This document shows positions 1 to 64,000 of a stretch of DNA of 64,000 bases, piece by piece. Position 1 is the first letter of the stretch. The number at the start of each line of letters is the position of its first letter. Location: assembly GCA_965223665.1 (NCBI GenBank), contig OZ245011.1:2432001-2496000 (forward strand), given 5' to 3'. Source of the stretch: Nitrospinaceae bacterium (lineage in GTDB: Bacteria; Nitrospinota; Nitrospinia; Nitrospinales; Nitrospinaceae). Under the pieces are notes generated by a model, which did no database searches, was not told the origin of the DNA, and saw nothing but the letters and a program-made list of their open reading frames with translations. The position numbers and the translations under genes are program-made.

Positions 1-209
1 GAAACTTTTTTGAATTTCAAAATTCATCGTTCAATAAAACATATAGTAACTAGTTGATTTAATTAATAAAAGTAAATTTTTTCCACTTTCTTTATAATGA
101 AACCTTTTTTATTTTTCAGCATCACAATTAAGCTCCCTGAATTCAAAATTTGGGCTGAGTTTAAAGGTGAACCAATTTTTTCAAAACCTTTAATAAACAG
201 GCCCTAATA

Positions 210-830
210 ATGAGTTCGCAGGCAGAAAAAGAGCAGGACGATATACTTGTTCGTGATATGAAAGCCGGAAAAATGGAGGCTTTTGATAAAATTGTTGAAC
301 TTTACCAACGCAAAATATACGCGTTGGCCTTTAACATGACACGGAACCAAATGGATGCTCAAGATGTAGCCCAAGACGTTTTGTTGAGTATTTATAAGAA
401 AATTCATACTTTCCAAGGAAAATCAGCCTTTTCAAGTTGGGTTTATCGCATTACTCTAAATGCAACATATATGAAATTAAGAAACAAAAAAAAGGAACAG
501 CATATTTCTTTAGATGAAATGCTTCCATCTTTTAATAATAGCGGGTATCAAGTAGAAAAGATTACCGATTGGTCTGAAAACACAGAGTCTCTTTTATTTA
601 CAAACGAGATGAAAAGTAATATTGGTAAAGCCGTGGATCAATTACCCGAAAAGGAAAAAGTAGTTTTTATTTTGCGGGATGTTGAAGGGTTATCAACAGA
701 AAAAGTCAGCGAGATATTAGACTTAACCATTCCGGCTGTGAAATCTAGATTACACCGTGCAAGATTATTTTTGAGAAAAAAGCTTTCAAATTATTTTGAT
801 GAGTATTCTGTCCAAGGAGGAAAGCAATGA
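210..830 (+). CDS. ECF-family RNA polymerase sigma-70 factor (RpoE/SigW-like)
   Basis: 206 aa; region 2 (DAQDVAQDVLL...FSSWVYRI) and region 4 (LPEKEKVVFILRDVEGLS...IPAVKSRLHRAR); stop overlaps start of the next gene (ATGA). Confidence 0.93.
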   Translation: MSSQAEKEQDDILVRDMKAGKMEAFDKIVELYQRKIYALAFNMTRNQMDAQDVAQDVLLSIYKKIHTFQGKSAFSSWVYRITLNATYMKLRNKKKEQHISLDEMLPSFNNSGYQVEKITDWSENTESLLFTNEMKSNIGKAVDQLPEKEKVVFILRDVEGLSTEKVSEILDLTIPAVKSRLHRARLFLRKKLSNYFDEYSVQGGKQ

Positions 831-1069
831 TCTGTTGTAAAGAATGTTTAGATTTATTGTTCGATTACCTTGAAGGTAACCTGGACGATGAAACCTCTTC
901 TTCTTTAGATGAGCACCTCCAAGATTGTCCTCCTTGCATTAACTTTTTAAGGACGTACAAGAAAACTACTGTGATTTGTAGAGAATCCTTAGGTAAAAAC
1001 GATATACCTGATGTTGTTCAAATGAAGTTGAAAGAATTTTTAGACAAAAACATCCAAAAAAGCGGATAA
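827..1069 (+). CDS. Zinc-binding anti-sigma factor (zf-HC2/ZAS), soluble
   Basis: C...HLQDCPPC (HxxxCxxC); translationally coupled to the ECF sigma; no TM segment. Confidence 0.88.
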   Translation: MICCKECLDLLFDYLEGNLDDETSSSLDEHLQDCPPCINFLRTYKKTTVICRESLGKNDIPDVVQMKLKEFLDKNIQKSG

Positions 1070-1229
1070 ACCCTAACTTTTATCAAACCTTCCTTTACCT
1101 GACGAAAAGATAAGTTTGACAAACATTTTAATTACTGATTAACTATATAAATCAATAGGTTTATATTTTGGGCGGAATTTTTTAATCCTTTATCCCAATC
1201 CATCATTTTTTCTTGCTTAGGAATTCCAA

Positions 1230-1718
1230 ATGGTTGAAATGAAAGTCGAAGGATTGACCTTGGACCCTCTTACAAATATGCCAATTATTATTTTAAAGGA
1301 TTTAGCTGGCAATAGGGCTTTGCCAATTTGGGTCGGTTTTTTCGAAGCAAATGCCATTGCTTTAGAAATTGAAAAAATCACAACCCCTCGACCTATGACT
1401 CACGACCTAATGAAAAATGTAATTAATGACCTAAATGGAGAAATTAAACACATTTTAGTTAGCGAATTGCGTGATAATACTTTTTACGCTGTTATTTCTG
1501 TAACCAATGGAGGAAACACCTTAAGTATAGACTCCCGTCCCAGCGATGCCATTGCATTAGCTTTAAGAGTCAAGGCCCCAATTTTTGTAAATGAAGAAGT
1601 TATTGAAGCTGCAAAAAGCTTAGATATTCCTGAATCAGCCAAAAATGTTTCAGAAGAAAAAGATCAGTGGAAAAAGTGGCTGGATAACATTAAACCTCAG
1701 GATTTTGGAAACCTTTAG
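1230..1718 (+). CDS. Bifunctional nuclease family protein (DUF151)
   Basis: LPIWVGFFEANAI, PRPMTHDL and IDSRPSDAIALALR motifs. Confidence 0.9.
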   Translation: MVEMKVEGLTLDPLTNMPIIILKDLAGNRALPIWVGFFEANAIALEIEKITTPRPMTHDLMKNVINDLNGEIKHILVSELRDNTFYAVISVTNGGNTLSIDSRPSDAIALALRVKAPIFVNEEVIEAAKSLDIPESAKNVSEEKDQWKKWLDNIKPQDFGNL

Positions 1719-1917
1719 CTTTCCTGTTAAGACCTATCCTTTTTTCAAACCCTAAGTAAATCTGCTATAACATACCTAGTCGTTAAATTTATTTAGATTA
1801 TGTTAGGTTTAATCTGGTAATTTGACGTCGAAATCTAATAGAATTCCTATTGCCAAATTGTTTTTGGTTTTTCAAACAAGCATGTGATTTTTTAATTAGC
1901 TTGATATTTAATTTCTT

Positions 1918-2817
1918 ATGGAAGATAAATCTTTGGGATCTATAAAAAACATTGGAATATTCTGTAAACAAAAGCCCCGCATCAGTAATGAGGTCTTGGA
2001 GGAACTCACTCAATGGCTTCGAAAAAAAGGGCTTAAGGTTTTTATGGCCGATGAAACTGCCGCCATTATTGGGGAAACCTCTTCTCTGAGTTCCAAGGAA
2101 ATCCCACCAAAGGTCGATCTGATTATCGTACTAGGAGGGGATGGTACGCTGTTAAGTGTGGCAAGATTATCCCATCTTTATAAGGTTCCTCTTTTAGCTG
2201 TAAACTTAGGGAGCCTGGGGTTTTTAACAGAGGTATCACTTTCAGAAATGTATCAAACACTCGAAAGAATATTAAATGGGGAATCTACCATTGAAAATAG
2301 GATGCTATTAAAAGGTTCTCTTAGCAAAAATGGAGACCTCACTCGGGAAGACTTTGCACTCAACGATGTTGTAATTAATAAAAGTGCAGCACGAATTGTA
2401 AACCTAGAAGTATTAGTAAATTACCAATACATGACCTCCTATCGGGCAGATGGATTAATTATCGCAACCCCAACGGGTTCTACCGCTTATTCTTTATCGG
2501 CAGGGGGTCCCATTATGCACCCAAGAATGCATGCTTTGTTGTTATGCCCCATTTGCCCCTTTGCTTTGACAAACCGACCTATAGTGATCCCCGATGATTC
2601 TACTATTCAAATAAAAATTACCACTGAAGAAGAAGTCCAGGTAACACTTGATGGTCAAGTAGGATATAAGATGTATAACAACGATATTTTAGAGGTCAAA
2701 AAAAGCCCCAATCCTATTAGTTTAATTTTAGCGCCCGGAAAAAATTATTACGAAATCCTCAGAAAAAAACTGCATTGGGGAAGATTCGCAGATGAACAAA
2801 AAAATAAAAAAAACTGA
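1918..2817 (+). CDS. nadK: NAD(+) kinase
   Basis: LGGDGT, NDVV and ADGLIIATPTGSTAYSLSAGGP motifs. Confidence 0.95.
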   Translation: MEDKSLGSIKNIGIFCKQKPRISNEVLEELTQWLRKKGLKVFMADETAAIIGETSSLSSKEIPPKVDLIIVLGGDGTLLSVARLSHLYKVPLLAVNLGSLGFLTEVSLSEMYQTLERILNGESTIENRMLLKGSLSKNGDLTREDFALNDVVINKSAARIVNLEVLVNYQYMTSYRADGLIIATPTGSTAYSLSAGGPIMHPRMHALLLCPICPFALTNRPIVIPDDSTIQIKITTEEEVQVTLDGQVGYKMYNNDILEVKKSPNPISLILAPGKNYYEILRKKLHWGRFADEQKNKKN

Positions 2818-3778
2818 TTCTTCTTCCAAAAATAAATCATTTCAAATCTCTCCCCCAAAACCAAACCAAAGTATTATTGTTTGCGGAAAACCTTTTTCAA
2901 TAAATGCATCGGTAGTTCTTTGGAACCAAAAGGGAGGACTCAAATGTCCCAATAAACGAGGTCGGTCTACCTGCAATCAACATCATAACTCTCTCAATGA
3001 TGCACCCACTCAAACCGAAAATAATTATAAAATTTTAAATACAGAAAAGGCTTTTCAAGAATTAAACAAGGCCGTTTATCAACTGATACTACATTATGAT
3101 GTTTGTTTCAGTTCTCACCATTGTCATCAGATATTAAAAAACAGCTCTTTTAAAGGTAGTCATTTTTATCTCGATTTAGACGGAACTATTTTTCAAACTT
3201 GTGATCTTTATTGGAAAACTAATACTGCTCCAGCAGATGATCGCATAGGAAATGAAAGGGCAATTCATATCGAAATTGCGAATTTATCGTGGCAAGCTCT
3301 TTCTGAAGAGTCGGATCTTCATCACTTAAAAAAAAATGCATACATCAAAACCAAGCAAGGATGGAAACTATTATTACCTGAGGTTTGGAAGAAGAAACTA
3401 AGGACAAAAAACTTTCAACCTATTACCGCACGAAGCTACGGTTCCAGGGGATATTTTAGTCGCCGCATAAATGGAAAAATTGTAAGAATGTGGGATTTTA
3501 CAGAAGAACAATATCAAGCGCTCATTCAATTAGCTATTGGAGTCAATAAAGCTCTTCCAAATATTTCTTTAAAAGTACCCTTCGACAAAAGTAAAAGAAG
3601 GACACCTCTGGACAAAATCAAAAATTTTTCTTCATTTAGAGGAATTTTAGGGCACTCTCATGTTCAGGCTGGGAGTCCCCAAGGAATCAGAAAAAAGTAT
3701 GACCCGGGATCTTCCTTTAATTGGGGAAGATTAAGAAGAGCTTTTAAAAAACATCATTCTTCCAATAATTCAAAATAA
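2792..3778 (+). CDS. N-acetylmuramoyl-L-alanine amidase (Amidase_2-like)
   Basis: LILHYD, SHFYLDLDGTIFQ, IHIEIAN, FTEEQY, ILGHSH and KYDPG supply putative His/His/Asp Zn ligands. Confidence 0.75.
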   Translation: MNKKIKKTDSSSKNKSFQISPPKPNQSIIVCGKPFSINASVVLWNQKGGLKCPNKRGRSTCNQHHNSLNDAPTQTENNYKILNTEKAFQELNKAVYQLILHYDVCFSSHHCHQILKNSSFKGSHFYLDLDGTIFQTCDLYWKTNTAPADDRIGNERAIHIEIANLSWQALSEESDLHHLKKNAYIKTKQGWKLLLPEVWKKKLRTKNFQPITARSYGSRGYFSRRINGKIVRMWDFTEEQYQALIQLAIGVNKALPNISLKVPFDKSKRRTPLDKIKNFSSFRGILGHSHVQAGSPQGIRKKYDPGSSFNWGRLRRAFKKHHSSNNSK

Positions 3779-3931
3779 AGTTCTTTTTTATTTTATTAAC
3801 CATTTTCCAGTTCAATTTTTGTTTGGTGTTTTATTAAAAGGTTTTGTTAAAATAAAGAAGTTGACCAAATCCTACATTTAAGGTTAGTTTGTAAAAACTC
3901 TTCCTTTTTAATTAATCACTAAGGACCCCAA

Positions 3932-4432
3932 ATGAAGAGGCGTTTTTTTTCTTTTTTCCTTGTTTTTTTGTTTTTTACCATTCCCAGTTTTTCCAGTGCT
4001 GAAACTTGGTATGTAAAATCTTCTAAAACAAAAGTGACGCAAAAACCCTCACCCCGTTCCAAAAAAGTGGCTGTTTTAACCGCAGGAACTCCCGTAAAAA
4101 TATTAAAAAAAGATAAACGGTTTTTTAAAATTTCTACAAAGGGGAAAAGCGGATGGGTGTTTAAATTTAAACTTACCAATAAAAAGCCTTCTGGATCAAA
4201 GCGAGGAGGCGGATTAGATGGATTATTGGGAAATCAAAAAATGGCCGCAGCGGAATCTTCATCCGGTTCCAGTATTCGAGGACTTAGCCCCATATCCGAA
4301 AAACATGCCAAAGCCCATGGAGTTTCTGAAGAAAATATTAAGGCTGTCCAACAAATGGAGGAATATTCTATTTCTGCAAACGAATTAGACCAGTTTCTCT
4401 CTGAAGGAAAATTAAGGGAGTACGCAGAGTGA
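3932..4432 (+). CDS. Secreted SH3b-domain protein
   Basis: Signal peptide (..SSA/ET); SH3b-like pattern (PSPRSKKVAVLTAGTPVKIL...GKSGWV); C-terminal SIRGL motif. Confidence 0.7.
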   Translation: MKRRFFSFFLVFLFFTIPSFSSAETWYVKSSKTKVTQKPSPRSKKVAVLTAGTPVKILKKDKRFFKISTKGKSGWVFKFKLTNKKPSGSKRGGGLDGLLGNQKMAAAESSSGSSIRGLSPISEKHAKAHGVSEENIKAVQQMEEYSISANELDQFLSEGKLREYAE

Positions 4433-5502
4433 AAAAATTCAAAACTTTAAGTTTATTTCTAGTATTAATATGTTTTTTATGGACGTTCAGTTGGGCCAAT
4501 GATTTAGAAAATTTTTTTAAGGAATTACAAAAACCACAGCAGCCTGCTTCTCAAAAACATAAGGAAGAAAAACCAGCTCCTTCTACACAAAAAAAATCTA
4601 CCAAACCCGTTTCAAAGACCCCACCACCGACTACTCCCAAAAAAGAATCTCCTTTGGCTACTCCTATAACTCCCTCTAATGAACCAGAGGAAGGGCAAAA
4701 AGGATTACTGGGTATTCTGGAGAAAAAAGGAGTATTAGATAAAAAAACCTCTCGGATTATTCGTGGTGCAGGACAAGTTGTTCAATCCATGCAACCCATT
4801 GGGTACCAGGAGGAACGTGCAATTGGGGGCTCCCTGGCATTAGAGGTCCTCAATCGTTTTGGAGGAGCCTATCCTAATCCAAGACTACAAAAATACATTT
4901 CTTTAGTTGGTCAATCTGTAGTTTCGGTTTCTGATCGGGCTGATATTCCTTATCACTTTGCTGTAATCAACTCCGAGGTTCCAAATGCCTTTGCCACACC
5001 AGGTGGATATGTATTCGTTAGTGTGGGATTACTAAAGTTGTTAAGAAATGAAGCAGAGCTTGCAGGAGTTTTAGGCCATGAAGTTGCGCATATTACTCAC
5101 CGTCATGCGCTACAAACTTTGGAGCGAAGTAAAAAGCTAAAGGGTGTTTCTTCTCTAACTACCGCTGTAATGAATAAAGATCCCGCATTATTTGACAATA
5201 TAATTAATCAAGTTACAGAAGTATTATTCACCAAAGGACTCGACAAAGAACTTGAGTTTGAAGCTGATAAAGTAGGTATGGAATATGCTTATCGAGTGGG
5301 TTACCGGCCAAATGGATTAAGAGAATTCCTAAAAGTATTGCACCACAATACAAAACACGATTCCATTTTTTTTAGTACCCATCCTAGTCCGAGAGAAAGA
5401 TACAATAGGATGACTCCTCATATTGAACAATTAGATGACGCTAAATTTGCACCCCAATTAGCCAATCGCTTCACACTTTGGACCAAGGGGCAATTCCGAT
5501 GA
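4429..5502 (+). CDS. M48-family zinc metallopeptidase (secreted)
   Basis: PNAFATPGG, GHEVAH (HExxH), EFEAD and FFSTHP motifs; GTG start overlapping the upstream stop; Pro/Lys/Thr-rich linker. Confidence 0.9.
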   Translation: MKKFKTLSLFLVLICFLWTFSWANDLENFFKELQKPQQPASQKHKEEKPAPSTQKKSTKPVSKTPPPTTPKKESPLATPITPSNEPEEGQKGLLGILEKKGVLDKKTSRIIRGAGQVVQSMQPIGYQEERAIGGSLALEVLNRFGGAYPNPRLQKYISLVGQSVVSVSDRADIPYHFAVINSEVPNAFATPGGYVFVSVGLLKLLRNEAELAGVLGHEVAHITHRHALQTLERSKKLKGVSSLTTAVMNKDPALFDNIINQVTEVLFTKGLDKELEFEADKVGMEYAYRVGYRPNGLREFLKVLHHNTKHDSIFFSTHPSPRERYNRMTPHIEQLDDAKFAPQLANRFTLWTKGQFR

Positions 5503-5975
5503 AAACAGGATTATTTAGGGAAGAACTACCTGGCGAGAAAAAAAGTATTATTAACTTACTTTTGACCGGTTATCTGGTGGTAATATCGATATTGGGTTAT
5601 TTTGCTTTTTATCTTTCCATTCAGTTAAAACAAATGGAACGAGTTTTAGAAGCTGTAAAACCCGAAACTCTCAACGCAGATCAAATAAATGTACTTGTAG
5701 AAAGATTGCTATTATCTACTGGTAGAATGCATGATGAAATTATTTGGCTGGCCATATTGGGGAGCATTTTTACAATTATTGGGGGAATTTATACTTATAA
5801 CATGGTGGTTCGACCATTAAGAAAATTAGTGGCCTATGCAGAAAAGGAAAAAAACGAATTACCAGAAATAAAAACCAATAACGAAATAAAACAACTCATG
5901 ACCGTTATGACAGAAAGAATGCCCTTCAATGGGGATACATCTGTAACCCCTAAAACTACCCCACCCAAAAATTAA
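5499..5975 (+). CDS. Two-TM membrane protein with HAMP-like stub and no output domain
   Basis: ATG at 5499 overlaps the M48 stop (ATGA); two hydrophobic segments followed by VVRPLRKL...NEIKQL. Confidence 0.55.
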   Translation: MKTGLFREELPGEKKSIINLLLTGYLVVISILGYFAFYLSIQLKQMERVLEAVKPETLNADQINVLVERLLLSTGRMHDEIIWLAILGSIFTIIGGIYTYNMVVRPLRKLVAYAEKEKNELPEIKTNNEIKQLMTVMTERMPFNGDTSVTPKTTPPKN

Positions 5976-5990
5976 TTCCTTATTTATTTC

Positions 5991-6776
5991 CTACAGTCCA
6001 TTAAAATCTTCGGTCATTCGCTCTAGTTTACTTGGGTAAGTAAATAATTCACTATCCTTTAAACCGATTTCATTTAGCAAACGAATGAAATAATAGTAAT
6101 TCATACCACGTTTTAAAGAAGATAATGCCTTTTCAACATACTTTTCTTCTAAACCAATAGGAACCAATCCTTCACAATACTCAGCAGGGGTGTATTGTAA
6201 AAACTTTCGATTCATAGAAACTATTTCCTGGCTTGAGAAAGACTTGACCTGCATTTTTCTCCTATCATCTTTTATTTCCAATTCAATGAAGTGTATGCAC
6301 TTTTCTCTAAGGATCAAACCCCTTTGCCAAGGTGCTAATTGATCCCATGATCCTCTTATTTGGTCCGGGATGATTTGTTGAGATTTATAAATTTTTTCCA
6401 ATTCTTCATCATAACGTTCGGCACGTACTTTTTGGAGTACTTTTCCTAATTCCATCTTTTCTTGGGAAAATTGTTTTCTAAATTCTGCGTCACTAACCCA
6501 TTTTTTTTTCCAACGGCGGTACCGATTCATATACGCTTGTTCGAGGCTTAAATCTTTTAGCACCATGAATTTATGGTAAGCCTTGATTAAATGAAAACGA
6601 TAACCCTCCTCTAAAATTGAATTAAATTCATAAGAGTCCTTTCTTTGCATTTCCATTAAAATATCCCAGTTCCATGCAATGCTTGCTCCAGTTCCAATAA
6701 GTAATAAAAAAAATAACTGAAATATTTTTTTAAAAACTTTTTTAATCGTATCCATTTGGATTTTGGGAATTGGCAT
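5991..6776 (-). CDS. Hypothetical protein with N-terminal membrane anchor
   Basis: 261-aa ORF with an N-terminal hydrophobic stretch; no motif recognised. Confidence 0.6.
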   Translation of the reverse strand: MPIPKIQMDTIKKVFKKIFQLFFLLLIGTGASIAWNWDILMEMQRKDSYEFNSILEEGYRFHLIKAYHKFMVLKDLSLEQAYMNRYRRWKKKWVSDAEFRKQFSQEKMELGKVLQKVRAERYDEELEKIYKSQQIIPDQIRGSWDQLAPWQRGLILREKCIHFIELEIKDDRRKMQVKSFSSQEIVSMNRKFLQYTPAEYCEGLVPIGLEEKYVEKALSSLKRGMNYYYFIRLLNEIGLKDSELFTYPSKLERMTEDFNGL

Positions 6777-6949
6777 TTCAACTCAGAATAATATAGAAAC
6801 AGAAACGTCCCTCAAGGACTATTAATAAAAACCAATTACTTTTACTTGTCGGTAGAAAAATGTATTGGGTTAATGGAATAATGTGTTTAAAACTAGGATA
6901 GGATAAAAAATAAAGGCAGGAAATATTTTTAGTCGAAAGATGTGCATTT

Positions 6950-8506
6950 TTAATGCTTGAAATGACGAATACCGGTAAAAATCATTGATATTCCATGTTC
7001 ATCCGCTGCTTGAATTACCTCTTTATCTCTGATGGAACCCCCGGGTTGAATTATTGCTGTGATCCCATTTTCAGCCGCTGTGTCAATGGCATCTCTAAAC
7101 GGAAAGAAAGCATCTGAAGCCATAACACATCCCTGAACAGGTTTATTGGCTTTTTGGACTGCTAACCTTGCTGAATCCACTCGACTCATTTGGCCTGCAC
7201 CGACCCCAACCGTTTCAAAATTATTTGCATATACAATCGCATTAGACTTCACATGTTTTGCAACTATCCAAGCAAACTTTAAGGACTCTATAGTCTCTGC
7301 ATCGGGTTGTTTATGTGAAACGACTTTTAACTGATCCGAGTCAAATGTAATCTCATCAGAGTTCTGAACCAGCAATCCTCCTCCAATACGCTTTAAATCT
7401 AGTCGGGATGTTTTTTCTTTTACACCCTCTTCAGGCATTTCCATGACTCGAATATTTTTCTTCTTTGAAAACAAGTTCAAAGCCTCAGGTTCATAACCCG
7501 GTGCAATAACTACTTCTACGAAATTTTTTAAAATTTCTTCAGCAGTTTTAGCGTTTACCCTTTGATTGAATCCTATGATTCCACCAAAAGCAGAAGTAGG
7601 ATCTGTTTCCCTTGCCTGAATAAACGCCTCCGTTTGGTCTTTACCAATTGCTACGCCACAAGGATTTGTATGCTTTATCACGATTGCTGAAGGCAATTCA
7701 AATTCTATGGCCAATTCCCATGCGGCCTCCATGTCGATATAATTATTAAAAGATAATTCTTTCCCCTGCAACTGCTTTGCCTGGACCACATCTCTTTTTC
7801 CAGGTTGGATTTCACCATACAGGGCAGCTCCCTGATGCGGATTTTCTCCGTAACGCAATTCCTGAATCTTTCGATACGACTTTTGAAACAAATTAGGAAA
7901 CTCACCACATTCACCCACCTGATTTGTTAAGTAATTAGAGATCATACCGTCATATCGTGAAGTCATTAAAAAAGCATCTCGACTAAGTCTTTGTCGAGTA
8001 TTTAAAGTAATTCCTCCTTCGTTATCATCCATTTCCTCAAGCACCAAATCATAATCGATTGGATTCACAACTACGGTGACGTCATTATAATTTTTAGATG
8101 CAGACCGGACCATAGCCGGACCTCCAATATCAATATTTTCGATGGCATCTTCTAGGGAACAATTCTCCTTGGAAATAGTCTCCTCAAAGGGGTAAAGATT
8201 TATTACCACCATATCAATGGGCGAAATCCCATGTTGCTCCATTGATTTCATATGAGACGCATCATCCCTTTTTCCTAGAATTCCTCCATGAACCTTCGGA
8301 TGTAGAGTTTTTATACGACCATCCATCATTTCTGGGAATCCCGTGTAATCCGAAATTAGAGTAACTGGAATTTGTTGTGACTTTAGTAATTTTGCTGTTC
8401 CGCCTGTAGACAATATCTCTACTCCTCGACTATGCAGACTTTTAGCAAACTCCACAATATTAGATTTATCGGACACGCTAATCAGTGCCCTTTTGATAGG
8501 TTTCAT
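6950..8506 (-). CDS. purH: Bifunctional AICAR transformylase/IMP cyclohydrolase
   Basis: [35 protein letters not shown] and ASDAFFPF motifs. Confidence 0.98.
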
Positions 8507-8512
8507 TTAATT

Positions 8513-8692
8513 TTAAATTCGGTAGTTTTTCTTTTTGGGCGGGTCTTTGCTTATTAGAAATCCAGGGGTGATCATTTGGATAATTTTTAATAACCACACC
8601 GGAAAAGAACCAATGGTCTGTAATAAACCAGGTTGTTCTGCCTGACTTTGAGATTTGGTTTTTGCTGCGTCGTGTTTTGGATTTTCTTCCAT
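8513..8692 (-). CDS. Unannotated 59-aa small protein upstream of purH
   Basis: Translated by hand: MEENPKHDAAKTKSQSQAEQPGLLQTIGSFPVWLLKIIQMITPGFLISKDPPKKKNYRI*; ends 6 nt before the purH ATG; not in the supplied ORF track (shortest entries 60 aa). Confidence 0.55.
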   Translation of the reverse strand: MEENPKHDAAKTKSQSQAEQPGLLQTIGSFPVWLLKIIQMITPGFLISKDPPKKKNYRI

Positions 8693-8839
8693 ATCAATTC
8701 ACACCCAAGGACAACCAAGAAAAAATATTCACGGTTTAAGGAGGTGGAATATTACTATTTTTGCCGAATTTTGGAAAGCAAAAAAATAAGGGGTCAAAGT
8801 ATTAAAGGACCCCAGCAAAATAGAAATGGCATAGCCCTT

Positions 8840-10639
8840 TTATTTCAATAACAAACCACGAGTAAACTGCCAGTCAATTTTAGAATTAAAATCCAAACGT
8901 CCAAAGTGTACTTGTAAATTTTGAATACTTTGATTGGCTAATTGGTTTAAATGTCCCAGATCCGAATCAGTCCATGCCAAGGAGGTTGTTAATAATTTTT
9001 CACAAAATTTCTCTACTATCCCTGAATCAACAATACGGATATCCTGTTTATCCCAATTATGTTGGAAAATGGCTTGCAAAAAAGCTCGACCTCCTTCTTC
9101 GAGAATAGGCTCGCATGAAATTTCATTTAACAATGTAAACCGCGCTAAGGCAGTAGTGAAAAAATGAATCATATCAAAATCATCTTTGGAAGTTGGAAAC
9201 TTTACCTCTTTCACAAAACCATCTATTTTTTCCAAAGACAAATCGAAGCTCTGACGGGCAAACCTTATATAAAATCTTGACTGAAAAATAAAATTTTCTA
9301 ATATTTGAATATCATTAATGGATTCCAGGTTTCTCCAACTTACTTCGGTTGCATCCTCCTCATTTGAAAAGGTAACTGCCATCTTAGGGAACCGACCCAC
9401 TAATGCTGCTAAATGCTCCATAGCCCAAGCAGGAAGTACATATTCCAATAGCTGGCCATTTTCGCGAATTAGTTTTTCTCCTTCCCATTTAAGTCTCATA
9501 ATTCCTGTATGGCCCATTTGAAATAAAGACTGCATCCAGGTTTGTGTAAGTAATTTATGTCCTTTTTCCACGTCTCCACCTGCTCCCAATTCCAAACCGA
9601 TGTTTATATAACCCAAAACTTTTCGCATTGTATTATGTCGGTTTTCTAGAACAGATAAGTCCAATCTGTCGGCTACCATGACTTTATTTGACAAATAAAC
9701 CAACTCCCAACAAATAGCATCTAATCGTTGAATGCCATTCAATTTATTTAAACATTGGCCAAAAAAAGATGAGGAATTTATATCTTCAAAAGGATAACTA
9801 GGTGGAACTAAACAATTGGAATGTAGAGCAATAAAATCTTCGTTTTTTGGAACCTCTACTTTAAAAGCCTCGGGTTTAAGTAAACTGTAAACTTCCATAG
9901 CTTCATCATAAGAAGGTATTCCTTTTTCCTCAGTTCTAGAGAGCAACCAGCGATATGCCGTCTCTACGGTTGGGGTTACCTGATACCATATAACTGCATC
10001 CATCAAAGCAAAAAATAATTTTGGTGTTTCTGAAAAAAGTATTTTAAACACCTTTTTGAGGATAGGCTCCACATCTTCAACTTTAAAAAATATTTGATGC
10101 ACTCCATCAGGAGAGAAGTGAGATTGTTTTTCATATTCTGAAGTAAGGTCAGGCTCATCATCCAATTTTTTTACAATTATCAGAGCTTGCAACAACATAA
10201 CTTTCTGGTCAAAATCTTCCGTCAAAAACCACTTAAATATACTTTGATCATTGGCTTGATTCATTAGATCAAGCCAATGAATCGCATTTTTTGGATTGAA
10301 TTTGTCTGCATTCCACCACTCTAAATCAAATATATACTGGAGTTGAGTTTGGGTAATCACTGCCAATACTGGGATAGAGTCTTCCTCACCTACGTCCTTA
10401 ATCATTTGGTAAACTTCTTCCTCTGGTAAGGAACGGGCCAATTGAATTGCTTGGGGAGACAGCACTAACAAAGCCATTTTGAAACGCCCTGAAACTAGCT
10501 GAAGACACCTTGCTTGTTCCTCCAAAGTCATTTCAGAAAGAATAGACTCAATTTTTCTCGGATCACTTTTGATCCAATCAAGTGGAAAAGGAAGTGCCTC
10601 TTGATTTAAGGGGTTTAAACTATTGCCATTTTCTTCCAT
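8840..10639 (-). CDS. Conserved hypothetical protein, DUF6178-like
   Basis: 599 aa; LPEEEVYQMIKDVG, QLQYIFDLEWW, AYRW...GIPSYDEA and NIGLE pattern, recalled as DUF6178. Confidence 0.65.
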   Translation of the reverse strand: MEENGNSLNPLNQEALPFPLDWIKSDPRKIESILSEMTLEEQARCLQLVSGRFKMALLVLSPQAIQLARSLPEEEVYQMIKDVGEEDSIPVLAVITQTQLQYIFDLEWWNADKFNPKNAIHWLDLMNQANDQSIFKWFLTEDFDQKVMLLQALIIVKKLDDEPDLTSEYEKQSHFSPDGVHQIFFKVEDVEPILKKVFKILFSETPKLFFALMDAVIWYQVTPTVETAYRWLLSRTEEKGIPSYDEAMEVYSLLKPEAFKVEVPKNEDFIALHSNCLVPPSYPFEDINSSSFFGQCLNKLNGIQRLDAICWELVYLSNKVMVADRLDLSVLENRHNTMRKVLGYINIGLELGAGGDVEKGHKLLTQTWMQSLFQMGHTGIMRLKWEGEKLIRENGQLLEYVLPAWAMEHLAALVGRFPKMAVTFSNEEDATEVSWRNLESINDIQILENFIFQSRFYIRFARQSFDLSLEKIDGFVKEVKFPTSKDDFDMIHFFTTALARFTLLNEISCEPILEEGGRAFLQAIFQHNWDKQDIRIVDSGIVEKFCEKLLTTSLAWTDSDLGHLNQLANQSIQNLQVHFGRLDFNSKIDWQFTRGLLLK

Positions 10640-10859
10640 ATATTTATTGAGTAACTAAGAAATGATTTGAACAAAATTTTTTAAAATTAATTGATTTCAC
10701 TTATCTTAACTCTGTTTGCCCATAATTATTGAGAAAATTGAATAAATTATCATAGTTGGCCGTTGAATGAGCGACCCGTATACTTTTAAAATTTTTAAAT
10801 ATACTATAAAATTCTATTGAACCTATACAATATCCCAAAAATTTAAGGTAATAAAACAA

Positions 10860-13391
10860 TTGAGTGCGCCCTCAGAAAATAAAAGCAAATTAGAGCTTCT
10901 TGAAGAAATTGAGTCGTTACAGCGAAGGGTATCCCAATTAGAAGCCCAGAATCAAGAGCAACTCTCCTTACAAGATAAGCTTCAAAGAGAAGCCACAACA
11001 CTGCAAAATATACTGGAAAGCCCCTCTGCTATTTCCATCATTGGAACTGATATAAATGGAAACATTTTATTTTGGAACAAAGGGGCAGAAAATATGTTGG
11101 GTTATACGGCAGAAGAAGTTGTAGGAAAAAAAAACATTAGTCTCCTTTATCCCAAAAGTGATCAAGTTACTGAAACTATTAAAAAAGTTAATCAGCATTT
11201 ATTAAATAATAAAAAAGGAATCACTTGTGAAATTGAAGAATTGACAAAGGCAGGGGTTCGACTATGGGTTCGATTAACGCTATCTCCTCGATTTGATAAA
11301 TATGGCGATGTGGTGGGGTTCCTCGGGGTTGGAGAAAATATTACTGAACGAAACAAAGCTGAAATGGCCCTTGAAGAACAAATGGATCTTTCTGCCTTTA
11401 GTGCTCAAATTGGAGCTACTGTAGCAGCAAGCACTTCTCTTCAAGATATCCTACCCCAATGCGCAGAAGCCATTAAAACTTTCTTTAGGGCGTCGCAAGT
11501 ACGAATTTGGTTATACTACCCCCATGACGACTTTTTAGAAATTCAAGCCAATGCCACTGATCCACTAATCCCTTTACCAGAAAATCAAATTCCTCTTGGA
11601 AGTGGAGCCACCGGAATTATTGCCAAGAACCGAAAGTTTTTTTATACCGACTCTCCATATTCAGAAACTTTACTAAAACCCGATGTTTCCTGGATGAAAA
11701 AAGCCAAAGTGGTGTCTTACACTGCCTATCCCTTGGTAATTGATAATCAACTTTTAGGAATATTGGAATTATATTCAAAGACTACTCTGACTAATGCCAT
11801 GATGGGGGGTTTGGATACAGCTGTATCAGATATTACTGTTGGAATTGACCGCATAAAAACCTTTCATGCCCTTCAATCAAGCGAAGAGCGCGTACGGTCT
11901 ATTTTGGCTAATTCTTTAGAAGGAATTATCACTTTTTATGGAAACGGTTCTATTTCTTCATTAAATCCTGCTGCCCAATATATATTTGGACACAAGGAAA
12001 AGGAAATCAAAGACAAAAATATACGTTTGTTAATTCCTGAATTGTTTGATGAGGATCCCAATAAAAAGGAAAAAATTTTTTCAACAAAACGAAATATAGT
12101 CGGGCGTGTCAATGAAATGACAGGGAAACATAAAAATGGTTATCGATTTCCCATAGATTTAGCCATTAGTAAATTAAAAATGCCCGAGCGCAGGAAAAAT
12201 CCCCGAACGAAATCAAATGAACCCCCAATACTTTACATAGGAATGGTTCGCGACATTACAGAGCGAAAACGATTTGAAGGAGCTCTTCGTAATGAAAGAG
12301 ACTATACGGCAAGAATTATTGAGCGTACCCCTTCTCTTGTAGTTGGAATGTCATTGGATGGTCTTATTCGATTCACAAATCCTTCTGTAGAAAAAACCAC
12401 AGGATATAATGCTTTAGAAATGATAGGAAAAAATTGGTGGACTTTAATGTTTCCTGGAAACTCATTTGATCAAGTTCAACAAATAAGAAGTCTAATGGAA
12501 AAAGGAACTGTACGTAATCATGAAATGACCTTAACAACGCAAAGTGGGGAGAAGCGAACTGTCGCCTGGAGTATTATTAACCGATTTAATGAAAAGGGTC
12601 AATTAATCGAAATAATTGGTTTTGGAACAGATATTACTGAAAGAAAAAAAGTTGAGCTGGATTTGATTCATGCTGCAAAAAAGGCAGAAGAATCCAGTAG
12701 ATTAAAATCTGATTTTCTGAGTATTATTTCGCATGAATTAAGAACTCCCCTTACCGTTATGCTGGGAAACACTCCTTTACTAAACAAAGCAAATGACCTC
12801 CCTGACGCGCAGGAGATTGTTTCCATTGTTGAGGAAATAGAAAATTCTGGCAAGCATCTATTGTCTTTGATTGATGATCTTCTAGACTTCTCAAAACTAG
12901 AAGCAGGAAAAATGGCATTAAACTGCAATCGGTTTTCTGTAAACAATTTAATACAAGATGTAGTCTTTAGCATCCAAATATTGGCAAATCAAAAAGGAAT
13001 TTCAATTAAAACCCAACTTGAGGATTTAGAAGTCAATGCTGACCCTGTTCGCCTCAAACAAATTATTTATAATTTATTAAGCAATGCGGTCAAATTTACG
13101 GACTCCGGAGAAATCCTCGTTAGCGTTTTTCAAAATGGGCGGAATATCTATTTTGAGGTGAAGGATACGGGTTGCGGTATAGCTGAGGAGAACTTCACGG
13201 TTATTTTTGATGTTTTTAGGCAAGTAGACGAATCGGCCACTCGCGCTGCCTCGGGTACGGGGTTGGGATTAGCAATCACCAAAAAATTAGTAGAAATGCA
13301 TGGAGGAAAAATTTCTGTTTCAAGTGAATTAGGAAAAGGAAGTACATTTACTTTTTTTATCCCCTTAAACCTTAAAAACCCCACCTTATAA
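10860..13391 (+). CDS. Cytoplasmic PAS-GAF-PAS-PAS sensor histidine kinase
   Basis: Three PAS/PAC units (..DITERK), a GAF domain, H-box SHELRTPL, N-box NLLSNAVKFT, G-boxes DTGCGI and GTGLGL; no TM and no receiver domain. Confidence 0.93.
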   Translation: MSAPSENKSKLELLEEIESLQRRVSQLEAQNQEQLSLQDKLQREATTLQNILESPSAISIIGTDINGNILFWNKGAENMLGYTAEEVVGKKNISLLYPKSDQVTETIKKVNQHLLNNKKGITCEIEELTKAGVRLWVRLTLSPRFDKYGDVVGFLGVGENITERNKAEMALEEQMDLSAFSAQIGATVAASTSLQDILPQCAEAIKTFFRASQVRIWLYYPHDDFLEIQANATDPLIPLPENQIPLGSGATGIIAKNRKFFYTDSPYSETLLKPDVSWMKKAKVVSYTAYPLVIDNQLLGILELYSKTTLTNAMMGGLDTAVSDITVGIDRIKTFHALQSSEERVRSILANSLEGIITFYGNGSISSLNPAAQYIFGHKEKEIKDKNIRLLIPELFDEDPNKKEKIFSTKRNIVGRVNEMTGKHKNGYRFPIDLAISKLKMPERRKNPRTKSNEPPILYIGMVRDITERKRFEGALRNERDYTARIIERTPSLVVGMSLDGLIRFTNPSVEKTTGYNALEMIGKNWWTLMFPGNSFDQVQQIRSLMEKGTVRNHEMTLTTQSGEKRTVAWSIINRFNEKGQLIEIIGFGTDITERKKVELDLIHAAKKAEESSRLKSDFLSIISHELRTPLTVMLGNTPLLNKANDLPDAQEIVSIVEEIENSGKHLLSLIDDLLDFSKLEAGKMALNCNRFSVNNLIQDVVFSIQILANQKGISIKTQLEDLEVNADPVRLKQIIYNLLSNAVKFTDSGEILVSVFQNGRNIYFEVKDTGCGIAEENFTVIFDVFRQVDESATRAASGTGLGLAITKKLVEMHGGKISVSSELGKGSTFTFFIPLNLKNPTL

Positions 13392-13442
13392 ACTTTTATA
13401 TAATTCAGTTGGTAACTTGCTTAAAAGATAATATATAATTTC

Positions 13443-14222
13443 TTAACCTTTAAGCATGGCCAAGGTAATATTTCTTCCAGTTTGTCCTTCTTTCCTATAT
13501 GAATACCATCTTTCATTATTACAAGAAGTACACTCCCCAATTTGGAATATATTTTTTCTATTAATCCCCCTTTCCATGGCTTCCAATTGATTTATTTTTA
13601 ATAAATCTAACAAATATTTTTTAGAGGAGGTTTTTTCGGCAATATCTTTAAGGGGAAACGCCCTTTCTAAAAAGGGTTCAACACAAATTTCATCAACCTC
13701 ATAACATTGTTTGCATATTCCGGGTCCTATTCCCAAAACTAAATCTTTGGGAGAAGATCCAAACTTAAATACCATTTTACCAATGGTTTTGGATAAAATT
13801 TCATTCTGAGTTCCCACTCTCCCAGCATGAACAACTCCAATTACATGGCGCACCGGATCAAACAAAACAATGGGAATACAATCTGCGGTCATAATTGCAA
13901 TGGGAATTTGAGTTAGTTGAGTCACTATGGCATCTGCTTCGATTTGAGCCGTGACTTCGGGTAGAGTATTTCTATCTTGAAGAACATAAACTTGGTTACT
14001 ATGAATTTGATTTACGAAATGAATAATTTCACCCTGAATCTTTAGTGATTTCAAAAGCCATTTTTGATGCATTTGATTAATATTTTTTGTTCCAAGTCTT
14101 CCTAAATATAATGGAATAAAATCTTTATTAGAGGTATTAAAACTTCTTGGAGTGAAACAATGAAGTAAGTTTTCATGTTGTTTTAATTTATCAATAAAAT
14201 GAGTTTCAATGAAAAAATTCAT
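13443..14222 (-). CDS. pgeF: Peptidoglycan editing factor / YfiH-family purine nucleoside phosphorylase
   Basis: NQIHS, ADAIVT, TADCIP, HAGRVG, GPGICKQCYEV and SYR motifs. Confidence 0.88.
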   Translation of the reverse strand: MNFFIETHFIDKLKQHENLLHCFTPRSFNTSNKDFIPLYLGRLGTKNINQMHQKWLLKSLKIQGEIIHFVNQIHSNQVYVLQDRNTLPEVTAQIEADAIVTQLTQIPIAIMTADCIPIVLFDPVRHVIGVVHAGRVGTQNEILSKTIGKMVFKFGSSPKDLVLGIGPGICKQCYEVDEICVEPFLERAFPLKDIAEKTSSKKYLLDLLKINQLEAMERGINRKNIFQIGECTSCNNERWYSYRKEGQTGRNITLAMLKG

Positions 14223-14437
14223 AAAAAAATTTAATTTTTTTTTATTAATGAAAACGTAAACCTTTTGTTATATTTTTTTTTAACAAATAATTAAAAAATT
14301 TTTCAATACCCTGTTTCCGCCTTTATTGACAAGGGATTTTAAAGCATACGTATTTTAAATCATTTTTTTGGTTTTTTTTTAAAATTAATGACTAATTTCA
14401 ACAAAAACCCCTAACCCCTTTTTCAATCAATATTTTC

Positions 14438-14465
14438 TTGACATTAAGCGAGTATAGAATAAAAT
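14438..14465 (+). promoter_or_regulatory. Sigma70-type promoter of the H1-like gene
   Basis: TTGACA (14438-14443), 16-bp spacer, TAAAAT (14460-14465). Confidence 0.6.
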
Positions 14466-14521
14466 ACATACGATATTTGGGCGCTGAAACAAACCAAATA
14501 TTTTTTCGAAAGGAGTTCTTG

Positions 14522-14722
14522 ATGGCAACCAAGAAGAAAGCAAAAAAGAAAGCAGTAAAGAAAAAAGCTACAAAGAAAAAAGCAGTGAAAAAGAAAGTAG
14601 TAAAGAAAAAAGCTACAAAGAAAAAAGCAGTAAAAAAGAAAGCAGTAAAGAAAAAAGCTACAAAGAAAAAAGCAGTGAAAAAGAAAGCAACAAAAAAGAA
14701 AGCTGCCAAGAGAAAAAGATAA
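14522..14722 (+). CDS. Histone H1-like, Lys/Ala-rich nucleoid protein (66 aa)
   Basis: AGGAG RBS at 14511-14515 and ATG at 14522; 12 KKK blocks in (KKKAV/KKKAT) pentapeptide repeats; 40 of 66 residues K/R and none acidic. Confidence 0.8.
   Translation: MATKKKAKKKAVKKKATKKKAVKKKVVKKKATKKKAVKKKAVKKKATKKKAVKKKATKKKAAKRKR
14531..14710 (+). repeat. Degenerate 15-bp tandem repeat encoding KKKA[V/T]
   Basis: Units such as AAGAAAAAAGCTACA and AAGAAAAAAGCAGTA/G repeated about 11 times. Confidence 0.85.
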
Positions 14723-14916
14723 GTTTTTATTCTTGTAAAGCTTTTAATTTAATTTTTCATTTTCAAAATTATTCCTTTTTAAAAGGAAAATTTTTTTCAG
14801 AAATAAAATTGGTTTTGGATTCAGCGCCCAAAATAGCATTTTGTTTCCTGCCTCTCCTAACTCCTACAAATTAAATAATCAAAAGTTTCTTTTATTAATA
14901 CTTGCCGGAATCTTCT

Positions 14917-16128
14917 CTAACTTGTTATTTTACAATAGATTGCCTTCAAATAACCTCCCTCTTTAAAAATCACGGGGTGGTCAATTGGATGTTGAGTCTT
15001 AAGAATTTTTTCAAAAGTCCTTCCTGTTTGACGAATTCCCAAGTCCACTGCTCTGTAAAATTCCTTTGGGGTAATTAAAGAGGAGCAAGAAGCAGCAAAC
15101 AAAACCCCACCGGCTTGTGTGCAACTGGCTCCAAATTTGACTAATCGTATGTAGGCCTGAATTGCATTTTTTTTATTTTTTTTACTTTTGGCAAACGCAG
15201 GTGGGTCTAAAACAACCAAATCATACTTTTGATCTACTCTTTTCAATTCATGAAGTACTTTAAAAGCATCTCCTTGAATTTGTTGAAACCTCTCAGAATT
15301 TAAAAGCTGATTTCCAAAGTTTAAGTTAATATTTGCCCTTGATGCTTCCAAAGCATGCTTGTTTATTTCAATTTCAGTAACAGATTCACACTTTCCAGCA
15401 AAAGCATAAACAGAAAATCCTCCTGAGTAGCTAAATACGTTTAAAACATTACAACCAACAGACCTATCTTTAATTTGTCTACGGTTTTCTCGTTGGTCTA
15501 AAAAAAAACCGGTTTTTTGACCATGAATTATATCCGCTTCGAATAATAAACCGTTCTCTTTAAAAATAACGGGCCCTTCAATTAACGAACCAAATAAGAT
15601 TTGACCATTATAATACGAGCTTGTTTGCGTGCGTTCTACATGACCGCTAAATAATAAAACTAATCCTTCTAATTCCTTTATCTCTTGTTGGATTATTTCA
15701 GTTAATTGATCAAGATAGGGTATCCAGGCAGCGGTATAAATTTTTAAAGCCAATATATTTTCATAACGATCTAGTACCAGCCCAGGGAATCCGTCATTCT
15801 CGCCATTTAAAATTCGATAACCGGTAGTTCCATTCCCTTCTAATTCATCCCTTAAAATCAGGGCTTTTTTCAATCTTTCTTGAAAAAAAGCTCTATTAAT
15901 TTCTGTTGGTTTATTTGATTGAAGAATTCTAAGACGTATATCAGAGAAAGGATCATACAATCCAATAGCTAAAAAACGGTTATTTGAATCATAAACAACT
16001 CCTAAATCTCCTACCTTCCCTTCAACATTTATATTTTTTAATTGGTAATAGTAAACCCAAGGGTATCCCTTTTGTAATTTTCTTTGTAAGTTTTTTGAAA
16101 TTTGAATTTTTATTTTACCGGGTGTCAT
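14917..16128 (-). CDS. Class I SAM-dependent rRNA methyltransferase (RlmI/YwbD-like)
   Basis: PUA-like N-terminus (GYPWVY); GENDGFPGLVLDRY, GQKTGFFLDQRENR, VLNVFSYSGGFS and LDPPAF motifs. Confidence 0.9.
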   Translation of the reverse strand: MTPGKIKIQISKNLQRKLQKGYPWVYYYQLKNINVEGKVGDLGVVYDSNNRFLAIGLYDPFSDIRLRILQSNKPTEINRAFFQERLKKALILRDELEGNGTTGYRILNGENDGFPGLVLDRYENILALKIYTAAWIPYLDQLTEIIQQEIKELEGLVLLFSGHVERTQTSSYYNGQILFGSLIEGPVIFKENGLLFEADIIHGQKTGFFLDQRENRRQIKDRSVGCNVLNVFSYSGGFSVYAFAGKCESVTEIEINKHALEASRANINLNFGNQLLNSERFQQIQGDAFKVLHELKRVDQKYDLVVLDPPAFAKSKKNKKNAIQAYIRLVKFGASCTQAGGVLFAASCSSLITPKEFYRAVDLGIRQTGRTFEKILKTQHPIDHPVIFKEGGYLKAIYCKITS

Positions 16129-16151
16129 ATTGATTCAATGCTTACGTGAAT

Positions 16152-16874
16152 TTATTTTCTTAAGTGAGACAAACTAACCTTTCCCATAATTCCCAAAATA
16201 CGAAACTGTTTTTTCTCAACTAAATTTCTAAACTTGGGTTGCGACCAAACTCTTGGATTGGGTAAAATTGCTGCCAACCAAGCAGACTCTATGGGACTCA
16301 CCCACTTTGGAGAATGATTAAAATACTTTCTAGAAGCAGCATTGCATCCGAAAATCCCATCTCCCCATTCAATAATGTTAAAATAAACTTCTAATATCCT
16401 CTCCTTACTCCACACAAGTTCTATAAGCGTTGTAAAATAAGCTTCCATACTTTTTCTTATCCAATCGCGGTTTTGCCAAAGAAAGACGTTTCGTGCGGTC
16501 TGCATGGAAATCGTACTAGCACCTATGGTCCGTTTAGATTTTTTATTTAATTTAATCGCATGGCTCACCGCTTCCCAATCAAAACCATTGTGCATAAAAA
16601 ATTTTTGATCTTCAGAGGCAATAACTGCCCGAATTAACTGAGGTGATATATCCTTTAGTCGCTTCCAACTCCCTAGAGTTAAGGGATACTTCTCCTGAAA
16701 TCCACTTTCAACCCATCGAATCCACATAAGAGGGGTTGTGGGTGGGTTAAAATATCGAAAAAATAGAACAGGAATCAAGGATATTAACCATAACCCTAGT
16801 AAAAAAAGTAAGATTTTCCGTTTCCAATTAACTTTGGGCGATTTAATATTTTTTTTTCTTGGTTTCCTACCCAT
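16152..16874 (-). CDS. mtgA: Monofunctional biosynthetic peptidoglycan transglycosylase
   Basis: SEDQKF, GASTISMQTARN, RKSMEA and ERILEVYFN motifs; N-terminal TM. Confidence 0.93.
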   Translation of the reverse strand: MGRKPRKKNIKSPKVNWKRKILLFLLGLWLISLIPVLFFRYFNPPTTPLMWIRWVESGFQEKYPLTLGSWKRLKDISPQLIRAVIASEDQKFFMHNGFDWEAVSHAIKLNKKSKRTIGASTISMQTARNVFLWQNRDWIRKSMEAYFTTLIELVWSKERILEVYFNIIEWGDGIFGCNAASRKYFNHSPKWVSPIESAWLAAILPNPRVWSQPKFRNLVEKKQFRILGIMGKVSLSHLRK

Positions 16875-16951
16875 GTTTAAACTATTTCAAAGAAATTTTA
16901 TATATAAAAAGTAGGAAAGAAAAAATTGTACGGATGACACAATCCTTGGGG

Positions 16952-18106
16952 TTAACTTTGTGTCAATAATTGGTCGTAGCCTTTAACTATCTTTAAAAAG
17001 TTGGACATTAAAAGGTCAGGAATTTGACGACGGTATTTTTTATGATGTTTAAATTTGAAGGGATTATAAATAATTCTTTTTTTATCGCGGCTTCTGATTT
17101 CATAATGAAGGTGGGGGGCAAAACTACGTCCGGTGTTACCTGAGTCAGCAATTAATTCTCCCTGTTTAACTTTCTGTCCAGGCTTAGTATGAACTTTGTC
17201 CAAATGAAGATATAGAGTCTTGATACCTAACTTAGGATGATCTATTTCAATACAATTTCCATTTCTCCTTCTGTTCCAATTTATTCTAGTCACTTGACCT
17301 TCAAAACTAGAAAAAACCGGGGATCCAACAATTGTTTTAAAGTCAGTTCCAGCATGTCCTGGCCGTCCTTCTCTAAAATCACCTGGCAAAGAAGTTATTT
17401 CTTCATATTTGAGTATGGGAGCCGACTGAGGACCCAGATGAGCCACAACTTCACGTCCATTTTTATCAAAATAACTTCCGTGAACCATTGTTGGGGTCCT
17501 AAAATAATTCATTTGTAACGTTTGATTTAAAAACCGGCTGGTGTAAGACAATTTTAAAATTCGAAATCGGTCCGGGTTATCCAAAGTTTTATAGACCAAA
17601 TGAAGTGAGTCCCCCTTGCGTAAGGAGCGATTCACATCCATTCGCCAAGATAATAACCGCGCAACCAAAGCGGCTAAAAACTGACAGTCCCCCGTCATTT
17701 TATTTTTACAAAAAGAATAGGTTAATGAATGACGGATTTTTAAACTTATTGTTTGCAAACTTTCAGGGTTTTCAGGTTTAACGTGCATAGCAACCTGAAC
17801 CCTATTGGGATTTTCAGGAAAAATTAAAGTTTTTTCCTCATAATTTTGGATGAGTGAGTTTTCTTTGATTTTGGATTGGATTTTAAATTCGGTTTTATTA
17901 AATTTTACCTGCTCTTTTTTTTCAGAAATTGATTGTGAGTCTCCGTTAGGGTTTGCTTGCGCAATATTTAACCCCTGAGAACTATAAAGAACAAAATAAA
18001 CAATTAAAGCAAAAAATAGAAAGGCCAAAATATACCAAACTTTATAAGACTTCTTGGTCTTTTTCCCCGGCCAATCTTGATTTTCTAGTACTAAAGGTCT
18101 GTGCAT
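16952..18106 (-). CDS. M23-family metallopeptidase
   Basis: HAGTD (HxxxD), YLHL and GNTGRSFAPHLHYE (HxH); N-terminal TM. Confidence 0.88.
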   Translation of the reverse strand: MHRPLVLENQDWPGKKTKKSYKVWYILAFLFFALIVYFVLYSSQGLNIAQANPNGDSQSISEKKEQVKFNKTEFKIQSKIKENSLIQNYEEKTLIFPENPNRVQVAMHVKPENPESLQTISLKIRHSLTYSFCKNKMTGDCQFLAALVARLLSWRMDVNRSLRKGDSLHLVYKTLDNPDRFRILKLSYTSRFLNQTLQMNYFRTPTMVHGSYFDKNGREVVAHLGPQSAPILKYEEITSLPGDFREGRPGHAGTDFKTIVGSPVFSSFEGQVTRINWNRRRNGNCIEIDHPKLGIKTLYLHLDKVHTKPGQKVKQGELIADSGNTGRSFAPHLHYEIRSRDKKRIIYNPFKFKHHKKYRRQIPDLLMSNFLKIVKGYDQLLTQS

Positions 18107-18307
18107 TTAGCAGTGATCCGTATTTTCTTTTAGTAGGAAGTTAGCGAGTATTATTAGCGTTGGGAAACCGCAAATGGGGGAAATATATCCTTCCAATCTA
18201 TAATTTCAATTCACTTTATAGTGAAAAGTCCGTATATTATGACAAAACGCCAATCATTTGACAACCATTTTTAAACAGGTAAGTTTAAATTTTTCAAATA
18301 ATTAACT

Positions 18308-19396
18308 ATGTTCCTGCCTGAAGCCATTTATCTGGACCCTGGGGTAGAAACCTACTCTTTGACTCAAAAAGTATTATCCTCTTATCCTGATTTGCCTAAT
18401 AAGAGTAACTTCTCGATAGACCAAATTACTGGCAAATTAAACCGAGAGTCTAAAGATGTATTTGGATCGGCAAAAAAGATTTTACTGTTATCTCATTTTA
18501 AAGGGTCCTTTCTAAAAAAATGCCCAGGAATTAGCCCTGGGATGGTTTGCTGCAATTACTACGTTGTAAACCTAATTAAAAACTGTTCCTATGATTGCTC
18601 ATATTGTTTTCTTCAAGACTTTCTTGAAAATAATCCAATTCTTAACGCTTATGTAAACATCGAAGATTTGCTAAATGAATTAGAAGAAGTATTTTTTAAA
18701 TTTCCCGATCGCTCGTTCCGTATTGGAACGGGTGAGTTAACTGACAGCTTGGCTTTAGATACCATCCTTCCTTACACGGATTATTTGATTCCTTTTTTTA
18801 ATGTTCAAAATAATGCCATATTAGAGTTAAAAACCAAATCTGACCAAATAGACAATTTACTAAAACAACCCGACCCTACAAACATTATTGTTTCTTGGTC
18901 TTTAAATCCTGAATCCATCTCCTCAATTGAAGAAAAAGGAACACCTTCTCCAACAAGTCGGATAGAAGCTGCCAGGCTCTGTCAAGAAAAGGGGTATAAA
19001 ATTGGATTTCATTTTGATCCCATTATCCTTTTTCCAGGTTGGGAAAAAGATTATGAACAAATGATCGGTAGTTTATTTCAAGAAATTTCACCTTCCCACA
19101 TTGAATGGATCAGCTTAGGTAGTTTTCGATATAGGCCTAACCTCAAAAAAATTATTAAAGATCGTCACCCCAAAACCCTTCTCTTCACTCAAGAGCACAC
19201 TCCAGGTGAGGATGGAAAATTCAGGTATTTTAGGCCACTTCGCAATCATGCCTATGAAACCATTAGAAATTTAATAAAAAAAAAGGAGCCTGATTTAAAT
19301 GTTTACTTGTGTATGGAAACTAAAGAAATTTGGGAAGGAGTGACTGGGAAAATGCCTAGAAGTGATAAAAAACTAGACCAGTTTTTTGATCTTTAA
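18308..19396 (+). CDS. Spore photoproduct lyase-like radical SAM protein
   Basis: CSYDCSYC (CxxxCxxC), GTGELTDSL, LELKTKS, SWSLNP, HFDP and YLCME motifs. Confidence 0.85.
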   Translation: MFLPEAIYLDPGVETYSLTQKVLSSYPDLPNKSNFSIDQITGKLNRESKDVFGSAKKILLLSHFKGSFLKKCPGISPGMVCCNYYVVNLIKNCSYDCSYCFLQDFLENNPILNAYVNIEDLLNELEEVFFKFPDRSFRIGTGELTDSLALDTILPYTDYLIPFFNVQNNAILELKTKSDQIDNLLKQPDPTNIIVSWSLNPESISSIEEKGTPSPTSRIEAARLCQEKGYKIGFHFDPIILFPGWEKDYEQMIGSLFQEISPSHIEWISLGSFRYRPNLKKIIKDRHPKTLLFTQEHTPGEDGKFRYFRPLRNHAYETIRNLIKKKEPDLNVYLCMETKEIWEGVTGKMPRSDKKLDQFFDL

Positions 19397-19403
19397 TTAG
19401 AGG

Positions 19404-20507
19404 CTACAACCGCATGGGCATTACAATACTTAAAAAATCTTTGTCTTCACTTAGAGTAATTAAACAGGAATTATTTTGATCCTTTAAATTGAGGACTACC
19501 TCATCTTCATCAATTGCACCCAAAACATCCAAAACATATCTTGCATTTAATCCAATGGTTACCTCTTCACCTTGATATTTAATCTCAAGTTCTTCATTCG
19601 CATCACCTAACTCAGTGTTATCAGAAACCAGCGTTAAACTACCGGGTCTAATTTCAAAACGCACCATTTTAGATTTTTCATCCGCTAACAAAGCAACTCG
19701 TTTTAGGGCATGGCTTAAATCTTGTTTATTGACTCCCACCTGTAATTCATTATCGGAAGGAATTACTTGGCGATAATTAGGAAATTTTCCATCCACTTTT
19801 CGACTCACGATGACCTGTTTATCCTGAATAAACGCCATTTGATTATCTTTTTCAGAAAATGCATATACAGAATCTTCATTCTCGATAAAACGTAAAAGCT
19901 CTGTTAACACTTTCTTTGGCAAAAGGTAACCCGTCTTATTTTTAGTTTTGGTATTTGCCAAGGCCCTTTTAATAAATGCTAAACGATGGCCATCAGTGCC
20001 AACCATATTTACTTTACCATTATCGCACTCGAGGAGGAGACCATTAAGTGCCTGTCGAGTTTCATCAGGAGAAATTGCAAACAGAGTTTTTCGAATCATT
20101 TCTTTTAAAAGACTTCCTTTAAACTCCATTAATGGCTCTTCACTATATTCCGGAAGTTTTGGAAAATCTTCTGGTGGTAAACCAGGTAAACGAAATTTAG
20201 ATTTACCACATTTTAAAGAAACCCAATCATTTTCCTCTTGATAAAAATGAATTTCTAATTCGGGTAACTCTTTTACAATATCAAAAAGCTTTTTTGCATT
20301 AATTGACACCGAACCTTGAGAAACAACTTTAGCAGGATAAGTTCCGGTCATTCCAATCTCTAAATCGGTAGCCTTCAACAGGATTCCCTCCTTATGAGTT
20401 GAAATAAGAACATGAGACAGAATAGGCATGGCCCCTTTGCTCTCAACTATACCTTGGACTTTATTCAGGCCATGAAGAAATATATTTCTGTCAATTTTTA
20501 TTTCCAT
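19404..20507 (-). CDS. dnaN: DNA polymerase III beta clamp
   Basis: ATDLE, GTDGHRL, GKFPNY, GLNARY and C-terminal VMPMRL. Confidence 0.97.
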   Translation of the reverse strand: MEIKIDRNIFLHGLNKVQGIVESKGAMPILSHVLISTHKEGILLKATDLEIGMTGTYPAKVVSQGSVSINAKKLFDIVKELPELEIHFYQEENDWVSLKCGKSKFRLPGLPPEDFPKLPEYSEEPLMEFKGSLLKEMIRKTLFAISPDETRQALNGLLLECDNGKVNMVGTDGHRLAFIKRALANTKTKNKTGYLLPKKVLTELLRFIENEDSVYAFSEKDNQMAFIQDKQVIVSRKVDGKFPNYRQVIPSDNELQVGVNKQDLSHALKRVALLADEKSKMVRFEIRPGSLTLVSDNTELGDANEELEIKYQGEEVTIGLNARYVLDVLGAIDEDEVVLNLKDQNNSCLITLSEDKDFLSIVMPMRL

Positions 20508-20545
20508 CGTCCCCCCTGGCAGGTAAGTTTTGTAAAACGGTCATT

Positions 20546-20574
20546 AATTTACACAAATCCCCAAGACCTGTCAA
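20546..20574 (-). promoter_or_regulatory. Sigma70-type promoter of dnaN
   Basis: Minus strand TTGACA, 17-bp spacer ending in TGTG, then TAAATT. Confidence 0.55.
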
Positions 20575-20744
20575 AGCAATAATCGGAGCATTCCTATGTC
20601 CTTTCCCCAATAGAACAATTCTCATTTTAAGCTCAGTAGCTTCTTGAACTAAATGCAAATTCAATTTTCTAAAACTTATAGTGAATCCTTGACTTTGTTA
20701 AATAACGCGTGTTAATTTCAAGGTTCACGTAAGGAAAAATACTT

Positions 20745-21761
20745 ATGATTATAGTGATAAAACCAGGTGCCAAACCTGAAGAAATTCAGGCTATTAAGGA
20801 AAAAATTCATTCTCTAGGGTATAAGACCCATGAAATTGTTGGGGTTGAACGCCAGGTAATTGGTGCCGTAGGGGAAGATCATGGGAAGGATCGCCTTCAA
20901 GTCCTGGAGTCCATGCCTGGAGTAGAAGATGTTATTCCCATTCTTAAACCCTATAAACTTGCTGGTCGAGAAATAAAAAATGCCAACTCTGTTGTGAATT
21001 GCAATGGTTTGGAAGTGGGTGGTAAATCTATTGCGATTATGGCTGGTCCTTGTTCAGTTGAGAGTGAAGAACAGTTGATGACTACGGCAAAGTCGGTTAA
21101 ATCATCTGGAGCTAATATGCTTCGTGGGGGTGCATTTAAACCAAGAACTTCACCTTATAGTTTCCAGGGATTAGAAGAAGAAGGCTTAAAACTTCTCGAC
21201 GCGGCCAAAAAAGAAACGGGTCTTCCAATTGTCACTGAGGTAATGAATCCTCGTGAAGTCGATCTAGTGGCCAAGTATGCCGATGTTCTTCAAGTGGGGG
21301 CCAGAAATGTACAAAACTTTTCCCTTCTAAAAGAATTAGGTCGAGTCGATAAACCGGTCCTTTTAAAGCGGGGAATGATGACAACCATCAAAGAGTTTTT
21401 AATGTCGGCGGAATATATCCTTTCTGAGGGCAATAAAAATGTAATCCTTTGCGAACGCGGGATTCGCACGTTTGAAACAGCCACACGCAATACTTTAGAT
21501 ATAAGCTGCGTTCCGGTATTAAAAAAAGAAACACATTTACCAATAATAATTGATCCCAGTCACGCTACGGGGCACTGGGACTTAGTGGAACCCATGGCAC
21601 GTGCTTCGATTGCTGCTGGTGCTGATGGGCTAATGATCGAGGTCCATCCGGATCCTATCAATGCTTATTCCGACGGACCTCAGTCCCTGAAGCTTGATAA
21701 ATTTGCTCATTTGATTGAAAACATTCGCCCATTCATCAAACTGATGCAAAGAGAGTTGTAA
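20745..21761 (+). CDS. aroF: DAHP synthase, type I-beta with N-terminal regulatory domain
   Basis: AGPCSVES, RGGAFKPRTSPYSFQG, CERGIRTFE and DPSHATG motifs. Confidence 0.95.
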   Translation: MIIVIKPGAKPEEIQAIKEKIHSLGYKTHEIVGVERQVIGAVGEDHGKDRLQVLESMPGVEDVIPILKPYKLAGREIKNANSVVNCNGLEVGGKSIAIMAGPCSVESEEQLMTTAKSVKSSGANMLRGGAFKPRTSPYSFQGLEEEGLKLLDAAKKETGLPIVTEVMNPREVDLVAKYADVLQVGARNVQNFSLLKELGRVDKPVLLKRGMMTTIKEFLMSAEYILSEGNKNVILCERGIRTFETATRNTLDISCVPVLKKETHLPIIIDPSHATGHWDLVEPMARASIAAGADGLMIEVHPDPINAYSDGPQSLKLDKFAHLIENIRPFIKLMQREL

Positions 21762-21908
21762 TCACTCCTAATACTATCCATTGACTTTACTTTTCTTTTT
21801 CCACTTCCTTGAATCCCCTGTAATTTTGATATATTCTGTGACAGAATCTATATTTTTTAAAGAATAGTCCAATTAACTTCTTATAAATTTTGGATTAATT
21901 TATTTGTA

Positions 21909-24641
21909 ATGATTGACCTTTACCTTAGTAACCGCAATCAGGCTAAGGATTATCATTCAGCCCTTTCCTCTGAAATCCTTCAAACGGTTCAACCTGAAAC
22001 TTTACCTAAATTCGATTTAGATAAAGGCCAATCTTATTATCTAGAATTTAAAAACCGAATCCTGAAGATAATTGACAGGGAAACTACCGATCTTCAAAAA
22101 GAACTCTCCCATTCTGAAAATAGCCACCTTCTTTTATTAAAGAGAACCTATCTGGTAGATGCAATTATTCAAGTTAGTTTTAAATCTGCTCTACACTTGT
22201 TAAATCAAACTACTGGTGAAAACCACTTAAAAGAAAATGATCTGCCCCTTGCCATCGTTGCACGAGGGGGTTATGGGCGAGAGGAGATGTATTTTAGATC
22301 TAATGTAGAATTTCAGTTAGTTTTTCGCGCTGACCTCAATATTGAAGAAGAAAAAATAGTCGATGAATTTACTAATTTCTTTAATTATTTGTTTAGCTAT
22401 CAGGAAATTTTTTCAACATCTATAAGCTCAGGGCCATCAGAAATTAATCCAGAAGAACAGGAAATGAATACCGCTCGGTTCGCATCATTTCATTCTTTAT
22501 TAGAACATCGATTGATTGCAGGGAACCATTTGGTCTATAACGAATTCAAGAGTTCCATTAAGACTGCGGCAATATTTCATAAGGATGAAATTCTTCGGGA
22601 ATGCTTGAAACATCGTACTTATTTTGAAATTCAAAATACAGTTTTCAAACAGGAACCCAATATTAAAGAAGAATTACTTCGAGTTTATTGGGCTGTCAGT
22701 GTGGTCAGGATTCGCGAGTCCATCGACAAAACCAATTTGTTCGAATTATTATCTGAACTTTATTCAAAAAATATCTTAAGTTCTCCAGCCTTTAAAAAAA
22801 TGCAAAGCGGTTTAAATTTCCTTTCCAGGGTCCGTCTCTTCTTGCACTGCCATCAACATGGCTCACACAGGGATGAATTAAGCTACGAAGTCAGGGATAA
22901 AATAACCGAATCGATGGGGTACAAGAAAGATGTTAATAAATTTTTCAATGAATATTTTTATCAAGCAGTTTTGCCCCTAAAACGATTAAGCCGCAATATA
23001 TTCTGGGAAAGTGTTTCGTTTCCAACTAGTCAGTCAAAAACACTTAATAAAGTCTTTTGTGTGAACTCAGAGAATCAAATTACTTTTAACGATCCTAAAA
23101 TTTCTTATTCATGGAACCCACCAACCTCGGTATTAGAATTGTTCACTCTGGTATCTCGAAAAAATTACTTTCTGGCCTTTCCCGTAATTCGGTCAATAGA
23201 ATCGAATATTGAGCAAATGTACCCCCTATTTCAGGAAACAGAAAATGCAAAAGCAATCCAGTCATACTTTCAAAATATTATAAAAGGAAAATATTTTGCG
23301 AAAGCCATTCGCTACTTACATGAATTTAATTTATTAGAAAACTTTTTTATTCCTGAGTTTAAAAATTTAACTGGTCTTCTTCAAGATATTTACGTTCACA
23401 TATTCCCTACTGATATTCATATTCTGGCTGCATTAGACGCTCTCAACAAAATTGAAACTGACTCTGAGGTAGATCCGTTTTTAAGTGAACTTTATCAATC
23501 CTTAAAAAATAAAACCATTATTAAACTCTCAGTATTATTACATGACATTGGAAAAGGATTAAAAGCTCCGGGAGAAAATGAAGAACTAATTGGTGCACGG
23601 GCTATCCCACAAATATTAAATAAGTTAGGTTATGGGAATAATAAACGTTTAGTAGAAGATGTTGCCTTTTTAGTTGAAAAGCATCTGATGATGCATGACC
23701 TGATGCTTCTCGATCCGGATGAAGATGAAACTCACAACATGATTTGGGACTTAGTTAACAAAGATGTTGAACGGTTCAAAATGTTAATTTTGTTGACCTA
23801 TGCCGATAGGGCCGGAACAAAAATGAAAATGTCCAAAACCCAAATAGATCAACTCAAATACTTTTATCAAAGTATGTTGTACCATCAAAAGCGAGTAAGT
23901 GTCCCAAATGAAGTCCAGGCAGAATTTTTTAAAATGATCCGTTTGCCAAGAGATCTTCAAGCACATCTACAAATTTATCATCAATTTAAAAATTCAAAGG
24001 ATCAATTTGCAGCAGAATTTTTTTTTAAACCCGAGCAATCTTCTGAGCTAGTGGTTTGCACTAAAGATCAACCCGGTCTTTTATATAAAATTTCTGCTAT
24101 TTTGGCCTTTAATCAACTAAGTATTTCAGAAGCAAATATCCATACTTCTAAAGACAATGTTTTTGATGTTTTTAAGGTTTGTGGCCCAACCAGAGACCCC
24201 ATCGCGTTTTCAAATTTTTCCTACTTACAGAAACAACTTAAAGAAGATTTAAAAAAGGTTTTTGTTGAAAAAACCCCCATTTCCTTATTGTATAAAGACC
24301 GCACCTTAAGCTCAAAATGGGAAGAAGAAAAATTTAAAGAAATAAAGCTTAAAATTGCCATCATTGGTAGAGCGGTAAAAATTGAAACTCATGATATTAT
24401 TGGGACCATAATGTTGGAAACCCAGGTTTTTTCTCAGCTAAATATGGAAATCCAAAGGGCTGTCATACATACCAACTATGGTTCAGCTTCTAATATTTTT
24501 TATTTAAGACCCGAGGATGTTCATACAATTATTAGAGAAGAAAATAAGTTTAAAAACATGTTAAAAAGTTCCTTACAACCTCTTATTCATAACACTCCCA
24601 TTTTTCCGAAAGAATCAACGGGAGTTACTAATACAAAATAG
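21909..24641 (+). CDS. GlnD-like protein (degenerate NTase, HD and ACT domains)
   Basis: ARGGYGREE NTase-like motif, HD motif LLHDIGKG...LTYAD, ACT-like KDQPGLL...AFNQLSISEANIHT. Confidence 0.8.
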   Translation: MIDLYLSNRNQAKDYHSALSSEILQTVQPETLPKFDLDKGQSYYLEFKNRILKIIDRETTDLQKELSHSENSHLLLLKRTYLVDAIIQVSFKSALHLLNQTTGENHLKENDLPLAIVARGGYGREEMYFRSNVEFQLVFRADLNIEEEKIVDEFTNFFNYLFSYQEIFSTSISSGPSEINPEEQEMNTARFASFHSLLEHRLIAGNHLVYNEFKSSIKTAAIFHKDEILRECLKHRTYFEIQNTVFKQEPNIKEELLRVYWAVSVVRIRESIDKTNLFELLSELYSKNILSSPAFKKMQSGLNFLSRVRLFLHCHQHGSHRDELSYEVRDKITESMGYKKDVNKFFNEYFYQAVLPLKRLSRNIFWESVSFPTSQSKTLNKVFCVNSENQITFNDPKISYSWNPPTSVLELFTLVSRKNYFLAFPVIRSIESNIEQMYPLFQETENAKAIQSYFQNIIKGKYFAKAIRYLHEFNLLENFFIPEFKNLTGLLQDIYVHIFPTDIHILAALDALNKIETDSEVDPFLSELYQSLKNKTIIKLSVLLHDIGKGLKAPGENEELIGARAIPQILNKLGYGNNKRLVEDVAFLVEKHLMMHDLMLLDPDEDETHNMIWDLVNKDVERFKMLILLTYADRAGTKMKMSKTQIDQLKYFYQSMLYHQKRVSVPNEVQAEFFKMIRLPRDLQAHLQIYHQFKNSKDQFAAEFFFKPEQSSELVVCTKDQPGLLYKISAILAFNQLSISEANIHTSKDNVFDVFKVCGPTRDPIAFSNFSYLQKQLKEDLKKVFVEKTPISLLYKDRTLSSKWEEEKFKEIKLKIAIIGRAVKIETHDIIGTIMLETQVFSQLNMEIQRAVIHTNYGSASNIFYLRPEDVHTIIREENKFKNMLKSSLQPLIHNTPIFPKESTGVTNTK

Positions 24642-24651
24642 AAAAATACTT

Positions 24652-25311
24652 ATGCAAAGATTTCCTTTATTTGTCTCAATTTTAATTTGCTTCTTAATTA
24701 TTTCTAAAACTGGGTTTTCAGAAAATAATGGGGTCTTGCAGGAAGCTTTGACATTAGATCGCCAGGGATTTATTGAGGAGTCAATCCAAGCATGGAAAAA
24801 GGTACTTGACTCTAAACCAGAAAAAAAAATACACATCTATGCTCAAATTAAATTGTGCATCGCTTATTCCAAATCTTCCATGTTTGGAGACGCTTTAAAA
24901 GAAGCAAAAAACTTAGCTGAAAAATTTCCTAATCAATTCAATGTAGCGTTTAACCTTGGAAATATGTACAGCGCAACCCACCAATATCAACAAGCAATAG
25001 AAGCTTATAAAAAAGTTGTAGAACTACAGCCTAACGAAGGATTAGGTTATGTAGGGTTGGGACTTAGTCTCTTTGGAAATCAAATTGTGGAAGAATCTTT
25101 AGAAACTTTACGTAAAGTTAGGAAGCTCTTTAAAACCCAAAAGAATATTTCCTGGTACCAAAATGTTCGAATTATGATTGGGCAAATTAAAGGATTTGCC
25201 CCCTACCCACCCGATTTTTCGAATTTATGGTTGGCCAACAATCTCCGTGAAATTAGAACCACTTACGAACAAACTATTTTTCGCAACTTTGAAAAACAAC
25301 TAAATCTCTAA
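24652..25311 (+). CDS. Secreted TPR-repeat protein
   Basis: Signal peptide; TPR pattern FNLGNMY...QQAIEAYKKVVELQPN. Confidence 0.8.
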   Translation: MQRFPLFVSILICFLIISKTGFSENNGVLQEALTLDRQGFIEESIQAWKKVLDSKPEKKIHIYAQIKLCIAYSKSSMFGDALKEAKNLAEKFPNQFNVAFNLGNMYSATHQYQQAIEAYKKVVELQPNEGLGYVGLGLSLFGNQIVEESLETLRKVRKLFKTQKNISWYQNVRIMIGQIKGFAPYPPDFSNLWLANNLREIRTTYEQTIFRNFEKQLNL

Positions 25312-25550
25312 TCCAATTTCAAATACCTTTTTCAACTTTAATTAATTTAATTGGGAATTGCCACCATTTTTAAATTTTAAAGACGCTTTTCTAATAAACT
25401 TTTTTCTTAAAAAATATTTAAAGTATCTTAAGACTCCTCAAATCAAAGCTTTTTTATTTTATTTTGTTTTAAACTATCAGGTAAGTAAAGAATCGTATCA
25501 ACACACCCGAACATCTAAATATACAGAAATCTTTGTGGAGGTTAAATAAA

Positions 25551-26360
25551 ATGAATCAAAGCTTCCTCATGTGCCCACCAAAATATTTTGGTGTTCGTTA
25601 TGTAATTAATCCCTGGATGGAAGGTCATTTAGGACAGGTAGATATTAATTTAGCCCAAAATCAATGGGAAGAGTTTTATCAATCTTTAACTCAAAAAGCT
25701 AACGTAAAATTAATAGAACCTAAAACACATGTTCCTGATATGGCATTTACTGCGAATGCCGGGTTAATAATTAAAGACCAATTTGTCCTAAGTCGTTTCA
25801 AGCACCAGGAAAGACGGCGGGAAGAATCTTATTTTGAAAACTGGTTTCAATCCAGATTCCCAAATTTAATCCATATGCCAAAAAATATCTCCTTTGAAGG
25901 AGCTGGTGACGCCCTTTGGCAACCCGGAGAAAATTTACTTTGGATGGCACATGGATTTCGCACAGATATAGAATCTCATAACTTCATATCAAACCAATTC
26001 AACATTAAAATTATTTCTCTAAAATTGATCAACCCTTCCTACTATCACTTAGACACCTGTTTTTGCCCCCTTTTGGACCAACAAATAATGTATTACCCGG
26101 CAGCCTTCGATACAGATTCCCTTAAGTTAATTGAGGGTTATTTCCCTATCGAAAATAGGATTGTTGTTTCCCCCAAAGATGCAGTAAATTTTGCTTGTAA
26201 CGCCGTTTTGGTGGGCAGAGAATTATATCTTAATTTTGCTACCCAAGAATTACAAATGGATCTGAAGTCCAGGGGCTATATCCCAATTGTTCAACCGGTT
26301 GATGAGTTCTTGAAAGCTGGCGGTGGTAACAAATGCCTTACTTTAGGCCTTAATGACTAA
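25551..26360 (+). CDS. Amidinotransferase/pentein-family hydrolase, ArgZ (arginine dihydrolase) N-domain-like
   Basis: GGAGG RBS and ATG at 25551; LMCPP, VINPWM, PDMAFTANAG, FEGAGD, YHLDTCFCP and GGGNKCLTL motifs. Confidence 0.85.
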   Translation: MNQSFLMCPPKYFGVRYVINPWMEGHLGQVDINLAQNQWEEFYQSLTQKANVKLIEPKTHVPDMAFTANAGLIIKDQFVLSRFKHQERRREESYFENWFQSRFPNLIHMPKNISFEGAGDALWQPGENLLWMAHGFRTDIESHNFISNQFNIKIISLKLINPSYYHLDTCFCPLLDQQIMYYPAAFDTDSLKLIEGYFPIENRIVVSPKDAVNFACNAVLVGRELYLNFATQELQMDLKSRGYIPIVQPVDEFLKAGGGNKCLTLGLND

Positions 26361-26468
26361 TCATTTACATTTTGTTAAATTAATTAATATTCCTTATACT
26401 TCCATTTTCGTTTCAATGTTGTAGAATGTAGGTTTTTCCAAACTTTACCCTTTTTGAGTATTAGGTTG

Positions 26469-27383
26469 ATGAAAAAGGACTTTCTAACATTAATGGATTT
26501 TTCAACAGACGAATTGAGCCAAATAATTGGTCTGGCTGAAAACATAAAAAAGTCTCCCCAAGATTACGCTTCTGTTCTTCGTGGAAAATCTTTGGGGATG
26601 ATTTTTGCTAAAAAATCAACTCGTACTCGTATTTCTTTTGAGGTTGGCATTCACCAATTAGGTGGGCAAGCCATTTTTTTAGGCCCTGACGACTTACAGC
26701 TTTCCCGTGGAGAGTCAATTGAAGACACAGCAAAAGTTTTGTCCCGATATTTGCATGGGATAATGATTCGTACTTATTCCCATCAAAATGTTTTGGATTT
26801 AGCAAAATATGCCTCAATTCCTGTGATCAATGGCTTAACCGATTACAATCATCCTTGCCAAGCTCTATCGGATCTCTTCACAATAAAAGAAAAACTGGGT
26901 AATTTAGAGGGTCTGAAATTGGCTTATTTAGGAGATGGAAACAATGTAGCCGTTTCATTATTATTTGCGTGCATCAAGTTTGGGTTAGACGTTTCAATAA
27001 TTAGCCCAAAAGGTTACACCATTAATAAAGAGGTAATCAGTCTGATTACTAATACAGACCATAAGAAAAAATCGAATGTGCTCATTACTGATAACATTGC
27101 CGAAGGGATAAAAAATGCCCATATTGTCTATACTGATGTTTGGGCAAGCATGGGTCAAGAGGAAGAACACTCCAAACGGGTAAAAGATTTGGCTAAATAT
27201 TCTGTAACCGATGATATTATGAAGCAGGCTGATTCAGAAGCTATTTTTATGCATTGTTTGCCAGCCCATCGAGGAGAAGAAGTCAGCGCATCTGTGATTG
27301 ACGGAAAATCTTCCATTGTTTTTGATCAGGCAGAAAACCGACTGCATCTTCAAAAAAGTATTATGGCAACTTTAATAAATTAA
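26469..27383 (+). CDS. argF: Ornithine carbamoyltransferase
   Basis: STRTRISF, HPCQ, DVWASMG, HCLP and QAENR motifs. Confidence 0.96.
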   Translation: MKKDFLTLMDFSTDELSQIIGLAENIKKSPQDYASVLRGKSLGMIFAKKSTRTRISFEVGIHQLGGQAIFLGPDDLQLSRGESIEDTAKVLSRYLHGIMIRTYSHQNVLDLAKYASIPVINGLTDYNHPCQALSDLFTIKEKLGNLEGLKLAYLGDGNNVAVSLLFACIKFGLDVSIISPKGYTINKEVISLITNTDHKKKSNVLITDNIAEGIKNAHIVYTDVWASMGQEEEHSKRVKDLAKYSVTDDIMKQADSEAIFMHCLPAHRGEEVSASVIDGKSSIVFDQAENRLHLQKSIMATLIN

Positions 27384-27510
27384 TAAGAATTTGATTAACT
27401 TAACTCTTATTAGATAGGGATTGATTTTAAAGGCTCGACTTAATTGCAGAATTCAAATTTTTGAGGCTGGATTTAGTTGAGAATATTTTAATATACATAT
27501 AGGAGAAATA

Positions 27511-28116
27511 ATGAGCTTAGTAGATCCTTCCAATTTGGTGTGGATGGACTTAGAAATGACCGGTCTTAACCCGGAAATCGAAGTTATAATTGAAATTGCA
27601 ACCATTGTTACTGATAAAGAATTAAATATTCTGGAAGAAGGACCCACTTTAGTAATTCATCAAAAAAATGAAATTTTAGACCGTATGGACGAGTGGAATC
27701 AAAAAACTCATACGGCATCTGGTCTAGTAGATAGAGTTAGACAATCGAAGATCACCGCTGCACAAGCGGAAACCATGACTTTAGATTTTATAAAAAAATA
27801 TGTTCCTCACAATACTTCTCCACTTTGCGGAAATTCTGTAGGTCAAGACCGAAAATTTTTGGATAAGTATATGAAAGAAATTTCAGATTTTTTACATTAC
27901 CGAAATGTTGATGTGACTTCTATTAAAGAACTGATTAAAAGATGGTATCCAAATGGCCCTAAGCCTCCTAAAAAAAGTGATGCCCATTTGGCACTTATCG
28001 ATATAAGAGAATCCATTGAAGAATTAGTTTTTTATAGACAACATTATTTTCATAATGGTATGGCAATGGTCGGTAAAGATGAAACTCTAGAAAAACAGGG
28101 AACAGAAGATGAGTAA
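27511..28116 (+). CDS. orn: Oligoribonuclease
   Basis: LVWMDLEMTGL, PLCGNSVGQDRKFL, HYRNVDVTSIKEL and HLALIDIRESI motifs. Confidence 0.95.
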   Translation: MSLVDPSNLVWMDLEMTGLNPEIEVIIEIATIVTDKELNILEEGPTLVIHQKNEILDRMDEWNQKTHTASGLVDRVRQSKITAAQAETMTLDFIKKYVPHNTSPLCGNSVGQDRKFLDKYMKEISDFLHYRNVDVTSIKELIKRWYPNGPKPPKKSDAHLALIDIRESIEELVFYRQHYFHNGMAMVGKDETLEKQGTEDE

Positions 28117-28378
28117 AGGAACAATTTTGAGTGTTGTTTTTTTTGCAGTGATCGCCTATCTTTCCATCTCGATGATTTGGACAGGAAGTAAATACGAATG
28201 CGAGGTTTGTATTAATTACAACGGATTTGATGTATGCCAAACAGTTGAGGGGATGGAAAAACAAGGAACCATTGAAAACGGAATAAGTACCGCCTGCGCA
28301 GGAGCGGCTAATGGAAGAACCGAATCCATGGAATGTGGTGCCACCCCTCCAACTAAAGTGATGTGTAAAGAACTATGA
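28109..28378 (+). CDS. Small membrane-anchored Cys-rich protein
   Basis: N-terminal TM followed by six Cys (CEVC...C...C...C...C); overlaps the orn stop. Confidence 0.7.
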   Translation: MSKGTILSVVFFAVIAYLSISMIWTGSKYECEVCINYNGFDVCQTVEGMEKQGTIENGISTACAGAANGRTESMECGATPPTKVMCKEL

Positions 28379-28389
28379 TTTAATCCGGT

Positions 28390-29103
28390 CTATGAAACCT
28401 CTCCACAAATCATGTGGTAAACTTCTTGATACTTTTCTTCTACATTTCCTAAATCAAACCGAAATCGGTCCTTATCCATTTTTTCATTAGTGTCCCAATG
28501 CCATAACCGACAACCATCCGGGCTGATTTCATCACCCAGTAAAATTTCTCCCTTGTAACGACCAAACTCTAATTTGAAATCTACAAGTCGAATTTTCCTT
28601 TCTTTTAAATAATTCCATAATAATTCGTTTATCTTAAACCCCCATTTTGTCAAAATGGCTATCTCTTGCTCATTGGCTAATCCAAACTCTAAAATGTGAT
28701 AATTGTTTATCATGGGATCACCAAGATCATCGTTTTTGTAATAGAATTCGAGAATGGGTTCATTCAATTCTTTACCTTCGGGCAACCCCATACGTTTAGC
28801 CAGGCTCCCTGCAACCACATTACGAAGCACCACTTCTACCAATATTATATCCAGCTTTTTCACTAACACTTCGCGGTCATTTAATGCTTCTACCATATGC
28901 GTTTTTACGCCCTGCCCTTCCAAATATTTATAAAGTGTTGTGGACACATGGTTGTTGACTACTCCCTTATCGACGACAGTCCCCTTTTTGATCCCATTAA
29001 AAGCACTGGCATCATCTTTGAAATACTGAATCACCAAATCCGGATTTTCAGTGGAATAAAGAATCTTTGATTTGCCTTCGTATAACTTTTCTAATCTTTT
29101 CAT
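28390..29103 (-). CDS. purC: SAICAR synthetase
   Basis: LYEGKSK, FKDDASAFNG, LVDFKLEFG and DEISPDGCRLW motifs. Confidence 0.97.
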   Translation of the reverse strand: MKRLEKLYEGKSKILYSTENPDLVIQYFKDDASAFNGIKKGTVVDKGVVNNHVSTTLYKYLEGQGVKTHMVEALNDREVLVKKLDIILVEVVLRNVVAGSLAKRMGLPEGKELNEPILEFYYKNDDLGDPMINNYHILEFGLANEQEIAILTKWGFKINELLWNYLKERKIRLVDFKLEFGRYKGEILLGDEISPDGCRLWHWDTNEKMDKDRFRFDLGNVEEKYQEVYHMICGEVS

Positions 29104-29114
29104 AAATATAGGTA

Positions 29115-30404
29115 CTAAAAAATTCGATCAAATATATTATCTACATTTTTAAGATGATTTTTTAAACTAAACGCTTTATCAATTTCTTTAGGGCTTAAAT
29201 GTTTTTTTATTTCTTTATCTTTTTTCAATAAAGAAATAAAATTACCACCCTTTTCCCATACCCTCATCGCATTTCGTTGAACCATTCGGTAAGCAACATC
29301 CCGGGTAATCCCTTTTTGAGTTAACGCCAAAAGAATATGTTCAGAAAAAATTAATCCCCCTGTTTTTTCTAAATTCTTTTTCATATTATCGGGATATACC
29401 AAGAGATTTTTCACCAAAGAAACCATCTTGGTCAACATATAGTGGATTAAAATAGTACTATCGGGTCCAATCACCCGCTCTACCGAGGAATGACTGATAT
29501 CTCTCTCATGCCAAAGTGGCATATTTTCTAATGCGGCAAGTGCATTCCCACGAATCAGCCTTGATAACCCCGACATCTGTTCTGAAACAACTGGATTCCT
29601 TTTATGAGGCATCGCAGATGATCCTTTTTGTCCTTTTGAAAAAAATTCTTCCGCTTCAAGGACTTCCGTGCGCTGCAAATGTCTTATTTCAGTAGCTATT
29701 TTATCTATGGTCCCAGCTAAAACTGCTAACGTGGTAAAAAATTCAGCGTGACGATCCCTTTGAATTACTTGACTAGAAACTGAAGCTGGTTTGAGTTTTA
29801 GCTTTTTACAAACATGAATTTCAACCTCAAGATCAAGGCTTGCAAAAACTCCAACGGCACCTGAAATTTGGCCGAAAGCAATATTGGTTCTTGCCCGTTT
29901 TACTCGTTCGAGATTCCGCCGCATTTCTTCATGCCAGTTGGCCAATTTTAGCCCAAAGGTTGTTGGTTCTGCATGAATTCCATGCGATCGCCCTACTACT
30001 GGAGTGTATTTAAATTCCAAGGCTCGGTTTTTAAGAACAGCCAGAAATTCTTTTATTTTTTTTATTATAAGATCCGCCGCGTCCCTCAATTGAACTGCCA
30101 GTGCAGTATCCAAAACATCAGAAGACGTCATTCCTAAATGCATAAAACGAGCAGAATCTCCCACATGTTCAGCAACTGAAGTGAGAAAAGCAATCACATC
30201 ATGTTTCACTTCTTTTTCAATTTCATTAATGCGGTCAATATCAAATCCACCCCTTTTTTTCATTTCTGCAACAGCAGATTTGGGTATTTTTCCTGAATCT
30301 GCCATAGCTTCACAGGCCGAAATCTCTATGGCAAGCCAAATACGGAATTTGTTTTCGGGTGTCCAAATGGCCGCCATTTCTGGAAGTGTATATCTCTCAA
30401 TCAA
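29115..30404 (-). CDS. purB: Adenylosuccinate lyase
   Basis: MIERY start (TTG); HDVIAF, GRSHGIHAEP and GSSAMPHKRNP motifs. Confidence 0.97.
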   Translation of the reverse strand: MIERYTLPEMAAIWTPENKFRIWLAIEISACEAMADSGKIPKSAVAEMKKRGGFDIDRINEIEKEVKHDVIAFLTSVAEHVGDSARFMHLGMTSSDVLDTALAVQLRDAADLIIKKIKEFLAVLKNRALEFKYTPVVGRSHGIHAEPTTFGLKLANWHEEMRRNLERVKRARTNIAFGQISGAVGVFASLDLEVEIHVCKKLKLKPASVSSQVIQRDRHAEFFTTLAVLAGTIDKIATEIRHLQRTEVLEAEEFFSKGQKGSSAMPHKRNPVVSEQMSGLSRLIRGNALAALENMPLWHERDISHSSVERVIGPDSTILIHYMLTKMVSLVKNLLVYPDNMKKNLEKTGGLIFSEHILLALTQKGITRDVAYRMVQRNAMRVWEKGGNFISLLKKDKEIKKHLSPKEIDKAFSLKNHLKNVDNIFDRIF

Positions 30405-30599
30405 TATAATTTCCTTTCAAAAAAGTGGTGAAAATGTGGGTTGCCGGAGATGTCGCAGTATTTTAAAATAAGAACAAGCATACAGGATCGCCTGTTCAAA
30501 ATAAAAGCGTTTCTTGAGCCCTTCTTTTAGTAATGCTCTTAGTTTTATTACCTACGTAATTGGGCCATCTTAAACTTTCTTTACTTTCAAATCAATCAT

Positions 30600-31091
30600 A
30601 TGACTTCGAAAAATTTATTTGGAATCTGCTTTGTTTGTTTAGGAAATATCTGTCGATCTCCTCTTGCCGAGGGAGTTTTCCAGTCTTTAGTCGTTGAACA
30701 GCAACTCTCAGAAAAAATCATTATTGAATCCGCCGGAACTGGGCATTGGCATGTAGGTGCCCCTCCAGACTCCAGAATGCAGGCCACCGCTCGACAAAAC
30801 GGTATTCAGCTTCAATCTCGGGCACAACAATTTCAACCTGAGGATTTTAATCGGTTTGATCTCATTCTTGCCATGGACCAACAAAACTATGAATCATTAA
30901 TGTTTATGTGCTCCACAGAGGTGGCAAGTGGGAAGTTGAAATTATTTCGTTCCTTTGACCCTTTTGCAAAGGGCGATGAAGATGTTCCCGACCCTTATTA
31001 TGGGGGAAATTCAGGTTTTGAAAATGTTTTCCAAATCGTTCATCGAACTTGCCCCAATATTCTTGATTTTGTTAAATCACAATTAGGCTGA
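30600..31091 (+). CDS. Low-molecular-weight protein tyrosine phosphatase
   Basis: VCLGNICRSP P-loop and DVPDPYYG. Confidence 0.95.
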   Translation: MTSKNLFGICFVCLGNICRSPLAEGVFQSLVVEQQLSEKIIIESAGTGHWHVGAPPDSRMQATARQNGIQLQSRAQQFQPEDFNRFDLILAMDQQNYESLMFMCSTEVASGKLKLFRSFDPFAKGDEDVPDPYYGGNSGFENVFQIVHRTCPNILDFVKSQLG

Positions 31092-31094
31092 TTT

Positions 31095-31973
31095 ATGCAA
31101 GAGGAAGTCCAATCCGTTCTAGAGGAAGCTTATTCCCCGTCTATTACGATTTCTTCTTCACAAAGCATCGGTGGAGGTTGCATAAACGAAACCTTAAGCA
31201 TGAATTTATCCAATGGAGAAAAGGTTTTTGTAAAATTCAACCCTCAACCACCTCCCAATTTTTTTTTCAATGAAGCTCAGGGACTAAAAATTTTAGCTTC
31301 TGCCAAGGAAGGTCCTCGTATTCCAAAGGTGATTGCTCTCCCAAAGTCTTCTAATCCTAAATTCTTAATTCTTGAGTTTATTGAGCAAGGAGCAACAGGG
31401 AAAAACTATTATTTTGAATTCGCCAGGTCATTGGCGAACATGCATAAAACCACTCAAGACTTATTTGGACTCAACCATAACAACTATATTGGATCAACCC
31501 CGCAAATTAATACAGAAAATAAAAACTCTCTCAATTTTTTTAGAGAACAGCGTTTACAGTTTCAACAAACTTTGGCCAGAAAAAACAATCGCCTTCCAAA
31601 GGATATTGACCAAAAAATAGATAAACTTTGTGAAAAACTGGAAAATTTTCTGGATCTGACGGGTGAAAAACCTGCTTTAGTACACGGAGACTTATGGTCT
31701 GGCAATCATTTTTCAGATAAAAATGGAACTCCATGCTTATTCGATCCTGCTGTTTATTTTGGACTTAGGGAAACAGATTTAGCCATGACCGAGCTATTTG
31801 GAAAAATGCCCCAAGCCTTTTACCAGTCCTACCATGATTATTTTCCCCTTAACCCAGGTTATGAAAAAAGAAAGCAAATCTATAATCTTTACCACCTACT
31901 AAATCATGTTAATCTGTTCGGAGGATCGTATTTATCATCTGTGGAATCCACCCTAAATTATTTTGTCGGTTAA
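31095..31973 (+). CDS. Fructosamine kinase family protein
   Basis: GGGCIN, NYIGSTPQIN, LVHGDLWSGN, FDPAVYFG and NLFGGSY motifs. Confidence 0.92.
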   Translation: MQEEVQSVLEEAYSPSITISSSQSIGGGCINETLSMNLSNGEKVFVKFNPQPPPNFFFNEAQGLKILASAKEGPRIPKVIALPKSSNPKFLILEFIEQGATGKNYYFEFARSLANMHKTTQDLFGLNHNNYIGSTPQINTENKNSLNFFREQRLQFQQTLARKNNRLPKDIDQKIDKLCEKLENFLDLTGEKPALVHGDLWSGNHFSDKNGTPCLFDPAVYFGLRETDLAMTELFGKMPQAFYQSYHDYFPLNPGYEKRKQIYNLYHLLNHVNLFGGSYLSSVESTLNYFVG

Positions 31974-31990
31974 AATTCAAGGAGAGCTTC

Positions 31991-34900
31991 ATGCTGACCA
32001 TGAAAACTAATCCTATTTTTCGCGTCTTATTATTTTTTTCAATTTCACTCACCATATGGGTTGGCATTGCGGAATCTCAGCAAGCAAGCTACAGTTTATT
32101 AAAACAACAAGGAGAAAGTTATTTTAAACAGGGATCCTTTTCTAAAGCTCATAAAGTTTATAAAAAAGCTTTAGAATTTGACCTCAATGAGACTGACAAA
32201 CGTTGGACTGAGTTTAGATTAGCAGATACTTTGTGGCGATCAGAAGCTTCTAGTAAAAAATTCGATACCTCAATTTTAGATCAGGCTAGGGATCAACTTA
32301 ATAAGATGGTTCGTGATGTTCGTCGAATGGAAGATAAAGACCGCATCTGGGCAGAAATTCAGGAATCTTTGGGTGACTATTGGTGGATGCGGTCACAGAC
32401 TAGAAATTGGGGCTCAGCCTGGCAACATTATCAAAAAGCATTAGACTGGTGGGCAGGGGCAAAAGATTTAGAACTTGCCAGAAAAAGATATTTAAATATT
32501 ATTTGGAACGTCACGGCGCCTCCCTGGAGACCTTCTTATTACTCATATGGTTACTATGGGAATTATGTGCCTGTTAAGATTTTAGAAAATGTTCTCAAAA
32601 TTTCTCAGTCTCCAGAAGATCAAGCGCGAGCTAACTATTTTCTCGCCATGGGGTTGCGCAACCAGGGAAACCTGTATCAACAACAGCGTATTCCTGATCT
32701 ATTTGAAAAAGCAATTCAATTGGGAAAATCGACCGAATGGTATGATGACTCTCTTTACCATTATGCAGAGTGGCTATCTGGTTCTGGAGAAGTCATTATC
32801 CTTGCCAATGGCCAACAGCAAAGAAAACCCAATTATAATAAAGGCCTTGAATATTACCGACGTCTGACAAATGAATTTAATAAAGGGGAAACTCGATTTT
32901 ATGATGATGCTCAACGTCAAATCGAGAATATTACCAAACCCACTTTATCCATAAACGTTGATAAAATTTTCTTACCTGGTTCTCAAATTAAATATCAATT
33001 AAATTGGAGAAACATTAAACAAGTGACATTGTCTCTTTATCCGATTGACCTCACTAAGGATGTCAAGTTGTCAAAGGATATAAATGTCAATCAATGGAAG
33101 AATCAAATCAACTTATTGCTTAAAGAAAAAAGAACAAGCTGGACTCATGACACAAAAGATAAAAGAGACTATATCCCCGGAAGAGAAACACTCTCTTTGG
33201 AAGAAAAATTACCAGTCGGTGCTTATATCCTTAAAGCAAGTGGTGAAAATGTAAATGCGCGAGAAGTTATCTTGGTGACTGACTCCGCAGTGGTTTTAAA
33301 AAATTCTAATAATCAAGCCTTAGTGTATTTTTGTGATTCTGCTAATGGGGCACCCATTGAAAATGCGAAAGTACAACTGCAACAACGTTTCTATACTGGC
33401 CATCGCTGGGTTTGGCGCGCTGCCACCGCTAAAACCAACAAAGAAGGGTTCGCCAAATTCTATTTAAAAAATACAAGACACAATTCGCAAATCTATGTCG
33501 CAGCCGCTTTTGAAAATCGGCAAGCTTTTGTAACAAGTTATAACCACCGGGGTTATTCAGACAAAGAATCTTGGAAAATGTACGTAACTACGGACCGACC
33601 GGCCTATCGACCCAATGAAAAAGCCAATTGGAAACTCACCGCAAGAACCTATGATGGGTCTAAATATTCCACTCCCTCAAACGCTTACGTTGAATATCAA
33701 ATATCCGATCCCCGCGGAGTTAAATTAAAAGAGGGTACCTTAAAGTTAAATGAATATGGAAGTGCGTGGGAGTCATTACAATTATCTGAATCGATTCCTC
33801 TTGGTACCTACACCATAGTTTTTTGGACCAAAAATAAAAAAAAACATATTGGCAGCGCAAATTTATTCCGCCTAGAAGAATATAAACTTCCAGAGTTCAA
33901 AGTTAGCGTGAAAGTTCCTGAAGAAAATGGGAAGAAAAAAACTTTTCAATTAGGAGACACTTTAGAGGCGGATATTCATGCGGAATATTATTTTGGTGGA
34001 CCAGTTGCAAATGCATCTGTTGAAATTATTGTATATCAAAAATCTTTTCAACCCTTTTGGCGACCTGCCGCAGAATACCCCTGGTATTACGAAGATTTAT
34101 ATTCTAATCCTCATCACTACTGGGGACACGGTCAACAAGTCAAACGCGAAGTGTTAAAAACTGATAGCCGGGGGAATGCTCACCTAACTATTCCAACACA
34201 GCTCGGAAATCAGGATCTTGAGTATCGTATTGAAGCACGAGTGACCGATTCTTCGCGAAGGGAAATTATTTCGTCAGAGTCCGTCCGGGTTTCACGCCAG
34301 GCATATTTTGTTTATATGAACCCCAAACATTATTTGTATAAGCCGCAAGACAAAGTAGACATAAAAATAAATTCCATGGACCCAAATAATCAACCCATAT
34401 CAGCCGATGGAACCGTCAAAGTGACCCGAGACTTTTGGTTTGAGATTTGGATCAATCCAGACGGCCAGGAAATTCAGGGTGAAGAATTAAAACGTTTAAA
34501 AGAAAAATCTGTTATTTTTCCTCCCCCTCAACCTCCAGAGGGTGGGAAATGGAAGCTTAAGTTTAAAGGATACCAGCACGACGAAATTTTGACACAATCC
34601 GTTAAAACAAATAAAGAAGGACAGGCAGAATTTAATTTCACTCCTGGTAACGAAGGATACTACCGTGTTGAATGGTTTTCTCAACCTAATAAGAAAAGCC
34701 TCCCCATAAAAGCAGAAACAACCATTTGGGCTGCTACTAATGCAACTACGGATTTGGGTTATCGCCATGGAGGCTTAGAAATCATCGCCGACAAAGATAC
34801 TTTTCAAGCAGGCCAGGAAGTTCCCGTAATGCTGGTGGCTCCCACAAATGATCGTTACGTGGTATTTGGTATTGAAGGCGACGATCTTTACGACTACCAA

Positions 34901-37900
34901 TTAGTTCATATGCCTGGAACAGTTAAACTGCTCCGTTTAAAAATCCAAGAAAAGCATGTCCCCAATATATTTTTAAATGCTGTAATGGTAACCGGACAAC
35001 AGATTTTTAGTGATACCGAACAAGTGATTGTTCCACCATTAAAAAACTTTCTCAATGTTTCGGTAGAAAGTAATCAGGACCAATACCAACCTCAGGAAAA
35101 AGGTACACTGACTATCACCACGCGAAATCATGAAAATAAACCTGTACAATCCGAAGTTTCTTTAGCTCTCGTGGATGAGGCCGTATTTTATATACAAAAA
35201 GATTTAGCACCTGATCCCCGTCAATTCTTTTTTGGAAACAAACGTAGACACCAAACGAAAACCGCAAGTTCTTTTCAAATGAAACGTTACTTACGGCAGG
35301 ACCCAAAACCCAGTCCACCCTCTAAAGATTATCCCGAATCCATTAAAGCAGATGGAGGAGCGTTTAATGAAAATAAAAGGATTGTCGGCAAAAAAGAGTC
35401 TTCTCTTCGAAGTCGATCTATGATGGCAAAATCGAATGCTCCCATGGAATCTTTTGCATCCATGGAATTAGATGATGCCGCAGCGTTGGAAGAAGCTCCA
35501 GGCAGACAATCAGGAGCCGGAAGTGACGAGGCGAATGTTCAAGTTAGAAGCGATTTTCGATCGACTATCATATGGGAACCTAATATCAAAACGGGTAAAG
35601 ATGGGAAAGCAACAGTAGAAGTAAAATTTCCCGATAGCCTTACCCAGTGGCGTGCTACTGCCCGGTCGGTGACAAAAAAGAATCAATTTGGAATTCAAAC
35701 TGCAAAAATGCAGACTCAAATGCCACTAATGATTCGTTTACAGGCTCCTCGGTTTTTTGTTGTGGGAGATGAAGTCACCCTCTCAGCCCTTATCAATAAT
35801 AATACCAATGAAAACTTAAAAATAAATCCTGTTATTGAGACGACAGGCTTAAAAGTAGATTCCAAATCAGATGAAATTTCCATTGCTCCTAACAGCGAAA
35901 AACGAGTGGACTGGTTGGCTACGATACTTCAACCCGGAAATGTAAAAATAAAGGTTACCGCAAGAAACAATAAATTCGCAGATTCAATGGAAAAAGAGTT
36001 TATCGCTCATGAACATGGTATCGAAAAACTGATTGCTAAATCTGGAAAGCTTAAGGGCCAATCTGTGAATATTTCACTTGACCTTCCTCAAGCTCGCAAA
36101 AAGAATTCGACAAAAATGACGGTACAAGTGGCTCCCAGCTTAGCAGTAACCATGCTAGACGCGTTACCTTATCTCATAGATTATCCCTACGGCTGCACGG
36201 AACAAACATTAAGCCGATTTCTTCCCACAGTAATTACATTAAAAACTTTAAGGGATTTAGGGCTGAAACCAGAAGATGTCGCCAATCGATTGTTTGGTGG
36301 AATTGATCCAAAATTAGCAAACAAATCACATCCCAATGGGAAGAAAAATTTAAATAAGATTACTGCAATGGTTGAGAAAGGACTGGACCGCCTTTATGAC
36401 TTTCAACATAGTGACGGAGGATGGGGATGGTGGAAAAAAGGAGATAGCGATCCCTTCATGACCGCCTATGTATTATGGGGGCTAACCTTGGCACAAAATG
36501 CTCAAGTAGAAATTGATCCAAGCGTATTAAGTGAAGCTTTTAAGTTTTTAGATAAAGAGTTGGTGGAAGCGGAAAATCAGTATGACCAACAAGCCTGGCT
36601 TCTCCATGCTTTAGCTTATTACCATAAAACTAAAAACTTTAAAAAGTTTTCCAAATTTCAATCCAAGGCATTTAATAATCTTTGGAAAAATCGAACCAAA
36701 CTAAATTCTTATTCCCGAGCCCTCTTTACATTGAGCGCGCATTACTTTGGAATGAAAACACATGCTAAAACCTTAGCCGAGAACCTGGAAAATGGTGTTA
36801 TCCTTGACAATTCTCCAGACACTTCAATTGTGCAAAGAGGATCAAAAACATCTGAAAGGTACACCATGGCCACGGCCCATTGGGGAGAAGACGGACTTTA
36901 TTATAAGTGGTCGGATGGAGGTGTGGAGGCCACTTCTATGGCTCTAAGGGCACTTTTAGCAGTATCTCCAGAAAACACTTTGATCGGTCCGGTCACCAAT
37001 TGGCTAATCAAAAATCGACGCGGCTCCCACTGGTCCAATACCAGGGATACCGCTATTTCTCTACTGGCACTAAATGATTATCTTCATATCAGTGGAGAGC
37101 TAAACGTCGATCAAGGATATAAATTAATCGTAAATGGAAACCTTCTCGAAGAAATTAAAATAAAAGATGTACTAAATGCCCCAAGTAATTACCTTGTGCC
37201 AAATAGATACATTGTCGATGGAGTGAATGAAATTCAATTAATTCGCACCTCTGGAAAAGGCCCTCTATACTTTTCAGTCCAGTCCCAATTCTTCAGCCTG
37301 GAAGAACCAATTACTCCCGCTGGAAATGAATTGTTTGTCCGAAGGCAATATCAAAAGCAAGTTGGCCGCCCCACTTTATTAAAGGGTTACGTTTACGATT
37401 CCGTACCATTAAACGATGGAGATACCATCAATAGTGGAGAAAGAATTGAAACGGTAATTACCATTGAATCGAAAAATAATTATGAATACCTAATTTTTGA
37501 AGATTTAAAACCGGCAGGATTTGAAGCAGTACAAATCAAAAGTGGCACTCCATTTTACACAAAGGAATTAAAGTCGGCAGCCGTGAAACTGAAATTAGAT
37601 AATACAAAAAGTATTAACAACATGAATCGGGGGAAAAATTCAATGCGAAGCAAATTGGCCAAGGAAGCATTTAGTCCTCCTAGAAGACACCCTTCGTTTG
37701 GGAACGATTATACTGGGCGTAGCCGGTGGGTTCATCAGGAACTGAGGGATCGAAAAGTGGTCTTCTTTATCGATAAATTACCGCAAGGATTTTGGGAAAT
37801 ACGGTACACGTTACGCGCTGAAGTTCCTGGTCAATTTCATGCATTGCCTGTAATGGCACATGCCATGTATATCCCGGAAATTCGCACCAACGGCTCCGAA

Positions 37901-37930
37901 ATCCGCGTGACTGTTATTGATAGGAATTAA
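31991..37930 (+). CDS. Bacterial alpha-2-macroglobulin with helical/TPR-like N-terminal extension
   Basis: TDRPAYRP, FPDSLTQWR, thioester YPYGCTEQ (36194-36205) and QHSDGGWGWW; signal peptide; 1979 aa. Confidence 0.93.
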   Translation: MLTMKTNPIFRVLLFFSISLTIWVGIAESQQASYSLLKQQGESYFKQGSFSKAHKVYKKALEFDLNETDKRWTEFRLADTLWRSEASSKKFDTSILDQARDQLNKMVRDVRRMEDKDRIWAEIQESLGDYWWMRSQTRNWGSAWQHYQKALDWWAGAKDLELARKRYLNIIWNVTAPPWRPSYYSYGYYGNYVPVKILENVLKISQSPEDQARANYFLAMGLRNQGNLYQQQRIPDLFEKAIQLGKSTEWYDDSLYHYAEWLSGSGEVIILANGQQQRKPNYNKGLEYYRRLTNEFNKGETRFYDDAQRQIENITKPTLSINVDKIFLPGSQIKYQLNWRNIKQVTLSLYPIDLTKDVKLSKDINVNQWKNQINLLLKEKRTSWTHDTKDKRDYIPGRETLSLEEKLPVGAYILKASGENVNAREVILVTDSAVVLKNSNNQALVYFCDSANGAPIENAKVQLQQRFYTGHRWVWRAATAKTNKEGFAKFYLKNTRHNSQIYVAAAFENRQAFVTSYNHRGYSDKESWKMYVTTDRPAYRPNEKANWKLTARTYDGSKYSTPSNAYVEYQISDPRGVKLKEGTLKLNEYGSAWESLQLSESIPLGTYTIVFWTKNKKKHIGSANLFRLEEYKLPEFKVSVKVPEENGKKKTFQLGDTLEADIHAEYYFGGPVANASVEIIVYQKSFQPFWRPAAEYPWYYEDLYSNPHHYWGHGQQVKREVLKTDSRGNAHLTIPTQLGNQDLEYRIEARVTDSSRREIISSESVRVSRQAYFVYMNPKHYLYKPQDKVDIKINSMDPNNQPISADGTVKVTRDFWFEIWINPDGQEIQGEELKRLKEKSVIFPPPQPPEGGKWKLKFKGYQHDEILTQSVKTNKEGQAEFNFTPGNEGYYRVEWFSQPNKKSLPIKAETTIWAATNATTDLGYRHGGLEIIADKDTFQAGQEVPVMLVAPTNDRYVVFGIEGDDLYDYQLVHMPGTVKLLRLKIQEKHVPNIFLNAVMVTGQQIFSDTEQVIVPPLKNFLNVSVESNQDQYQPQEKGTLTITTRNHENKPVQSEVSLALVDEAVFYIQKDLAPDPRQFFFGNKRRHQTKTASSFQMKRYLRQDPKPSPPSKDYPESIKADGGAFNENKRIVGKKESSLRSRSMMAKSNAPMESFASMELDDAAALEEAPGRQSGAGSDEANVQVRSDFRSTIIWEPNIKTGKDGKATVEVKFPDSLTQWRATARSVTKKNQFGIQTAKMQTQMPLMIRLQAPRFFVVGDEVTLSALINNNTNENLKINPVIETTGLKVDSKSDEISIAPNSEKRVDWLATILQPGNVKIKVTARNNKFADSMEKEFIAHEHGIEKLIAKSGKLKGQSVNISLDLPQARKKNSTKMTVQVAPSLAVTMLDALPYLIDYPYGCTEQTLSRFLPTVITLKTLRDLGLKPEDVANRLFGGIDPKLANKSHPNGKKNLNKITAMVEKGLDRLYDFQHSDGGWGWWKKGDSDPFMTAYVLWGLTLAQNAQVEIDPSVLSEAFKFLDKELVEAENQYDQQAWLLHALAYYHKTKNFKKFSKFQSKAFNNLWKNRTKLNSYSRALFTLSAHYFGMKTHAKTLAENLENGVILDNSPDTSIVQRGSKTSERYTMATAHWGEDGLYYKWSDGGVEATSMALRALLAVSPENTLIGPVTNWLIKNRRGSHWSNTRDTAISLLALNDYLHISGELNVDQGYKLIVNGNLLEEIKIKDVLNAPSNYLVPNRYIVDGVNEIQLIRTSGKGPLYFSVQSQFFSLEEPITPAGNELFVRRQYQKQVGRPTLLKGYVYDSVPLNDGDTINSGERIETVITIESKNNYEYLIFEDLKPAGFEAVQIKSGTPFYTKELKSAAVKLKLDNTKSINNMNRGKNSMRSKLAKEAFSPPRRHPSFGNDYTGRSRWVHQELRDRKVVFFIDKLPQGFWEIRYTLRAEVPGQFHALPVMAHAMYIPEIRTNGSEIRVTVIDRN

Positions 37931-38109
37931 CAAAACCCCGAAAAGGCGAAAATTTTTATTTTTATCGGTCAAACCCAACCAAAGTTAATTGGTATCTTTT
38001 TGAAAAGTTTTTTAAGGAAGTAATAATTGAGAACTCTTAAAAAGGAATTCCTTTAAATAACCTGGGATTGGCAAAAATACTATGAGCAGGGTAAAAAATA
38101 AAACATTGT

Positions 38110-38310
38110 CTATGCCAACTCGGACAATTCGGAAAGAACTTCTTTTATAAAACCGCGGATGTCATCTTTGTTGATTGATTCTCTATTCTCGGAAATGATT
38201 GTTTTTATGGCGTGTTTTCGAATCAGTCTGGCTAAATTCGCGTCCAGTTCTGCTAAATATTGACACGCATCGTCCGACCAAAACCAATCCTTTTCAATAT
38301 GACCACCCAT
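38110..38310 (-). CDS. 66-aa small helical protein (histone-fold alpha2-alpha3-like or PCP_red-like)
   Basis: GGGAGG RBS upstream of ATG at 38310; sequence WSDDACQYLAELDANLARLIRKHAIKTIISENRESINKDDI. Confidence 0.7.
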   Translation of the reverse strand: MGGHIEKDWFWSDDACQYLAELDANLARLIRKHAIKTIISENRESINKDDIRGFIKEVLSELSELA

Positions 38311-38366
38311 AAAAGTTCCTCCCAAAACAATTTATCGATTCAGCATTAACTATCAGTTTCAACTAT

Positions 38367-38380
38367 TGGAAGCGCTTCCA
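38367..38380. promoter_or_regulatory. Perfect palindrome, LacI/CcpA-type operator-like
   Basis: TGGAAGCGCTTCCA, 14 bp with central GCGC, about 57 bp upstream of the 66-aa ORF. Confidence 0.5.
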
Positions 38381-38492
38381 CTAAATGAATTAAACAACCA
38401 TTTAGGTTGCTAATAGGAATTTAAAACAGGGAATTTAGAAATTGAGAATTTCTAAAAAAGGTAGGCAATAGAAAAATATATTCTTAAAATCA

Positions 38493-38570
38493 TCAAATAA
38501 CTTTTAACAATCCAAAAACCATCATGACTAAAAAAAATACAGTTAGCCACTTGTCTAACGAATCAGACAT
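38493..38570 (-). CDS. Unannotated 25-aa hydrophobic membrane peptide
   Basis: Translated by hand: MSDSLDKWLTVFFLVMMVFGLLKVI*; GGGAGGG RBS 6 nt upstream; promoter-like TAGACA-N18-TATAAT upstream. Confidence 0.65.
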   Translation of the reverse strand: MSDSLDKWLTVFFLVMMVFGLLKVI

Positions 38571-38635
38571 GACTTACCCTCCCAGTTTTCTCTCCCATTC
38601 CCCAAAGAGGTTTTATTTCAACCTTTGGGATTTTG

Positions 38636-38665
38636 ATTATATCTAAATTAAACGTAATTTGTCTA
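38636..38665 (-). promoter_or_regulatory. Sigma70-type promoter of the 25-aa peptide gene
   Basis: Minus strand TAGACA (38665-38660), 18-bp spacer, TATAAT (38641-38636); the palindrome TTAATTCAA-CCTT-TTGAATTAA (38667-38688) abuts the -35. Confidence 0.55.
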
Positions 38666-38690
38666 ATTAATTCAACCTTTTGAATTAAAA

Positions 38691-38775
38691 GCGACCCATA
38701 AATAGTTATCCTCCCGGTTAAAGGTTAACCCATAATGGGTTGATGCGAGAAACCCACTCTTTTATGGTTAGTCAC
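38691..38775 (-). ncRNA. Candidate structured RNA (three-way junction)
   Basis: Folded by hand on the minus strand: closing stem GUGAC..CCAUAAA / UUUAUGG-GUCGC with inner hairpins UGGGUU/AACCCA and GGUUAA/UUAACC. Confidence 0.3.
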
Positions 38776-38789
38776 TTAGGAATTTTTAA

Positions 38790-38823
38790 AAATAAAAAAG
38801 GTGCTCTCAAAATGAGAGCACCT
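38790..38823 (-). terminator. Intrinsic terminator downstream of the 38903-39658 gene
   Basis: AGGTGCTCTC-AAAAT-GAGAGCACCT 10-bp stem followed by a U-tract on the minus strand. Confidence 0.8.
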
Positions 38824-38902
38824 AAAAAGGAGGAAAACAAATTTCTAGCTTCTTGTTTAGTTAGACATTAATAAATTAAAAAAGTTTCAAGTTTTTACTT
38901 AA

Positions 38903-39658
38903 TTAAAATCCACCTGATATTTTCTTAATAAAAACCCGAATTTCTTTTTGTAAAATACCATCCATATTTTTTTCTTCCCGCGACAAAGTAGTCAAAATAG
39001 ATGTCCCGTACCCCATTTCAATACCTGTCGCCAGAGTTATAAGGATTCTTGTCCCATATCGGTCAACAAGCCCATGTTCCTCTGCCGCACTAAAAACCAT
39101 TTCAGGACCAACAATCATCGCCCAACATTTAATAACACTTACCTCAGTAGCTTCCTTAAGCTGCAAAGCTTCTACCCTTTCCATATAGGGTCCTGCATCA
39201 ATTTCACCCGACTCAAAGCGGTCTATCAATTGATTCAGAGTTTCTTCCTCGGTCTCCAGGCGTTCAAAAATATACCCAAATACCTTTCCTTCTAATTCCT
39301 TAAGTTTTTTTAAATTCCAGATACAATAGAATTCAGTATTTTGAATGGGAGTGGATTTGGTTTCCCATTTTATTTTCTCAATACAAGTGGGACAACGCTT
39401 GCCTGCCGAGTGGTCAAATTCGCTACCGCAAGGACATAATGATAAATAATTTTGGACCGCCAGGGCCAAAGCCTCTCCTTTAACATTTAAAACTTCTCGG
39501 AGAGTCACTCGAACTGGATCTCCATTTGCGATATGCACCCACCTAACACAGGAAGAACAATAAATATCGTATCCTCTTTCATCTTTGGGTTCGATAACAG
39601 GTTCATAAACTTCCTTGCATAGAACACAATCTATTTGTTTGGCAAAAGTATCTACCAT
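38903..39658 (-). CDS. Hypothetical protein with Zn-ribbon-like Cys pairs
   Basis: CVLC, CSSC, CPC and CPTC in the N-half; helical C-half. Confidence 0.7.
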   Translation of the reverse strand: MVDTFAKQIDCVLCKEVYEPVIEPKDERGYDIYCSSCVRWVHIANGDPVRVTLREVLNVKGEALALAVQNYLSLCPCGSEFDHSAGKRCPTCIEKIKWETKSTPIQNTEFYCIWNLKKLKELEGKVFGYIFERLETEEETLNQLIDRFESGEIDAGPYMERVEALQLKEATEVSVIKCWAMIVGPEMVFSAAEEHGLVDRYGTRILITLATGIEMGYGTSILTTLSREEKNMDGILQKEIRVFIKKISGGF

Positions 39659-39770
39659 GGGTCACCCCAAAAAATTATTTATTAAATTAATGAATTTCAA
39701 AATCCGTAAGTATTAGATGCGAAAGACCAACTCAAGTTTCAAAATAGGAGTTAAAAGGAAATCAAGGCAG

Positions 39771-39807
39771 GAAAAAAACAAACCCATGGCGGAGATCCGC
39801 CATGGGT
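39771..39807 (-). terminator. Intrinsic terminator of the for operon
   Basis: ACCCATGGCGG-AGAT-CCGCCATGGGT 11-bp stem (39782-39807) followed by a T-rich run on the minus strand. Confidence 0.85.
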
Positions 39808-39824
39808 ATTGAAATAAATTTAAA

Positions 39825-40106
39825 TTAACCGGCGTATGCTTGGCCCAATCCAGCAGCTTGAGCTTCTTTTTCACCAAGCTGGATTTTACCTGTACTTGAA
39901 TCGACAGGATGCATTGAAATTGCATTATGAGTGCTACAAACTACTTTACATAAGTCACAGCCTTTACAACGTTCTGTCACCACAACCGCTTTCATTTTTT
40001 CTGAATCCAGCATAATGGTATCGGCTTCGGGGCAATACATAATGCAGAGCCTACATCCTTTTTCTGCAATACATTTATCATCATTAACAAATGCTACGTT
40101 ATACAC
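39825..40106 (-). CDS. forE: 2-oxoacid:ferredoxin oxidoreductase epsilon (ferredoxin-like) subunit
   Basis: C-x5-CxxCxxxCP and CKGCDLCxxxC; GTG start with GGAG RBS; last gene of the D-A-B-G-E operon. Confidence 0.8.
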   Translation of the reverse strand: MYNVAFVNDDKCIAEKGCRLCIMYCPEADTIMLDSEKMKAVVVTERCKGCDLCKVVCSTHNAISMHPVDSSTGKIQLGEKEAQAAGLGQAYAG

Positions 40107-40158
40107 TTAAATCACTCCTTATTGTTGATTTACTCAATTACAAATAATTCCAAAGCCA

Positions 40159-40866
40159 TTACGCCGTTTCATAATATGCAGGGGAATAGCTAGAAGTTTG
40201 CGACCATTCATCTGCAAGTTCATAAGACTTTTTAATTGTTTCATTATTTTTCTGTAGTAACTGCTCCTTCTTGGCATATTTCTTTTTAATGGCTTCATCC
40301 AAAGAAGCGGTTCCTCCAGACGCCACATATTTTTTACCAAATCGTTCTTGCAACGCAGCTTCCATTGCAGGTAAATCTACTACTTTAGTAATTCCGGCAC
40401 AAGCACCAAGCATTGCCATATTAGTAGACAATTCTGTTCCACCAATTTCCAAAGCTAAGGTCGTTGCATCAGCATTGTAAACAGCAACATTTAAATCCTC
40501 AAGTCGCTTTTGGTCTTCGTCTGACAATAAGTTAACGTTTGTATTAATGATGACCAACCCATTTTCCTTAATACCGGAATAGAAAGGAGCCGTATAACTT
40601 TTTTGCATTGTTATAACTTGCGGGTGAAAAACCATAATAACATCCGGATACACCAATTCACCACGATCATAAATCTTTTCAGGTCCAATACGGGCATAAC
40701 TTTCCGCAGGAGCCATTCGTTTTTCCGCACCAAAAAAAGGATTAGAAATGGAAAACTTACCCATTTTATTTGCCGCCATGGCTAACAAATGAGCCGCCGT
40801 CACAGCACCTTGCCCTCCCAATCCGGAAATCCGGATGTTCATTCTCTTCATTACAGGTTCTGACAT
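40159..40866 (-). CDS. forG: 2-oxoacid:ferredoxin oxidoreductase gamma subunit
   Basis: IRISGLGGQGAVTA, FFGAEKRMAP and NMAMLGA motifs. Confidence 0.85.
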   Translation of the reverse strand: MSEPVMKRMNIRISGLGGQGAVTAAHLLAMAANKMGKFSISNPFFGAEKRMAPAESYARIGPEKIYDRGELVYPDVIMVFHPQVITMQKSYTAPFYSGIKENGLVIINTNVNLLSDEDQKRLEDLNVAVYNADATTLALEIGGTELSTNMAMLGACAGITKVVDLPAMEAALQERFGKKYVASGGTASLDEAIKKKYAKKEQLLQKNNETIKKSYELADEWSQTSSYSPAYYETA

Positions 40867-40885
40867 TATTTTCTCCTCTCCTTAT

Positions 40886-41791
40886 CTAACCAGCGGTCAC
40901 AGCTGCTTGTTTTGCCGCTTTTTTTCGTTCCTTGGCCTCAGCATCCTTAGCCTTTAAGAACGCTTTCACTTCATCTGTCATGAATTCTTTCATAACAAAA
41001 CGACCACCAATAGATTCGGCATCTTTCATTTCATCCAATCCTTCCATGCTTTGTTTACCAATTTCCAATATACACGGAGTATACAATTGAACATATGTTG
41101 GCCCGAACTCACGAGCGACATAAACAGCATTTCGGATTGCTTTTTCTACTCGATTTGGCTTACTAACTGTCAAACAAGCCACATAATGACAACCTGATTC
41201 AAAAGCGATTTCAGGCAACCGAACTTTTTCAAACTTTTTACCTACAGGGGCCATTTTTGAAACAAAACCTTTTTGCATCAAACCACTTTCTTGCCCACCT
41301 GTATTCGCATAAAGCTCATTATCAAAACATATTGTGGTAAATTTTTCTTGTCGGAACCAAGACTGCATGGTCATATCAAGACCAATATCAACGGTTGCAC
41401 CATCACCCGCTAAAACAATAACGTCTTTATAAACATCAGGAAAGCGTACTTTCAAAGCCCGTTGCAAACCTGATGCAATCGCATTTTGGTTTCCAAATAG
41501 AGAGTGAATATTTTGAACAGCCACATGTGGAAATACTAAACTTGTACAACCTGTGGAACCCACAAATACACTATTTTCAGGCGACGGAATACTGGATAAA
41601 ATATACCTAAAAGCAATTGACTCCGGACAACCAGCACATAAAGAATGTTGCTCAATCAACTCTTTAGAGGAACCAATATCTTTCCAACTTCTATCTTCAT
41701 TACCGTAAGTAGCTGTAGAGACCATTTCCTGATACTCAGGAGGCATGATATCAGCCAAATCCTCACAGATTTTTATTTTTTCAACGCTCAT
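40886..41791 (-). CDS. forB: 2-oxoacid:ferredoxin oxidoreductase beta (TPP-binding) subunit
   Basis: LCAGC, TGC and GDG...DNELYANTGGQ motifs. Confidence 0.88.
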   Translation of the reverse strand: MSVEKIKICEDLADIMPPEYQEMVSTATYGNEDRSWKDIGSSKELIEQHSLCAGCPESIAFRYILSSIPSPENSVFVGSTGCTSLVFPHVAVQNIHSLFGNQNAIASGLQRALKVRFPDVYKDVIVLAGDGATVDIGLDMTMQSWFRQEKFTTICFDNELYANTGGQESGLMQKGFVSKMAPVGKKFEKVRLPEIAFESGCHYVACLTVSKPNRVEKAIRNAVYVAREFGPTYVQLYTPCILEIGKQSMEGLDEMKDAESIGGRFVMKEFMTDEVKAFLKAKDAEAKERKKAAKQAAVTAG

Positions 41792-41857
41792 AAAAGCATC
41801 CTCTCAATATTCAAAATTAGATTAATATAAAATTTATTTTAAATCCTGGAACAATTC

Positions 41858-43111
41858 CTAACTTCCACGACCCGCTAGAGTAGTGGTTTTAATTCCAAGA
41901 CCCTTTTTAACTTCCTCAACTATAACCTCTGAAGGCAGGGTCATCCCGCCACAAACATGAGGTCCTGCAATTACCCGTTCATTATTAGGTATCACAGATT
42001 TGATTTCCCGGGCCAACCAACCTTTAACATTAAACTCAGGTACAAAAATAACTTTAGCATTTTTGGTGGCTTCCCGAACTTCTTCGGTTGGGAAAGGACG
42101 AATAGTTTTAATTTTTACCAATCCAACCTTGATATCATGCTCTTCTTCTAAAAGACGAATCGCTTCACGTGATTGAGAAACTGCCGTTCCAGAAGCAACC
42201 ATTAAAATTTCACGATCCAAGTCATGGGTTTCAATTAATGAACCACCCATAAGTGGAATGGTGTGTTTTCTAGATCGATCTACCGCTGCATGAATTTCCT
42301 GTTGCCAGGAAGCATGGGTTGCATAACTAATATAATTGGATTTCATTACAAATGGATCTCTCATCATCCTAACAGGAGGACATTCCATATCCATACAAGG
42401 AACCGGTGAACGGTATGGGTCATAAGCAGGAAGACACATTTCATCACTTTGAAGCATAACCGTATCTTTTGTATGCGTTACAAAAAAGCCATCGCAACAT
42501 AACGCTAAGGGCAAATGAACATCAGGCTGTTCTGCCACCATGAATCCGGCCAAAATCCAATCGAAAAGATCTTGCGCTGTTTCTGCATGCCAAACCAACA
42601 TTCCGGTTTCTAAAAGATAGTACATTTCAAGAGTATCCGGCTGAATACTAAGAGGAGAATTAATTCCTCGACAAGTTACGCAAACTTGAATTGGGAGTCG
42701 AGATCCTGCCCACATTGGAAAGTTTTCCATAGCACGTAAGGTACCTGGACCTGCAGTGGTTGTGAACACTCTTGCTCCACCAAAAGCAGCTCCTGCGCAT
42801 TGACCCATAACTGCGAATTCACTTTCTCCACGAAAATAATCTCCTAAATACCCTTCCGCATATAATTCCCCAATCAAGGCAGCCGCTTCACTTTGTGGCG
42901 TAATAGGATAAGCAACCGAAATGTCTAAATTTGCTCTTTTGATTGCATCACGAATTACTTCTGAGCCAGTCAGAAATGCCGGCTTTCTTTCGGCTTCAAA
43001 AATCATGTAATCGGGATCCGTAATGGTTTGTCCTTTACGGTTCTTCTCACCTAATTTTACATTCTCCGACAAAAGTATTTTTCTATCCGGAGAATCCACC
43101 TTTTTATTCAT
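41858..43111 (-). CDS. forA: 2-oxoacid:ferredoxin oxidoreductase alpha subunit
   Basis: YPITPQSE, ESEF, TTTAGPG and RPFP motifs. Confidence 0.88.
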   Translation of the reverse strand: MNKKVDSPDRKILLSENVKLGEKNRKGQTITDPDYMIFEAERKPAFLTGSEVIRDAIKRANLDISVAYPITPQSEAAALIGELYAEGYLGDYFRGESEFAVMGQCAGAAFGGARVFTTTAGPGTLRAMENFPMWAGSRLPIQVCVTCRGINSPLSIQPDTLEMYYLLETGMLVWHAETAQDLFDWILAGFMVAEQPDVHLPLALCCDGFFVTHTKDTVMLQSDEMCLPAYDPYRSPVPCMDMECPPVRMMRDPFVMKSNYISYATHASWQQEIHAAVDRSRKHTIPLMGGSLIETHDLDREILMVASGTAVSQSREAIRLLEEEHDIKVGLVKIKTIRPFPTEEVREATKNAKVIFVPEFNVKGWLAREIKSVIPNNERVIAGPHVCGGMTLPSEVIVEEVKKGLGIKTTTLAGRGS

Positions 43112-43220
43112 AAAAGTAACTCCTCTATATTGAGCGCTTCAAAAACAACAAGCGGCTAATTATGAAAACCTTATAAGTATTTTGTATAAATTAAACTCGA
43201 TTTATTCGAGTATCCTAAGT

Positions 43221-43853
43221 TTATTGGAGTCTACCTTTCCTATCCAATTTTAACTGCGTAAATGGTTCTGCCTGACTTTCCACACCTTCTTTTTTCAATT
43301 TTTCAACTGCTTCCTGAAGCTTCGCAATTTTATCCAGAGATATGTCCCTAAAAGATAAACAAGCATCTTCATGACCCGCTTGGGCACACATAGCCATAGT
43401 ATAGCAGTCCGTACCACCACGGATAATTTTTAATGCCAAATTAGCTTGGTGACAATGCACCCCAATAAAAATACATACATCTATTTTATTATGCCAAATT
43501 GTGAGATTGGGGTGGTTGGGATTAATCTCAACTTCCGGGTCAATTTTTGGATATTTAGGTCGATAATCCGCCATTGCAATCAACCGGGCGGGTAAGGCTA
43601 ACGCCAATTGTCTTATAGCCTTGGCTTTTTTTACTGCCTTTTCATTCCAAGCCCATAACACTAAAGGACCGGGGAAAATCGTTGGAACTTTGGCTCCTAA
43701 TAACTTCCTGGCAGCATGTATATATGCTTCCTCCTCATCAACAATCCTTCCCTCAATATGGGCCTGTCCTGGGCTAGGTAAAACAATTCCTTGGCTAGCT
43801 GCCGCAGGAGGCAAAAATGCCTCTGGCCCAGGGAGTACTTGATACTGTTCCAT
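43221..43853 (-). CDS. forD: 2-oxoacid:ferredoxin oxidoreductase delta subunit (five-subunit type)
   Basis: PGPE, PTIFPGPLVLWAW and NPNHPNLTIWHNKID, typical of Aquificae/Nitrospira-type delta subunits; first gene of the operon. Confidence 0.8.
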   Translation of the reverse strand: MEQYQVLPGPEAFLPPAAASQGIVLPSPGQAHIEGRIVDEEEAYIHAARKLLGAKVPTIFPGPLVLWAWNEKAVKKAKAIRQLALALPARLIAMADYRPKYPKIDPEVEINPNHPNLTIWHNKIDVCIFIGVHCHQANLALKIIRGGTDCYTMAMCAQAGHEDACLSFRDISLDKIAKLQEAVEKLKKEGVESQAEPFTQLKLDRKGRLQ

Positions 43854-43907
43854 TCCTCTAATCCTTTTTATTTTTATGGTTTAACTGCTTACAATTGGTT
43901 TGCGCTA

Positions 43908-43937
43908 ACTATAAACCACTGTGCATCAGGTTGTCAA
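43908..43937 (-). promoter_or_regulatory. Sigma70-type promoter of the for operon
   Basis: Minus strand TTGACA (43937-43932), 18-bp spacer, TATAGT (43913-43908). Confidence 0.6.
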
Positions 43938-44424
43938 ACCTTTTCCCAACCTGGTAATTTTCCAATTTTATTCTTTTTTTCCTAGTATCCAACTTAAAAA
44001 TTCATAATCCTAGTTATTTAAATCGGGTTCTATTTGCTTCTATATTATAAGACAATTCATAGAAATAAATTGGCGCATAAAAAGATCAGTAAACCCTTTT
44101 TAATTAATGGGTTATATGATTTCTAGTATATTTTTTTCCTTTTTTGGGGAACTTATCCACTTTAAGTTGGTGTCTGGGAAAACCCAATTTTAACATTTTC
44201 TTTAACTTCTGGAGAATGGAGCAAATCCTATCCTTTTATTCTGGATTGATTTAGAAAAAACAATTCAAATATTCCAGGCTCTAATTGATTTATAGAAACC
44301 CTTGACAATAATCCAATACAATCTTTTTTAAGGAGTATTAACAGGAACTTACAGTTATGGTATATTGATAAAAATTAGCTCATATTTTTCAATAAATTAT
44401 AAATACTGAGTCTTGATTGATTAC

Positions 44425-44865
44425 ATGAAAAAAGTCAAAATATTTACCGATGGTGCTTGTAGAGGCAATCCTGGACCAGGGGGTTATGGCTGTATCATCA
44501 TCTCCAATGACACGGTCGAAGAACTAAAAGGTGGTTTAAAAAATACAACCAACAATATTATGGAAATGACCGCAGCAATTGTGGCTCTAAAACAACTCAA
44601 AGAACCCAGTGAGGTAGAACTGACCACCGATTCACAATATTTAGTTAAGGGTATGACTGAATGGATGAAGGGTTGGATAAAAAAAAATTGGGTGAATTCG
44701 CAAAAACAACCTGTAAAAAATAAAAGCTTGTGGTTAGAGTTGTTGGATTTAAGCAAAAAGAATAAAATCACTTGGAAGTGGGTACGCGGCCATTCAGGTC
44801 ACCCTGAAAATGAAAGGGCTGATGCTTTAGCAAATGAGGCTATCGATGATTTATATAAAGGATAG
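44425..44865 (+). CDS. rnhA: Ribonuclease HI
   Basis: [26 protein letters not shown] and [15 protein letters not shown] motifs. Confidence 0.97.
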
Positions 44866-44936
44866 GAAAATTGGTTTTTCTTCCTAAACTTCTCACCTAT
44901 TTACTAACTCAAAGTAAAAATTGAATCAAACATCCT

Positions 44937-46373
44937 ATGACTATTTATAGCAAATCCTTAATTACCTGTTTTATACTTTTTTGTTTTTTCACCTCACTAA
45001 ATTCATGTAGTTCAAAAAACCGGAACTCCTTTCATACTATGACTACAAATCAAAATGAAGAGGATTCTATTACTTATAAAGCCCAAAAAAATTCCGATAG
45101 TGCTCAACTTACTGAAAAAGACTTTTTTTCAGAGGTTGTAAAAAATTCTGAAACACATTTAAGTACCAGCCTCCCTACCCCACCAACCGATCAAAAAAAA
45201 CAAACCAAAGAATTGATCACTAAAAATCCAATTTTGAATCCATTGCATAAAACCGAATTGAAAACACCTCCTTCTAAGCCATTTCAAGCCAAACCACAAG
45301 AAACAGAAATATTGGTAGATGACATGAGTTTAAAGTCCCTAATCACTGCAATTGATAATCAGTTAGCTGTTTTAGCCTATTCTGATTTAAGCAAGGAGGT
45401 TCACTTAGGTCATCTAATTGTTACCCAAGAGGAGTTAAAGGAAACTCTAATTGAATTTCGTCACCTAATACAGGAAAACCTACCTGAAAATGAGTTGCAT
45501 CAAAAAATAAAAGACCAGTTTTATATCCTTCCTGTGGGAAAAGGCCAGAATAACAAACAGGTTTTATTTACTGGATATTACACACCCATTATTCCTGCGA
45601 GTCGGAACCGTACTGATAAATATACGTTTCCAATTTATCGTAAACCTCAAAACTACCCAGTAACACGACTAGTTTATAACGCCCCAAATTCCACCAATCG
45701 CGATAATGCTTATCACCTGGTTTCTACTGAGGAAAAAGTCTTTTACACTCGGCGGCAAATTGACGGAGATGCGGTTTTACAAAACCAGAATCTTGAATTG
45801 GCCTGGCTGAAGGATGATTTGGATCGATACTTTTTGCACATTCAAGGGTCCGGCTATCTCGCCTACCCTGACGGATCCACACAGGGAGTTCAATACAGTG
45901 GATCTAATGAATTTCCGTACCATAGTATTGCTAAAGAAATGATAAATGATGGAGTAATTACTATCGGCCAAGGGTCCATGCAAGGGGTGAAACGATATTT
46001 CCATCAACATCCTGAAGATATCCAAAAGTATTTATTTCAAAATGACCGATACATTTTTTTCCATTCCATCGACGGCATGCCTCGGGGATCCGGTGAAGGC
46101 AAGTTGGTTGGCGGACGTTCTATTGCCACGGACAAACGTATTTATCCTGCAGGAGGATTAGCCTATATTCAAACGCGAAAACCAATTTTAAATCCTGAGG
46201 GAAAGATTGTCGGTTGGAAGGAATTTTCTCGATTCGTCGTGGATCAGGATACCGGCAGCGCAATTAAAGGTTCCGGAAGAGTGGATTTATATTTTGGTGT
46301 GGGTGATAGAGCTGGAGCTGCAGCCGGCCATTACTACCAATCCGGAAAATTGTTTTATCTCTTGAAAAAGTAA
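44937..46373 (+). CDS. mltA: Membrane-bound lytic murein transglycosylase A (lipoprotein)
   Basis: Lipobox-like LNSC; FTGYYTP, FLHIQGSG and QDTGSAIKGSGRVDLYFG (3D domain). Confidence 0.9.
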   Translation: MTIYSKSLITCFILFCFFTSLNSCSSKNRNSFHTMTTNQNEEDSITYKAQKNSDSAQLTEKDFFSEVVKNSETHLSTSLPTPPTDQKKQTKELITKNPILNPLHKTELKTPPSKPFQAKPQETEILVDDMSLKSLITAIDNQLAVLAYSDLSKEVHLGHLIVTQEELKETLIEFRHLIQENLPENELHQKIKDQFYILPVGKGQNNKQVLFTGYYTPIIPASRNRTDKYTFPIYRKPQNYPVTRLVYNAPNSTNRDNAYHLVSTEEKVFYTRRQIDGDAVLQNQNLELAWLKDDLDRYFLHIQGSGYLAYPDGSTQGVQYSGSNEFPYHSIAKEMINDGVITIGQGSMQGVKRYFHQHPEDIQKYLFQNDRYIFFHSIDGMPRGSGEGKLVGGRSIATDKRIYPAGGLAYIQTRKPILNPEGKIVGWKEFSRFVVDQDTGSAIKGSGRVDLYFGVGDRAGAAAGHYYQSGKLFYLLKK

Positions 46374-46420
46374 TTTCATCTCACAAATAAAACTTTTCCA
46401 GTCCTGGATTTTTTCTATTA

Positions 46421-47158
46421 ATGTTAAAAAAACCCATTCCCTTAAAAAAAGATGTTGCCCTATGGGCTAAAAATTGGAGTCGCTTTAGCCATATCCTTAA
46501 AGGAAGTATCCGTTCCCGAATTTTTGGAATTAAAGGAAAAAGGGAACCCGGGGCAATGGCCTCTTACTTTCAATCCGTTTATTCTAAACCAGAAAATTTG
46601 AGAGTCATGGATGGCAACGAAACTGAATTTTTAGAACAAATTTTCTCAGTAGTGACTCCGACTGAATTATCTTCTTTGCCTCTTGTTGATATTGGTTGCG
46701 GTCGGGGTCAATTGTATGGCTATCTCCTCAAAAAAGGAGTGCCTCCTCCCTCTTATATAGGATTCGATGCAGGTCACCCCTCCCAAGCATTACCACCTAA
46801 TGGTCAAATCATTAACCGAGAAATTGGGATCCAGAGCATACTAAACGAACTGCCAAAAGAAACGTTTAAAGTATGCGCTATAAACAGTCTTTGCTATATG
46901 AAAGATTTAAAAATATTACAAAGCATTCTTGGAAATAAATTTTGCACCGAAATAATTATATTGGAGCCGACCCCAGGAATATTTTGGGATGTTTATTGGA
47001 AAGGAATCCGACCCAAATACCGAAGGCCTCACCGTCTGGAACAAGAATTTAATGCTTGGGGTTTCAATGCAATTTCACTCTGCCAATTTTATTACAAGAA
47101 AACTCCTTTAGGATGGATCTGGAATCTTTGCTACGCAATGAAATTTTCTGCTGTATAA
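46421..47158 (+). CDS. Putative class I SAM-dependent methyltransferase
   Basis: Motif I VDIGCGRG and YIGFD. Confidence 0.65.
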   Translation: MLKKPIPLKKDVALWAKNWSRFSHILKGSIRSRIFGIKGKREPGAMASYFQSVYSKPENLRVMDGNETEFLEQIFSVVTPTELSSLPLVDIGCGRGQLYGYLLKKGVPPPSYIGFDAGHPSQALPPNGQIINREIGIQSILNELPKETFKVCAINSLCYMKDLKILQSILGNKFCTEIIILEPTPGIFWDVYWKGIRPKYRRPHRLEQEFNAWGFNAISLCQFYYKKTPLGWIWNLCYAMKFSAV

Positions 47159-47207
47159 AAAATTTTAAGGTATTTTTAAAACAGCAATTATTTAAACTTG
47201 CTTTTTA

Positions 47208-47753
47208 TTAACGTCTACGGCGAAAACCTCTCTTAAAGCGGTGGGAGTGACGATAACGGTTGCCAAATCGAAAAGGACGATAAAAGGGCCGGCGCCAGCC
47301 ATAACGTGAACCAAAGTTAAAATACAAGCCCGACCCATATCCATACCAGGGAGAAAAACCTCCCCAATAATAATTGGGATAATAGTATCTTGGCCAATAA
47401 GAATACCCGATACCATAACTTGCGCTTGGATACACAGTAGAATTAAATGCAAAACTATTATTTTTACAACGTGCGAACCCATCTTCCCAGCCTTGCTTGT
47501 AATAGGCATCAACCTGAACTCGCTGGGTGTCTTTTTTGAAGGTGTAAGCCTGGTTTCCAGCAGTGACATTGCCACTATCACAACCGTCTTGGAATCCCAC
47601 ACGGTATTCAACTGGCTGGTTTGCTCCCACCATATTATTGACCTGACTTAACGATGTGGAGGCATTAGAAGCGGGAGTGTAATATGGTCCCGGAGTATAG
47701 TAAGAAGCACACCCCGAAAGGAAAATTCCGGAAATTAATAGAACCCATCGCAT
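47208..47753 (-). CDS. Lipoprotein with Tyr/Gly/Arg-rich low-complexity tail
   Basis: GGAGGG RBS; MRWVLLISGIFLSGC lipobox; YxxGxxDG twice. Confidence 0.75.
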   Translation of the reverse strand: MRWVLLISGIFLSGCASYYTPGPYYTPASNASTSLSQVNNMVGANQPVEYRVGFQDGCDSGNVTAGNQAYTFKKDTQRVQVDAYYKQGWEDGFARCKNNSFAFNSTVYPSASYGIGYSYWPRYYYPNYYWGGFSPWYGYGSGLYFNFGSRYGWRRPFYRPFRFGNRYRHSHRFKRGFRRRR

Positions 47754-48186
47754 GGCATGGCCCTCCAACTTTTATAAGACAAAAACAACTCCTTAATTTA
47801 ATCTTTAGCTTACTCCCGATATATAACCTTTGAAAAGAAAAAAAAGAATTTATTAAGAAATTTTAATATAAAATCCAACTCTCCCTCATAACACATAATA
47901 AATCAATACCTTAATATCAGGCTCTCATTTACCTACCAAGAACAAATAAATTCAATTGTTTTCCTAATCCCATCTTATCACTTGTAATTTTTTTCGGTGG
48001 ACATTAACTCACAAAAATTCATCAAATAAATATTTAGTCAAAATTTTATTGATCTATAGTTAGAACAAAAATGTTTTTAATTGAAATAATAGAAATTAGC
48101 ACTAAATAGAATCAATCTTATTGACAAATAGTTTCCCCTACATAATAATCTTCAAATTCTATTCATACCCCAAAAAGGAGGGAACC

Positions 48187-48699
48187 ATGAAGGGGAAGCA
48201 AACAGTCATATCCTTAGTTATTACTTTTGTATTTGTTGCAATGCAAGGATGCGCGACTATTGTTGGAGATCGGGATCAGCTAATTGGTCTAAAGTCGAAT
48301 CCAGATGGAGCACAAATTACAATCACAGATGAAAATGGTATTGAAGTTTTTAAAGGAACCACACCCACTTCAGTGACACTTAAAAAGAAAGACGGATATT
48401 TTGATGGAAACGACTTTATTGTGAAAATTCAGAAAGCTGGATATCAAGATCAAGAAGTTGAATTAAAAACCAATGCAAGTGGTTGGTATATTTTTGGAAA
48501 TCTTATTTTTGGAGGGTTATTGGGTTATCTAGTAATTGACCCTTTATCAGGAGCCATGTGGACAATAGATCCTGAAAATATAGATGCCCAATTGATGACA
48601 GTAGAGAAAGCAGAAGACGGTTCCGAAAAAATCCTAAATGTAACTTTACTGGAAAACGTTCCTCAGTCCGTAAGACCCAATTTGGTTAAAATAAATTAG
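48187..48699 (+). CDS. Lipoprotein with PEGA-like domain
   Basis: AGGAGGG RBS; lipobox MQGC-ATI; SNPDGAQI...GTTP; GNLIFGGLLGYLVIDPLSGAMW. Confidence 0.8.
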   Translation: MKGKQTVISLVITFVFVAMQGCATIVGDRDQLIGLKSNPDGAQITITDENGIEVFKGTTPTSVTLKKKDGYFDGNDFIVKIQKAGYQDQEVELKTNASGWYIFGNLIFGGLLGYLVIDPLSGAMWTIDPENIDAQLMTVEKAEDGSEKILNVTLLENVPQSVRPNLVKIN

Positions 48700-48721
48700 T
48701 TTTACAAACATAAAATCTTGG

Positions 48722-48753
48722 CAAAGATTAAAGGGCAAACCCTTTTATCTTTG
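48722..48753. terminator. Hairpin between convergent genes
   Basis: CAAAGAT.AAAGGG-CAAA-CCCTTT.ATCTTTG stem-loop. Confidence 0.55.
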
Positions 48754-48789
48754 ACTTGATTTTTATTTATTCAGGAATGGTAATTTAAT

Positions 48790-49335
48790 CTATTCACTCT
48801 CTGAAAAGAGAAACACGAGGCGACGGTCAACAAAATCGAATCGTTCTGTTCGGACCCATTGCTGTTCTTTATCGGGGTCACCAGAGACCGCAGAAAAATC
48901 CAGATTTTTCGGATCCCTTTTGATCATACTTGCGTAGGTAATAGTTTCGGGCTTTTCTTCTATATCTAAATTATCCACTGCATTCATAAATTGAGTTCCC
49001 GTTGTCACTATATCATCTACGATCAGCCAATGAGTTTCCGGAGGGAAAGAAGGGATTTCCATTTGTTCTAAAGCAATTCGACTATGCGGCATTACATAAA
49101 ATGGGAGATCCATCATTTGAGCTAATCGATAACCAATTCGGATCCCTTCGGTTTCAATTCCTACCACAACATTAAAGGATCCGTGTTCCTTCTGCCAGGA
49201 TTCCAACTTGCGATGCAGTAATACGCAATAAGCTTCATTCATCGTGTCGGACAGCAAGGAATAGTCGTAATTGTAATTTGACTTTATTCCAGGCCCAAAA
49301 ACAAAACTACCTTCTTTTTTTATTCTTGAAAACAC
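48790..49335 (-). CDS. Divergent type I phosphoribosyltransferase-like protein
   Basis: PRPP-binding motif LIVDDIVTTG and VVGIETEG; GTG start. Confidence 0.7.
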   Translation of the reverse strand: MFSRIKKEGSFVFGPGIKSNYNYDYSLLSDTMNEAYCVLLHRKLESWQKEHGSFNVVVGIETEGIRIGYRLAQMMDLPFYVMPHSRIALEQMEIPSFPPETHWLIVDDIVTTGTQFMNAVDNLDIEEKPETITYASMIKRDPKNLDFSAVSGDPDKEQQWVRTERFDFVDRRLVFLFSESE

Positions 49336-49466
49336 AAAAAGCCTCTTAGAAAAAGGTTAAGAATCATTTTTCAAAAAAAACTTCTAAGGATAATAATTAA
49401 CGCTACTTTATATGATCCTTTGAGGAAACAAAATATTCAAAAATAATAACCGTAGAACCCTCGCTT

Positions 49467-50138
49467 CTAGCTTCGCTCCGCAAAACCATATTTACCAATT
49501 AAGGGAACAAAATTACAAGCACACAATATTTTTTTTTGTAGCCGTGAACCCTGTCTGGTAAATAATATTAACTCCTGGTTTTCTTCATCGCCAATAGGAG
49601 CCACAATACGTCCACGGTCTTTCACTTGTTCGATTAAAGTCTTGGGTATATCAGGGGCCGCAGCAGTTATCAATATCGCATCATAAGGACCCTGATCTCT
49701 CCAGCCATAAGTCCCGTCGAAAATTTTATAGTTTATATTAGCATAGCCCATTTGATCTAAAGTTGTTTTAGCCATTTTTCCTAAGGATTTAACTCGTTCA
49801 ACTGTAAAAATCTGGTCCGCGAGTTCAGCTAAAATAGCAGTTTGATATCCTGATCCCGTTCCAATTTCGAGCACACGTTCTTTACCCGATAAATTTAGCG
49901 CCTCAGTCATAGCCGCTACTATATAGGGCTGCGAGATAGTTTGGTTTTCCCCAATTGGAAGAGGATGATCTCCATATGCTTTATGTTGAAATGATGAAGA
50001 AACAAACAAATGCCGTGGAACTCGACTCATTACTTCAATTACGTTATAGTTTTTTATTCCACGGTCAAGGATTTGTTCCTCGACCATTTTTTGGCGCTGA
50101 CCTGCGAATTGGTTGGCTGAATTGGCTGGAAGTCTCAT
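49467..50138 (-). CDS. pcm: Protein-L-isoaspartate O-methyltransferase
   Basis: VPRHLFV, QTISQPYIVA, VLEIGTGSGYQ and FVPL motifs. Confidence 0.96.
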   Translation of the reverse strand: MRLPANSANQFAGQRQKMVEEQILDRGIKNYNVIEVMSRVPRHLFVSSSFQHKAYGDHPLPIGENQTISQPYIVAAMTEALNLSGKERVLEIGTGSGYQTAILAELADQIFTVERVKSLGKMAKTTLDQMGYANINYKIFDGTYGWRDQGPYDAILITAAAPDIPKTLIEQVKDRGRIVAPIGDEENQELILFTRQGSRLQKKILCACNFVPLIGKYGFAERS

Positions 50139-50245
50139 TAATGAAAAATATTACGATAAAAATGACAAGCCCTTATTGGCTTTATTTGGAAACATTAAAA
50201 TTTTATTTGGGACAATTTAATAGGAAAGTTACAAACCTAATTCTA

Positions 50246-50575
50246 TTAATGAATAGGGTTAGACCGGGGAAAACTAGATCCTTCCCAAACTGGTTGGAAA
50301 GGTAATTTGACCCCCTCCAAGCCGGGTTGTAAAATGTTCATTTTTTTGGGATCTTGATAGAAAATTAGGTCCCATTGATCCAGGTTTCCATCATATTTTA
50401 GTAAGTAGATGTTACTGTCGTCTGCTTTAACTTTAAAGTAATCAGAAGTTTCTCCATACCAAACATCCAGAACTTCAACCACTTTAAACGACCGTTTATA
50501 GCCGTATTCCATAAGGGTAAAGGCAGTAGGTCGTTCATTGATTTTATATCCTGAATAACATTCGACTTTAACCAT
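50246..50575 (-). CDS. Conserved hypothetical cytoplasmic protein
   Basis: VECYSGYK.NERP...VLDVWYG...YFKVKADD pattern. Confidence 0.7.
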   Translation of the reverse strand: MVKVECYSGYKINERPTAFTLMEYGYKRSFKVVEVLDVWYGETSDYFKVKADDSNIYLLKYDGNLDQWDLIFYQDPKKMNILQPGLEGVKLPFQPVWEGSSFPRSNPIH

Positions 50576-50713
50576 GAGTGTATGTTATTCCGATAGATAT
50601 TAAAAGTAAACTATTTTTTAAAAGACCCTTAATTACTAAGAAAATACACAATAATTGCCCTTGTTGGTATAGAAAAATCAACCTAATATAATAGTTTTTT
50701 AAAAACTTTATCT

Positions 50714-51571
50714 ATGATGCCAAATAAGTTAAAAATTCGACAGTATTTAAATACTCTGGTAGGAGAACGGAACCCTTATTCTTCAGCTAAGCAATTACAT
50801 CAAATAGCGGATTATATAGAAAAACATTTTATAAGCTGCGGATTAAAAACAATTCGCGAAGAAGTTCCTTTTGATGGACAAATATTTCACAATGTTTATG
50901 GTTATCTTCAAGGAATAGATTCTACCAAGGGTACTTTTATTATTGGCGCTCATTTTGACTCTGTTGAAGGAACTCCCGGCGCTGATGACAATGCGAGTGC
51001 TGTAGCTGCCCTTATGGAAATTGCACGTTGCATAGGAAATAAAAATTCAAATATGACAATTCTATTTGCCGGTTTCAATTTGGAAGAATATGGGTTTGTG
51101 GGAAGCCGACTAATGGCAGAACGGTTACACAAAGACAAGGAATCTATTTTAGGAATGATTTCACTAGAAATGTTAGGGTATCGAGTTCACGAATCTGGTT
51201 CTCAAAAATTTCCTCCTTATGTAGATCCTTCTCAATATCCTGATAAGGGAGATTTTATTGCGGTGGTCGGCAACGAACCCTCCCAAAACCTCACTTACAA
51301 AATTGTTGAGGCCATGCGTTCCCAAGTTCCCAATTTACCTGTAGAATATTTAGTTCTACCAGGAACGGGAGAAAAATTTATTGACGTTCGCTTGAGTGAT
51401 CACTCCCCGTTTTGGGAAAATGGGTTTAATGCAGTGATGATCACAGACACCGCTTTTTTTAGAAATCCCCATTATCATCAATCTTCAGACACATTAGATA
51501 CACTAGACTTAGATTTCATTCGAGATATTTCGGAAGGAATTGTAGCTTTCTTATTGAACCCAAAATTCTAA
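50714..51571 (+). CDS. M28-family peptidase
   Basis: GAHFDS, PGADDNASA, EE, SDH and NPHYH motifs. Confidence 0.9.
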   Translation: MMPNKLKIRQYLNTLVGERNPYSSAKQLHQIADYIEKHFISCGLKTIREEVPFDGQIFHNVYGYLQGIDSTKGTFIIGAHFDSVEGTPGADDNASAVAALMEIARCIGNKNSNMTILFAGFNLEEYGFVGSRLMAERLHKDKESILGMISLEMLGYRVHESGSQKFPPYVDPSQYPDKGDFIAVVGNEPSQNLTYKIVEAMRSQVPNLPVEYLVLPGTGEKFIDVRLSDHSPFWENGFNAVMITDTAFFRNPHYHQSSDTLDTLDLDFIRDISEGIVAFLLNPKF

Positions 51572-51577
51572 TTATTA

Positions 51578-54500
51578 ATGAATCCACCTGAAGATAAAAA
51601 CCTCGAAACCCCAGAGTCACCTTCTGAAGATCCGCCTCCAAAAAAACTAACTCCAAAGAAAAAACCCAGACCTAAAAGATCCATTATAGGATGGGTCCTT
51701 CGCTGGGGATTCTACAGTCTTCTCTTAGTGATTTTGCTTCTTATTGGAATAGCTTGGGGACTTAAATACTTCCCTTGGAATCAATACCGAGCCACTATTG
51801 AAAGTACGCTAACTGAAAAGCTAAATGTTCCCGTTAAAGTAGGTGGAATTCTAATTGATTTGCCAGAAGGAATTCACTTACAAAATGTTAGTTTTGGGGA
51901 CCGTCCCATTCTCTTTTCAGTTAATGAACTAATATTAGACTACGATTTAAAGGAATTATTTAAGGGTAAGTTAATCATTGACCATATCAAGATTGATTCC
52001 CCTCAAGTCAATTTAGTCTCCGAAAATGGCAATTGGAATTTTCAACCCATACTCGATGCCTTGGAAACCTCAAATGAACCAGATGAAACGGAACCTGCTT
52101 CGGGCCCCATTTCAAATGAACCATCGTTAATTCCCTTTAGATTAGACCTACAAAAATTAGAAATAAATAATATCCGCGCATCCACAAAAATTGATGACAA
52201 GTTAGAAGCAATTATTTCAGGTATCAGTTTATTAGCAGAAGGGCAATTTAACCCTGAAAATATTAATGCCAAAATTAATTTCCTTTGGCAACCCTCAACA
52301 AATACTCAACAATCTTATAATCTTTTTTATAGAACCACTGACCCAAAAGAAGTTTACCTCCGAACGCTCATTACCACCGATTTAAATTTAACCGCCCACG
52401 GAATTCAAGAAGGAAGCCTTTCGGGAGTATTTTCCTTGAATAATAATTTTTTTAAATTAGGGCAAGTTTTTCCTTCTCCACAAATTGCAGGAAAACTGGA
52501 AACATCCTTAAATCTTAAGAACGAAACGTTTCAACTCGCTGATTTAATATTAAATATTGGGAAAGAAAATTCCATTAAAGCTTCTGGATCGGCGGAAAAT
52601 ATATTAGAGGACCCAAAGTTCACGATAAATTTAATCCGCACTCGATTTAATCTTGAAGAACTAGTGACCCTCGCTAAAGATTTTCTCCCCCCTCTTAAAG
52701 CCCAAGGAACTTTAGAGATAAATGATTTAGAAGCCAACGGACGATTGAAAAATAATCAAATCGAAAGATTAAGGCTTCCCCAAGGAGAAATTATTATCAA
52801 TAAAGTATTCGCCGAATATCCAGAATTGAATGCCAACATAAAAAATCTATCTTCGAAAATAAAACTCAACAACCTAATTTTAAAGGAGCTACAACCCAAA
52901 GAAGTGGATGCCATAGTTGATATCTTTCTAGATGAAGGCCAATTAGGTTCTGAATATCGAGTCCACGGATTGAATCAAAATCTCATTCTACACGCCGAAG
53001 GAGCGAAATTATCTGAAGGAAATATTAAATTCCACACACAATTACAACAATCCTATGTAGATTTTCCGGAAATTGGAATTATTCAAACTCCCCTAAAACT
53101 TGACGGAGAAATAAGTGGAAATTTGCAATCTGGAGACCTCCCCAAAATAAATATTGATTTAGCACTGGATGAATCCTTGAAATACACAGTGAATGCTTCC
53201 TTAAAAAATTTCGGCAAAAATGGATTTACTATAAACAATTTCCTCAAATTAAATTTCAATCAAATTGCACATATGGTCCCTGAAAAAGTTTTTAAATCAG
53301 TCGGCATTCAAATGCTTTCGGGGACCTCATCCATTCAAACAGTAGCAAAAGGAATTTTCAATGAAAACTTTTTCCCCTCCAAAGCAAACACCCAAAACAT
53401 AATAAAGCTCGAAAATATTGAGACGAAATTACTTAACCCAAATTTAAAAGCAAAGGGTTTGAATTTTTATTTGTCACTCCCTGCAATTATTAAGCATAAA
53501 AAAGGAATAAAAATTCCTGAATTAGATATTAAGGGAAATTGGAAACAAATGGAAGCACTGGATAATTGGATTTTAGGCTCAATGCAATTGGCCACCCATT
53601 TAAAAACAGACCAATTTATTTCTTATGAGGGTAAGTTCTCACCTATCAATATCCAACACCAACTCATGGCACAAATTGATAATATTAGCAGCATTGAACC
53701 CCAAGCGAATATCTCGGATTTCAATATTGATTTATCTACCGAATCAAAAGTAATTTCCCAAAAGGAATTTAGAGATATTAATTTAAAAGGAAAAATTTCT
53801 GCAAGTAAGACTCAAACTCTCAAAAAAGTTAAAACAGGCTCTCTTGAAACTAATTTTGATGTCAAGGCTACTGATCAAAATTTTACAAAAAGCCATGCAA
53901 AAACTTTTATTTCTATTCTTTCTCCAGAACTAAAACAAAAAGATTTTAATTTTAAACTTGACCGAATTAACTTACAAACTCAATCTCAACAGAATCTAAA
54001 AACGGGTGAAGTGCGGGCAAGTTTAATAAATTTGGACATGCTGGATCTATTACATTTAGAAGCCAAGGGACATATTAAAAAATGGGGGGACTGGTTTGCC
54101 ATAAACAGCACCCTTTCCAATACCAATATTAAAAACCTATATTCTCTTATACCTTCTCAATTTAAAGAGGGCCTCGAGGGACTGAATGTTACAGGTACCT
54201 TAGGGATAACATTAATTGGGGAAGGGAGGCGGCCCAATGAAGCAGAAATCAAAAGTTTAAATTTTCCTCTAATGCTGGAAACGAAAGCTAACCTTAATGA
54301 CTTAAGGATCGAATGGCCAGAACAAGGATTAAAAGTGGATAGTTTTAATGCTTCAACTCATTTAAGAAGTAAAAATAATCAAACCCAATTAAAGGGAAAT
54401 ATAGATTTTGGAAAAGTTTTTAAAGATGGGCTCCCGGATAATCGTCCATTGGAGCCTAACTTTAAATTCGATTATTTATTAGATAAATGGGATCGTTTGG

Positions 54501-55651
54501 AAATTCGAGAGACGCAATTGAACATGGACAGCAAGGAATTAGACTTAAAACTTAATGGGCAAATTGAGGGTTTAGGTAATTTTGTAAGAGGAAAACTTGC
54601 TCCAAGTTTTCCAGAAATAATTAAAGCAGTTGATTTTGCCTTACAGGGAACAACCTCAGTAAATGCCGAAACTCTGTCTCCATGGCTTTCTGGTTTTAAG
54701 GGCAAAGGGCAGTTGAATTCAAAATTCAACACCAATCTCATTGCAGGAAAAAATATTCAATTAAATGGCCAAATAGATTTTAACCATTTAACCGCAAGCT
54801 ATAAAAAGAGCACGAGTATCGAGGAACTTCACGGCAAGTTTTTTCTAAGCAAAAATCTTTTTTTAGATAAATCTTTATTGAGAATCCCTTCTAAATCATT
54901 TTCTGTTTCACAAAAAGGATTTTTTCGGCAATTACGCGATTTTTCAAATTTTAAAAATATTGTCAAAATCAAATCAATAAAAATAGGAAACCACAAAATT
55001 TCAGATATTAAATTAGATCTATTTTATAAAGACAATCGTTTTTTTATTGAAAATTTCTTAATGAAAGCTTTAGGAGCTTCCATAGGAGGCAACCTTTTTT
55101 TAACTCAAACAAAAGAAGGTCCGGAATTAAGTTTTTCCAGCGAATTTGCCGGAATCGATTTCAACTCTCTTTCGAAAAAATCCGAATTCAAAAAATCAAA
55201 AGATTCTAAAATGGATGGCAATCTGCATCTCGATTTTAAAATTGGCCAAGCAGATTCTAAAAATCGTGTAAACTTGGACCAATTATCCTCCAAAATAAAT
55301 ATCACAAGAATTGGCAGAGAGGTCCTTGACCGGGTACTTATATTTATTGACCCAGAAGAAAGCAAACCTGCAATTGTCGACACCAGGTCTAAGCTAAAAT
55401 TGGCTTCTCCTAAAAAAGTCAGTATAGAGTTAGAAAATGGAAATATAAGTGTTGCTGTCTGGTTGTATAATAAATTGCTAGGGGGAATTATTAAAGCTCC
55501 AGAGTTAAAACGGGTCCCAATTACACGTTTGAAACCCTTTAGAGACTTTGCAGAAAATCTCCAGGCATTAAAAAAATTTCAATCAGCATTACAATACTTG
55601 AGTGCCAAAGGAATATCATTTGACGAACAGGGAAATATTGCAGTGTATTAA
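51578..55651 (+). CDS. AsmA/YdbH-like membrane-anchored beta-taco lipid-bridge protein
   Basis: N-terminal TM, AsmA-like N-domain (..PQVNL..NGNWNF), long beta-rich body, 1357 aa. Confidence 0.7.
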   Translation: MNPPEDKNLETPESPSEDPPPKKLTPKKKPRPKRSIIGWVLRWGFYSLLLVILLLIGIAWGLKYFPWNQYRATIESTLTEKLNVPVKVGGILIDLPEGIHLQNVSFGDRPILFSVNELILDYDLKELFKGKLIIDHIKIDSPQVNLVSENGNWNFQPILDALETSNEPDETEPASGPISNEPSLIPFRLDLQKLEINNIRASTKIDDKLEAIISGISLLAEGQFNPENINAKINFLWQPSTNTQQSYNLFYRTTDPKEVYLRTLITTDLNLTAHGIQEGSLSGVFSLNNNFFKLGQVFPSPQIAGKLETSLNLKNETFQLADLILNIGKENSIKASGSAENILEDPKFTINLIRTRFNLEELVTLAKDFLPPLKAQGTLEINDLEANGRLKNNQIERLRLPQGEIIINKVFAEYPELNANIKNLSSKIKLNNLILKELQPKEVDAIVDIFLDEGQLGSEYRVHGLNQNLILHAEGAKLSEGNIKFHTQLQQSYVDFPEIGIIQTPLKLDGEISGNLQSGDLPKINIDLALDESLKYTVNASLKNFGKNGFTINNFLKLNFNQIAHMVPEKVFKSVGIQMLSGTSSIQTVAKGIFNENFFPSKANTQNIIKLENIETKLLNPNLKAKGLNFYLSLPAIIKHKKGIKIPELDIKGNWKQMEALDNWILGSMQLATHLKTDQFISYEGKFSPINIQHQLMAQIDNISSIEPQANISDFNIDLSTESKVISQKEFRDINLKGKISASKTQTLKKVKTGSLETNFDVKATDQNFTKSHAKTFISILSPELKQKDFNFKLDRINLQTQSQQNLKTGEVRASLINLDMLDLLHLEAKGHIKKWGDWFAINSTLSNTNIKNLYSLIPSQFKEGLEGLNVTGTLGITLIGEGRRPNEAEIKSLNFPLMLETKANLNDLRIEWPEQGLKVDSFNASTHLRSKNNQTQLKGNIDFGKVFKDGLPDNRPLEPNFKFDYLLDKWDRLEIRETQLNMDSKELDLKLNGQIEGLGNFVRGKLAPSFPEIIKAVDFALQGTTSVNAETLSPWLSGFKGKGQLNSKFNTNLIAGKNIQLNGQIDFNHLTASYKKSTSIEELHGKFFLSKNLFLDKSLLRIPSKSFSVSQKGFFRQLRDFSNFKNIVKIKSIKIGNHKISDIKLDLFYKDNRFFIENFLMKALGASIGGNLFLTQTKEGPELSFSSEFAGIDFNSLSKKSEFKKSKDSKMDGNLHLDFKIGQADSKNRVNLDQLSSKINITRIGREVLDRVLIFIDPEESKPAIVDTRSKLKLASPKKVSIELENGNISVAVWLYNKLLGGIIKAPELKRVPITRLKPFRDFAENLQALKKFQSALQYLSAKGISFDEQGNIAVY

Positions 55652-55683
55652 AATGGGTCACCTATGAAGGAGAAATGCTTTTT

Positions 55684-56103
55684 CTACTCCTTTTTTTTCT
55701 TTTCTTCTGCTTTTCTTTTTTCAGATCTTTCTTTTAAATTCTTTTTATCATTATCTATCGAATTTTGCATATGATCAGAGGACTTTTGAAACCGGCTTTT
55801 CATTTTGTTTAAAAACTTGCGTCCTTCTGATTGCTTTTCCCCCGACTTCTTTTTTGAAGCCTCAGCTTTAACTTCGGCATCTTTTCTTTTTTGCTCTGAC
55901 CTCGCTTGAGCTTCCTTTTTCTTTTCTTCGGCTTTTTCTTGACCTTCATTTCCTTTACCTTGAAGTTTTTTTTTCAGCTTTTGAAACAAGGTAGGTTGCT
56001 CCTCTGAACCCTTTTCTACTTCATCAGCATATAAAGGAAAATTTACTGCCAATCCTAATATAAGAAAACCCAACAAAATGCGAAACAAGATTTTAGAACG
56101 CAC
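55684..56103 (-). CDS. Secreted Lys/Glu-rich coiled-coil protein
   Basis: GGAGGG RBS before GTG (56103 or 56106); signal peptide (..LYA/DE); highly charged helix. Confidence 0.65.
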   Translation of the reverse strand: MRSKILFRILLGFLILGLAVNFPLYADEVEKGSEEQPTLFQKLKKKLQGKGNEGQEKAEEKKKEAQARSEQKRKDAEVKAEASKKKSGEKQSEGRKFLNKMKSRFQKSSDHMQNSIDNDKKNLKERSEKRKAEEKKKKE

Positions 56104-56267
56104 CACATCACCCTCCAATCTTTTTAACTTTATTTTTATTTTTTCCAAGATTACTTCAATAAAAAGGACTTATCAACCTATTTCATCGAACTAAAAGTTA
56201 GGCAGTCAACCTTTTAAATTTTGGGAATTTGAAGAATCAAAGTTTTCCAAAGACAAAATGAAAAGCT

Positions 56268-57545
56268 TTAAGGTTTCGGCTGTTGAGCAACTTGATTTTC
56301 TTTTTTGTCTTCTAAGGGAGAAATTAGATTTTGGATAGTTTTTTCAATAAAATTCTTTTCTACTGTTTTGTCTTTTAAATTTTCATTTTCAGGTTTTGTA
56401 GTCGCCACATTTAATTTTTCCTTTTTTAAGTCTTTTTCTTTTTTAGCTTCGTCGCTATCCCCAGATGGAGTTAAAGCCTGAATCGTTTTCTCAATGAGGC
56501 CCGGCTCTTCTTTTCCTTCTTTTTTGGCTTTATCTTTGTCTTTTATTTTCTCTTTATTCTCTACAATTTTTTTCTTTTCAGGGTCTATATTTTTTTCTTT
56601 TTTAGTTTCCTTACTATCTCCCGAAGGAGTCAAAGCCTGAATCGTCTTCTCAATGAGGCCTGGCTCGTCTTTTTCTTCTTTTTTGGCCTTATCTTTGCCT
56701 TTGACCTCTTCCTTTTTCTCCACCACCTTATTTTTTTCCTTGGGTAGTAGTTTATTATCGCTTTTAGACTTTAAAGTTTTCTCCTTTTCCTTATCTTCTT
56801 CAAGAGGAGAAACTAAAGTTTGAATTGTTTTTTCTATTAGGGATTTTTCTTCCATTTTCGGAGGAACTTCTTCTTTACCCTCCTCCGTTGATACTTCTGC
56901 CTTTTTGGACTTATCATCTTCCAAAGGCGAAATTAAAGTTTGAATCGTTTTTTCAATTAGAGATTTTTCTTCTTTAGGAAGCGGAGTTTCATTATTTTCT
57001 TTTGGTTCTTTATTTTCAGCGGTTTCCTTGATTTCAGGATCTTCCAGGTTCGACTGGGGTTTATTTTTCGATTTATCCCCTTCTTTATTCACTAATTTGT
57101 TAAAAGCTTTTTCTAATAGACCTTTTTTTTCTGTTTTATTTGCATTATCCGTCGATGGTTCTTTTTCTAATGTAGCTTCCTCAACATTATCATTTTTAGA
57201 GGATTCTACTTCTTTTTTTTCCTCTTTATCCTCTGGAGTAACCGCTAACTTTTCAAAAACTTTTTTTAATACATTACCTTCCTTTTTCTTTGTCTCATTA
57301 TTTTCTTCAGAGGATACTTTATTTTCAGATTCTTCTTCCACTAATCCCTTTGAGAGAGAATCCGATGGTTTATCACCAAAAACTTTTTCGACAATTTCTT
57401 CTTTAATAACTTCCATAACAGATTTAGATTTTACCTCTGCTTTGGATAGGCCAGGAATTCCCAAGTTGAAGACAAACCCCAGGATTATTACCAATGAAGA
57501 TTGGATTAAAGTTTTACTTATTTTTTTCAAATGCGAATTCAACAT
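56268..57545 (-). CDS. Secreted Lys/Glu-rich repeat protein
   Basis: Signal peptide (..SKA/EV); repeated LIEKTIQxL motif separated by charged linkers. Confidence 0.75.
   Translation of the reverse strand: MLNSHLKKISKTLIQSSLVIILGFVFNLGIPGLSKAEVKSKSVMEVIKEEIVEKVFGDKPSDSLSKGLVEEESENKVSSEENNETKKKEGNVLKKVFEKLAVTPEDKEEKKEVESSKNDNVEEATLEKEPSTDNANKTEKKGLLEKAFNKLVNKEGDKSKNKPQSNLEDPEIKETAENKEPKENNETPLPKEEKSLIEKTIQTLISPLEDDKSKKAEVSTEEGKEEVPPKMEEKSLIEKTIQTLVSPLEEDKEKEKTLKSKSDNKLLPKEKNKVVEKKEEVKGKDKAKKEEKDEPGLIEKTIQALTPSGDSKETKKEKNIDPEKKKIVENKEKIKDKDKAKKEGKEEPGLIEKTIQALTPSGDSDEAKKEKDLKKEKLNVATTKPENENLKDKTVEKNFIEKTIQNLISPLEDKKENQVAQQPKP
56305..56975 (-). repeat. Five intragenic copies of the IEKTIQ[T/A/N]L repeat
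   Basis: KSLIEKTIQTL[I/V]SPLE twice, PGLIEKTIQALTPSGDS twice and KNFIEKTIQNLISPLE once; also visible at DNA level. Confidence 0.8.
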
Positions 57546-57755
57546 GTCAACATTTTTATGAATTACATTAATTGTTTATATAAAAGTATAACTCATTCAT
57601 TCTGCATTGCCACAAAAAAAACATTTTTTTCTCAGAAAGACTCATCTCTTCTAATCCCTTAAAAAACCACTAGTTAAACTGAGAGCTAAAACTTCTTGAA
57701 ATCCTTTTTCAATTTGTTCACAATGACTCAAACCCTATTTTTGGCGAGGAATCTC

Positions 57756-58622
57756 ATGTTAGCGTTTGCAAAAGACATTACTAAAAACAATCATATTCAT
57801 CCTGAAGAAGCAGAAAATGAAAAGCTGAAAAAATATATGCAATACCAGCGGCAAATTAACCATGAAAAGCTAATTTATCATTCACTCGACCAAGCGAAAT
57901 CCAACCTATATAAAGTGATAAATGACGCCAGGGGAGAAGCAGATCCAGTAAGAACTTACATACAAAAATTTTTCCCTGTATCCAGTGAGTATGCGGACGG
58001 TGATACATTAATACTCATGCTTAGAAAACTAATCAATGCTCATAACACCACTAACAACTGGTATCGCATAAATCATTTTTATTATGGTTTGGTATATGAC
58101 TGTTTAGCTCAATATGTAAAAATTTATAACCGACTTATAAAAGAGTCTCCAGAAAAAGCCGAAGAACTGGGTATTACAAAGGATATTGAAATCGATTTTG
58201 ATGATTGGGTCCGTTTATATTTTCATGATTTGGATTTTTTAATTGGAAAGCCCATGAACTATACGCATTTCACTTTTCGTAAAAGAAACCAAGCCATAGA
58301 GCAGTTTTTAAGTAACCAGGCAAAGGAAGAGAAATCAAAGGAAGAAGCCATAGAAATAGCAGGCAAAGAGTTTAATATTGAACCAGAGGCCCAAAAAATT
58401 ATTCTTGGAAAAAGTGTTAGTCAAAATGATTTAGAATTATTCTTTACTTCAGCCGAGAATCCCATCTACCAATTTCTTTATGACCTAAACTCTGAAGAAG
58501 GGTTTATGGATGGAGAATCCCTCATCGATCATTCCTATTTTTTAGCTCATCAATTAAAAGGGCTGGATGAAACTGAAGCTGAATCCGTGGTAAATGAAAT
58601 TGAGAAACTTTCAAAGCACTAA
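57756..58622 (+). CDS. Hypothetical protein
   Basis: Long ORF (track start 57696); GAGGA RBS before ATG at 57756; no motif recognised. Confidence 0.65.
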   Translation: MLAFAKDITKNNHIHPEEAENEKLKKYMQYQRQINHEKLIYHSLDQAKSNLYKVINDARGEADPVRTYIQKFFPVSSEYADGDTLILMLRKLINAHNTTNNWYRINHFYYGLVYDCLAQYVKIYNRLIKESPEKAEELGITKDIEIDFDDWVRLYFHDLDFLIGKPMNYTHFTFRKRNQAIEQFLSNQAKEEKSKEEAIEIAGKEFNIEPEAQKIILGKSVSQNDLELFFTSAENPIYQFLYDLNSEEGFMDGESLIDHSYFLAHQLKGLDETEAESVVNEIEKLSKH

Positions 58623-58713
58623 AAACATGATACACTTAAAGTGATTGATTTTTAGGTGGTCACAGATTAACTATTCTACCTTCACAACTCTCTATTAAGG
58701 AGTAAACATTTAA

Positions 58714-59787
58714 ATGGCTTGGGATGATATACATGCACCTGGTGGCCCATCCGAAAGACCCAGAGGATCTGGAGGAGGTCAACAAGGAGGCCCGCCGGGA
58801 GGTGGCGGCGAAGGAGGCCCTCAATTTCAAATGCCTCAAATTAAAGTACCAAAAATAAAACCTTCTACTATACTAACCGCATTTATTGTTTTATTGCTGA
58901 TTTGGATTGTTCCCAGCGTAGCATATTTTGTAGAACAGGATGAAGAAGGAGTTGTTACACGATTCGGTAAATATGTTCGCACAGAGCAACCCGGTCTTCA
59001 CTTTAAATTACCTTCTCCTATCGAGCATGCCTATACCCCTAAGGTTAAGAAAATTCGGCGTGCCACGGTAGGTTTCAGGGATCGAGGACAAGGGCAAGAG
59101 CAGGATGTCCCAAACGAATCTATGATGCTTACTGGTGATGAAAACATTGTAGATATCGATTTGGTTGTTCAATATCACATTATTGATGCCAAAAATTATC
59201 TATTCAATGTAAAAAACCAGGCACAAGCGGTGCATGATGTTGCGGAGACTGCAATCCGGGGAATTATAGGCAACAAAAAAATTGATGAAGCATTGACTAC
59301 CGGAAAAGCTGAAATTCAAATAATGTTGAAAGACCAAATGCAAGCTATTTTAGATAAATATGAATCCGGAATTGGAGTTGTTACCACTCAGTTAAAAGAA
59401 GTAAATCCGCCTTCGCCTGTGGCAGGTTCATTTAAAGATGTTGTTAATGCCAAAGAAGACAAAGAAAAAATGATAAATGATGCGCAAGGGTATCGAAATG
59501 CAGTAATTCCGGAAGCGCGTGGAAAATCGGCACAAATAATTGCAAATGCCCAGGCATATAGGGAAGAAGTAATTAAGAGGTCGCAAGGGGATGTCTCTCG
59601 GTTTATGGCTCAATATAAAGAGTATGTAAAAGCCCCTGAGGTAACTCGTAAACGGATATATTTAGAAACCATGGAAGAGGTTTTTCCTAATGTAAATAAA
59701 TTTATTATGGGTAAAAAAGGAAGCGGGGTTCTGCCTATATTACCTTTAAACAAAAATCTCGAAAACGCCTTAGGACAATCAAAATAA
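58714..59787 (+). CDS. hflK: FtsH modulator HflK
   Basis: MAWD/Gly-rich N-terminus, SPFH domain, MLTGDENIV and RKRIYLETMEEV. Confidence 0.95.
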   Translation: MAWDDIHAPGGPSERPRGSGGGQQGGPPGGGGEGGPQFQMPQIKVPKIKPSTILTAFIVLLLIWIVPSVAYFVEQDEEGVVTRFGKYVRTEQPGLHFKLPSPIEHAYTPKVKKIRRATVGFRDRGQGQEQDVPNESMMLTGDENIVDIDLVVQYHIIDAKNYLFNVKNQAQAVHDVAETAIRGIIGNKKIDEALTTGKAEIQIMLKDQMQAILDKYESGIGVVTTQLKEVNPPSPVAGSFKDVVNAKEDKEKMINDAQGYRNAVIPEARGKSAQIIANAQAYREEVIKRSQGDVSRFMAQYKEYVKAPEVTRKRIYLETMEEVFPNVNKFIMGKKGSGVLPILPLNKNLENALGQSK

Positions 59788-59818
59788 ATTCTTAAATATT
59801 TTTTCATATGGTTAATTC

Positions 59819-60667
59819 ATGAAACAATCCACAATTTTTATATTGGTTATTTTTATCGTCATTGTCTACAGTTCTATGTTTACAGTAAACATGACTCAAA
59901 ATGCCATTGTATTACAGCTTCAAGAATATAAAAAAACCATTACAGAACCGGGTCTATACTTTAAATTTCCTTTAATCCAGGAAGTAAAGTATTTCACAAA
60001 AAGACTACTGGTATTAGATGCTGCCCCAGCTGATGTCATTACCAAAGATAAAAAAACGATGCTCATTGACAATTACTCCATGTGGCGAATTAAGGACCCA
60101 CTTTTATTTCTTAGAACCGTTAGAACGGAACGGGGGGGAGAATCACGTTTGGATGACATAATAAAGTCGGAATTGAGGGTAGAATTGGGTACGCATGAAC
60201 TAATTGAAGTTGTGACCAGTACTCGGGAAATTATTATGGAAAAAGTAGCTCAAGAATCGAATAAAAAGGCCGAGGAATATGGCATTGAGGTTATTGATGT
60301 AAGAATTAAACGTGCTGACCTTCCAGATGACAATGCTAATAAAGTTTTTAACCGAATGCGCTCCGAGCGTGAACGAATAGCAAAAAAATATCGTTCTGAA
60401 GGAAAAGAGGAAGCGACGAAAATTCGAGCAACCACAGATAAAGATAAAGTAATTTTAATTGCGGAGGCTTATAAAAAGGAACAGATCATTCGTGGTGATG
60501 GGGACGGACAAGCAACAAAAATTTATGCCGACGCTTTTAATAAAGATCCAAATTTTTATGCATTTATGAGATCCATGCAAGCATATAAAAATTCATTAAA
60601 AACAGATACAACTGTTTTACTTAACGAAGATTCAGATTTCTTAGAATTTTTAAATAAATCACAGTAG
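59819..60667 (+). CDS. hflC: FtsH modulator HflC
   Basis: PGLYFKFP, DVRIKRADLP, RMRSERERIA and FYAFMRSMQAY motifs. Confidence 0.95.
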   Translation: MKQSTIFILVIFIVIVYSSMFTVNMTQNAIVLQLQEYKKTITEPGLYFKFPLIQEVKYFTKRLLVLDAAPADVITKDKKTMLIDNYSMWRIKDPLLFLRTVRTERGGESRLDDIIKSELRVELGTHELIEVVTSTREIIMEKVAQESNKKAEEYGIEVIDVRIKRADLPDDNANKVFNRMRSERERIAKKYRSEGKEEATKIRATTDKDKVILIAEAYKKEQIIRGDGDGQATKIYADAFNKDPNFYAFMRSMQAYKNSLKTDTTVLLNEDSDFLEFLNKSQ

Positions 60668-60705
60668 CAAGTAGCACCTAAAATTCTTTTCTTATTTGAT
60701 TCCTC

Positions 60706-62073
60706 ATGAATATTTTGATCGTGGGCGCAGGAATTGTAGGGTTTAATTTAGCCCAGGAACTTTCCCATGAAGGCCATAACATCTCTATAGTAGATGACGA
60801 TTCCCACCGAATAAAACTCATTTCAGATAAACTCGACGTATTAGCTATACATGGTAATGGCTGCTTCCCAAGTGTTCTGATAAAAGCAAAAATTAGAGAT
60901 GCTGAAATGGTGATTTCTGTCACCGATAAGGATGAAATCAATCTTATGGTTTGCTTTTTAGCCCATAAGTTTAATATTCCACAAAAGTTCGCACGCCTTA
61001 GAAGCTTAGAGCTTACTGGTGAAACAAAAGTATTTCATCCGCAAGAATTGTTTGTGGACCATGCCATTAACCCAGGAGAAATAATCATTGATAACATCCA
61101 GAAAATTATCAAAACCCCTGGTGCGGTCAATGTGGCTAATTTTGCTGAAGGAGAGATTTTACTTCGTGGCTTTGACGTAACAGAAACCGCTCCCCTTGCA
61201 AACAAAATCATTCATGAAATACGCGATTTATGTGAATTCAATTCTTTTTTAGTGGTATCCATAGTCCGCGATGGAAATCTAATTATCCCAAAATATGAGG
61301 ATAAAATATGTGCGGGAGATAAAATTTATATTTTGGTTCATCGTGATTTTCTCCCTCTTGTTTTACCCATGTTTAATAAAACTGCTGACGAAATTCAAAA
61401 AGTAATTATGTTTGGGGCGAACTCAATATCGATTCACTTAGCCAAAGCACTGGAAAATTCCATTCGAGATGTTTCAATTATAGAACCTAATTTGGAAAAT
61501 GCTAATTGGGCGGCGGATGAACTTGAAAGCACGGTAATCCTACATGGGACTGGAACCGATCCCGATTTACACAACGATATAAACATGCAGGATGCAGATT
61601 TATTTCTTTCCCTCTCGGACGATGATGAATTGAATATTCTTTCCGCTCTTCTTGGGAAAAAACATGGTGCGAAAAGAGTTGTAGTGATTACTCAAGATCC
61701 TGACTACCTCCCCATTTTGGATTCCATTGGAATGGACATCACAATTAATCCACGCTTAATTACAATTTCTGCAATTCTCAGCCACCTGCGAAAAGGCCAA
61801 GTAGTGAATGTTCATAAACTTATTGAAGAAGAAGCTGAAGTTTTAGAAATCGTAACCACCTCCGAATCTGCCGCGGTAGGAAAAGCAATTAACCAACTCA
61901 AAATGCCGCAGGAAGCGATAATTGGTTCTATATTAAGAAATGGGGAAATGATTGTCCCGAGCGGAAAAACCATAATTGAGGCGGGAGACACTGTCATTCT
62001 AGTCACTCTCCCTAATTCCATAGAAAAGATCGAAAAAATTTTCGGTCGTAAAACTTCCTTTTTTCTAGGATGA
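60706..62073 (+). CDS. trkA: Trk K+ uptake NAD-binding subunit
   Basis: Two RCK_N/RCK_C pairs; IVGAGIVG. Confidence 0.93.
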   Translation: MNILIVGAGIVGFNLAQELSHEGHNISIVDDDSHRIKLISDKLDVLAIHGNGCFPSVLIKAKIRDAEMVISVTDKDEINLMVCFLAHKFNIPQKFARLRSLELTGETKVFHPQELFVDHAINPGEIIIDNIQKIIKTPGAVNVANFAEGEILLRGFDVTETAPLANKIIHEIRDLCEFNSFLVVSIVRDGNLIIPKYEDKICAGDKIYILVHRDFLPLVLPMFNKTADEIQKVIMFGANSISIHLAKALENSIRDVSIIEPNLENANWAADELESTVILHGTGTDPDLHNDINMQDADLFLSLSDDDELNILSALLGKKHGAKRVVVITQDPDYLPILDSIGMDITINPRLITISAILSHLRKGQVVNVHKLIEEEAEVLEIVTTSESAAVGKAINQLKMPQEAIIGSILRNGEMIVPSGKTIIEAGDTVILVTLPNSIEKIEKIFGRKTSFFLG

Positions 62074-63545
62074 ATATAAAAGCGATCTTCAATGTCGTTG
62101 GTCTTCTTCTTATTTTACTTTCCGGGATTTTCATCCTTCCCATTGCAGTGGCATTTTATTATAAAGACCCAGCTTTAGAGGGATTTCACAGCCCCTTAGC
62201 CGCTTTTATATTCACATCTTTGTCATCGGGAATAACGGGATTTATACTTTGGAGAGCCTTGCCCTCAGGATTGGAAAAACTTCGAGATCGTGAAGGATTC
62301 GCCATTGTAGGTTTAGCTTGGATATTTATTTCCTTATTTGGTGCCCTTCCTTTTTATCTAACTGGCTCTACTCTAGAGTTTGTAGATGCTTACTTTGAAA
62401 GTATGAGTGGTTTTACCACCACGGGTGCTTCTATTTTGACCAATATTGATTCCCTTTCTAAGGGAATTTTATTTTGGCGCAATCTAATGCAATGGATGGG
62501 GGGAATGGGAATTATAATGTTGTCTTTAGCCATTTTCCCTGCATTAGGAATTGGAAGTTTTCATCTCTTTAAAGCCGAAATTCCCGGAGGCTCGACCGTT
62601 GAACGCATGCAGCCACGTTTGGCTGAAACCGCGAAAGTTCTATGGAAAACTTATGTAGCCTTGACACTTTTAGAAATAATTTTATTAAAAGCCGGAGGCA
62701 TGGATTGGTTTGATGCCATTTGTCATACATTTTCAACTGTTGCTACAGGTGGATTTTCCACTCACCAAGCAAGTATAGGCCATTTCAACAATCTTTATTT
62801 TGAATGCATAATAATTCTATTTATGTTTTTGGGTGGAATAAACTTTGCTTTACATTATCAATTCTTCGTTAACCGAAATATGGGTGCTGTGTTTGCCAAC
62901 CCTGAATTTCGATTTTACGTCCTAATGGTACTTATTTGTACAAGTATTGCCACCTACGGACTTTGGGATGGCCAAGACCAGGCAAGCCTTATACAATCTT
63001 TGAGAAGAGCTGCTTTTAATGTGGTCAGCATTAACACTACAACCGGATATGCAACAGATGACTTTAATCTTTGGCCGGATTATTTAAGAATGATGATGGT
63101 TGGATTAATGATGGTTGGGGGATGTTCGGGTTCAACCAGTGGCTCTTTTAAGGTAATTCGAATCATTGTAATTTTGAAAGTCATTTATAGAGAATTACAA
63201 AAATTAGTTCATCCCCGCGCTATCATTCGAATTAAGGTTGGTAAACGGGCGCTCGACCCGGATCATGTTACCAATGTAATGGCGCTATCAGGTTTGTTTT
63301 TGGGGCTTTCGGCTTTAGGTTTTTTACTTTTATCTTTAATGGGTGTCGATATGACATCTTCAATTACAGCGTCCATTGCTTCTATTTTCAATATCGGTCC
63401 GGGTTTGGGTCAAGTTGGGCCCGCAGGACACTATGCTGATTTACCCGATATGGGAAAATGGATCCTCATACTTTGGATGTTAATGGGACGGTTAGAAATT
63501 TATGGAATAATGCTATTGTTTCTTCCCATTACATGGAAAAAATAA
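62070..63545 (+). CDS. trkH: Trk K+ uptake membrane subunit
   Basis: FESMSGFTTTG, STVATGGFS, TTTGY, NIGPGLG and GRLEI motifs. Confidence 0.95.
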   Translation: MNIKAIFNVVGLLLILLSGIFILPIAVAFYYKDPALEGFHSPLAAFIFTSLSSGITGFILWRALPSGLEKLRDREGFAIVGLAWIFISLFGALPFYLTGSTLEFVDAYFESMSGFTTTGASILTNIDSLSKGILFWRNLMQWMGGMGIIMLSLAIFPALGIGSFHLFKAEIPGGSTVERMQPRLAETAKVLWKTYVALTLLEIILLKAGGMDWFDAICHTFSTVATGGFSTHQASIGHFNNLYFECIIILFMFLGGINFALHYQFFVNRNMGAVFANPEFRFYVLMVLICTSIATYGLWDGQDQASLIQSLRRAAFNVVSINTTTGYATDDFNLWPDYLRMMMVGLMMVGGCSGSTSGSFKVIRIIVILKVIYRELQKLVHPRAIIRIKVGKRALDPDHVTNVMALSGLFLGLSALGFLLLSLMGVDMTSSITASIASIFNIGPGLGQVGPAGHYADLPDMGKWILILWMLMGRLEIYGIMLLFLPITWKK

Positions 63546-63680
63546 ATGGCAAAATTGAGTTAATGTTTTTTTTTGTAATATAAAATTATTCTTTCCAAAA
63601 TAATTGAGGTGGCCTTTCCATATTTCTGACCACCCCATCCTTATTTCAATTTTGTAAAGCTAAACTAAGAAAGATCCTCT

Positions 63681-64000
63681 CTAACGCCCGGCCCTCAATT
63701 CTTCTAACCAAGGCAGAGCAATTTCCAAGGCCTTCAAAGTTTCTGCAGTCAAACCTCCTTGAGAAAGACCATTATCTTTCTGAAATTTTAAGATTGCTTT
63801 TTGAGATCCAGCTCCCATGTCTCCATCTACAGAACCCTTATAAAATCCCCTTTCCTTAAGAGAGGCTTGAATTTGCTTAATTAAATCTACAGTAATATTT
63901 GTTTCACATAAAACCGGTCTCCAAGCCATTCTCTCCTCAGAGACTCTAACCACCTTAGTAACAGTCTGACTTTCTTCGGGAATAGGAATGTGATTCACTT
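63681..64000 (-). CDS. C-terminal part of a peptidoglycan-binding-domain (PG_binding_1) protein, truncated by the window edge
   Basis: IQASLKERGFYKGSVDGDMG...AILKFQKDNGL. Confidence 0.75.
   Translation of the reverse strand, partial: VNHIPIPEESQTVTKVVRVSEERMAWRPVLCETNITVDLIKQIQASLKERGFYKGSVDGDMGAGSQKAILKFQKDNGLSQGGLTAETLKALEIALPWLEELRAGR

Follow-up and report, generated by a model that had tools for sequence, protein, structure and literature searches.

The two ends of a short mRNA that encodes a small lysine-rich protein in marine nitrite-oxidizing bacteria of the order Nitrospinales most likely pair with each other and control the fate of the message. What is observed is complementarity between the two ends, conservation and covariation of the complementary segments, and a thermodynamic preference for the long-range helix. 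With moderate confidence, we read the element as a cis-acting, long-range 5′/3′-UTR RNA-RNA interaction within one mRNA that would govern its stability or processing. All coordinates refer to the window, that is, the whole 64,000-nucleotide stretch of Nitrospinaceae DNA that was analysed.

Architecture of the locus and its inverted repeat

The gene lies on the plus strand behind a sigma-70-type promoter (14438..14465), in which a −35 element TTGACA (14438-14443) and a −10 element TAAAAT (14460-14465) are separated by a 16-nt spacer and 11 of 12 positions agree with the consensus, bearing out the promoter called in the initial annotation. As judged from this promoter, transcription would start at about 14471-14473. 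Folding of the leader on its own predicts a hairpin at the 5′ terminus of the mRNA (14472..14502), with a stem formed by 14472-14480 and 14494-14502 and a loop (14481-14493) of sequence GCGCTGAAACAAA. The Shine-Dalgarno (SD) sequence AAAGGAG is found at 14509..14515, 6 nt upstream of the ATG, in a region where AAGGA and TCTTGATGGC are invariant or nearly so across the alignment. The ORF (14522..14722, from the ATG at 14522 through a TAA ending at 14722) encodes 66 residues rich in Lys, Ala, Thr, and Val. Downstream of the ORF, the repeat search and the terminator scan both pick up a local A/U-rich hairpin followed by a T-run on the plus strand (TTCCTTTT / AAAAGGAA; 14765..14797, with arms at 14765-14779 and 14781-14795), which lies upstream of the 3′ arm described below, looks like a weak terminator, and matches the local 3′-UTR hairpin proposed earlier. 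The adjoining genes in the window encode a YfiH-like protein and, convergently on the minus strand (14917..16128), an RlmI-like SAM-dependent RNA methyltransferase (PF10672, 5.1e-25; PF17785, 4.4e-15) with PUA and Methyltrans_SAM domains, which is outside the element.

A 13-mer, TTTGGGCGCTGAA, at 14476-14488 and its exact reverse complement at 14820-14832 flank the ORF, as the initial annotation had noted; the second copy starts 98 nt past the stop codon. In the repeat search, the arms lengthen to 14476-14493 and 14815-14832 (18 nt, 89%), and the imperfect inward pairing that had also been claimed is seen as a continuation between 14491-14511 and 14795-14815 (21 nt, 76%). On the plus strand, the 5′ strand of the predicted long-range helix thus spans 14473..14520, including an imperfect, A/U-rich continuation into the SD region, and its 3′ strand spans 14790..14835. 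The 3′ arm has an alternative local partner on the same strand, a hairpin of GTTTTGG and CCAAAAT (14812..14846; 14812-14818 with 14828-14834, then AGCATTTTGTTT) that would hold part of the arm in its loop and is terminator-like in appearance. When 14470-14840 is folded with RNAfold, the two arms close the molecule, with a minimum free energy (MFE) of −74.4 kcal/mol as against a shuffle mean of −54.15 kcal/mol (sd 4.27, z = −4.74), and none of 100 shuffles folds as stably. In the MFE structure, 14476-14488, 14490-14497, 14499-14505, and part of 14508-14520 pair with 14790-14832; of the 5′ strand, only about 14474-14491 is conserved as paired throughout the order.

Taken alone, the window provides modest evidence against a chance origin: it holds a single exact inverted repeat of 13 nt with 7 or more G/C within 500 nt, whereas 100 first-order Markov resamples contain such repeats at a mean of 0.09 and a maximum of 2. 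It is the comparison with relatives, in which the feature is conserved, that takes it beyond chance. The arm is no dispersed repeat, as these two are its only exact copies in the 4.35-Mb genome and sites with one mismatch number 3, versus 5 for a reversed-pattern control. A search against the Rfam 15 covariance models returned only 5 matches, with E-values of 1.5-5.8, all far below the gathering scores.

Conservation and covariation of the complementary ends

The gene, together with its promoter and leader, is present in 81 of 120 genomes of the phylum and in 48 of the 57 high-quality ones, mostly as one match per genome, and every match falls within four families of one order (Nitrospinales, Nitrospinota). 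Both arms are retained in 110 of 113 unique complete K-rich loci, a total that becomes 114 if one frameshifted, arm-bearing locus is counted. Of the unique complete loci from genomes, 58 of 60 carry a complementary 3′ arm; metagenome contigs add another 54 unique K-rich loci, of which 52 carry one, and three K-rich loci (L087, L147, and L225) have the leader without a full 3′ arm. Among the 80 of 110 metagenome matches listed, every contig is longer than 1 kb, so these contigs look like DNA assemblies; they were used only as extra sequence variants.

The layout of the locus is conserved as well. All 58 unique related elements have a −35/16-nt/−10 promoter in the corresponding position, with 13-18 nt between the end of the −10 element and the GGG of the core, which would place the 5′ arm right at the start of the transcript. 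The 3′ arm follows the stop codon at a distance of 37-126 nt, and the distance between the arms ranges from 141 to 475 nt, varying with the number of repeats in the ORF. In 47 of 47 loci, a convergent ORF ends 30-157 nt past the arm, its C terminus being recognizable in most of them (not counted) as that of the RlmI-like methyltransferase, and the same neighbors recur in all four families. A synteny search of outgroups found a methyltransferase homologue in 2 of 5 genomes from other orders, with no K-rich gene next to it in either; five outgroup genomes are too small a sample for dating the origin of the element.

To describe the pairing itself, we used an alignment of 58 sequences and 17 helix pairs (A3). 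In this alignment, 92.0% of the cells are paired, compared with 31-47% when the partner strand is slid by 1-3 columns; both sides have changed in 8 of the 17 pairs, and the observed covariation score is reached by none of 500 shuffles. A second alignment (A1) gives the same picture. The helix is continuous, G+C-rich, and 16-17 bp long across the 110 unique elements, and it is longer, with bulges, in this genome than in the minimal clades. Over 16 positions in these 110 elements, there are 1601 Watson-Crick cells, 67 G-T, 4 A-C, and 88 other; because G-U is tolerated only if the plus-strand RNA pairs, the excess of G-T over A-C argues for RNA pairing rather than for a DNA repeat. Within the 9-bp core, G-C has changed to A-T in genera g17 and g18 (6 loci). 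G024, L082, and 2 metagenome loci have T-A in place of C-G at one position, and g21 has it at another; in G036 the arms differ at two positions and still pair through two G-U, as a double G-T intermediate. When full-length sequences are folded, all 9 core pairs are present in the MFE structure in 45 of 45 cases, with a mean pair probability of at least 0.96.

It should be noted that 986 of the 990 cells of the 9-bp core in the 110 elements are Watson-Crick because there is so little variation in it; the pairing signal thus stems mostly from conservation of the sequence as such, and compensatory events in the core that can be counted as independent amount to no more than about four or five. The near-invariance of the core suggests a further constraint (a protein, a nuclease, or the local hairpin) that the end-pairing model leaves unexplained. 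Nevertheless, the proposal of paired mRNA ends with the ORF looped out between them is supported by the retention of the arms, the covarying pairs, and the G-U bias taken together, and the repeat proves to be neither absent nor non-covarying in relatives.

Possible modes of action

The 5′ arm consists of the loop and the 5′ strand of the hairpin predicted at the very 5′ end of the transcript. According to single-sequence folds, on which the local hairpin rests, such a hairpin with the conserved core in its loop is formed in the MFE structures of most of 47 leaders (∼44 by eye); the leaders of L024, L027, and L084 fold differently. A similar hairpin is predicted in the divergent clades g20, g8, g21, and part of g17. 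The stem sequence and its register vary between clades, and, because of the differing register, RNAalifold run on a MAFFT alignment of the leaders recovered only 4 pairs of the hairpin. In this structural model, the local hairpin would form first during transcription and would compete with the long-range helix.

We envisage a transcript that would begin a few nucleotides upstream of the 5′-terminal hairpin, whose loop and 5′ stem strand (core GGGCGCTGAAAC) would pair with the complementary element past the stop codon (core GTTTCAGCGCCC). The resulting helix, of 16-17 bp and extended in some clades, this genome among them, would tie the ends into a panhandle. It would hide the 5′ end from 5′-end-dependent nucleases (RNase E/G, RNase Y) and present 3′ exonucleases with a stable barrier; the genome carries one RNase III gene, two RNase E/G genes, and one RNase Y gene. 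In cells, the ends probably pair, and this would affect mRNA stability, a stabilizing role of the helix being proposed by analogy.

A bolder variant, which we consider rather unlikely, is a bacterial device for mRNA circularization, in which the apical loop of the 5′ hairpin would contact the 3′-terminal element to form a closed ring. Ribosomes that reach the end of the very short ORF would then be passed back to the SD, or termination and decay would be coupled to a free 5′ end, and the nearly invariant 12-nt core would be read by a lineage-specific protein or nuclease. In some clades, the 3′-terminal element would itself be the loop of a terminator hairpin.

Alternatively, the paired ends might be a substrate for RNase III, which would either mature the mRNA, in the manner of rRNA or phage T7 stalks, or destroy it, in the manner of icaR, for which the relevant part of a review (PMC7821165) offers a precedent; we assign this a low probability. 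A continuous G+C-rich duplex is present in all clades, and much longer, with bulges, here; the genome encodes an RNase III; and processing could define the 3′ end in the 29 of 58 elements in which a crude scan recognizes no terminator. RNase III sites typically span roughly two helical turns, however, and the duplex of the minimal clades is shorter than that, while a simple cleavage site leaves the conserved local 5′ hairpin unexplained.

Whether the stem also governs translation depends on how far it extends towards the SD. In the window's MFE structure, the helix continues over the SD, and the predicted accessibility of the SD and AUG in this locus (L110) is 0.32 with the 3′ arm compared with 0.51 without it, as would suit a hok-type lock, in which the closed full-length mRNA is inert until slow 3′ trimming frees the 5′ arm, so that the local hairpin forms and translation can begin. 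The two mutually exclusive partners of the 5′ element, one local and one distal, likewise follow the tac/fbi/ucb logic of that system, and L024, L027, and L084 show strong covariation in their clade-specific extensions towards the SD. We nevertheless regard such a lock as unlikely, as occlusion of the SD is not conserved: over 58 loci, mean predicted accessibility is 0.54 when the arm is present and 0.55 when it is absent, falling by more than 0.15 in only 4 loci (the window included) and rising in 2. Pairing past the 16-17-bp core is clade-specific, 19 of 47 loci having a cognate extension that outperforms 90% or more of the non-cognate ones, and the large clades g6 and g22 have no cognate extension beyond the core. 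Moreover, the product is a hydrophilic poly-Lys/Ala protein and no small hydrophobic toxin, and no conserved antisense promoter was seen, the one 9/12 site on the minus strand (14528-14500) being within chance expectation (3 sites found, 5.2 expected). By eye, the −10-like part of that site is not conserved in g6 leaders.

The earlier suggestion that the stem reaches the ribosome-binding site thus holds for this genus and a few other clades but not in general. The anti-SD role proposed for ATTCCTTT (14771-14778) is confined to this genus, and no anti-SD in the 3′ UTR is conserved beyond single clades; the predicted accessibilities do not support a translation switch as a conserved feature.

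In the end-pairing model, the 3′ arm would be carried on the same transcript as the ORF. The crude scan places a terminator-like hairpin with a T-run past the stop codon but upstream of the 3′ arm in 17 of 58 elements, including the window, and terminator-like sites after or around the arm are also found in 17 of 58 (11 after, 6 containing the arm), the two groups overlapping; a strict scan of 14000-15300 returned no terminator. Because terminator-like sites can precede the arm, the arm may be present only on read-through transcripts in some clades. Candidate RNA-seq runs gave shares of at most 0.20, and four RNA runs yielded only short contigs on low-complexity Lys-codon repeats, many of them from other organisms; for contig X1 (225 nt, 14602-14825, depth 2.4), an RNA origin is a guess only.

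These sites bring up the possibility that the 3′ arm is part of a terminator, either as the loop or a strand of a local hairpin or as one strand of a "giant-loop" structure with the 5′ arm as the other; pairing with the 5′ arm would in that case tune termination or read-through into the convergent methyltransferase gene. In g17, the whole arm sits in the loop of an 8-bp hairpin with a T-run directly after it; the L027 arm pairs with a second copy of the 5′-arm sequence, located downstream of it and ahead of T6; and an arm in or before a terminator-like hairpin is seen also in the L040/L080 group, L055, and L033. The window has its local hairpin and T-rich tail (14812-14846), and in 23 of the 58 elements, 5 or more T in 7 nt occur no further than 22 nt past the core. 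We hold termination to be a very unlikely function all the same, since the two largest clades (g2 and g6) have no T-tract past the arm, only 6 of 58 elements have a terminator-like hairpin containing it, and a terminator needs no complementarity to the 5′ leader, which is precisely the feature that is conserved.

The arms might also act unpaired, each as a copy of the same recognition motif (either a pair of DNA operators or a motif in RNA, on the plus-strand leader and the minus-strand 3′ UTR of the methyltransferase mRNA), or the 3′ arm might belong to a separate small RNA. A core that is nearly invariant in sequence is unusual for a helix that needs only to pair, and the convergent gene ends close enough to the arm that its transcript may cross it. 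Motif copies or a DNA repeat would lack the mismatch bias (G-T 67, A-C 4), however, and would not account for the G036 arms that pair despite differing; arm spacing tracks the ORF repeat number, and no conserved promoter was seen by eye between the stop codon and the arm. Together, these points make the unpaired reading very doubtful. Finally, a MITE-like or invertible cassette with the arms as terminal inverted repeats, raised in the initial annotation and in keeping with an inverted repeat around a short, repeat-rich gene, is rejected as highly implausible because the element is essentially single-copy, its synteny is conserved across four families, and its mismatch bias is of the RNA type; nor do the window ORFs and Pfam domains include an adjacent recombinase.

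Relation to known systems and significance

The encoded protein begins MATKKKAKKK and is specified by an ORF made of 15-nt and 45-nt repeats; its orthologues are 20-116 residues long with 46-68% Lys+Arg. It had been called H1-like, and its composition does resemble a histone H1 tail, but no Pfam or NCBIfam family matches: the Pfam search returned no family at E-values up to 1, the best NCBIfam E-values are 4.1 and 6.3 (the latter for hist_H1_lk_Burk, at 7 bits against a cut-off of 80), and the histone H1-like/HC2 profiles (PF07382; NF038053) give no match above cut-off. A PDB search found no solved relatives, the Atlas neighbors are K-rich "hypothetical proteins" without names, exact look-up of three orthologues in the protein collection returned none of them, and a literature search on Nitrospina with histone or transcriptome gave nothing relevant among the records listed.

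The nearest known counterpart is the hbs mRNA of B. subtilis, as described in part of the report by Braun, Durand and Condon 2017 (PMC5737220), where a 5′-UTR stretch is fully complementary to the 3′ UTR over 14 bp, the pairing limits endonuclease cleavage in the leader and affects 3′ decay, and it was proven in vivo by mutation and compensation. As far as that account goes, both systems combine complementary 5′- and 3′-UTR stretches, here on a predicted short monocistronic mRNA, with a small and basic gene product (the nucleoid protein HBsu in the case of hbs), and the highly structured leader and strong SD of hbs can be counted as a shared trait. In contrast to the in vivo mutants of hbs, the Nitrospinales element is known from sequence comparison; its protein is low-complexity Lys/Ala and unrelated to HU; and its 5′ partner is the loop and stem strand of a 5′-terminal hairpin, whereas the hbs partner is described as lying downstream of hairpin 2. 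It is also kept across four families of an order, whereas, in the relevant sections of a review (PMC7821165), the hbs 3′ UTR is said not to be conserved among close relatives, as holds for the functional 3′ UTRs treated there in general.

The same sections of that review (PMC7821165) describe the S. aureus icaR 3′ UTR, a species-specific element that pairs with the ribosome-binding site through a UCCCC anti-SD motif and blocks initiation. Here too, a 3′-UTR element would pair with its own 5′ UTR in a duplex that could be an RNase III substrate, but, compared with icaR as portrayed there, the pairing that is conserved falls 20-35 nt ahead of the SD. The tac/fbi end-pairing scheme of hok is outlined in part of a paper on type I toxin-antitoxin loci (PMC9841398). 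As in that outline, the extreme 5′ end would pair with the 3′ end, and the same 5′ element may form a local hairpin. Unlike hok, the Nitrospinales element shows no conserved SD sequestration, its product has 46-68% Lys+Arg instead of being a hydrophobic toxin, and a search that was not exhaustive found no antisense RNA. The hok end-pairing element, likewise, is reportedly backed by covariation across homologues, in original work by Franch and Gerdes. The RNase III processing stalks of rRNA and phage T7 are also long-range stems, built from complementary sequences on either side of a functional RNA segment, but they are usually longer and their cleavage has been demonstrated; here, the stem is predicted.

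The known bacterial 5′/3′-UTR interactions are few (hld/RNAIII, icaR, and hbs) and were found gene by gene. With its complementary segments and compensatory changes, the Nitrospinales element appears to be of this kind. It is deeply conserved, over four families and more than 100 natural sequence variants, and joins a core that is almost fixed to extensions confined to particular clades and to alternative local hairpins; the variants are a ready-made mutational series on what end-pairing does for a bacterial mRNA. The element further draws attention to a small basic protein, unannotated and probably abundant, of the main marine nitrite oxidizers. If stabilizing the message is all that the pairing does, the element would be a neat RNA motif of a new sort; were the pairing to close the mRNA so that ribosomes are recycled or termination is controlled, this would amount to a novel way of regulating a gene; and, should circularization prove true, this would be the first deeply conserved, order-wide closed-loop mRNA in bacteria.

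A lysine-rich ORF between complementary arms

The 13-mer TTTGGGCGCTGAA (14476–14488, the 5′ arm) and its exact reverse complement 98 nt past the stop codon (14820–14832, the 3′ arm) enclose a short ORF, as the initial annotation had described, with imperfect complementarity continuing inward of the arms (14491–14511 with 14795–14815). The near-consensus promoter it had proposed (TTGACA, 16 nt, TAAAAT; 14438–14465) matches at 11 of 12 positions and is followed by a strong Shine-Dalgarno (SD) sequence, AAAGGAG (14509–14515), and by 66 codons from the ATG at 14522 to the TAA at 14722, beginning MATKKKAKKKAVKKK and made up of 15- and 45-nt repeats. The element is flanked by − strand genes for a YfiH-like protein (13443–14222) and a convergent RlmI-like methyltransferase (14917–16128). 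The arm is no dispersed repeat, the only exact copies in the 4.35-Mb genome being the two at this locus; judged from the window alone, the arm repeat is only mildly unusual (one 13-mer inverted repeat with at least seven G/C observed, 0.09 expected). Two other exact 14-nt inverted repeats in the window, both A/T-rich with partners less than 500 nt apart (55795–55808/56254–56267, GCTTTTCATTTTGT; 62071–62084/62202–62215, TGAATATAAAAGCG), are not clearly above chance (eight 13-mer pairs of this class, against 2.8 on average and at most 11 in resamples). A promoter-like site on the − strand (14528–14500; TTGCCA, 17 nt, AAAAAT; 9 of 12 positions), from which transcription would yield an RNA antisense to the 5′ arm, shows no excess over chance; its −35-like part is complementary to the conserved start region (ATGGCAA), and leaders of genus g6 have not kept its −10-like part.

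No protein family was found for the product in Pfam, NCBIfam or the PDB, so its description as "H1-like" holds as a statement on composition (Lys + Arg is 46–68% among elements) and not as a family assignment. The closest Atlas clusters are unnamed lysine-rich hypothetical proteins, and one distant cluster carries PF07382 (HC2) on 17% of its members. The case for coding is that the SD and ATG are conserved, that the MATK start is invariant, and that the same residues are encoded by differing codons (alignments judged by eye; e.g., Arg by CGN as well as AGR in g2 orthologues). The ORF is 20 to 116 aa long, depending on the element. Assemblies often break in the ORF, which runs off the contig end in 23 of 110 metagenome stretches and contains N-runs in several loci; its repeat copy number may be hypervariable, or else poorly assembled.

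Conservation and probable pairing of the mRNA ends

A DNA search recovered promoter, leader and ORF in 39 of 41 relatives, and the pattern of leader core, SD and start codon was found in 53 stretches of species-representative genomes, 50 of them Nitrospina or Nitrospinota by name and the other three a "Nitrospirota" MAG, a "Thermoproteota" MAG and an "uncultured bacterium". A covariance model of the leader has matches, mostly one per genome, in 81 of the 120 genomes searched from the phylum, and in 48 of the 57 that are of high quality (family f1, 18/20; f2, 52/70; f3, 6/6; f4, 4/5), and in 0 of 18 genomes from other orders. All 58 unique elements have the promoter, always with a 16-nt spacer, and because the −10 ends 13–18 nt before the GGG of the core (i.e., the near-invariant 9 bp of the arm-arm helix), the 5′ arm lies at the extreme 5′ end of the inferred transcript. 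Although the distance between arms varies from 141 to 475 nt, the 3′ arm stays 37–126 nt past the stop codon, and a convergent ORF, its C terminus recognizable as the methyltransferase in most cases, ends 30–157 nt beyond the arm in 47 of 47 loci examined.

The repeat is both kept and covarying in related genomes. A complementary 3′ core is present in 58 of 60 unique complete loci from genomes, and a perfectly complementary one in 52 of 55 new unique metagenome sequences (from 110 stretches, 62 of them complete). Locus L013 has a 3′ arm and a frameshifted ORF; L200 was rejected as a false match, its gene not being lysine-rich. L087 (on an oddly labelled contig, with no 3′ arm) and the metagenome loci L147 and L225 (without a complementary 3′ core) combine the conserved leader and a lysine-rich ORF with the loss of a full 3′ arm: in L225, a 7-nt arm remnant directly past the stop codon precedes a strong G+C-rich terminator, and in L087 and L147, which may be rearranged or chimeric contigs, the downstream DNA is unrelated.

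In an alignment of 58 elements, 92.0% of the cells of a 17-pair helix are paired, compared with only 31–47% when the 3′ partner is shifted by 1–3 columns; eight pairs have changed on both sides, and none of 500 column shuffles reached the real alignment in paired fraction, in double-change counts or in covariation score. An alignment of 47 sequences gave the same result. Of 990 core cells, 986 are Watson-Crick and 4 G-T, so that the core hardly varies, and where it does the changes come on both sides of the helix: GAGCGCTGA with TCAGCGCTC in genera g17 and g18 (six loci), GGGCGTTGA with TCAACGCCC in g21, and GGGTGCTGA with TCAGCACCC in G024, L082 and two metagenome loci, with an intermediate form carrying two G-T pairs in G036; the sequences are related, and independent core events number only ∼4–5, with more in the flanks. 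Non-Watson-Crick cells at 16 helix positions in 110 elements are G-T in 67 cases and A-C in 4, a bias expected of pairing in + strand RNA and not of a DNA repeat, of a protein site present twice or of a − strand RNA.

Folded as RNA, 14470–14840 is closed by the arms (−74.4 kcal/mol, z = −4.74), with 0 of 100 shuffles folding as well, and each of 45 full-length folds examined (45 of 45) has the nine core pairs in its minimum free energy (MFE) structure, their mean probability being 0.96 or higher. At the RNA level, the proposed pairing of the mRNA ends is well supported by the comparative data. Pairing alone does not explain the near-invariance of the core, which may reflect the threefold demand of serving in the local stem, in the loop and with the distal partner or, alternatively, recognition by a protein or nuclease.

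A predicted local 5′ hairpin and the ribosome-binding site

Folded alone, most of 47 leaders (∼44, counted by eye) form a 5′ hairpin that starts at most 1–3 nt from the inferred 5′ end and holds the conserved core in a 10–15-nt loop (in the window, 14472–14480 pairs with 14494–14502). The divergent clades g20, g8, g21 and part of g17 have a similar hairpin; L024, L027 and L084 fold differently. Stem sequence and register vary by clade (AAATATTTGG/CCAAATATTT, CGGTATTTG/CGAATACCG, AAAAAATTGG/CCAGTTTTTT, the non-Watson-Crick pairs being T-G), and a MAFFT-based consensus therefore recovers just four hairpin pairs. The loop includes CTGA, which would conform to YUNR, the "U-turn" motif of antisense loops that pair fast. 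The 3′ arm is thus complementary to the loop and 5′ strand of this hairpin; local hairpin and long-range helix would be alternatives, or would begin with the loop contacting the 3′ UTR.

Past the core, pairing differs by clade: in 19 of 47 loci, the cognate extension outperforms 90% or more of the non-cognate ones (these loci include the window's genus, g2, g3 and g4, and, very strongly, L024, L027 and L084), and clades g6, g22 and g9 show no extension of this kind. The initial annotation had the stem reaching the ribosome-binding site as a translation switch. Such a reach is predicted in the window, where an A/U-rich continuation of the helix extends to the SD in the MFE structure and predicted SD+AUG accessibility is 0.32 with the arm versus 0.51 without, but this reading is not conserved: the means are 0.54 and 0.55, and of 58 loci 4 (the window's among them) show a fall exceeding 0.15 and 2 an increase. 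In general, SD+AUG accessibility is thus predicted to be independent of the 3′ arm.

Two local variations involve further partners. L027 and L084 carry a copy of the 5′-arm sequence just past the 3′ arm (TTTGGGCG in L027) that pairs with the 3′ half of that arm, which therefore has a further partner close by, one mimicking the 5′ arm; in L027, the resulting hairpin is followed by T6. Four g6 loci (L023, L025, L029 and L031) have TCAAGAT directly past the stop codon, complementary to ATCTTGA, the last bases ahead of the ATG plus its first base; this is a possible second 5′/3′ contact, which would enclose precisely the ORF, and TCAAGAT might just as well form one side of a small local hairpin (TCAA...TTGA).

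Transcript ends and a proposed role of the pairing

The location of the transcript end is the weak point of the analysis. In our own crude scan of 58 elements, in which the groups overlap, a terminator-like hairpin with a T-run lies between stop codon and arm in 17 (including g2, part of g17 and the window's weak A/U hairpin at 14765–14797), contains the arm in 6, lies past it in 11, and is absent in 29; a stricter scan of 14000–15300 found no terminator. The arm appears to be clearly inside the transcript in g17, where it forms the loop of an 8-bp hairpin immediately followed by a T-run, in the L040/L080 group, where a strong hairpin and T-run lie ∼25 nt beyond it, and likewise in L055, L033 and L027. 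The window has a local hairpin comparable to that of g17 (14812–14818 with 14828–14834, then AGCATTTTGTTT). In g2 (L008–L021), the first 30 nt past the stop hold a 5–6 bp hairpin (CGGT...ACCG) that starts from the stop codon itself, its stem covarying between species and a T6–8 run following 2–4 nt later; the arm may therefore be reached there only by read-through, and, as a terminating ribosome would cover the hairpin, termination at this site could be translation-dependent.

The reading with the best support is a cis-acting 5′/3′-UTR interaction that would tie the ends of the short mRNA together and so govern its decay or processing, a function that we infer. Among ribonucleases, the genome has genes for RNase III, RNase Y and two RNase E/G paralogues, and none for an RNase J above cut-off. 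Of the cases studied experimentally, the nearest is the B. subtilis hbs mRNA, whose 14-bp 5′/3′ interaction, proved by compensatory mutants, restrains RNase Y from cleaving the leader and also influences the 3′ decay pathway (PMC5737220). Two rival readings are possible, namely that the arm-arm duplex is an RNase III site, as the initial annotation also suggested and as is described for icaR (PMC7821165), and that the arms act in termination. The suggested likeness to type I toxin mRNAs is incomplete: as in the tac/fbi/ucb switch of hok mRNA (PMC9841398), the 5′ element would alternate between a local hairpin and a 3′-end partner, but the defining SD sequestration, an antisense RNA and a hydrophobic toxin were not found. 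DNA-level explanations, including an invertible or MITE-like cassette, are contradicted by the G-T bias, by the element being single-copy and by its conserved synteny.

No Rfam family matches the element, and we found no earlier description of it in the open-access literature, which cannot prove absence. Bacterial mRNAs with pairing 5′ and 3′ UTRs are known from a handful of species-specific cases; the Nitrospinales element appears to be new, and it is order-wide and supported by natural covariation.

Follow-up and report, generated by a model that had tools for sequence, protein, structure and literature searches.

The gene at positions 25551–26360 on the forward strand of the window (the whole 64 000-nucleotide stretch of Nitrospinaceae DNA that was analysed) encodes a 269-residue protein (plus stop) that is a stand-alone homologue of the ArgZ/AgrE N-terminal domain and is probably an arginine dihydrolase of the guanidino-modifying (pentein) fold, the substrate and product being assigned from homology and a predicted model. 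The reading frame is open from both TTG 25533 and ATG 25551 through the stop codon at 26358–26360. ATG 25551 was taken as the start because a GGAGG ribosome-binding site (25537–25541, forward strand), read from the sequence, lies 9 nt upstream of it and because homology to ArgZ/AgrE begins at residue 4–5 of this ORF. The public gene call (P0002; 247 residues) starts 22 codons downstream of ATG 25551 and loses the conserved N-terminus. The 269-residue translation contains all five motifs VINPWM, FTANAG, FEGAGD, YHLD and KCLTL and, together with the TIGR00658 match of the downstream gene, agrees with the initial annotation, which described a pentein enzyme with these motifs encoded 108 bp upstream of argF on the same strand.

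The surrounding genes are all on the forward strand. A GlnD-like PII uridylyltransferase gene (21909–24641; 910 residues; Pfam GlnD_UR_UTase, HD and ACT), the product of which scores 205 bits on TIGR01693, under the cut-off of 519, is followed after 10 nt by a gene for a TPR-repeat protein with a signal-like N-terminus (24652–25311; Pfam TPR families). Downstream of the dihydrolase gene lie argF, encoding ornithine carbamoyltransferase (OTC; TIGR00658, 407.8 bits, cut-off 280.85), and orn, encoding oligoribonuclease (27511–28116; NF003765, 272.5 bits, cut-off 106). The argF gene ends at 27383 and starts at TTG 26454 or, more likely, at ATG 26469, which leaves a spacer of 93 or 108 nt, respectively. 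It encodes the sole OTC of the genome; the only other carbamoyltransferase match (154.6 bits) is below the TIGR00658 cut-off.

In a search of PDB sequences, residues 4–267 align with the solved N-domains of AgrE (E = 3.6e-79) and ArgZ (E = 3e-77) with 45–49% identity, a sequence match far above chance; identity to the 80 ArgZ-family loci from outside Nitrospinota is 44.2–49.4%. The predicted model (pLDDT 97.5) superimposes on the ArgZ N-domain (PDB entries 6jv0, 6jv1 and 6juz) with an r.m.s.d. of 0.9 Å, and its fold matches that of ArgZ (Sll1336, Synechocystis) and AgrE (Alr4995, Anabaena), with TM scores of 0.97–0.98. Among NCBIfam models, the protein scores 332.7 bits on NF052232 (Arg_dihydro), short of the curated cut-off of 450, and four other Nitrospinota proteins score 327.6–366.1 bits. 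This cut-off also excludes a true member of the family, since a bona fide fused ArgZ (P0126) that passes the bifunctional ArgZ/AgrE model NF052231 (1152.7 bits, cut-off 1025) reaches only 425.7 bits on NF052232. The Nitrospinota protein itself scores 328.9 bits on NF052231 and does not reach the cut-off; the ORF stops at 269 residues and the nickel-pincer ornithine cyclodeaminase domain TIGR00300 has no match in the 98.6%-complete genome. The C-terminal domains that ArgZ and AgrE carry are therefore missing from both the protein and the genome, as the initial annotation had stated for the protein.

The key residues of the protein are Asn20, Asp63, Asn69, Arg88, Glu116, His166, Asp168 and Cys262, and the Cys, Asn, His, Glu and Asp positions are common to ArgZ and AgrE. 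Asn69, Glu116, His166, Asp168 and Cys262 are invariant in an alignment of 28 diverse family members, and Asn69 thus marks the whole family rather than a subgroup. Cys262 aligns with the cysteine that was replaced in 6lrh (C264A by entry title) and 6jv1 (C264S), and Asn69 with the asparagine changed to serine in 6juz, which is titled as ArgZ(N71S) with a covalent reaction intermediate. We take His166 and Glu116 to be equivalent to His168 and Glu118 of the ArgZ catalytic set. The catalytic roles assigned to the His, Glu and Asn residues are those known for ArgZ. By analogy, Cys262 would attack the guanidino carbon of L-arginine with assistance from His166 and Glu116, and the first ammonia would leave, as is known for ArgZ; the enzyme-bound ureido intermediate would then be attacked again, with the involvement of Asn69 and no release of citrulline, so that the net reaction would convert L-arginine to L-ornithine, CO2 and two NH3. 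The ArgZ/AgrE-type activity is presumably EC 3.5.3.27; no paper that links '3.5.3.27' with arginine dihydrolase was found in the literature, nor was an enzyme assay on any stand-alone family member.

Stand-alone forms dominate the family, which comprises 587 clusters at E ≤ 1e-30. In a tree of 94 rows, Rv2323c not being among them, the Nitrospinota proteins form a clade of their own (SH-aLRT 82) inside a 58-row group (SH-aLRT 90) that also contains every named stand-alone form (17) and every fused row (13). Stand-alone homologues in other bacteria (for example from Acidobacteriaceae, Burkholderiales, Xanthomonas and Methylocystis) are likewise single-domain proteins of 266–291 residues. Eleven of the 13 fused rows fall into one nested clade of 12, joined by a stand-alone Cyanobium row. 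Because the outgroup branches are very long (8.4 and 10), no claim is made about the root. As judged from these sequences, the cyanobacterial fusion is a special case nested among stand-alone forms and the single domain is the common state; the 269-residue protein is not a truncated oddity, and the stand-alone architecture that the initial annotation singled out is instead the commonest form of the family. Since free-standing forms are widespread, the gene can be soundly annotated in this way but does not represent a novel type of system. The affiliation with the ArgZ/AgrE N-domain proposed earlier, rather than with canonical DDAH or arginine deiminase, is borne out by PDB matches, NCBIfam scores, fold and tree alike.

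The rest of the genome makes this protein the likely entry to arginine breakdown, since arginase, arginine deiminase and ornithine cyclodeaminase of either kind were not found there. The sole arginase-family protein is hutG, which is located beside hutU, and a search of the two genomes of the genus did not find arcA (best match 25.2 bits versus 489.1). The role of the enzyme would accordingly be to open arginine breakdown and nitrogen remobilization. Two routes may be open to the ornithine formed. An ornithine aminotransferase of the RocD type (529.5 bits, cut-off 378.4) could convert it to glutamate semialdehyde and on to proline or glutamate, which offers a simpler, plain catabolic fate; alternatively, the neighbouring argF followed by argG and argH could return it to arginine in an ornithine–ammonia cycle. 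The genome has argG, argH, carB (carbamoyl-phosphate synthase) and the single argF, so by gene content the cycle suggested in the initial annotation could close, and its presence in this genome is possible. Among 120 genomes of the phylum, the dihydrolase and ornithine aminotransferase genes occur together in 30, the dihydrolase gene alone in 17, the aminotransferase gene alone in 16 and neither in 57; both discordant groups include near-complete genomes, and co-occurrence of the two genes in the phylum is loose.

Gene order was compared over 30 loci in Nitrospinota and 80 from other phyla. The conserved block has the order glnD-like, TPR, dihydrolase gene, orn, the glnD-like gene being syntenic in 28 of the 30 Nitrospinota loci, the TPR gene in 29 and the downstream orn in 27. 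An adjoining argF is found in 14 of the 30, every one in the window's own family, where it is kept on the same strand in all 14 complete loci, across four genera and 50–62% protein identity; 15 of the 30 keep the rest of the block but lack this adjacency, and none of the 80 loci outside Nitrospinota has it. The linkage on which the initial annotation relied, and the lack of conservation of which it had named as a refutation, is confined to one family and thus largely not conserved. In a sister family (f4) argF is found at another site, behind an argD-like gene and as much as ∼2 Mb distant within one contig. Elsewhere the stand-alone forms have other neighbours than the argF of the Nitrospinota window: at four of 17 stand-alone loci from other phyla, the gene immediately upstream, in the same orientation, encodes an enzyme that uses ornithine (a class-III aminotransferase in three and OCD/mu-crystallin in one), and the remaining 13 have no informative neighbour. 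The homologue CBU_0279 of Coxiella burnetii, the sequence of which lies outside the data set and which is compared here by its published description, is described in a 2026 preprint as an ArgZ N-domain homologue that acts together with a distinct ornithine cyclodeaminase (PMC13252051).

Two conserved upstream elements bear on transcription. The element CATCTAAATATA (25512–25523, forward strand) belongs to a motif CATCT[AT]A located 35–52 nt before the start codon, which an alignment places in 22 of the 30 Nitrospinota loci (families f1, f2 and f4); it is probably part of the dihydrolase gene's own promoter. In the spacer between the two genes, the −10-like motif TGTAGAAT (26420–26427, forward strand) corresponds to TGTA[N]AAT, which is present in all 14 loci where argF follows the dihydrolase gene and in none of 20 family f4 loci upstream of argF, and is probably argF's own promoter. 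That each gene has its own conserved motif points to separate promoters, from which the two are probably transcribed. Scans for promoter-like sites (26 versus 22.3 expected) and terminator-like sites (five versus 5.2 expected) gave chance-level counts, with no terminator-like site in the spacer, and positions 24600–27600 had no Rfam match at E ≤ 1.

Family models and names bring a different chemistry into consideration, namely a citrulline-forming hydrolase, either a DDAH with methylarginines as its substrates or an enzyme resembling arginine deiminase that works with a catabolic argF and a distant carbamate kinase to make ATP. Pfam assigns only DDAH_eukar (46 bits, above the gathering score of 23); entries in public databases carry such names as 'arginine deiminase-related protein' and 'DDAH family protein'; and NF045659 ('dimethylargininase', Mtb-type) is the second-best NCBIfam equivalog, with residues 3–266 matching 24–282 of its 283 positions. 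This full-length match scores lower than the ArgZ model (238.6 versus 332.7 bits), and the best-scoring NF045659 representatives fall outside the 58-row group. The model is, by its name, presumably that of Rv2323c of Mycobacterium tuberculosis; a search from its top representative (P0254) returned Planctomycetes-type and unnamed proteins and no mycobacterial one. The 'DDAH' name of Rv2323c is reported to be based on homology alone, and an M. tuberculosis strain in which the gene is knocked out shows poor growth with arginine and forms no proline from it, which favours the dihydrolase reading (PMC4569260). Canonical DDAHs (Pseudomonas aeruginosa and human DDAH-1) have the pentein fold and cysteine-based catalysis in common with the protein, but the solved structures match at E = 0.0012 or worse with 14–18% identity and TM scores of only 0.79–0.85 (r.m.s.d. 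2.5–3.5 Å), and their models NF045658 (29.9 bits, cut-off 450) and NF045660 (43.6 bits, cut-off 340) are both missed. FTANAG is replaced in these enzymes, reading FIEDNA in a separate canonical DDAH-type pentein gene of the same genome, whereas the asparagine mutated in the intermediate trap of 6juz is conserved here as Asn69. A carbamate kinase is encoded (NF009007, 334 bits, cut-off 266) and argF adjoins the dihydrolase gene; the kinase gene, however, lies ∼1.58 Mb from the locus among crcB, DUF190 and gdhA with no arginine genes, and the only OTC has to serve biosynthesis. No carbamate kinase gene occurs among the 49 ORFs scanned in the window, in line with the initial annotation. An arginine deiminase pathway was rejected, with no arcA, a single OTC and a carbamate kinase unlinked to arginine genes, and citrulline formation as a whole appears improbable. 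More remote still is an enzyme of this fold, hydrolase or amidinotransferase, with a different guanidino substrate (agmatine, homoarginine or a guanidino acid, for instance). The fold is common to amidinotransferases, AstB and NnhA, and the substrate of stand-alone members is assigned by homology; yet these enzymes reach TM scores of only 0.72–0.82 at 11–16% identity, every residue invariant across the ArgZ-containing family is conserved, and aguAB agmatine deiminase genes are reported for cultured Nitrospinota in a published comparison (PMC10753782).

A further reading accepts the arginine dihydrolase and joins it to argF as one unit, a dedicated ornithine–ammonia cycle module that buffers or stores nitrogen or releases ammonia to partners. 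The complement of argF, argG, argH and carB with argF as the only OTC, the constant adjacency in the window's family, the displacement of argF from the argD-linked position found in family f4, the spacer without a terminator-like site and the GlnD-like nitrogen-regulator gene two genes upstream all speak for it. Such a unit is nevertheless unlikely: the adjacency is missing from 15 of the 30 Nitrospinota loci, which otherwise keep the block, and from all 80 loci elsewhere, each gene has a conserved motif of its own, a linear route through ornithine aminotransferase is on offer, and simultaneous synthesis and breakdown of arginine costs ATP. Even in cyanobacteria, one letter rates the cycle as a side activity of catabolism (PMC8262935). 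The host, placed in Nitrospinota by the names of its nearest relatives, also differs from the hosts of ArgZ and AgrE in not being a phototroph and in that cyanophycin synthetase was not found in its genome (best match 114 bits versus a cut-off of 850), so that the cyanobacterial storage logic invoked by the initial annotation appears not to carry over. More specifically, the proposal that in one Nitrospinota family the sole argF left an argD operon and came to follow the dihydrolase gene, in a position downstream of a gene for a GlnD-like regulator, establishing the cycle in non-photosynthetic, cyanophycin-free chemolithoautotrophs, is quite doubtful; if true, the cycle could buffer nitrogen pulses or supply ammonia to neighbouring ammonia oxidizers.

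The preferred reading, an arginine dihydrolase that opens arginine catabolism, reveals no new mechanism by itself. It does correct the annotation of Nitrospinota proteins that carry the public names 'hypothetical', 'arginine deiminase-related' or 'DDAH family', along with a public start placed 22 codons too late. No paper stating that Nitrospinota catabolize arginine through a dihydrolase was found, and the present assignment suggests that these bacteria may break down arginine by means of a dihydrolase in place of arginase.

The ArgZ-like gene begins with the ATG at 25551 on the forward strand and ends with a stop codon at 26358–26360, giving 269 residues by translation. This start was chosen because GGAGG (25537–25541) precedes the ATG by 9 nt and because alignment to solved proteins begins at residue 4–5. 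The public gene call (P0002, 247 residues) starts 22 codons late, skipping 25551–25616 and losing the conserved FLMCPP...VINPWM N-terminus. All of the motifs named in the initial annotation are found in the translation, and its 108 nt spacing to argF (forward strand; TIGR00658, 407.8 bits versus a cut-off of 280.85) holds if argF starts at ATG 26469, becoming 93 nt if it starts at TTG 26454. The neighborhood comprises a GlnD-like gene (21909–24641), a TPR protein gene (24652–25311), orn (27511–28116) and, on the opposite strand, purC and purB. For two very long ORFs of the window (31991–37930, 1979 residues; 51578–55651, 1357 residues), NCBIfam gives no match at E ≤ 1e-10.

On the basis of its sequence and predicted fold, the ArgZ-like protein is most likely an arginine dihydrolase. 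In a search of solved structures, residues 4–267 match the cyanobacterial enzymes AgrE (6lrf; E = 3.6e-79) and ArgZ (6juy; E = 3e-77), whereas the top DDAH match reaches only E = 0.0012. The AlphaFold model (pLDDT 97.5) superposes on the ArgZ N-domain with a TM score of 0.97–0.98 and an r.m.s.d. of 0.9 Å, compared with 0.79–0.85 and 2.5–3.5 Å for DDAH. Asn69, Glu116, His166, Asp168 and Cys262 are invariant in an alignment of 28 diverse family members. Aligned to deposited mutant sequences, Cys262 corresponds to Ala in 6lrh and Asn69 to Ser in 6juz; the PDB titles name the mutants C264A (6lrh), C264S (6jv1) and N71S (6juz).

A citrulline-forming or methylarginine-specific enzyme is the weaker reading. 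The sole Pfam match is DDAH_eukar (46 bits), and the Mtb-type dimethylargininase model NF045659 scores 238.6 bits (cut-off 300); the two canonical DDAH models score 29.9 and 43.6 bits (cut-offs 450 and 340). The protein also falls below the cut-offs of the arginine dihydrolase model NF052232 (332.7 versus 450 bits) and the full-length ArgZ model NF052231 (328.9 versus 1025 bits). The former miss is not decisive, since a 710-residue protein passes the full-length model with 1152.7 bits yet scores 425.7 on NF052232, whose cut-off thus rejects the N-domain of a full-length match. The name of NF045659 derives from homology, whereas the knockout phenotype concerns arginine use: according to PMC4569260, M. 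tuberculosis lacking Rv2323c shows poor growth on arginine and does not convert it into proline, and the authors describe the DDAH annotation as homology-based.

An exhaustive search returned 3247 family clusters (50% identity) at E ≤ 0.001 and 587 at E ≤ 1e-30; the best 150 are mostly 255–300 residues long, with a few of about 700. Of the 80 top-ranking reference-genome loci outside the phylum, 60 code for fused proteins of 693–724 residues (chiefly in cyanobacteria, with some in Verrucomicrobiota), 17 encode stand-alone proteins of 270–291 residues (in Acidobacteriaceae, Burkholderiales, Xanthomonas, Pseudoxanthomonas, Methylocystis, Methylocella, an Eremiobacterota MAG and one Cyanobium) and three are cut or unclear. 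The ArgZ-like protein adds a member to a known enzyme family and has that family's most frequent architecture. At three proteobacterial loci (L054:3001–4827, L096:3215–4798 and L104:3236–4807) the stand-alone frame stays open for about 250–340 codons further upstream, with no Pfam domain there, which probably reflects high G+C content and not a fusion. In the Cyanobium MAG (L091:3977–5267) the ArgZ gene is apparently split into a 284-residue N-domain ORF and a 132-residue ORF matching PF21570, the C-terminal Rossmann domain of ArgZ-like proteins; in a sister Cyanobium the 712-residue form is intact.

A quick IQ-TREE tree of 94 rows, with SH-aLRT support, places all 14 Nitrospinota rows in one group (support 82), nested in a 58-row group (support 90) with all 17 named stand-alone and all 13 fused rows. 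Eleven fused rows and the stand-alone Cyanobium row form a nested clade of 12, the other two fused rows lying elsewhere in the 58-row group. The nine best scorers on the Mtb-type model, among the 48 representatives in the tree, fall outside this group; Rv2323c itself is absent from the rows, and a search aimed at it returned no mycobacterial protein. The outgroup branches amount to 8–10 changes per column, so that the root was not relied upon.

The nearest named relatives are from Nitrospinota and Nitrospinaceae MAGs (58–62% identity). Matches at E ≤ 1e-10 occur in 53 of 120 genomes of the phylum: 46 are strong (E ≤ 3.7e-55), one is incomplete because its contig ends there, one is a stop-containing fragment and five are weak DDAH-type paralogs only. 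The gene is present in 18 of the 20 other genomes of its own family. Across 30 Nitrospinota loci with 1.5 kb flanks, the block of glnD-like, TPR, ArgZ-like and orn genes recurs in three families. Conservation of the argF linkage, set beforehand as a test, did not extend so far: argF lies between the ArgZ-like gene and orn at 14 loci, all in the window's own family (four genera), with one further locus of that family stopping directly after the ArgZ-like gene, and is missing there at the other 15, which belong to the sister family and another family. It is located elsewhere in all 31 sister-family genomes (on the same contig, at a distance of about 690 kb in G043 and about 2 Mb in G077), and in most of 20 such loci, read by eye, directly follows a gene end with an argD-looking C-terminus. 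At the best 80 loci outside the phylum, no argF occurs within 4 kb. Linkage to argF is thus a derived trait at the level of the family. In the sister family and the other family the corresponding position is empty or filled (L023, L026–L031, L041 and L042) by a gene for a secreted protein of about 170–190 residues, with a hydrophobic N-terminus and repeats such as DPETVQLIQQLQNDP...QEILQD that by eye resemble the DP domains of STI1/Hop.

The motif TGTA[N]AAT stands 22–42 nt before argF at all 14 linked loci (26420–26427 in the window) and is missing before argF at all 20 sister-family loci. CATCT[AT]A stands 35–52 nt before the ArgZ-like start at 22 of 30 loci in three families (25512–25523 in the window). 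These motifs probably mark separate promoters for the two genes. A generic scan gave promoter and terminator counts at chance level and no terminator in the spacer, and an Rfam search gave no match.

At the 17 stand-alone loci of other phyla, the scan of gene neighborhoods covered 38 ORFs. A class III aminotransferase lies immediately upstream on the same strand at three (L068, L081 and L101) and an ornithine cyclodeaminase/mu-crystallin gene immediately upstream at one (L097, Methylocystis), so that four of the 17 adjoin a gene for an ornithine-using enzyme, which argF likewise encodes. One adjoins a second DDAH-type pentein (L088), the Cyanobium gene is followed by its C-terminal fragment, and the remaining 11 have no informative neighbor. 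A 2026 preprint (PMC13252051) describes Coxiella CBU_0279 as an ArgZ N-domain homolog acting with a separate cyclodeaminase.

The genome (98.6% complete) carries argG, argH, carB, speA, lysA, argD and a single ornithine carbamoyltransferase. A separate ornithine aminotransferase (G000:C1:402739–403923, reverse strand, locus L124; TIGR01885, 529.5 versus 378.4 bits) adjoins a divergent chlorite dismutase-family gene (PF06778, 198 bits) with an N-terminal PCP_red domain. A carbamate kinase (G000:C1:4037674–4038636, L131:6674–7636, reverse strand; NF009007, 334 versus 266 bits) has as neighbors crcB, DUF190, a 441-residue protein and a divergent NADP-glutamate dehydrogenase (gdhA), with no arginine genes nearby. 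A second pentein of canonical DDAH type (G000:C1:3440547–3441395, L002:1483–2244, reverse strand; NF045660 184.6 and NF045658 179.5 bits, both below cut-off) carries FIEDNA at the place of FTANAG in the ArgZ-like protein; weak matches to this paralog turn up repeatedly elsewhere in the phylum. Cyanophycin synthetase (top hit 114 versus 850 bits), arcA, ornithine cyclodeaminase of either kind and arginase/agmatinase were not found in the genome, the sole PF00491 protein being hutG, adjoining hutU. The aminotransferase exceeds its cut-off in 46 of 120 genomes: 30 have both it and the ArgZ-like gene (47 genomes), 17 only the latter, 16 only the former and 57 neither. Both discordant groups include near-complete genomes, and the co-occurrence is an association between genomes that are themselves related and does not amount to a rule.

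The ornithine–ammonia cycle proposed in the initial annotation is possible: the gene content would allow it, but neither a conserved argF linkage nor a storage polymer lends support. A complete module of this name is reported in an actinobacterial genome paper (PMC12275160), and a letter (PMC8262935) argues that even cyanobacteria run the cycle as a side activity of catabolism. The literature searches returned no paper that ties Nitrospinota to arginine dihydrolase or to this ornithine route. As an arginine dihydrolase, the ArgZ-like protein would initiate arginine degradation in an organism that has neither arginase nor arginine deiminase, and the resulting ornithine may pass to the aminotransferase or return via argF.
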